A stretch of 63,273 bases of DNA, filler included, from Octopus bimaculoides (Eukaryota): assembly GCF_001194135.2 (NCBI RefSeq). It is 6 parts of 6 records of this genome, joined end to end, with 100 filler letters (N's around TTAATTAATTAA, not from the genome) between each part and the next. Parts side by side here need not be neighbours in the genome. Positions count along the whole stretch, not along the records: positions 1 to 20,999 come from NC_068998.1; 5 more parts are not named here. The stretch is one strand, 5' to 3'. Each line of letters opens with the position of its first letter. Positions within the stretch are counted from its first letter, which is position 1. Shown here one piece after another: positions 1 to 63,273 of this stretch. The notes below the pieces were generated by a model. That model made no database searches. It had not been told where the DNA came from and saw nothing but the letters and a program-made list of their open reading frames with translations. A program made the translations under genes and the position numbers.

Positions 1-40
<40 letters not shown>

Positions 41-127
41 AAGCGATAGAGGGAGAGTGAGAGAGAGAGGGAAAGAGAGTGAGCGAGTAAGTATATATGC
101 TTATGAGAGAGAGAAAGAGAGCGAGAG

Positions 128-134
128 TATAAAT
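128..134 (+). promoter_or_regulatory. Possible TATA box for the CCDC113-like gene
   Basis: TATAAAT about 120 nt upstream of the ATG, just after a (TA)n/(GA)n tract. Confidence 0.25.
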
Positions 135-249
135 GTACTGCGTTGCTTTGTGAAAGCGTTAAGTATTTTGAAAACGTCGTAAGAACTGATCATCACAAAA
201 ACACCAACAGAAAAGTGAGAAGGATAGAAAATTATAAGTGTAAAGAAAA

Positions 250-1437
250 ATGCCGAGTTTGCAACCAGTGACGTCACACGAAGATAGCTCTAGAAATATG
301 GAAGAATTACAAACGGACCTTGACACACTGCTTTGTGGAAAACCTAAATGGAAACTTATGTGGCAAATGGGTACTGTCAGTGACCTCACGTTGGAAGAAA
401 TAGCTGAAAAAATAGAGAAAGCAGAAAAGGAGATCCAATTTCTGACCAGAGAAACGCCCCTCTTAGAGAAATATCTAGGAGACAAGTTTGTTTCAAGTGC
501 TAGTGGGAGTGGTGAAGACTCAAGCTCTGGGGTCGGCTCACAGATAAAATCTCAATCAATGTCACCTCTAGCGCTTGCTGCTCGCGCTCTTGTTCGCACT
601 AAACCAGGTAGTTTGACGACTAAACAGAAACTTGTAATCGCTCGACACTGTCACAAGTTATGTAAGGACGAATTGAAATCAACGAAAGACATTACACGCG
701 AATTTATCGAATCGAGCCTGGCTTTAATTGAAAACTACCAAAGAACTTTGGCCGACATTAAATCAGAAAGACAAGAAATCGAAGTGGAATTCGGCGATTT
801 GGTTAAAGCGGATGGCAAAATTCCTTTTCTGCATAAATGGCAAAAATATGTTACCGCAAAGAATATAAAATGTGAAAGTTTAAACAGTACGACAAAGCTA
901 CGTAATGCTGGTCTGAAGCTTAATATTAGAAAACAAATAATGATTAAGAAATATCGAAATGAAGTGGATCCCGTTGAATTCTACAGCAAATGGCTTGAAA
1001 AAAATACACTTAAAGAAGAAATTCAAAATATTATGAAACAAAAAACTCGGTTGAGGAAAGCATTGGTACCGATCGAGAGACACACTTACGAAAAGAAACA
1101 AGAACTTGAGAAGAACGTGAATCAAGGAGAAGAGTTTCGCAAGAAAATTCTGCGAGAGAAGCACAGTTTGTCTTACTTGTTAAACAACCAGCGGCATCAC
1201 GAAGATGCGAAAAAAGTGGAAGAGGCATTGAACAAACAGTTAAATACGCTTTCGGAAACTTATAGGGTACCGTCCGTCTTGGAGTACGTTACTTTGGTGA
1301 AAGACAATAAAGAAAGTAGAGAAACCATTGAAAAATGGAAGAAGAAGGTAGAGGTGGCAGAAATGGTGTACAAAGGGAACGTGAGAAAGTGGAAAGACAT
1401 TTCTGAGAATGTTAAAAAAGATAGGCTTGAAGTATAA
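250..1437 (+). CDS. CCDC113: Intronless CCDC113/CFAP263-like (DUF4201-type) coiled-coil ciliary/flagellar protein, 395 aa, divergent
   Basis: Uninterrupted 395-aa coiled-coil ORF. Motifs align by eye with CCDC113 as I recall it: LTRETPLLEKY ~ LKTETEMFEKY, SLTTKQKL ~ GLTADQKL, and C-terminal YRVPSVLEYV...IEKWKKKVEVAEMVYKGNVRKW ~ FRAPQVMTYV...IRMWERKVEIAEMSLKGHRKAW. A at -3 of the ATG; TATAAAT at 128-134. Confidence 0.8.
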   Translation: MPSLQPVTSHEDSSRNMEELQTDLDTLLCGKPKWKLMWQMGTVSDLTLEEIAEKIEKAEKEIQFLTRETPLLEKYLGDKFVSSASGSGEDSSSGVGSQIKSQSMSPLALAARALVRTKPGSLTTKQKLVIARHCHKLCKDELKSTKDITREFIESSLALIENYQRTLADIKSERQEIEVEFGDLVKADGKIPFLHKWQKYVTAKNIKCESLNSTTKLRNAGLKLNIRKQIMIKKYRNEVDPVEFYSKWLEKNTLKEEIQNIMKQKTRLRKALVPIERHTYEKKQELEKNVNQGEEFRKKILREKHSLSYLLNNQRHHEDAKKVEEALNKQLNTLSETYRVPSVLEYVTLVKDNKESRETIEKWKKKVEVAEMVYKGNVRKWKDISENVKKDRLEV

Positions 1438-1639
1438 TATCCAGTGTCTTTATCATTGTTTTTGTGGCGGGGGAGGGGGGATTGTCTAAAAGGGTTCCAC
1501 TTGAACGAATCGACACCACTTCGTGTTGTTCTTCGCTTTAAAATATGTAACTTTATTCTATCAGTTTTCTTTTGCCGAACCGATACGTTATGGGTACATT
1601 AAGAAACCAAAACCGGTTATCAAGTAGCGATGGTGAGCA

Positions 1640-1641
1640 AA

Positions 1642-1705
<64 letters not shown>

Positions 1706-2110
1706 ACACACATACGCACACACAGAATTGGTATGTGTGTAAGCTTATCTTATGTACATGTATGTGTCTGTGTGAATGCATGTGCGCGCGTGCGTGTGTA
1801 GGTGTGCGTATGTGCATCGCGTGCGCGTCTGAATGAGTCTGTCAATGTGTATGTTGATGTTTGTGTATCTGAGTATGTGTGTGTGAGTGTGTGTGTGTGT
1901 GTGTGTGTGAGTATGTATGCGTATGTGTATGTATGGGTATGTGTATGTATGCGATGCGTATGTGTGTGGACAAGTCTGTCAATGTGTATGTTGATGTATC
2001 CACTTGCAACAGTATGTTTGTATGTTTGTTTATGTATGAGCGCATATGTTGGTATGCGAGTGTTTATATATGTGGTTATATGTGTTTGGAGTTATCTACA
2101 TAGAATATAA
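1640..2110. repeat. Compound (CA)n/(TG)n microsatellite
   Basis: Direct reading. Confidence 0.95.
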
Positions 2111-2343
2111 ATGCGCATGCGTCATGTCTCTGGATCCAAGATTGCTCCTCATCATCTCTTAATTACCACGCAGTTACTAACTACTTTGCACATTACTGAG
2201 AAGTACTCACACAACCACAACAGCGAGAATGTAGTTACATCCTTCGAGTTCCCAATCACATGGTTGCGGGTTCAGTTCGTGTTACGCAGTGGAACTGAAC
2301 CCAGAACCATGTGGTTGAGAATTAAGTTTCTTACCACACAGCC

Positions 2344-2375
<32 letters not shown>

Positions 2376-2440
2376 TAAGGCGGTGAGTCGGCAGAACCGT
2401 AAGCCGGTTGGAATTTCGTTCGTATGTACATTCTAAGAGT

Positions 2441-2611
2441 GGAGGTGCAATGGCACAGTGGTTAGGGCAGCGGACTCGCGGTCATAAGATCACGGTTTCG
2501 ATTCCCAGACCGGACGTTGTGAATGTTTATTGAGCGAAAACACCTAAAGCTCCACAAGGCTCCGGCAGGGGATGGTGGCGAACCCTGCTGTACTCTTTCA
2601 CCACAACTTTC
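2441..2611 (+). mobile_element. tRNA-headed SINE family B, truncated by gap
   Basis: A-box TGGCACAGTGG and B-box GGTTTCGATTCC; near-identical to 39491-39873. Confidence 0.85.
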
Positions 2612-3637
2612 NNNNNNNNNNNNNNNNNNNNNNNNNNNNNNNNNNNNNNNNNNNNNNNNNNNNNNNNNNNNNNNNNNNNNNNNNNNNNNNNNNNNNNNNN
2701 NNNNNNNNNNNNNNNNNNNNNNNNNNNNNNNNNNNNNNNNNNNNNNNNNNNNNNNNNNNNNNNNNNNNNNNNNNNNNNNNNNNNNNNNNNNNNNNNNNNN
2801 NNNNNNNNNNNNNNNNNNNNNNNNNNNNNNNNNNNNNNNNNNNNNNNNNNNNNNNNNNNNNNNNNNNNNNNNNNNNNNNNNNNNNNNNNNNNNNNNNNNN
2901 NNNNNNNNNNNNNNNNNNNNNNNNNNNNNNNNNNNNNNNNNNNNNNNNNNNNNNNNNNNNNNNNNNNNNNNNNNNNNNNNNNNNNNNNNNNNNNNNNNNN
3001 NNNNNNNNNNNNNNNNNNNNNNNNNNNNNNNNNNNNNNNNNNNNNNNNNNNNNNNNNNNNNNNNNNNNNNNNNNNNNNNNNNNNNNNNNNNNNNNNNNNN
3101 NNNNNNNNNNNNNNNNNNNNNNNNNNNNNNNNNNNNNNNNNNNNNNNNNNNNNNNNNNNNNNNNNNNNNNNNNNNNNNNNNNNNNNNNNNNNNNNNNNNN
3201 NNNNNNNNNNNNNNNNNNNNNNNNNNNNNNNNNNNNNNNNNNNNNNNNNNNNNNNNNNNNNNNNNNNNNNNNNNNNNNNNNNNNNNNNNNNNNNNNNNNN
3301 NNNNNNNNNNNNNNNNNNNNNNNNNNNNNNNNNNNNNNNNNNNNNNNNNNNNNNNNNNNNNNNNNNNNNNNNNNNNNNNNNNNNNNNNNNNNNNNNNNNN
3401 NNNNNNNNNNNNNNNNNNNNNNNNNNNNNNNNNNNNNNNNNNNNNNNNNNNNNNNNNNNNNNNNNNNNNNNNNNNNNNNNNNNNNNNNNNNNNNNNNNNN
3501 NNNNNNNNNNNNNNNNNNNNNNNNNNNNNNNNNNNNNTGTATATATGTGTGTATATAAGAGAAAGATGCATACACTACTTATTCACATAATGTTTATATT
3601 CATGTTACATAGACTCAATACTGACCGGATTCTGTCC

Positions 3638-3695
<58 letters not shown>

Positions 3696-4444
3696 GCACA
3701 CACACAGTTATGTAAATAAATACGTTAATAACCTAATACTATATTGATAAACAGATTACATACCGGATATAGACTCACACACACACATACACACACAAGC
3801 AGACGCGCGCATACTGGCTTCTAGAAACTCGTATACCAATATTCAGTATTCCAGCAGAACCGAGTATTATTGCCTCACTTAATATTAACTACTTGCAAAG
3901 TGTTTATGAGAGAGAGAGAAAGAAACAAATATAGCTACATGTCATTCTGCAAAGGCAAATGCTTCCTGTGACACTTTGGTGTCTCTAACCTCAGCTGTCG
4001 TCACTTCCGCTAAATAGCATTACATATTTATTAATAATCAAACTGTCTTAGCTGTATCACTGTCGCCATATGCAATCATAGTTGTTTGGTTAAAACGTTC
4101 GTTTCACGTGCTTTTAGGTACGATTCCCACTGCATATCACGTTATGTGTCTCTCACCACGGTTTTGAGTTAGTATAAGTACTGAGAGGGAATTTTCGTTG
4201 ATGGGGAAACGACTTGGAGCGGGTCGATAGTTGTGCCCCATTCCTGTGTTTGTGATAGACAATTTATCGATAGGTTTAATAAAATCACTTGGGAGCTTGT
4301 AGCTGTCTGTGAAGGACTGTTGTGAATATATATTATTCTCTTCCTCACACAAAACTCGAAGACCCTATAAAGAGTCAAGGTACCATCTTTCCTTCTCGGC
4401 CCTAATCATTTATATGAGCTCCAAATAATTTTTTTCTCTGGATA

Positions 4445-4660
4445 CAAATCCTGAAATTTTAGGATAGGGAGCCGGTCGATTACAACGACCTCAGCGCTCA
4501 CCTGGTACTTATTTTATCGAACGTAAAGCAGAAATTCTTTCTACTCTAAGTTCAATGCCTGAAATTTGGTGGGAGGCCATTGACTTTATTTTATCGATTC
4601 CCAGATAACGAAGCTCAAGGTCGACCTTGGTAGGATTTGAACTAAGAATGTAAAATACCC
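4445..4660 (-). mobile_element. Diverged SINE family M fragments
   Basis: CTGGTACTTATTTTATCGA and GGTCGACCTTGGTAGGATTTGAACT motifs. Confidence 0.6.
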
Positions 4661-4982
4661 AAGTACATACAGTAATAATTTTAGTGATGTGTGAGAGGGT
4701 ATTTGCCAGGGAAACACTGTGGTAGACGAATCGATTTTCAATAGATTCTAAAATCCTAGAAAAATAGTAAAGTATAAAAGACAACTCAGTCTCCAAGAAA
4801 GGCACGATGGGTATACATGTTCGTTTCTCCTTCACTGTAAATTAAAATCATTTTGTCTTAAGATTTTGCAATTTTACAGAACTATCGTCTCAGGAAAGCG
4901 AATAATGGAAGCCCTTTGTGGTCACAATCTGTGAGAAATAATAACCATTTCTCTCTGAAAGAAATATTATCTTGTCTTTTGC

Positions 4983-5292
4983 TTTTCTTTTACTAGTTGC
5001 AGTTTGTGGACTGCAGCCATGCTGGGGCACCACCCTGAAAGGTTAAGTCGAACAATATACCTGAGTTCTTATTCTATCCACCTCTTTTTGTCGAACGGGG
5101 ACACACCTACACCGGTTACCAAGCGATGGTAGAGGACAAATACGCATACATGTCTATATATAATCAGTTTTCGTCCACCAGATTCACTCACAAGGTTTTG
5201 GTCGACCCAGGCCAATAGTAGAATACACTTATCGAAGGTGCCACGCAGTGAAACTGAACGTAGAACCAAGTGGTCGGTATCCGAAATTCTTA
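4983..5292 (-). mobile_element. SINE family A, diverged
   Basis: Homologous to 16509-16864 on the minus strand. Confidence 0.75.
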
Positions 5293-5439
5293 TCAAAAAG
5301 GTTCAGAATGAAAGTGGGGAGAAGTTAAAATATTTTTAAAAAACATTTTTTTTTTCAACGAATCTTTCACAGAAGGAAGCAAACAATTTTTTCCCTAGCT
5401 TTTCTCCTCCATAAAATGGTTAGTCCACGAAAGGAACAA

Positions 5440-5657
5440 AGGGCCGGTTTCTCAGTTTCTCTGGCGTATATATTCCCCACCTGGATTGGACGCCAGTCCA
5501 TCGCGGAGTCATTAATCTTTACCGACTGATTGGACAGGAGCAACGTGAAATGAAGTGTTTTGCTCAAGAACACAATGCCTCGCCCGGTCCAGGAATCGAA
5601 ACCACAATCTTACGATCATGAATCCAACACCTTAACCACTAAGCCATGCGCCTCCCG
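5440..5657 (-). mobile_element. SINE with tRNA head, CORE-like centre and V-SINE-like domain
   Basis: Minus strand: A/B boxes, TGTGTTCTTGAGCAAAACACTT, then GCGATGGACTGGCGTCCAATCCAGG resembling the V-domain motif as recalled. Confidence 0.7.
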
Positions 5658-6197
5658 CCTCTATGAAGTATTCCACCTATCAGAATTTATACCCGTCTCA
5701 TGAAACGAGTGTACTAGAAAAGAAAAATATCCTTTAAAAAAAATAATAAATAAAACCAGATACACTGCTCTCAAATGAAAGGCTGGATTGTCATGGCTGG
5801 AGTACATTTTTTCAAAGATCTACTTTAAAACTTCTGTGCGGCCGAACAACATTTGTATAACTTAATAGCAAACAAATGGAAGTTTTGCTGTTTCCCCCCC
5901 CCACCTCTTTTCCCTCTCCAGCTCTTATCTCAAACAAACATTTGCAGTGACTAAATATTGGTTTTGAGAAGAATTCCATCGTTTCTAAATATGTATAAAC
6001 AGTTGTTTAAAATTACTTTTGCACGTTCAGTCATCGCCACCTTCCACTGTATAAAGAGTTGCTTTAGAACGTGTGTACATTCAAAGTATATGTAGTCACC
6101 CGCTTCCAACAAAGATATTGGGTGAACCAATGAGGTTACCTCTAGGTGTTCCCTCCATCTACTAGAAATAGCAATCCTGTCTCCCTCAAACTTACCA

Positions 6198-6227
6198 TTG
6201 GGTTGTCCGGAAAGTTCGTGCCGATTT
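6198..6227 (+). mobile_element. Solitary mariner-type terminal inverted repeat
   Basis: TTGGGTTGTCCGGAAAGTTCGTGCCGATTT resembles mariner TIRs; no partner TIR found. Confidence 0.5.
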
Positions 6228-7201
6228 ATAGTAGCTTACCTTTCGACTTATTTGCTATGAAACCACCTCAATTCTGGAATTTTTTTCTCTTTCGTTGAAT
6301 GAATTCCTGTAACATTTTAATCTGCTATAAAATCCTTTTGGGGGTCCGAAAAACGGAGTGCGGTGAGGTGGAAGCCTCGGAAATTTCACCCACCCCTACC
6401 CCCATTGATCTTTTCACCAGCACGATTTTCACTAAGGAAAAAAAAAAAAATTTCCAATGAATCCGGGACAGATTTCTCTAACCCTAAAAAGATCAATGTG
6501 ATGTGGTGTTCGTACCTTTCTCATAGCAGTTTGGGTCACGGAATTTTTTTTTTTTTTTTGCCAATTGTGTCCTTCGAAACGTCTTTTCTAGTCTCAAACA
6601 TTTTTACTGAGTCGTAGGACGGACTCATTGAGCCGGGTACCCAGTCTCCATAGCGTATTTAAAACCGGGTTTACGACACACCTGAATTGGAAACCAGTCC
6701 ACCATGAGGGAGTCTCACAAACAGAAATCCCTAATTCTCAAACCCCTTGTGTGTGTGGGGAGGGTGCTTCAGAAATAATAGGGCTTATGTAAACAGAAGA
6801 ATGCTTTCCTAGAGGGCATAAGCTAATTGTAAAAATTTCAGTAACGAATCAAAACCAAATCGTTGGTTCCATTTGAAAAATTAGTTTATTTTAGCTTATT
6901 TGGTGGGGATTTCAGTAATAAAAAGGTCTTATGTAGACACAAAATAATACTTTTTCTGAAGTGTATTGGTTTTTACGAATTGAAACCGAATCGCTGGTTC
7001 CAATTGAAACCATTTAGTTTGGTGATGGTCTTACCGTTTTAAGAATTTTGAAGATGTGGTGTTGATCCTCCACTCTCACCCTACCACACACATATACACC
7101 AATTAAACACTTAGATGTAAGACTGATAAATCTACAACCAGGAATTGAAACCGGTTCGCTATTTCTGCCTCACGAGAATTTGCGTTTAGGAAAAAAAAAT
7201 A

Positions 7202-7392
7202 GGTGAAGGAATGGCGAGAAGTTTGCTTCCAAACTACATGGTTTCCGATTCAGTCCCACTGTATAACACCTTGGTAAGCGTCTGAGTGGATTTGATACAC
7301 GGTGAGGTGAAGGTCGACAAATTCGATTGAAATTCAAGACGGAGCCCCAGGATGGCCGCACTATAACTGAAACAAGACAGAAAAATAAAAAA
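7202..7392 (+). mobile_element. SINE family A, internally deleted
   Basis: Head and tail motifs of family A joined with the middle missing. Confidence 0.65.
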
Positions 7393-8584
7393 ATAAAAAC
7401 AAAACCTGACGCGGTGGACGTATTCTAAATTTTTTTTTGCGCAAGTTTATCTGTAAGCGTATATTCGTCTTAACGAAAAATGTGGCCCCCGTTTTAAAAA
7501 AGATCCCAGGCTAGCGCGAGTTAACCAACAATCAAATGAGCTCCAGGTTGTAATCAGATTTATATTAAAGTTAGCGTTACCCAGCGTTGTCCTTTCTTCG
7601 CGACGGGTGGTGGGGGATTACGATTTGGCTACTATTTCTAAAGTCACCCGCCATGTAGTGGCTCCGATTGTCGGACACGTAACGTGCGAGTATTTAAGCG
7701 TATAACAAGATTAGCGGTACTTGAGTTGTCGCTTTCTTGAATGGAATAACTAATGATAGAAATAAAAACAATTTCTACAAATACCAGTGATGTAGTGTCT
7801 GTATCACGTTGTGTTGTAGCGTATAATAGGATGCCGTGGTCGTCATTCGTTTCTCAAATATGCACAACAATAATAACCCGTCCTTGAAATCGCAACGAAT
7901 TTTTTTTTATTTGGCACATAGGCCATGACACAGAAGGGATAGCACAAGGACACAACAAAACATTTAGGGGCTGGGGTTATACTTTAGTTTAAAAAATCAA
8001 ATATAATGAAATCGGATGAAAATACACAGTATAATGAACAGTATAATGAAATCGAAATGAATATATAAATTATATGTTGATATTTTTCCGGGTTCATATT
8101 CGACCCACCGTTTTTTTTTTACCCTTTTTTTTAAAGGCTTTTTATAATAGCCACTTTTTAAAAAAAATTTCCTTCCGTCATTTCCTTCTTTTCCGTTCAG
8201 ACCGACCACACTAGCATGGCCCCATTTATCCCTAACTTCCTTACATTGGTCCAGCATTTTTCAAACGCTCTTCGAGACAGACATCTCTTCTTTAGGCTGA
8301 TCTTCCTGGACAGGTAGTTGCTAAAAAACAAAAAAAAAATTAACCAACCGGCGTCCGCAGATGAAGTTACCTGTCTCAATTCCTCTTCCACACGCGTCAC
8401 CCATACAAAGTGTTTTTTTCAATACGGTCGGGAAGGTTGTTTTATGTATTTATAATTTATTCATATGCAAATATCCCTCGTGACAAAACAGAAGCCATTT
8501 TGCACGTGGGCAACTATATAATGCTTATAACTGCAGGTGAAAAAAATACTTATAATCCATATGAGCGTACTTGAGTAGATGTAG

Positions 8585-8890
8585 GTATATTTTATCTTTT
8601 TATTATTTCATTCGTTTTTTTTTTTCTATCTTTTCCTAATTCATTCGTTTCTTTTGCTTCTTTTCTTAAATTTCTGTTTTATAACTTTAGTTCTCCGAGT
8701 CTATGTTCTGTCTCGTGTTTGTATTAGTCATTTAATTTCGATGTACGTCTTTTATAGGTAATAGAAATAAAAAGCGTTGGTATATTTTATTTTTCTGACT
8801 TCGCTTGGTGTTTCTTTGTTGCTAAATATTTTGAATTAATTTCTTTAAAATTTACTTTATTAAAAAAATATATTTTTTTGTTTTTATCAG
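8585..8890 (+). other. Probable intron ending 7 nt upstream of the zinc-knuckle ATG
   Basis: Very T-rich tract ending TTTTTTGTTTTTATCAG|AGCTAATATG. Candidate donors at 8314 (CAG|GTAGTT), near 8537 (CAG|GTGAAA) and 8585 (TAG|GTATAT). Acceptor well supported, donor uncertain. Confidence 0.55.
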
Positions 8891-8897
8891 AGCTAAT

Positions 8898-11800
8898 ATG
8901 GAGAATTTTGAAACCTCTGCTTGTCGTTTATGTGGTGACAAACATCAGATAGGAAAGTGTCCGAACACAACGTGTACACAACCAGCAACACCACAATCAT
9001 CACAACAACAACAACCAGATGTTATATCTGATGGAACCCCTTCACCACATTCCTCCTCTTCACCACATTCCTCATCTACTTCATCCTCGTCTTCGACATC
9101 ACCGTCGCAAACGCAGGAAGCGAAGTCGGAACGTTCTGAGAAGAAAAAAAGACTTCAAGGTCGCTGTTTTAAATGTCACCGAATGGGTCACTATGCCCGC
9201 GACTGTTATTCAGACCGGTGTTACCAGTGCCACAAGAGCGGACACTTGGCTAAACACTGTTTCATGTTTGTTAGCCGGTGTTACATATGTAACCAACTTG
9301 GTCACGTGGCTCGACAGTGTAACCAAGAAATACTGAGTGGTTGCTGTTACAACTGTGGCCAACAGGGACATGTCCAGCGCTACTGCCCCAGCTTGATCTA
9401 TCGTACTTGCTATCGTTGTGGCGAAACCGGGCATGTAGCTCGCAAATGTGTCCATTTGTCCGGCAGTACGTACAATGGAAACAATAATACCACTAAACTG
9501 GATGGTACGGTTTCAAAACCTGATACAGCGTCAGAAAATTTTTCAACTACCAGTACTACCGCAGACATCAGAAACAACAACACTGCTGTTCCCACCACCA
9601 CCACTGTAACTACTATCAATACCAATATGACCACCATTAGCGTTGACTACACTATCAACACCGCCACTTCAACCACTGACATCTCCGCCGCTCCTGATGA
9701 TGCAGTCAATACTGACACAACCAAGGATGCTACCACTACCACTGTTAGCGCTACTATTCCAAGCACTATCACTTCTACTACTGATGCCATTAGTACCACC
9801 ACCACAAGTACTACCACCACCACAAGTACTACCACCACAAGTACTACCACCACAAGTACTACCACCACAAGTACTACCACCACAAGTACTACCACCACAA
9901 GTACTACTCCCACCACTAGTGCTATAGATACTAGTGGCCTGTCTCTCGCCACAGACTATTCTGTGGTTAGAACTGACAATGTTGATGAAACCAGTGGCAT
10001 TGCAATGAGTGATATTCAGGCAATCCAAAAGCAAGACAGCGACTCGGACAGCAGCACCAGTGATTCGGAAATAATTTACCGTGTTAAACTTGAAAGTAGT
10101 CAAAGTTCGACTGGGTCGGAAATGATTTGCAGAATGGGTAGTAGTGAAGATGAAGATATGGAGGCTCGGAGGACTCTTCTATTGAGAGACTTTGAAGAAG
10201 TCGAAGGAACTACTGAACTCTGTGAGCAGACAGCTACGGCGAGATTATCCGATACCGAAGGAGACCAGTTTGACATTCATGGGAAAAATCCAGACGAGTC
10301 AAAAGAGACTAGTAATGAAGTTTGTCCTGAAGGTAATCCCAGCAGAGACGGGTCACTAGAATCTAATGCTGCTCCTAGTTCAGGAGATATTAATTCAAAT
10401 GACAACCTAACAGAATTTAAAAATTATTTTGAAACCGCAAGTGAAGTGAGCAATCCCCAGGCCGTGTCTGACCGAAGCATCCCCGAGAAGAGGTCGGTCA
10501 CAAATAGCCCTGGGAAGCAAGCAATGCATGATGTTGGTCACGATCTTGTGGTATCGGATAAAAGCTCTATGGTGTCTAATAATTTCGACTATCAAGCTAA
10601 CAATGAGATCAATCGTTTAACAACGGCATTAAGTTCAAATGACTACGAAGCAGTCAGTGGTTCGAATAACGACAGGTCTATCTCTATGACCAACACTGAG
10701 ATCAATTTTAGTTGTGTCGTTCTGGATGAGACCGTAACTTGTAATTCTAGAGAATTGTCAAGAGAGCCCAGTTCTAGCATAGATCTCACAACAGAACAGA
10801 ACGCTCAGTTGGAGAAAAGCGAAGAATTCAATGCTTCTTGTAAAGTTTCAAAGTTAACCGAAGACGTCATTGATACAAGCGGCTCTGACAGCGATCAACT
10901 GACGTCATCGGATGACACTGTTGTTTCAGCAAAAGACACCCTCACAACTACTGATGTTGAATACGATACAACTACAACCACAGCGGATTCTGCAGCAGAC
11001 CTCCCCGCTATAACGGAAATTGAGGACTCTAGAGTTATTACTACTACAGACACTGCGACTTCTACAGCTGCAACGGACACTGCGACTCCTACAGCTGCAA
11101 CGGACACTGCGACTCCTACAGCTGCAACGGACACTGCGACTCCTACAGCTGCAACGGACACTGCGACCCCTACAGCTGCAACGGACACTGCGACCCCTAC
11201 AGCTGCAACGGACNNNNNNNNNNNNNNNNNNNNNNNNNNNNNNNNNNNNNNNNNNNNNNNNNNNNNNNNNNNNNNNNNNNNNNNNNNNNNNNNNNNNNNN
11301 NNNNNNNNNNNNNNNNNNNNNNNNNNNNNNNNNNNNNNNNNNNNNNNNNNNNNNNNNNNNNNNNNNNNNNNNNNNNNNNNNNNNNNNNNNNNNNNNNNNN
11401 NNNNNNNNNNNNNNNNNNNNNNNNNNNNNNNNNNNNNNNNNNNNNNNNNNNNNNNNNNNNNNNNNNNNNNNNNNNNNNNNNNNNNNNNNNNNNNNNNNNN
11501 NNNNNNNNNNNNNNNNNNNNNNNNNNNNNNNNNNNNNNNNNNNNNNNNNNNNNNNNNNNNNNNNNNNNNNNNNNNNNNNNNNNNNNNNNNNNNNNNNNNN
11601 NNNNNNNNNNNNNNNNNNNNNNNNNNNNNNNNNNNNNNNNNNNNNNNNNNNNNNNNNNNNNNNNNNNNNNNNNNNNNNNNNNNNNNNNNNNNNNNNNNNN
11701 NNNNNNNNNNNNNNNNNNNNNNNNNNNNNNNNNNNNNNNNNNNNNNNNNNNNNNNNNNNNNNNNNNNNNNNNNNNNNNNNNNNNNNNNNNNNNNNNNNNN

Positions 11801-13114
11801 NNNNNNNNNNNNNNNNNNNNNNNNNNNNNNNNNNNNNNNNNNNNNNNNNNNNNNNNNNNNNNNNNNNNNNNNNNNNNNNNNNNNNNNNNNNNNNNNNNNN
11901 NNNNNNNNNNNNNNNNNNNNNNNNNNNNNNNNNNNNNNNNNNNNNNNNNNNNNNNNNNNNNNNNNNNNNNNNNNNNNNNNNNNNNNNNNNNNNNNNNNNN
12001 NNNNNNNNNNNNNNNNNNNNNNNNNNNNNNNNNNNNNNNNNNNNNNNNNNNNNNNNNNNNNNNNNNNNNNNNNNNNNNNNNNNNNNNNNNNNNNNNNNNN
12101 NNNNNNNNNNNNNNNNNNNNNNNNNNNNNNNNNNNNNNNNNNNNNNNNNNNNNNNNNNNNNNNNNNNNNNNNNNNNNNNNNNNNNNNNNNNNNNNNNNNN
12201 NNNNNNNTGCAACGGACACTGCGACCTCTACTGCTGCAACGGACACTGCGACCTCTACTGCTGCAACGGACACTGCGACCTCTACTGCTGCAACGGACAC
12301 TGCGACCTCTACTGCTGCAACGGACACTGCGACATATACTGCTGCAACGGACACTGCGACCTCTCCGGCAACGGACCCGGCAGCGGACACTGCGACCTCT
12401 CCTGCAACGGATCCTGCTACTACTGGCTTCTCTGCAACGAGTACGACGGTGTGTATTGGAGAGAATGGTATCAACGGAGATGACAATCGCGATGGTTCCC
12501 TTATTACAGCTGACCTAACTGCATCAGCAGAGCCCTCTGCTCCTACTGTTGATTTCGTAGCTAACGTAAAAGAAAGCTTAGAAAGGCTGGTAACTACTGC
12601 TAATCATTTTGGTAATGGTGTGAATGATATGGATTCTGAAATTGATGAAAGCTTCCATTCACCAAGAAATATTGCCGGTGTAATAGAAGCAGTGACAGCG
12701 CCTCCGGCTTTGTCTCCGATTGTATCGCCAATAGCGCCGTCGCGCGTCTCGCTGGCCTTGTCACCAATTGTTCCGGGACGTGTGTCACCGGCTGCATCAC
12801 CAGTTGTTCCGGGACGTGTCTCACCTGCTGCATCACCAATTGTGCCGGCACCTGTATCCACCAACAATAATACTCAATACTCTGCTTGCGAGTCTTCCTT
12901 ATCAAACGCCAACCTGTTTGAGGAAAGTGGGCTAGAGTCGGAACCGTCCTGTCTGAACAATGATCTGCCAGAAAAAGTGCCTCGTAGGCGTTCTCAAAGC
13001 TCCAATTCCAACCAATCATTAGAATCAGAGGAAGAAGTTTTTTGTTCGAATCAGAGTAGCGATGGCGAAGATCAGGAGTACCATTCAGCAGACAGCTTTT
13101 GCACAAAGCTGTAA
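8898..13114 (+). CDS. CNBP-like CCHC zinc-knuckle protein with a very long acidic Ser/Thr-rich low-complexity C-terminus (about 1,400 aa if the gap size is right); one coding exon spanning the N gap
   Basis: Open frame 8898-11213. After the gap the same TATxTAATD repeat resumes in the frame of ORF 12449-13114 (codon GCA at 12209) and runs to TAA 13112-13114. Five CX2CX4HX4C knuckles at 9165-9449 plus a variant CX2CX3HX4C at 8922-8960. Basic EKKKRLQGR precedes the array. Confidence 0.8.
9165..9449 (+). other. Array of five CCHC zinc knuckles
   Basis: CFKCHRMGHYARDC, CYQCHKSGHLAKHC, CYICNQLGHVARQC, CYNCGQQGHVQRYC, CYRCGETGHVARKC with 4-8 aa linkers. Confidence 0.95.
9792..9920 (+). repeat. Coding 15-bp tandem repeat (TTTTS)n
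   Basis: ACTACCACCACAAGT repeated about 8 times, in frame. Confidence 0.95.
11047..12413 (+). repeat. Coding 27-bp minisatellite (TATPTAATD / TATSTAATD)n, centre in an assembly gap
   Basis: Unit ACGGACACTGCGAC(T/C)(C/T)CTAC(A/T)GCTGCA on both sides of the 994-N gap at 11214-12207. Confidence 0.95.
12760..12856 (+). repeat. Coding 36-bp repeat (SPIVPGRVSPAA) x2.7
   Basis: SPIVPGRVSPAA-SPVVPGRVSPAA-SPIVPAPV; the nucleotide repeats are visible. Confidence 0.85.
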
Positions 13115-14024
13115 CTGTTCTGTCTCTCTCCCTCCCCAACCCCGCCTTTCACACTTTTATATTTAATTTTGATATTTTGCTGACTATTTGTAACGTTAAT
13201 TTAGCCATAAATCCATGTATTTCTCTTAATCCCCGTGAAATTAAATGTTTTCTCGATCACGGATTCCTCAATATTCCCCTTAAATAAAACCAGTCATTGG
13301 AAACTAAAGAATTCGCCCTCGGAAACTTCCATCTTGAAACCCAACTATAAGTACAGTTATTGCCACCGATCCAGAATATATTTTCGTCATAACCGCAACC
13401 AAGATTTTTTTTTTTCTTTTCGCCTTCTTCCCACTCCACAAGAAAGACGGAGAGTAATAACCAACGACGGTTATCACCCTGCCTCCACCATCAAAACAAG
13501 GACTATATTTAAACGCCACGACCACTTCCATCAAATCATGTTTGTACTAACAGAATTTTTGTGGTATTACATGATTGTTTGTATTCGGCCGTAGCCTACC
13601 CAAGATAACCAAAGAGTAAATACTTTTCCAGCCTATCACAATCGGTTCATCTAACCAATGTGCAATGTTCACACCAAACCCGGTAAATTGCATGCAAATT
13701 TCTTCATTGTTCATCAGTTAATTTGTTGTATAGAAGAAAATACATAATCTACACTGTTGCCAATGGCTTACATAAACACTAAATATCACCGCCACCATTT
13801 TGACTCTTGTTCTGTGAATTTTATTGTAGCGCGGCTGATAAACTGACATTCTTTTCACATTCATCTTACAAAGATTTATAAAATAAGTACCAGTAAAATA
13901 CTGGTGTTGACAACTAATTTCCCTCATTTTGTGGGTTTGCTTATTTTACTCTGGAATTTTTGTGTACATTGTTAAATCTTCTGTTTTGATATTCTTTTAA
14001 AACTTGATAAGTAAATTTATTGGA

Positions 14025-14030
14025 AATAAA
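14025..14030 (+). terminator. Candidate polyadenylation signal for the zinc-knuckle gene (alternative AATAAA at 13283-13288)
   Basis: AATAAA followed by a T-rich tract, about 900 nt after the stop. Confidence 0.3.
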
Positions 14031-14086
14031 GGCAAATATAAAATGACGATTGTGAAGTTGCTGGTCTTTATTTTATTTTTTTTTTT

Positions 14087-14228
14087 TTTCAATCCTGGAG
14101 TACCGCATTTAAAACAAATTGGTCCCAGGACTTATTCTTTGTGGGCCTAGTACTTAGTGGTTCGGCTAAGACCGATAGAATAAGTTATAGGGACTTAAAC
14201 ACATCGGTTGTCCAGCAATGATGGAACG

Positions 14229-14262
<34 letters not shown>

Positions 14263-14405
14263 CTTTCTGTTTCCGTCTACCAAATCCACTCACAAGGTTT
14301 GGTCGGCCTGAGGCTATAGTAGACGTTTGCCCAAGGTGTCATGCTGTGAGACTGAAACCGGAGCCATGTAGTTTGGAAGCGAGCTTCTTACCAAACAGCC
14401 ATTTC
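14087..14405 (-). mobile_element. SINE family A with internal (CA)n
   Basis: Family A motifs on the minus strand. Confidence 0.75.
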
Positions 14406-14623
14406 CACACCTTAGAAACAGTTCTAGTTATGTTTGAAGTTTAAACCTGAAATTATTGCAGAAGATAATTGGCACCGGGATCCTGAATTGGTTAACTGAA
14501 ATTTGTAGTTTGGTCTCAGGTAAGCGCTGATCCAACTTACGACCAAAAGTATTCCACCCATGCTCTCATTTAATTTATTTTTCTATATCTGGTCTGCAAT
14601 TTCTGTCCTGTTAGTTTGAAGTA

Positions 14624-14829
14624 CAGGGTGTCCACGAAGTCTGGGTATATGGAGTAAATAAAATCATAACATAAACAATTAAATATAAGACTTTTTCTGT
14701 GTGTGTTGAAAGAGAAAGTTTACTAAAAAACGATTACAGATTTATTTATTAACATTATAATTAGATAAAATTGTTTTGTTTTAAAAGTACGTGATAATCC
14801 CCGTATACCCAGACTTTGTGGACACCCTG
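14624..14829. mobile_element. Complete Tc1/mariner-type MITE, 206 bp
   Basis: 26-bp TIRs CAGGGTGTCCAC(G/A)AAGTCTGGGTATA with one mismatch, flanked by TA on both sides (14622-23, 14830-31). Confidence 0.95.
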
Positions 14830-15049
14830 TATATTTGACTGTTGTTTCTGGCAAACCGTGCGACTATGTAGAAGTTCTTGTTTCTACAAGAATTAGATCG
14901 TTGCTATTCATAATTGTAAGGTTTCGAATTTTGTATGTCGCCAATAGTTTACAAAACTGGTAATAATGAAAATTTTCTAACAATTTTCCGCTCTATTGAC
15001 TGTTAGGGTTTGTGGTGGGGAAACAATTTCTCCCCCACCACACCCACAA

Positions 15050-15198
15050 CCTGTTTCCTTTCAGTCTGCCAAATCCGCTCGCAAGGCTTTGGTAGGCACA
15101 GGCCTGTAGTAGATGCTACTTTCTAAAGGTGTCATATAGCGGGACTGAACCCAAGTCCACTTGTTGGAAAGCAAACTTCTTAATCTCACAGCCACACC
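15050..15198 (-). mobile_element. SINE family A 5' half
   Basis: Diverged head and centre motifs. Confidence 0.65.
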
Positions 15199-16508
15199 AA
15201 TTCCTTCAAAAAAAAAAAAAAAAATTGACTTTTTTTAAAAACTAAAATTGACTTTTGTCTATTTGACTTGGTTTTCATTCACCACCTCAGCATTTTTTTT
15301 TTTAACACACAATAACTTTTATTCTGTGTAATTGTCTCCGGCCAATTTGCTACAATTGTATTTCTTCCCGGTTTCGTGTTTTACTCTCTTGCACAAATAT
15401 CCTTGGTAAAGGCATCCATGTATCGGCAATAGTATTTCATCATTCCAACGCTAAATAGTCTTCACTTCAGGATACATTCGTGTCAATCCAATAATTTATT
15501 TATTCCGCTGTTCTCATATTCTCATAAAAAAATCGGTGTTACACCACAAATAAACCTTTCATACGAGAGATGGTGGTGGGGAAGTAGGCAAGTACCAGAA
15601 ATAGTTGAACATAACACAATGATTTCATTTCTTTATGTTCCAAGTTCAAATCCCACCGTCTCTCTCGGGTTTACTAGAATAAGTTCTGCATGAAGCTTTG
15701 CTTCAATTAAGTTTTCTTACAAATGTGTTTCAATGTTTTTAAATAAAGAAACTTGGCCGTTAGAAAAATTAACGAAATCTGAAACAGCTTATGTTATAAA
15801 CATATTTTGCTTTCGATACAATGGGTGAATAGAAGTTGAGATGGCCATGGCTGGAAGTTAATGTTTGTTGCTAGGTCTTCTTGATAAGAACCAACCTAAC
15901 ACTAATAGCTGAGACCCCTACAACGACGATATAATGCCAAGTGTGGTTGCTGAGGCGTTTGCCCCGCGGCTACGAGAGCCAAGATTTGATCTTGCGAAGT
16001 CCCTTGTGCAAATGTCTTCCGTTTCATCAGCTTCATTAAAGCCTCGTCGTTGATATTTAAGATAAAAATAAGTCTGTTGCCCTCTTTCGAGTATTCTGTA
16101 AAACCTTGAAAAATACAGGATTTCCCAGAATTAAACTAGTTCAATGAAATCAAGCAAAAATAAGAAATTTTGTTTATTACTTATGACAACAAAACAACTA
16201 GATCTATAAATCTTAGGTCAAAAGTTTATTGAAAAAGTTCGATATGTACTTCGTCTGTATTCCTACAAGTTTCGAATCTATCCTCCTGCACTGCTGAATG
16301 CCCTCTTTAAGTTCAGCTAAACCTAACGGAATGCGTTCTGTAAGTTCAGCTAAGCTATAAATCCATTCTAGGGATAGAAATAGAGAAAAATGATTCTAAC
16401 CAAATTAAAAAAGAAAAACTCTGTGTACAGATAAGCAGGATTCCACTGTAATTAAAATAAAGTTATTAAAAAAAATTATAGACAATAATTAAAAATTCAT
16501 ACACACAG

Positions 16509-16864
16509 GCGCTGAAGTGGCTTTGTAGTAAGTAGCTTGCTTACCAACCACATGGTTCCGGGATCAGTCCCACTGCATGGCACCTTGGGCAAATGACTTC
16601 TATAACCTCGGGTCGACCAAAGTCTTGTGAGTGGATTTGGTAGACGGAAACTGAAAGAAGCCTGTCATGTGTGTGTGTGCTTGTCCACCACCGCCTGACA
16701 ATCAGCGTTGGTGTGTTTACGTTCTCGCAACTTAGCGGTTCGGCCAGGGACCGATAGTATAAGTATCAGGCTTTAAAAAAATAGTACTGGGGTCGAATTA
16801 TTCGACTAAAATTCTTCAAGGCGATGCCTTAACATGACCGCAGTCTAATAAACTGAAACAAGAT
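16509..16864 (+). mobile_element. SINE family A, full length, short internal (TG)n
   Basis: Head ...GGTTCCGGGATCAGTCCCACTGC, CACCTTGGGCAA, GTAGACGGAAACTGAAAGAAGCC, tail ...CATGACCGCAGTC...CTGAAACAAG. Confidence 0.9.
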
Positions 16865-17637
16865 ATATCTCACAATGGAATGATGGTGTAGGGGTGACAA
16901 GAGAAAAGGAGCCGGGTATGAACTAGCTAAAAAGGAGCAATTAATTTTGTCAAATCTTATTTTCTGATAATACTGAAAACTAAAACACTCATCGGTTTTA
17001 CAGTACTCCTCCCGCTTACTACATTAGTGAGGTGTGCCTGTTTTCAGTTAGGTAATCTGAGCTGTGGTAATATACAGGCTATCTCAACATCACTAACCAA
17101 TAATGGTCCATTTCATGTGTTTAACACCAGCCCGATACTGGAATTGTCTACAATACGAAAGAATTTTCAACACAGCACTGCAACTTGATATCTTTGTCAT
17201 CCATTGTTACTGACATGCAATCAAAGGCTGGTTCCTTAAATTCAATTTTGTCATTCCTAGTAAATATACTTTGCCAAATATTAAATAATATTCGACTATC
17301 TTTAAAGGGAAGTTACTGAAAAATATTGTCCGAGATACAGTGTTTGAATAGAAGTTGAGGTGGTCATGGCTGGAGGAATATACTCAAAACTCTGCTGGAT
17401 CAGGGAAGGATTTAACTATGAGATGGTTCGATGAGATGGTAGCATACGGCTCGCAATAACTGGTACTTAATGTATTTTCTGGCTCTCAAGAAGGAAGCCA
17501 GTTTCTGAGATGTAGTCTTTGCTATGTTAAAGGCGTGTGTTCACCAGGAGAGATCCTGGGTGCTAATGAAGATCAGTATTTGCAGAGGCCTTGAGGTAGT
17601 TTCTCAATGAATATTTGTTGATATTAAGGAGGAGGGG

Positions 17638-17830
17638 AGACGACGAGCTACTAGAATCGTTGCCGCGTCGGGCAAAATGCTTAACGGTATTTCGTCCGTC
17701 TTTACGTTCCGAGCTCAAATTCCGCCGAAGTCGATCGACCTTGCCTTCCATTCTTTCGCGTTCGATAAAATAAGAGTCAGTTGAGCCCTGTGATTGATAC
17801 AATCGACATACCCGCTCTCCCTAAAAAAAT
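17638..17830 (+). mobile_element. SINE family M, diverged
   Basis: GACGAGCT..AGAATCGTT..CGGGCAAAATGCTTAACGGTATTTCG..CAAATTCCGCCGAAGTCG..CCTTCCATTCTTTCG. Confidence 0.8.
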
Positions 17831-18186
17831 TTGAAATCGATATTTTCGAGGAGTCGTGGTACTATAATACTCTTTTCTAAACTTGTTTGGCGATTGCATC
17901 GTTTTTGCTGTTGAAATTCACAAGATGGCAATAACGTCATTAGGGGAATGTTTTCGAAGCCTCTCTTCATGGAGTCAGTGGAGGTCTGGTGCGAAGGGTT
18001 TGTAGATGGTGGTGGGGTGTAGAAGTGTAAAGGAAATAAAGAGTGGTGTCATGTTTGTAGGAGGTGGGGGTGGGACTTGTGGCAGTGATGGTTAGCAGGT
18101 CGTTGATGTAATGGAGGGTAAGTGTGGAAGTTTAAATTGAACCCTTCTCTCTCTTGTGTGTGTGTGTGTGTGTGTGTGTATACACG

Positions 18187-18220
<34 letters not shown>

Positions 18221-18540
18221 CATATGTCGGTAATGTTATATGTTAGCTAAGGGAGGAAGGTCACTGCCCAGGTTTCTAGGCACTCCCAGGAATGGATGGA
18301 TGCTTGTGCGTGTGTATACGTATCTAAGTACACACATACACATAATTACATGTGTGTATGTGTGTGTGTAGATACATGCGTACACATGTTCACACATATA
18401 TGCATATCAATCTCTACAACTATCTATCTATCTATTTCATATATACACACACGCATGTATAGGTAAATATGTGTGTGTATGTGTGTGCTTATATACATAC
18501 ACATGGGATGATAAGTGTAGGTGTGTATATGTATGTATAT

Positions 18541-18604
<64 letters not shown>

Positions 18605-18659
18605 ATGTATATGTATGCATATACATATGTACTGATAGATATATAAGTATGTATGTATA

Positions 18660-18705
<46 letters not shown>

Positions 18706-19384
18706 GTGTGTGCCTTCATGTAATGCTCGCACGCAGATACACATACATACATACAAACAGGTAGACAGCTAGATAAATAGACAGAAGACAGACAAACAGA
18801 TAGATAAATAAATAGTTAAGTTAGACAAAGAGACAAGAGCTGGATCACGTATTTGCTTTGCAAATATATCTCTCTCTGACATTCTTGCACATCCTGTGTC
18901 TGTTTTATTCTAAATAACGAACAGCAAGAGAGCAAACTTGGCGTCCAAATTAAATTTCCATTTAGTAAGTTCCGCCCTTTCCTCTTGCTTTCAGATCTTT
19001 CAGTAGATTTCCAGTTTCGAGGAACAATTTTACATTAGTACACTCAGGACCTCGGTAAACCTCCGCTAAAGTGGTTAGTTGCGTGGTATTATTGTCGGGT
19101 GGTGATGGGCGTTGGGGTAGCGGCGTATGGTGGTTTCATTAGACATGAAATCTACCTTTAATGTTGATATTTGATACGACAGGGATGTTTGAAACAATTA
19201 GCTTTGTGTGTAATTCTATATTACATTGTTTCCCCTCTATATTTTTTCTCTAATGCTTCGTAATCGTGAACTAATGAGCTTAGCATGAATATGCATGCAT
19301 GCATGCTCTGTGTTCTGTGTGTAATATATGCATACATATATTATGTTTTGCATACATATCAGCTGCACTTATATATGGTATAAT

Positions 19385-19647
19385 TGCTTGCGTATTGTTC
19401 CTGGTTCAGTCTGACTGCGTAGCACCTTGGGCAAATGTCTTCTACTACAACCTCGGTCCGCCGAAAGCCTTGTGAGTGGATTTAGTAGATGGAAACTGAA
19501 AGAAGCCCTTCAAATATATATATATACTTTTTTTAAATGCAGCAGAAATATAACAAAAGCTGTTATTCAGAGTTTCCCGTTTCCGTTGTCTGACGAAAGG
19601 GAACGTGAAACTCTGAGTTCGTTTTGTGCATTTGCTAAATGTTTTTC

Positions 19648-19690
<43 letters not shown>

Positions 19691-19880
19691 GGGTCCCCCC
19701 CCAACCGCTTGACAATCTTTGCTGATTTGTCTACGTCCCCCGTAACTTAGCGGTTCGGCAAATAAGTCCAATAGAATAAGTATCAAGCATTAAACAAAAA
19801 AATACTGGGGTCGTTTTATTTGACTAAAAACTCTTCAAGGCGGTGCCCCAGTATGGCCGCAGTCAAAAGACCGAAACAAG
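19385..19880 (+). mobile_element. SINE family A interrupted by an insertion (about 19530-19650) in its internal microsatellite
   Basis: Head half 19385-19510, (TA)n, foreign insert, (GT)n, tail half to 19880. Confidence 0.8.
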
Positions 19881-19912
<32 letters not shown>

Positions 19913-20770
19913 GCCAGATTCTTCAAGCTTCCGTCGACCAAAAAACCATTTACAATGCTTTGGTCGACCCAGGTCTCTATAGCTGAAGGCAGCCCAAGGG
20001 TGCCACGAAGAGGGGCTGAACTTCTTACCACGCGACCAGACATAAAATATTTTTATTTGGTGTTTAGATATTTTATTTTTGCGAAAAATCTTGATCCCTC
20101 TCAATATGCAAAGTCCCCGCGTTATAACGCGCCATGAGCCGCGCACAACAATCACAAAGGGGCAATAAAAACCCCCACTTTTTAAGAACTAGTGTGGGGG
20201 GAAATGGCACTGGGCGACATGTATATAAAAAGCACGTTTTTTTATAAATTAATGTGTAGGACGACAGAAGCGGTTGAGGCCAACACGTAAAAAATGTGAG
20301 GGAGAGGAGGAAGTGAGTATAAAAAGCAAGGGTGAGGAGGAAGAACGAGAGAGGGGGAGTGAGATAGTGTGCTGGTGATATTGATGATGATGATAACGAT
20401 GATGATGATGGGAAAATTCCATCACCAAAAAATACGGAGAGAGTTTTAGTTACTTGCAGACGTACAAAAAAGTGAACTGTTGTCGCTGCAGTAGATCTCA
20501 GACGTTTGTATGATTAAGCGACATCAGATCTGTGTTAACTCTTTCTCTACCGATATGGCATTGTGTGGTGGGCCCACACACCTTCTTTCTCTTTCATTCA
20601 TTCATTCTTTCGTTATCTCTTTCTTTCATATAGTCTTTCTTTCTTTTTTTCTTTCTTCACTGGAGACACACGCACGCACACACACATACTCACACACTGA
20701 TACACGCACTCACAGGCGAGCGCGAAGACACATACACATTTGTAATGTGTGCGCATGCGTTTATGAGTGT

Positions 20771-20999
20771 ATCTTGTTTTTCAGTCATTTGACTGGCGAT
20801 GCTGGGGCACCGCCTTGAAGGGTTTTTGGTCGGAAAATTTGACCCCACAACTTTTTATTCTAAAGCCGAACCGCTAGGTTACGGGGATGTAAACACACCA
20901 ACACCGGTTCTCAAGCGGTGAGGCGGGACAAGCAGACACAAAGACACACACACACACACAAATATACACGACGAGCTTCCGTCTACCAAATTCACTCAC
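20771..20999 (-). mobile_element. SINE family A 3' half, runs into gap; a separate head fragment lies at 21325-21466
   Basis: Family A tail motif ATGCTGGGGCACCGCC and centre. Confidence 0.75.
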
Positions 21000-21043
21000 N
21001 NNNNNNNNNNNNNNNNNNNNNNNNNNNNNNNNNNNNNNNNNNN

Positions 21044-21055
21044 TTAATTAATTAA
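21044..21055. other. Assembly linker TTAATTAATTAA (also 38929-38940, 52705-52716, 60055-60066, 62208-62219)
   Basis: Identical 12-mer centred in N runs five times; stop codons in all six frames. Confidence 0.95.
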
Positions 21056-21099
21056 NNNNNNNNNNNNNNNNNNNNNNNNNNNNNNNNNNNNNNNNNNNN

Positions 21100-21315
21100 G
21101 ATAGATGCTCTCGCTAGCCACTACACATTCTTTATTTTTCTCCTTGTTTCTTTCTGTGTTCCTTTCTGTGGAAGGGCGTAGGCTCGAAACGTTAAAGATT
21201 TTTACACTTCCCGAGCGTTATACTAATACATCTGTTTGTTGTCTACACCACCTGTCTTCGTCTTTTTTTTGTTTTTTGTTTTTTTTTTTAAATTCTCCCC
21301 CTATACATATATATA
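21100..21315 (+). mobile_element. Short PLE-like terminal repeat with a variant hammerhead core
   Basis: 21162-21197: CTTT CTGTGGA A GGGC gtag GCTC GAAA CGTT AAAG. Confidence 0.5.
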
Positions 21316-21780
21316 AAAATAGATAGACCGGCTTCTTCCAGTTTCCGTCTACCAAATCCAGTAGCCCAAGGCAAAAGTAAAAAACACTTGCTGAAGGTGT
21401 TACGTAATGGGACAGAACCTGGAACCATGTGACTGAGAAGCAAGCTTCTTACTGAACAGCTACGCTTGCTAATATTTCCAACATTGAGAAGTCATTATAA
21501 CTACAAGTTTGAGACAGAAAAGAGAAACATGTTCTCTGACGGAAATCATTCCATTGGTAGACGTGACGTTTGATATTCGCTCTTTGCATTGAGAATATTA
21601 ATAATTCTATCATTTATCATTGTCGATGATATCACAAGTTATCATATTTCACATATGAGCATTTTGAATTCATTTCTATTTGGTATCAGACTGAAATAAA
21701 TATTAGAATTGATACGATAGATTTAAATCTTGCCAAGTGACCTCTCCCCACCCACAAGAACGACAAAAGTGCAACGACTG

Positions 21781-22178
21781 AAGCTATGGCATGTGTGATA
21801 GGAAGCTTGCTTCCTAACCACATGATTCTGGGTTCAGTTCTACTGCGCGGCACCTTGGGCAACTGTGTTCTACTATAGCCACGGGCCGACCAAAGCCTTA
21901 TGAGTGGAACTGGTAGACGGAAACTGAAAGAAGCCTGTTGTGTATATGTATATGTGTGTATCTATATGTCTATGTTTGTCCCACCACCACCATCACCTGA
22001 CAACCAATGCTGGTGTGTTTGTGTCACTGTAACATAGCGGTTCGACAAAAGAGGCCGATAGAAAAAGTACTAAGCTTAAAAAGAACAAGTCCTGGGTTTG
22101 ATTTCTTCGACTAAAAACCCTTTAAGGCGGTGCTCCAGTATGGCCGTAGCCAAATGACTGAAACAAGTAAAAGAATAA
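21781..22178 (+). mobile_element. SINE family A, full length
   Basis: All family A modules in order. Confidence 0.9.
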
Positions 22179-22512
22179 ACGAATAGATTGATAGACAGAC
22201 AGACAGACAGATAGATAGATAGACATACGAATATGCATACACACACACACACGCACTGCATATTTTAGCTCCGTTACCATAGCAACAGTCCTGATTGTTT
22301 TTTTTATCACCTTTTAATCACCACCACCCACCACCACCACCACCAAAACCCCCATTATCCCTACCTCCAACATCACCATCAGCACGTCCCCGCCAACAAA
22401 TACCCCACCACAAAAGTCACCCCCACCGCTCCCACCACCAACACCACCAACTCCATTAACGGTTCCCCAGATTAGATCAAATACAACACATTTCTAGGGA
22501 GCGTGCTAACGA

Positions 22513-22943
22513 TTCTTTTCTACTGAAGGCACAAGGCCCGATATTTTGGGGCAGACGGCCTGTCGATTAGGTCGATCCAAGTACGTAGCTGGTATTTAAT
22601 TTATCGACCCCGAAAGGATGAAAGGCAAAGTTGACGTCGGCGGAATTTGAGCTCAGAACGTAAAGACATACGAAATACCGCTAAGCATTTCGCCCGGCGT
22701 GCTAACGTTTCTTATTTCTTTATTGCCCACAAGGGGCTAAACATAGAGGGGACAAACAAGGACAGACAAAAGGATTAAGTCAATTACATCGACCCTAGTG
22801 CGTAACTGGTACTTATTTAATCGACCCCGAAAGGATGAAAGGCAAAGTCGACCTCGGCGGAATTTGAACTCAGAACGTAACGGCAGACGAAATACCTCTA
22901 AGCATTTCGCCCGGCGTGCTAACGTTTCTGCAAACTCGCCGCC
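22513..22943 (-). mobile_element. Two head-to-tail SINE family M copies with different tails, plus a third head remnant at 22501-22516
   Basis: Core TATCGACCCCGAAAGGATGAAAGGCAAAG twice; GCGTGCTAACG(A/T)TTCT at 22501, 22697 and 22914. Confidence 0.9.
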
Positions 22944-35879: not shown

Positions 35880-37572
35880 ATCATCAGCACATCTTTGACT
35901 TACTCTATATGGAAGACAGACTTTCGGTTCCCTTCGTCGTCTTCGCAGTCTAAAAGACTACGTTACATGCGTATTCGCTGCCTACGCTACGCCAACAAAA
36001 CAGTTCTGTGAAGCACATGTGGCCAGCCAGCGCCTTCTCTCCCCCTCTCGTTCCATTCAACTCTTTCCCTCTCTCTCTCTCTCTCTCTCTCAGCATCCTC
36101 TCACTTTCACTCCTATCTTTCTCTAATTCCGACTGCTAGCTCTTGCATTCTCTCTCTCTCTCTCTCTTACCACTTCTATAACTACCAAAACCTCTTAGAT
36201 TTCTCTGCTAGTCAATCCTCGATTCACATCGTTACATTACATACCTATCTTAATGTTTTTTTTGTTTTTTTTTTTCGTCTTTCTTTCTCTTTTTGGTCTC
36301 CTCCCCTTCATGCCTCCTCTCTTTATCAGACAACGCGACGCTCTTCTTTCTCGCATCAAATTCTTCAAACCTCCCCACCATTCTTCTTCCTCACACCCCA
36401 ATTTCTCTCTCTCTCTCTCTCTCTCTGTTTACGCCTATTATAGATCCGTCGTTCACTCCTTCTCTAACTCTAAGTATCTCGTCCCCGCCGCCGCCACCGC
36501 CGCCGCCCTCATCGTTCTGATGTTCAGTGGAGGTGGAAGAAGGACAACCGCGCTTCTTTCTCCAGTGTTAGTTACATTCATTTTTACTAGAGCCACGCAC
36601 GCACGCGTTTTAATATCACAGCGGACCGATTCCCTCCCACCTCTCTCTCCCTCTCTCTCTCCTCTGCCATTTCTCTCTTCTGTCTCCCTTTCTCTCTCTC
36701 TTTTTTACTCTCTCTCTCTTACTCTCTCTCGCTCTCTGTCTCCTACATCTCACCGCGGCGGATTTTGTGCAAGCTTTGTTACTACTATGTTCCGACGTCG
36801 AAAGAAAAATTCGGATCGAATTTCGTAGAAGCAACAGAGGGGTAGTAGAGCAACGAGGGAGGGGGCGTGATGTGCCGCTCGGAAAATGACTAACGACTGA
36901 TTTTTGTTTGTTAATGGTATTAATAATTATTAGGACCAGTAACCTAAATATTATTCCCTCTCACACAACAACAACAACATCAAAATAGAAAAGAAAAAAA
37001 AATAACAACAATCACAACAATAACAACAACCACCACCACCACCACCATCGCCACCGTCACCACGAAACACCGTCGCCACCCGTTTGTTCACCCATTGTCC
37101 AAAACCACCCAGGAGGATATTTTACAGGACATTAGCGGAGTATTTTCCCCCCCACAAAATTACATCTTATTCTTTATCATGTGTGTCTTCAACACCCGAA
37201 ACCACCAGGAATAATTCTTCTTCTTCTTCTTCTTCTTCCTTTTCTTCTTCTTCTTCTTCTTGTGTTCTTCAAGTCTTTTTTTTTTTTAATTTATTATTTT
37301 TTTTCCTTTGTTGTCCTCACCTTTTTTTTGTTTTGTTTTGTTTTGTTTGTTTTGTTTTTTCTCTCTGATTCAATATTTTTTATATTGTTTCAAGAATCCC
37401 ACCCTTTGTCTTCTCTGTGGACCCCTCGACTCATTTACCACTTTCCCCTCTTTCTTTCCTTTTATTCTTCTTGTTACTGTCTCTATTTTGCTACACAACA
37501 CACTAGCCTTACTATAAGTACAAGTTGCTGGTGGTCACTGGTGTTGGCGAGACGGTGGGGTGCCTGAAGGAA
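35880..37572 (+). promoter_or_regulatory. Putative promoter/5'UTR region of the signal-peptide gene
   Basis: Unique CpG-containing blocks between (CT)n, (GCC)n, (CAA)n and (TCT)n tracts, no recognisable SINEs, directly upstream of the signal-peptide exon. Confidence 0.35.
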
Positions 37573-37621
37573 ATGCCGTTCCTATACCTTTTCTGTTTCC
37601 TCTGCTGGGCAGCTATGCAAG
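37573..37621 (+). CDS. Probable first coding exon (signal peptide MPFLYLFCFLCWAAMQ-G) of a secreted or cell-surface protein; remaining exons not identified in the window
   Basis: ATG with purine at -3, hydrophobic core FLYLFCFLCW, ends CAA G|GTAAGA (near-consensus donor, phase 1). Preceded by a CpG-richer, CT/GCC-repeat-rich region resembling a 5'UTR. Confidence 0.55.
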
Positions 37622-38059
37622 GTAAGAGGCTATTGCTGTTATATATATATTCATATATACACATATTTATATATACATATTCATATATATATATGTATCG
37701 ATGTTTTTACCTTCTTCTTTCAGCCTCATTCTAAGCCATTATTCACGAATCATGAAAAAAATATATATACACAGATAAAAAAAAAAATGACAACATAAAC
37801 ACAAACACAAAACATTGCTGTTAAATGTCTCGATTTAAGACCCGATCTCTCGAGTCGAGTCCTTCATGCCTCTCTCAATGCCAGACAAAAGTAACCACTG
37901 GCGCTGTCGTTACCACCATTCTTGGCCCGGGTGTCCATTCCAAGATACCCCGGTGCGTTGACAGTACGTTGTTGTTCGATCTTCTAAGAGCAGCAGTTAA
38001 ACCTCCCCTCCGTTTTGCCCCCTAAAGGTCACATTTGATAACGTGGTCCTGGGCTCTTT

Positions 38060-38640
38060 GCGCGTCGGGTAAAAGCTGGGATGATCACGGTTGGAATGCT
38101 CATAGGTTTGCTCCAATTAGGGCTGATCTGGCACTGAACAAGAGCAACAACCAACCCAGGTGTCCTATACCCGAAACAACCCAAATTCCTCGCCATTGTT
38201 TCCACCCATGTGCGAGAAGTACCCATGCTCATCACCCACTTGATTTGCTAGAAATAACAGCCAAATCACGTTCATATCGCACCCAGCTTTAAAATGAAAG
38301 AACACGTTGAATTATGTATTAGTTACAAAGTCTGACAAAATCATCTACAGAATGGTCACGGTTGGACCGTCTTTAATCTAAAGTTTGTTTGGCAGGGTAG
38401 ATTTGGAACAAAACAATCACATTCGCTTCGAGCCAACGAGGGCGTCTTTATGCGATCTCTTAAACTGCTAGAAAGAACAGCAAAATACCCCTCGTTAAAA
38501 AAATTGTTTTGACAATATAGTCCTTTATTATATAAAAACACGAGATGGTCACGACTGGTACGCCTCTGACTACAGCTCTGCTTAATGAGAGGCAAACCTA
38601 GGACAAACCCAAAACGACAACAACAGCATTCTCTGTTGTT
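38060..38640 (+). repeat. Cluster of the same ancient repeat (2-3 copies)
   Basis: GCTAGAAA at 38247 and 38467; GATGATCACGGTTGGA / ATGGTCACG motifs. Confidence 0.55.
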
Positions 38641-38845
38641 TCTACAGCTCCCCATTCTAGTTACCTTATACCTGAAGCTACCCAAGTTGCACTCCCCACC
38701 CGAGCTGTGAGAAACAATTCACATTCACGGAAATTCTCATTTCTTTTATTTCATAATTGCTTTTCTTTCTATCAAATATTTTCAATGTTTTTTTGAAAAA
38801 TGATTTTTTTAAAAATTGTGTATGCTCTTCATAAGAATTCAAAAC

Positions 38846-38884
<39 letters not shown>

Positions 38885-38984
38885 NNNNNNNNNNNNNNNN
38901 NNNNNNNNNNNNNNNNNNNNNNNNNNNNTTAATTAATTAANNNNNNNNNNNNNNNNNNNNNNNNNNNNNNNNNNNNNNNNNNNN

Positions 38985-39019
<35 letters not shown>

Positions 39020-39020
<1 letters not shown>

Positions 39021-39333
39021 GTATATATGAGCTTTCGGAGCGGTCATGAGGTAGTGAGTTCGATACCCTGACCGGGATGCGCGTTGTGTTCTTGAGCAAG
39101 ACACTTTATTTCATGTTGCTCCAGTTCACTCAGCTGTAGATATGAGTCGTGACGTCACCGGTGCCCAACTGCATCGGCTTTTGCTTTTCCCTTGAATAAC
39201 GTCAGTGGCATGGACAGGGGAGGCTGGTATGCATGGGTGACTGCATGGAAGGATGGTATGTATAGGCGACTTGTGCCTCGGAGGGTAACTTTCTAGGTGC
39301 AATCCCATGGTCATTCATGCGAGAAGAAGACCT
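39020..39333 (+). mobile_element. SINE with CORE-like centre and a third, distinct tail
   Basis: GAGTTCGATACC B-box, TGTGTTCTTGAGCAAGACACTTTATTTCATGTTGCTCCAG, then a tail unrelated to families A or B. Confidence 0.7.
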
Positions 39334-39490
39334 TATATATATATATATATATATAATGTATGTATGTAAAAACGTGACAAAGGGTACTCAATAGATAAAG
39401 TAGAATTTACCTATTATTCATTCCCTTGCTACTCATCTGTGCGTGTGTATTATACAATCACTTTTCTCTCTCTTTCTATCTCTCAAACGT

Positions 39491-39873
39491 GGAGGTGCAA
39501 TGGCCCAGTGGTTAGGGCAGCAGACTCGCAGTCATAGGATCGCGGTTTCGATTCCCAGACCAGGCGTTGTGAGTGTTTATTGAGCGGAAACACCTAAAGC
39601 TCCACGAGGCTCCGGCAGGGAATGGTGGCGAACCCTGCTGTACTCTTTCACCACAACTTTCTCTCACTCTTACTTCCTGTTTCTGTTGTGCCTGTAATTC
39701 AAAGGGTCAGCCTTGTCACACTCTGTGTCACGCTGAATATCCCCGAGAATTACGTTAAGGGTACACGTGTCTGTGGAGTGCTCAGCCACTTGCACGTTAA
39801 TTTCACGAGCAGGCTGCTCCGTTGATCGGATCAACTGGAACCCTCGACGTCGTAAGCGATGGAGTGCCAACAA
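39491..39873 (+). mobile_element. Full-length SINE family B (about 380 bp, CAA tail)
   Basis: Pol III A/B boxes, shared body, ends GGAGTGCCAACAA. Confidence 0.9.
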
Positions 39874-40068
39874 CGAGAATCTCTCAAACACACACACACA
39901 CACATACTCACTTTGTGCTGTGACTCCTCCAGAACCGTCCGTTTAAGAGGGCACCCCATCTCACATAAGCACATACACGTGTTCCTTGCAATGTCCTATG
40001 CCACCACTCCTTTCAATTTTAACAACTCTCCAAAAATACCAACACTCTGTTGTTTTATTCCTCTCAGC

Positions 40069-40370
40069 CCATGCTGGAGCACTGCCCATCGGTGTTGCTT
40101 CACCATTGTTCCTCGCTTAATCGTTCAGCTTTTAGTGAATGATGGAGTTTTGATGCTGCTCCCCTCATCTGCGTTTGCTGCAGTGAAGTTGGTTCATCTG
40201 GGACACGTGACAGTTGGAGATCCAGTTCCGGTTTGAAGACATTGGCATTCATTTCATGAAGATCTCTCAAGGATATTGAAAAGCTGTGGGCCCTTGAATC
40301 TCCAAGCTACTGCAATATTTTTTCCTGTGTTTTGAGGGCGTCTTATGATGTGAATATCGTAAGGAAAGAT
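40069..40370 (-). mobile_element. CR1/L2-group LINE 3' end (ORF2 C-terminus plus 3'UTR), frameshifted
   Basis: Minus-strand pieces TPSKHRKKYCSSL / FKGPQLFNIL / RDLHEMNANVFKPELDLQLSRVPDEPTSLQQTQMRGAAS match the recalled GPxLFNxLP...FKxxLDxFLxxVPDEP C-terminus of CR1/L2-type RTs. Confidence 0.75.
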
Positions 40371-40393
40371 TTAAATAGATCGATCGAACGGTC

Positions 40394-40467
<74 letters not shown>

Positions 40468-40676
40468 GACAGACAGACAGGCAGACAGATAGATAGACAG
40501 GTAGACACAGATAGATGGACAGACAGACAGACAGACACGACGAGCTTCCACATATTTTCCGTTAACGAAATTCAGTCCCAAGTCCTGAGGGAATTGTAGA
40601 AGTCACCTGCCCGAGTGTCGCACAGTGGGACTCTACCTGGATCTATATTGTTGGAATGCAAGCTTCTTAGTTATAT

Positions 40677-40728
<52 letters not shown>

Positions 40729-40730
40729 CT

Positions 40731-40774
<44 letters not shown>

Positions 40775-40794
40775 ATAACGTCATAGCTGTCACA

Positions 40795-41435
40795 GGCTGG
40801 ACGGTTTGACCCGAGCTAGTAAGGCCAGGATCCGCATCAGACTCCATTGTTTGTTCTGGAATAGTTTCTACCTCTGAATGGTTTTTATGAAGCCAACACC
40901 ATCACCATCATCACTTAACGTCTGTTTTCCTGGCATGGGCTAAACGGTTTAACCGGAGCTGGTAAGGCCAGGGTCCGCATCAGACTCCATTGTTTGTTCT
41001 GGAATAGTTTCTACCTCTGAATAGTTTTTATGAAGCCAACACCATCACCATCATCACTTAACGTCCGTTTTCCTGGCATGGGCTAAACGGTTTAACCGGA
41101 GCTGGTAAGGCCAGGGTCCATCGTCCGGGGCTGGCAATGCCACGTGTGGTTTCTACAGCTGAATGCCCTTCCTGACGCCAACCACTCCACAGAGTGCAGT
41201 GAGTGCTTTTTATGTGGCCAATATCCTCATCCTCAGCATCATACAGCTATTTTCCATTCTGACACAGGTTGGACGGTTTGACCGGAGCTGATAAGGCCAG
41301 AGGGCGCACTAGTTTTTATTGTCTGTTCTAGGCATGGTTTCTACAGCTGGATGCCCTTCCTAACGCCAACCACTCCACAGAGTGCAGTGGGTGCTTTTTA
41401 TGTGGCCAATATCCTCATCATCAGCATCATACAGG
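40795..41435 (-). repeat. Tandemly duplicated tail segments of a SINE-like repeat: a 143-bp unit x2.1, then a roughly 187-bp duplication
   Basis: GAGCT(A/G)GTAAGGCCAGG at 40813, 40956 and 41099 (period 143); GTTTCTACAGCTG.ATGCCCTTCCT.ACGCCAACC twice. Confidence 0.8.
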
Positions 41436-41673
41436 TGGTGGTGGTGGTGGTGGTGGTGGTGGTTTCCATGATACCGAAGTGTGAGTGAGCAGTTTTCTGG
41501 TGTTAGTCCCACACGTGCCACCCTATTGTTGTACAATTCAATTTGTTGTGTAGAGGTATCAGGAGAATGTTGCTCTTTCATCGTTAATTCAAACCCTGTT
41601 CTCTGTCATCATAAACCAAACACATTCCTATGCAGATAACGATATAGCATCTCATTCTACTCATCTATATAAA

Positions 41674-41741
<68 letters not shown>

Positions 41742-41939
41742 TACATGCACTGTCAAACAGTTGGAAGCTTCCAGCCACACTGACTTTGTTTCCTCATAAC
41801 TTTCTGAAGATTGTCTATATTTTAAATCAAATTTTTGCAAAGTTGAACGCCACTTTGCACGAAACTCACGGCCCTTGAGTCACTGTGTAACTCCTCCCTA
41901 TTATTAATAAATATGAGTTCGTATATGCATATATATAGA

Positions 41940-42328
41940 TTGCCATATACATACATACATACATACATACATACATGCATACATACATACATACACACAC
42001 ATACACATACATACATACATACATGCAAACATACATACATACATACATACATACATACATGCATGCATACATACATACATANNNNNNNNNNACATACATA
42101 CATACATACATACATGCATGCATACATACATACATACACACACACATACACACATGCATACACACATGCATACATACATGCATACATGCATACATACATA
42201 CATACATACATACATACATACATACATACATTTGAGTGTGATGTAATGCACACATAAAATAGTTACTGGAAATAGAAATGATGGATGGATGAATGGATGG
42301 ATGGACGGATGGATGGATGGATGAACGA

Positions 42329-42369
<41 letters not shown>

Positions 42370-42370
42370 T
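41940..42370. repeat. (TACA)n, (GATG)n, (TG)n tracts
   Basis: Direct reading. Confidence 0.95.
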
Positions 42371-42906
42371 TTGTGTAAGTCAAGTTGTGACCGTGTACGA
42401 TCACTTCTTGCAAGGTATTAAAGTTTTCAAATCTTACCATGGAAACCAACAAAGAGAAGACAACTGCCAACTACAGGGTTGCTAACTAACTGTAGACTTA
42501 CAAGCTTTGTGTGGCGCACCACCAATCCTAGGGCCTTCCTGATTTACAGGTGAGCATTGTTATTCCTTTGAAAGAGCTGACTTTTACTCAAAGTGCTGCC
42601 GAATGTCTCTATCACCATAGTTTGGAAAAGAAGCGACCAATATACCTAACTGCTTACGTACAATCTCGTTTTGCTGCTACATACATCAAGCTGGTCAAGC
42701 CGCTACTCCCCATCATTGCAGGGCTTTTGTTCCATCATTTGCTTTCCAAGAATTTCCTAAGCGTCAAATTGACGAAGCGTTCTTTCCAATAAGTTCCTCA
42801 TCGTGCACAGAACTGCCCAAACTTTTCAGACAGATCAGCTCTGTCCCCCGATTCCCTAGCATCGACTGGAAATAAATCCGAAGCTGAATAATCCACAAAG
42901 TATCAA

Positions 42907-43227
42907 CAGTGGTGCATATGACTCCTTAATGCCCATATAAGATTTGGTGGGGATCGAGGGGTCCACACAAGCCAAATAGCAAATTGGATCCGCAGTAGTA
43001 TTTTATGGGTCCGTGTAAAAACTGTGTTGTAAATGTATTTATTGCTAGCAACAGATAGCATTCTTTCTATTTTAGCCATCACAAGAGGATGTGTGAAAGA
43101 CAAAATAAGAATTTTGTTTGAAATATCTATAAAACTAATTTCTAAACAATGAATTTCTACTGGGGTCCGCCAGAATAGAATGATAATCAAAGGGGTCCAT
43201 TGATGAAAAAATGGTTGAGAACCACTG
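42907..43227. mobile_element. Degenerate hAT-type MITE
   Basis: Right end GGTTGAGAACCACTG (Charlie-type CAGTGGTTCTCAA); left end CAGTGGTGC degenerate; internal GGGTCC repeats. Confidence 0.5.
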
Positions 43228-43641
43228 TCTTAGACAGAGTACAGATAAGTACTAAGGGCCGGCCCGACATCACTTCCGGTGGTCTAACGACGCTTTCATT
43301 CGCCATTGCCATTATTGTCGTATATATCAATCATTGTGCAAGTGATACATCGTCGTTGACCCTGAGTTGGGTCCATGTGTCTTTTGTTTTTGTTCCTCTG
43401 GGTTTCTGGTAACCCTCCTCACAAGGCAAGCCAGGTGGAGGAACCGGTGTACTCATCGACGACCGACCATGTAGCGTTCACGTGGTTTTTTTTATTCAGT
43501 CCCACTGCGTGACATTTAGGGGAAATGTTTGCTACTACAGGCTCAGGTCAACCAGTACAGTGTGAGTAAATTCGTGAGATATAAACTATGTAATTCCGTC
43601 CTTTATAGGTATGTTTGTGCGCAGACGCGTGTGGTATTCTG

Positions 43642-43680
<39 letters not shown>

Positions 43681-43731
43681 TTGTCTGTGTGTGTGTACAC
43701 CAAGTTATTAGTCTCGTAATGTTTAAGCGAT

Positions 43732-43782
<51 letters not shown>

Positions 43783-43789
43783 TATATAC

Positions 43790-44208
43790 TCTTTTACTTG
43801 TTTCAGTCATTTGACTGCGGTCATGCTGGAGCACCGCCTTTTAGTCGAGCAAATCGACCCCAGGACTTATTCTATCGGTCTCTTTTGCCGAACCGCTAAT
43901 TTACGGGGACGTAAACACACCACCATCGGTTGTCAAGCGATGCTGGGAGGACAAACACTGACACACAAACATAAACATAAACACACACNNNNNNNNNNNN
44001 NNNNNNNNNNNNNNNNNNNNNNNNNNNNNNNNNNNNNNATATATACGACGGGCTTCTTTCAGTTTCCGCCTACCAAATCCACTCACAAGGCTTTTGTCGG
44101 CCCGAGGCTATAGTAGAAGAGACTTGCCCAAGGTGCCATGCAGTGGGAATGAACCCGGAACCATGTGGCTGGTAAGCAAGTTACTTACCACACAGCCACT
44201 CCTACGCC
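43790..44208 (-). mobile_element. SINE family A, young copy with a gap in its internal microsatellite
   Basis: Well-preserved head and tail; N gap 43989-44038 at the internal repeat. Confidence 0.9.
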
Positions 44209-44734
44209 TATATATATATGTATGCATGTATACACACAAGAGTTAAGGAATGGAGTCGATAAGATCCGGGCGACATAAGATTCATAGCGACCGGGACCTC
44301 GGAAGTGGTAAATATCCAAGCGAGGTGCATACTGCAGGCTACTCTTCAGGTGAGGGTATCTTGATTAAATGAAATGGTACATTGTTGCAAGGAGGTACAT
44401 GTTAACACATGGAAGATTCAATCAGAATGTGTAGAGAGCAGAGCTAGAGTGGAGAATATAAATGTAGAGAGAAATTAGGAATAAAAGAAGGAAAATAGAA
44501 AGAAAAAAAAACATAAGCGGGGAGAAAAATTAGGAATATAAGCAACGTCATTTGACCGGTAGTATTCAATAAGGCTATTTTGCCCGAATCACAGAAATAA
44601 GCAAGGGGAGTGGTATTTGAGACGCTGATGAAACTATAAGGTGCACGAGTTCACCACATCTTACAGTGAAAATAGCGGTAAGCTAACGAAATTCATAAGA
44701 TAATCGTTTATTTCTTCATCATCTTTTTTTCTTG

Positions 44735-44804
<70 letters not shown>

Positions 44805-44815
44805 NNNNNNNNNNG

Positions 44816-44906
<91 letters not shown>

Positions 44907-45234
44907 ATCAGAAAAGAGATGACAAAGGAATGACATAGCCTGTTGACTGTGTTTACTGGTGTGAAGATGCAGTCTTTTGTGTCACATGCGTTACATAACG
45001 AATCGATAAATTGATCTCGATAAGAACGAAGTATAAGGCTGGAATAAGTACAGTGATCGATATTACCATTCAGAACACTTGAAGGCAAGGCTCCAGCTTG
45101 GTCGCTGTCCATATACTAAAGCCAGTAAAATCATGAATCGGGGAGTGAGTACACTTGTGTAGACTTACCTGCGAGGCCTGGCTATTCACACGCGCGCGCA
45201 CATGCATGCATGAATGCATACATACATATACACA

Positions 45235-45614
45235 TTGTTGTTGGCACTCCGTCGCTTACGACGACGAGGGTTCCAGTTGATCCGATCAACGGAACAGCCT
45301 GCTCGTGAAATTAACGTGCAAGTGGCTGAGCACTCCACAGACACGTGTACCCTTAACGTAGTTCTCGAGGGATATTCAGCGTGACACAGAGTGCGACAAG
45401 CCTGACCCTTTGAATTACAGGTACAACAGAAACAGGAAGAAAGAGTGAGAGAAGGTTGTGGTGGAAGAGTACAGCAGGGTTCGCCACCATCCCCTGCCGG
45501 AGCCTCGTGGAGCTTTAGGTGTTTTCGCTCAATAAACACTCACAACGCCCGGTCTGGGAATCGAAACCGCGATCCTATTGACCGCTGCCCTAACCACTGG
45601 GCCATTGCGCCTCC
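45235..45614 (-). mobile_element. Full-length SINE family B, inverted relative to 39491
   Basis: Reverse complement about 95% identical by eye to 39491-39873. Confidence 0.9.
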
Positions 45615-45975
45615 ACATACATACATACATACATACATACATACATACATACATGCATATACACATACATACATTCATCCAAATATGCGAAACAAACGGA
45701 AGTAGTACTCAATACATTTAGTTGGAGTTATATTTACAAACAGATTTACTCGGTTCTCAGCCCCGCATTACTCTTTTTCGTAGGTGCAAATACCTACCTT
45801 CAGCCCCACAAAATACTGTGTCAGAGTACATTCTATATATACATACAAAAAATATACATAGAGATTCCTATTATTAGAAATGTATATCCCTCGTTTTACA
45901 CGATTTCGCTTTGCACTTATCGACTCAATCTACCGTGTAAAGCTAGACACAACCCTGTGTATGTGTGTGTGTACA

Positions 45976-46007
<32 letters not shown>

Positions 46008-46039
46008 TAAGGCTACATATCCTGTTTCCTGTCTCACTC

Positions 46040-46510
46040 AGCTTCTCTCTCTCTTACTCTTCTCTCTCTCTCTCTCTCCCTCCCACTCACGCACACACAC
46101 ACACACGCGCACACACAAACACAGACTCACTCTCTGTCTCTCTCACACACACACACATTTTCTCTCTCACACAGGCACACACACACTCATAAAAACACTC
46201 ACACACACACTCATACACACACACTCACACACACTCATACACACACTCACACACACTCATACACACACACACTCATACAAACATTCACACACACACTCGT
46301 ACAAACACTCACACACACTCTCATACACACACACACTCACACACACACTCATACAAACACTCACACACACACTCATACAAACACTCACACACACACTCAT
46401 ACACACACACTCACACACACACTCATACACACACACTCACACACACTCATACACACACACACACTCTCTCTCCCTCCATCTCTCGCACACACACACTCTC
46501 TCTCTCTTTC
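46040..46510. repeat. (CA)n-derived minisatellite with recurrent ACACACACTCAT units
   Basis: Direct reading. Confidence 0.9.
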
Positions 46511-46704
46511 TGATCAATACCTGATGTCATCTCAGACTCGGTGTAGATGAGATACCCGATCTACTAACATCTTCCCTCGACATCTTCCTCTTCGGGTAGG
46601 TACCCGTATGTGTATGTGTATACTGGCATACCCGACTCCTCCAGTTCTCTTCTCTATATTCAGCAATATCCAATCTCTTGCGAGTATATTTAGATATATG
46701 GTCG

Positions 46705-46751
<47 letters not shown>

Positions 46752-46930
46752 TCTCTCTTTCTCTCTCTCTCACACACACTTATCTCCCTCTCTCTTTCTC
46801 TCTCTCTCTCTCTCATTCATCTCCCTCTCTCTATTTCTCCCGCCCTCCCACTTCCTTCCTTTCACCTCTGCTTACCGAAACTGGATTTCTTTCATGCGTA
46901 TGACTATATATATGTGTGCGTGTGTGTCTG

Positions 46931-46965
<35 letters not shown>

Positions 46966-47369
46966 ATGCTAACTCACGTGCAAGGGTGCATTACNNNNNN
47001 NNNNNNNNNNNNNNNNNNNNNNNNNNNNNNNNNNNNNNNNNNNNNNNNNNNNNNNNNNNNNNNNNNNNNNNNNNNNNNNNNNNNNNNNNNNNNNNNNNNN
47101 NNNNNNNNNNNNNNNNNNNNNNNNNNNNNNNNNNNNNNNNNNNNNNNNNNNNNNNNNNNNNNNNNNNNNNNNNNNNNNNNNNNNNNNNNNNNNNNNNNNN
47201 NNNNNNNNNNNNNNNNNNNNNNNNNNNNNNNNNNNNNNNNNNNNNNNNNNNNNNNNNNNNNNNNNNNNNNNNNNNNNNNNNNNNNNNNNNNNNNNNNNNN
47301 NNNNNNNNNNNNNNNNNNNNNNNNNNNNNNNNNNNNNNNNNNNNNNNNNNNNNNNNNNNNNNNNNNNNN

Positions 47370-47415
<46 letters not shown>

Positions 47416-47502
47416 TTACATGTGCTATACATACTGTATATACTGAGTAATGCATACATGTGCAACTACGTGCACATACACAGACACACGCGCACACGTA
47501 CG

Positions 47503-47533
<31 letters not shown>

Positions 47534-47639
47534 TCATATGTATATAACCATATATACTGACGAGAAACCCTGTTCCAACAAAGAGGGGTGAGCAAAAGAA
47601 TGATGTCTGCGTGGGTATGTGTGCATGAGCACATATCCA

Positions 47640-47990
47640 CTGTAGGTTTTAATGAAGGAAAGAGATAAAGAATTTAATACCATAACAGTGAGTAATATTT
47701 TATTTGCGATGATGCGGCGAATGGTCTCTTACTCTGGAGATTTCCTATGCCTGAACCAGTTCTTCCCTTTCACAAGAATTGACCACACGTTAAGGAAACC
47801 CCAGAGAAACAAGCTACAGGGTTAGGCTAAATAAATAAATATATGAAGCAGATATATCCGTCTCTTATGTGTGTACGTACGTGTGTGCGTGTCTATGCTA
47901 TTGCCTGAAGAAGGAAGCCAGGTACATCTTCTCTGGTGAGTTTTCAACCAGCCGCGAAACGGTCCGTCAGGAGACACCTATCTTTTCTTT
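47640..47990 (+). mobile_element. Possible decayed Penelope-like 3' end
   Basis: FFPFTRIDHTLRK...RLNK weakly resembles a GIY-YIG C-terminus, followed by CTGAAGA (47905) ... CGAAACGGTC (47955). Confidence 0.3.
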
Positions 47991-63069: not shown

Positions 63070-63273
63070 CCACCCACCCGAGCTCTTCAAAGAGAAGGTT
63101 ATGGTGACTGTTTCGTGGTGTAATGCTGGACTCATCCACTATAACAACTGATAACCCGGAAAAACCATTACTACAGAAACATATTGCAATGAAATTGCCA
63201 AAAATGAATGAAAAACATCTACTCCTCCGTCCGAGACTGGTCAACAGAAGAAGGCCAATCAACACGCTTCACC
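63070..63273 (+). mobile_element. Mariner (DD34D, Hsmar1/cecropia-like) transposase fragment, runs off window
   Basis: KVMVTVSWCNAGLIHY..PGKTITTETYCNEI..MNEK..LRPRLVNRRRPI ~ mariner KKVMVTVWWSAAGLIHYSFLNPGETITSEKY; has stops and frameshifts. Confidence 0.85.

What the first reader, a model, noticed from the sequence alone, without database searches (positions are those of the whole stretch)
8898..13114. CNBP-derived zinc-knuckle array fused to a roughly 1,200-aa repeat-built acidic disordered tail
Seen: five CCHC knuckles followed by a Thr/Ser/Asp/Glu-rich tail with no recognisable folded domain, no signal peptide and no TM segment, all in one exon. The knuckles follow CNBP order: CFKC first, CCYNCG like CNBP finger 4 but ending GHVQRYC like finger 5, then CYRCGETGHVA identical to finger 6. 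There is no RGG box. Known: CNBP/Gis2/Byr3 proteins are small (about 170 aa) ssRNA/G4-binding translational regulators, and mammalian ZCCHC13 is a testis CNBP retrocopy. Inference: a lineage-specific chimeric gene, a CNBP retrocopy that gained a large IDR from simple-repeat expansion, possibly an RNA-binding condensate or germ-granule scaffold. I do not recognise this architecture.
Basis: partly seen in the sequence, partly recalled or inferred. Interest (0 to 1): 0.75.

Follow-up and report, generated by a model that had tools for sequence, protein, structure and literature searches.

The report
Octopus CNBP-like protein with long tail
An octopus gene joins a five-zinc-knuckle nucleic-acid-binding module, matching small CNBP proteins knuckle for knuckle, to a very long acidic, threonine/serine-rich tail with no detectable relatives; it looks like a real gene of modest interest, but its origin and function remain untested.

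Summary
Window 8898-13114 (+) lies in Octopus bimaculoides chromosome CM046618.1. It carries a 772-codon open frame, then an assembly gap, then a 301-codon open frame ending at 13114.

The gap sits inside a 27-nt (9-aa, TDTATxTAA) tandem array that abuts both edges. The coding phase relative to the repeat unit is the same on both sides. One continuous ORF is therefore the economical reading, but it is unproven, because the 994-N length is arbitrary and breaks the frame.

The head has five canonical CCHC knuckles plus an atypical sixth near the N-terminus. The five align one-to-one, with identical linker lengths, to a 145-aa five-knuckle protein (P0002) that resembles small CNBPs. That protein's Gly/Arg-rich spacer between knuckles 1 and 2 is missing here.

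The tail (883 sequenced aa plus about 331 hidden) is acidic and Thr/Ser-rich. It has no Pfam or PDB match and no database homologue. Only part of it is visibly repeat-built.

'CNBP-derived' is supported. 'Retrocopy' is not: there is no poly(A) or target-site trace, and a close relative of the best-matching small knuckle protein is itself intronless. The condensate role is speculation. This is a new variant of a known kind, of modest interest.

The parts
8898..11213 (+). Coding sequence, part before the gap: 772 codons from the ATG (context aatATGg) with no stop.
   Evidence: An in-frame stop lies about 24 codons upstream. The public gene model starts at this ATG.
8875..8890 (+). Possible 3' splice site (tttttgtttttatcAG) 7 nt upstream of the ATG. 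If real, it implies a 5'-UTR intron. Inferred from sequence only.
   Evidence: read directly; no transcript data.
8922..8960 (+). Atypical N-terminal knuckle-like motif CRLCGDKHQIGKC (CX2CX3HX4C, aa 9-21). Not recognised by Pfam.
8961..9164 (+). Gln/Ser/Pro-rich spacer (aa 22-89). It includes an 18-nt tandem repeat (9040-9077) and a basic cluster KKKR (aa 82-85) just before knuckle 1.
9165..9449 (+). Five canonical CCHC zinc knuckles (9165-9206, 9219-9260, 9279-9320, 9345-9386, 9408-9449) with linkers of 4, 6, 8 and 7 aa. They are colinear with small five-knuckle CNBP-like proteins.
9450..9917 (+). Thr-rich low-complexity segment, including a 15-nt (TTTTS) tandem repeat of 7.5 copies at 9792-9907.
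9918..11030 (+). Largely non-repetitive acidic Ser/Asp/Glu/Asn-rich segment (371 aa) with no detectable homologue.
11049..11213 (+). Left end of the 27-nt (9-aa, TATPTAATD) tandem array: 6.1 copies, 98% matches.
11214..12207 (.). Assembly gap (994 N, length estimated), flanked on both sides by the same 27-nt array. It presumably hides further copies (about 37 if the estimate is right).
12208..12417 (+). Right end of the 27-nt array (TDTATSTAA variant, 5.8 copies) grading into degenerate copies.
12209..13114 (+). Coding sequence, part after the gap: 301 codons plus stop (TAA at 13112-13114), in the repeat's coding phase. It includes a 36-nt (SPIVPGRVSPAA) repeat at 12761-12855 and an acidic C-terminus.
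13240..13288 (+). Candidate polyadenylation signals ATTAAA (13240) and AATAAA (13283), 126 and 169 nt after the stop. Inferred.

Best explanation
This is a real protein-coding gene of Octopus bimaculoides.

Its N-terminal part (aa 90-184) is a complete CNBP-type module of five tandem CCHC zinc knuckles. The module matches a small five-knuckle protein resembling CNBPs knuckle for knuckle. The Gly/Arg-rich spacer that such proteins carry between knuckles 1 and 2 is missing.

Two additions surround this basic module (net charge +11 over aa 1-190):
- an 89-aa N-terminal leader, made of one degenerate knuckle and a Ser-rich spacer;
- a C-terminal extension of at least 883 aa, probably about 1,200 aa. 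It is acidic, rich in Thr, Ser and Ala, lacks any recognisable domain and is partly built from in-frame tandem repeats of 15, 27 and 36 nt.

How it most likely works (inferred): the knuckles bind single-stranded, G-rich RNA or DNA as CNBP knuckles do. The long polyanionic, probably phosphorylated and disordered tail may compete with nucleic acid for the basic head (autoinhibition or tuning of specificity). It may also act as a solubilising or multivalent spacer in RNP assemblies.

How the gene arose is not resolved: DNA duplication, retroposition, or extension of the ancestral CNBP.
For: - Reading frame: 772 and 301 codons are open. The non-repetitive 371-codon stretch has 0 stops against 23 expected (0 of 2000 shuffles), while the other frames are full of stops. 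Purines make up 73% of first codon positions in that stretch.
- Continuity: the same repeat, in the same coding phase, lies on both sides of the gap.
- Knuckles: Pfam zf-CCHC E=2.9e-16.
- Relatives: all named top hits are CNBPs. BLASTP against P0002 gives 93 bits, E=2e-30, in one alignment K1-K5 to k1-k5, with identical linker lengths 6/8/7 and P0002's 36-aa spacer as the only large gap. P0005, a protein with the same knuckle layout, has a cluster-mate named 'cellular nucleic acid-binding protein'.
- Other knuckle families score far lower: Air2 28.5 bits, HIV NC at most 35.5 bits.
- Tail: no Pfam, PDB or database homologue. Net charge is -63 and -28, with 35 S/T-x-x-D/E sites before the gap. 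No TM segment or signal peptide.
- Annotation: a public gene model starts at this ATG.
- Published basis for the function: CNBP's CCHC knuckles and RGG box bind and unfold G-rich structures (PMC6735679), and CNBP homologues regulate translation (PMC8439652, PMC6083090).
Against: - No transcript, protein or orthologue evidence could be obtained.
- Continuity through the gap is unproven.
- The window's own product never appeared in the protein searches, although a gene is on record here. Those libraries therefore have a blind spot. Close orthologues clustered with it could be hidden too, so 'no homologue' excludes only distant relatives.
- AlphaFold in single-sequence mode gave pLDDT 36.7 and 44.1 and even mis-modelled the knuckles as helices. 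It says nothing reliable about disorder.
- The RGG box, which contributes to G4 recognition in CNBP, is absent, so target preference may differ.
- All functional statements are inference.
Confidence: 0.55

Rival explanations
1. One reading: a processed retrocopy of the octopus CNBP mRNA landed here, lost its stop codon, and gained the tail by reading into and expanding simple repeats.
For: - The coding sequence sits in one uninterrupted exon.
- The tail starts directly after the last knuckle, where small CNBPs end.
- Several in-frame tandem arrays are visible.
- The neighbouring gene 7.5 kb upstream is also an intronless, diverged copy of a normally conserved gene, CFAP263/CCDC113-like. That would fit a retrogene-rich neighbourhood.
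Against: - There is no A-run of 8 or more downstream of the stop or just after the knuckles.
- No credible target-site duplication was found.
- P0034, a near-identical relative of the best-matching small knuckle protein, is intronless in its own animal genome, so lacking introns is not diagnostic.
- A good 3' splice site just upstream of the ATG suggests a 5'-UTR intron.
- Identity of 37-43% to CNBPs means that any copying was ancient or was followed by fast divergence.
- The 371-aa acidic stretch is largely non-repetitive.
- No parental gene could be located.
Confidence: 0.25
2. It is the octopus CNBP orthologue itself rather than an extra copy. The ancestral gene lost its RGG spacer and was extended at both ends.
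For: - All five knuckles are colinear with a small five-knuckle CNBP-like protein.
- By my own recollection, identity of 37-43% is not far below what CNBPs of different phyla share.
Against: - CNBP is a compact, conserved, highly expressed protein (PMC6735679, PMC8439652). A seven-fold extension with loss of the RGG box would be unusual.
- His replaces Gly/Asn at position 5 of knuckles 1 and 2, which points to relaxed or changed constraint.
- This could not be tested because the octopus proteome could not be searched.
Confidence: 0.1
3. It is a decaying or mis-assembled locus rather than one gene. The gap could hide a stop or frameshift, or the two halves could belong to different transcripts, so the 1,400-aa protein would not exist.
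For: - The gap length as written breaks the frame and the repeat phase.
- The public model gives only 985 aa, so the annotators spliced around the gap. No GT-AG model of my own, and neither of two candidates looked up by exact sequence, reproduces it.
- No expression data are available.
Against: - Both halves are long open frames far beyond chance.
- The knuckle-to-tail junction and 582 aa of tail lie in continuous sequence before the gap.
- The repeat unit and its coding phase are identical on both sides, and only that phase stays open to 13114.
Confidence: 0.1
4. The knuckles derive from a retroelement Gag/nucleocapsid, as proposed for the expanded CCHC gene families of cephalopods, or the gene is an Air1/ZCCHC7-type TRAMP subunit.
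For: - CCHC families are expanded in cephalopods and have been attributed to retroelements (PMC13218726).
- Air1/2 also carry five knuckles (PMC3384339).
- Linker 4 reads LIYRT, which faintly recalls the IWRxY motif.
Against: - There is no capsid, protease, RT or integrase domain in the ORF or in ten of the longer flanking ORFs.
- Nucleocapsid matches cover only two knuckles, at 35.5 bits or less. Air2 scores 28.5 bits, against 93-103 bits for CNBP-type proteins.
- A ZCCHC7 fragment recalled from memory scored 31 bits (a lead only).
- The Trp and the final Tyr of IWRxY are absent.
Confidence: 0.04

Closest known systems
CNBP / ZNF9 family (vertebrate CNBP, insect CNBP, yeast Gis2, S. pombe Byr3), especially the five-knuckle small proteins represented by P0002/P0034 and P0005/P0029
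   Same: - Tandem CX2CX4HX4C knuckles with an aromatic residue after the first Cys and a G-H pair.
- One-to-one colinearity of the five knuckles, with identical linker lengths (6, 8, 7 aa).
- 37-43% identity.
- The motifs CCYNCG and CYRCGETGHVA are shared with vertebrate CNBP.
   Different: - No Gly/Arg (RGG) spacer between knuckles 1 and 2; the linker is 4 aa instead of 32-40.
- His at knuckle position 5 in K1 and K2.
- An 89-aa N-terminal leader with a degenerate knuckle.
- A C-terminal acidic Thr/Ser-rich extension of 883 aa or more. CNBPs are 130-200 aa in total.
ZCCHC13
   Same: It would be a precedent for a lineage-specific extra CNBP-like gene encoded in a single exon. My literature search listed no paper that had this as its subject, and I opened none of the papers it did list.
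   Different: ZCCHC13 stays small and consists only of knuckles. It has no long tail.
Air1/Air2/ZCCHC7 (TRAMP zinc-knuckle subunits)
   Same: Five CCHC knuckles flanked by disordered regions (PMC3384339).
   Different: Much weaker sequence match (28.5 bits), no IWRxY motif in linker 4, and different linker lengths.
Nucleic-acid-binding proteins with acidic autoinhibitory or chaperone-like tails (e.g. HMGB1 acidic tail, Nopp140/nucleolin acidic Ser-rich tracts); own knowledge, analogy only
   Same: A basic nucleic-acid-binding module joined to a long polyanionic, Ser/Thr-rich, probably phosphorylated region.
   Different: No sequence relationship. This tail is far longer and dominated by Thr and Ala repeats. 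No experiment bears on it.

Membership tests
CNBP / ZNF9 family | Tandem array of 5-7 CX2CX4HX4C zinc knuckles separated by short linkers | tested here: met
   Five canonical knuckles at aa 90-184 with linkers of 4, 6, 8 and 7 aa. Pfam zf-CCHC E=2.9e-16.
CNBP / ZNF9 family | Closest sequence relatives are CNBPs, with a colinear alignment over the whole array | tested here: met
   Named top hits are CNBPs. BLASTP against P0002 gives 93 bits, E=2e-30, aligning K1-K5 to k1-k5. This is the forward direction only; a reciprocal search against the octopus proteome was not possible.
CNBP / ZNF9 family | Gly/Arg-rich (RGG) box in the linker between knuckles 1 and 2 (PMC6735679) | tested here: not met
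   No RGG anywhere. The K1-K2 linker is YSDR, and the spacer present in P0002 is a 36-aa gap in the alignment.
CNBP / ZNF9 family | Small protein (about 130-200 aa) made almost entirely of the knuckles | tested here: not met
   At least 1,073 sequenced residues. All database relatives are 206 aa or shorter.
CNBP / ZNF9 family | Binds single-stranded G-rich DNA/RNA and unfolds G-quadruplexes | not testable with these tools
   Needs EMSA or CLIP.
Processed retrocopy (retrogene) | Lacks the introns of a multi-exon parental gene | tested here: inconclusive
   The coding sequence is uninterrupted. The parental octopus CNBP was not available. P0034, a near-identical relative of the best-matching small knuckle protein, is natively intronless.
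Processed retrocopy (retrogene) | Remnant poly(A) tract at the 3' end of the copied mRNA | tested here: not met
   No A-run of 8 or more between 8400 and 14500. It could have decayed with age.
Processed retrocopy (retrogene) | Flanking target-site duplications | tested here: not met
   Only AT-rich low-complexity direct matches at 71-81% identity flank the gene.
Retroelement Gag nucleocapsid-derived CCHC gene | One to three knuckles next to capsid-like or pol domains, or best matches to Gag | tested here: not met
   No Gag or pol domain. Nucleocapsid matches score 35.5 bits or less and cover two knuckles only.
Air1/Air2/ZCCHC7 (TRAMP) | IWRxY motif in the linker between knuckles 4 and 5 (PMC3384339) | tested here: not met
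   Linker 4 is PSLIYRT, with no Trp and no terminal Tyr. Air2 scores 28.5 bits.

The most novel reading that the evidence does not exclude
An octopod-specific RNA-binding protein in which a complete CNBP module, stripped of its RGG box, is fused to a polyanionic Thr/Ser/Ala-repeat region of about 1,200 aa, including a 9-aa TxTxTxTAA array of perhaps 50 copies. It would act as a scaffold or regulator of RNP granules, germline or neuronal. It would also show how a housekeeping translational regulator was turned into a lineage-specific condensate protein through repeat expansion.
Probability: 0.1. Interest if true: 0.6.

Novelty: new variant of a known kind. Interest (0 to 1): 0.33.

Why it matters
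If the gene is expressed and conserved among octopods, it would be a clean natural example of a compact, ancient nucleic-acid-binding module gaining a giant low-complexity extension in a single lineage. CNBP is implicated in G-quadruplex unfolding and translational control.

It would bear on two questions. The first is how lineage-specific genes of cephalopods arise. The second is how acidic disordered tails tune zinc-knuckle RNA binding.

As it stands, this is an uncharacterised, already-annotated gene with one recognisable domain type and an orphan tail. That is useful for annotation, but it does not settle a long-standing question.

Tried and rejected
1. Homologues of the tail. The word-indexed search of 5.8 billion proteins and the full HMMER scan of 1.84 billion cluster representatives found nothing for aa 341-711. 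PDB found nothing either. The window's own product was not returned, so close orthologues may be hidden.
2. Rebuilding the public 985-aa model. No two-exon GT-AG model fits. Among in-frame joins that end at the same stop, one GC-AG candidate (11204/12464) and one other were tried, and neither exact sequence is in the collection. I abandoned this.
The exact sequence is not in the collection, so I did not use it. I used database CNBPs P0003, P0006, P0011 and P0012 instead.
4. AlphaFold2 without an alignment, on both halves. Mean pLDDT was 36.7 and 44.1, and the knuckles were mis-modelled as helices. It is uninformative for or against disorder, so I ran no fold search. The TDTATSTAA copies came out as regular 6-residue strands at pLDDT about 56-64. 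I do not trust this.
5. Retrocopy hallmarks (A-tracts, target-site duplications). None were found.
6. Retroelement, TRAMP and Vasa-type alternatives. No supporting domains were found, and bit scores were much lower.
7. Source organism of the closest small knuckle proteins. The sample accessions appear in no searchable paper. One contig carries animal-type CEP131 exons.
8. Rfam and tRNA scans of the window. Nothing was found.
9. Literature on ZCCHC13 as a CNBP retrogene. The search listed no paper with this as its subject, and I opened none of the listed papers.


Full report
**Source and gene record.** The upstream ORF 250-1437 is found by exact match on NCBI assembly GCA_001194135.2, record CM046618.1, positions 47,207,225-47,228,412. 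Its RefSeq twin GCF_001194135.2 is listed as Octopus bimaculoides in PMC13218726. The same record lists a called gene that starts exactly at window 8898 on the + strand with a 985-aa product. The locus is thus already annotated in public data, although I could not retrieve a name for it.

**The gap, tested first.** The window has N runs at 2612-3537 and 11214-12207.
- Before the gap, the frame opened by the ATG at 8898 runs 772 codons without a stop.
- The last 165 nt before the gap are 6.1 copies of a 27-nt unit at 98% identity. The first 157 nt after the gap are 5.8 copies of the same unit at 96%, followed by degenerate copies to about 12417.
- Before the gap the coding frame reads the unit as TATPTAATD. 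After the gap, the only frame that stays open (12209 to the TAA at 13112-13114, 301 codons) reads it as TDTATSTAA, which is the same phase relative to the unit.
- The other two forward frames after the gap end at 12483 and 12518.
- As written, the 994 Ns put the halves out of frame. The copy spacing across the gap is 1058 = 39x27+5, so the repeat phase is broken as well. This shows only that the gap length is a placeholder.
- My reading: the assembler collapsed a long coding minisatellite, and one ORF running through it is the economical interpretation. A stop or frameshift inside the gap cannot be excluded. If the size estimate is right, about 37 more copies are hidden and the protein is about 1,400 aa. 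What is actually sequenced is 772 + 301 = 1,073 aa.

**Is the ORF more than chance?**
- The largely non-repetitive stretch 9918-11030 (371 codons) has 0 in-frame stops. Shuffles give a mean of 23.1 and a minimum of 11 in 2000 trials. The other five frames have 12-53 stops.
- The C-terminal 221 codons have 0 stops against 11.2 expected.
- Purines make up 73% of first codon positions in the 371-codon stretch, as in ordinary coding sequence.
- The long antisense and off-frame ORFs listed lie over the repeats and are by-products of low complexity.

**The head.**
- A regular-expression scan finds five canonical CX2CX4HX4C knuckles at aa 90-103, 108-121, 128-141, 150-163 and 171-184.
- Pfam gives zf-CCHC at E=2.9e-16 and nothing else.
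- Against the large protein collection, every named top hit is a CNBP (musk deer, echidna, salmonids). All hits are 206 aa or shorter, at 35-43% identity.
But BLASTP finds two registers of nearly equal score, 76.6 and 75.9 bits. The finger-order argument is therefore weak on that comparison.
- The decisive comparison is with P0002, a 145-aa five-knuckle protein. BLASTP gives a single alignment of 93 bits (E=2e-30) that pairs K1-K5 with k1-k5. Linker lengths after knuckle 2 are identical (6, 8 and 7 aa). The only large gap is P0002's 36-aa Gly/Arg-containing spacer between knuckles 1 and 2, where the octopus protein has just YSDR.
- P0005 has the same knuckle layout, and one of its 90%-cluster members is named 'cellular nucleic acid-binding protein'.
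- The octopus array therefore corresponds to a whole five-knuckle CNBP-type protein minus its RGG-type spacer, and no RGG occurs anywhere.
- Other knuckle families score far lower: Air2 28.5 bits and HIV nucleocapsid at most 35.5 bits over two knuckles.
- The IWRxY motif that defines linker 4 of Air1/2 (PMC3384339) is absent. Linker 4 is PSLIYRT.

**The tail.** After the last knuckle come four parts:
- a Thr-rich segment with a 15-nt (TTTTS) array of 7.5 copies at 9792-9907;
- a 371-aa acidic Ser/Asp/Glu/Asn-rich segment with only short, weak repeats;
- the 27-nt array with the gap;
- a 230-aa C-terminal part with a 36-nt (SPIVPGRVSPAA) repeat of 2.6 copies and an acidic end.

Its properties are as follows.
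- The pre-gap tail is T 23%, S 14%, D 10%, A 9%, E 6%. Net charge is -63 before the gap and -28 after it, against +11 for aa 1-190.
- There are 35 S/T-x-x-D/E sites before the gap, and basic clusters KKKR (aa 82-85) and RRR near the C-terminus.
- There is no hydrophobic segment (highest 19-residue Kyte-Doolittle mean 1.37) and no signal-peptide-like N-terminus. A secreted mucin reading is therefore unlikely.
- There is no Pfam family, no PDB sequence match and no homologue in either large search.
- Caveat: the window's own product never appeared in any of these searches, although it is on record. Because the libraries hold one representative per 90% or 50% cluster, close octopod orthologues could be hidden with it. 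The null result excludes distant relatives, not congeneric ones.
- AlphaFold2 without an alignment gave mean pLDDT 36.7 and 44.1 and mis-modelled the knuckles as helices. I draw nothing from it about disorder.
- 'Repeat-built' is partly right. Tandem arrays make up about 22% of the sequenced tail, and about 43% if the gap is all array.

**Origin.** The retrocopy idea has no specific support.
- No A-tract lies downstream of the stop or after the knuckles.
- The only flanking direct matches are AT-rich low-complexity sequence.
- P0034, which is at least 90% identical to P0002, is an intronless gene on an 11.6-kb animal contig next to CEP131 exons. A single coding exon can therefore be the native state of this kind of small CNBP-like gene.
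- A strong polypyrimidine-AG site 7 nt upstream of the ATG suggests a 5'-UTR intron. An in-frame stop about 24 codons upstream and the annotated start agree with 8898 as the start codon.
- Candidate poly(A) signals lie 126 and 169 nt after the stop.
- The canonical octopus CNBP could not be located with the tools available. Three origins remain open: retroposition, DNA duplication, or extension of the orthologue itself.
- Cephalopod genomes carry expanded CCHC families attributed to retroelements (PMC13218726). Nothing in this locus or in ten of its longer flanking ORFs has a Gag or pol domain.

**Mechanism (inferred).** CNBP's knuckles, which resemble retroviral nucleocapsid knuckles, and its RGG box bind and unfold G-rich structures (PMC6735679). 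CNBP homologues control translation (PMC8439652, PMC6083090).
- The octopus head keeps the Zn ligands, the aromatic residue after the first Cys and the G-H pair in all five knuckles. Binding of single-stranded nucleic acid is the most likely activity.
- Without the RGG box, and with a polyanionic Ser/Thr-rich tail several times the size of the head, I expect the tail to modulate binding. It could compete electrostatically with nucleic acid, possibly under phosphorylation control, or it could act as a spacer or scaffold.
- I put about 0.55 on 'real gene, CNBP-type nucleic-acid-binding head, orphan low-complexity tail'. I put much less on any particular role for the tail.

**Verdict.**
- Observation: partly confirmed. 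Everything holds except continuity and length across the gap, which cannot be checked.
- Interpretation: partly supported. CNBP-derived is supported, retrocopy is not shown, repeat origin holds only in part, and the condensate role is speculation.
- Novelty: a new variant of a known kind. It fails two CNBP membership features, the RGG box and small size, so I call it CNBP-like rather than a CNBP.
- Interest: modest, 0.33.

Noticed in passing
window 250-1437 (+): A 395-aa uninterrupted ORF, annotated as a gene in the assembly. It matches the axonemal protein CCDC113/CFAP263 over nearly its full length, but only weakly (8j07_i2 E=1.8e-11, 47 bits; 9fqr_Om E=1.3e-9). An intronless, diverged copy of a ciliary gene lying 7.5 kb upstream on the same strand could be a retrogene or a fast-evolving paralogue.
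   Followed up: partly
window 4509-4835 (-): A 108-aa ORF with a sub-threshold Pfam hit to the CARMIL pleckstrin-homology domain (Carm_PH, E=1.2e-4, 22.8 bits against a cut-off of 26.4). The PDB sequence search did not confirm it. It might be an exon of a minus-strand CARMIL-like gene. A minus-strand gene is called just left of the window, which would make the CFAP263-like gene nested in an intron.
   Followed up: partly
window 2612-3537: A second assembly gap (926 N), flanked by (TG)n/(CA)n-rich sequence.
   Followed up: no
window ~1800-2400, ~14230, 18420-18760, ~19700, ~19870, ~20700: Many (TG)n/(CA)n/(TA)n microsatellites. They show up as Cys-Val, His-Thr and Tyr-Ile runs in the mechanical ORF list.
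   Followed up: no
window 12209-12364 (post-gap TDTATSTAA copies): Single-sequence AlphaFold2 modelled each 9-aa copy as a 6-residue strand plus a 3-residue turn, at pLDDT about 56-64. The Pro-containing copies before the gap stayed below 45. Thr alternates at every second position of the repeat. This may be a modelling artefact of repeats.
   Followed up: no
L005 320-757 / L006 221-658 (metagenome contigs ERZ4231652/3): The best-matching small five-knuckle CNBP-like protein (P0034, at least 90% identical to P0002) is an intronless gene next to short-intron CEP131 exons on an 11.6-kb contig. It evidently comes from an unidentified small animal present in a metagenome.
   Followed up: partly
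protein search tools: The gene's own 985-aa product is on record in the gene index, yet it was never returned by any of the four protein searches that should have hit it. Null results for close relatives should therefore be read with care.
   Followed up: partly
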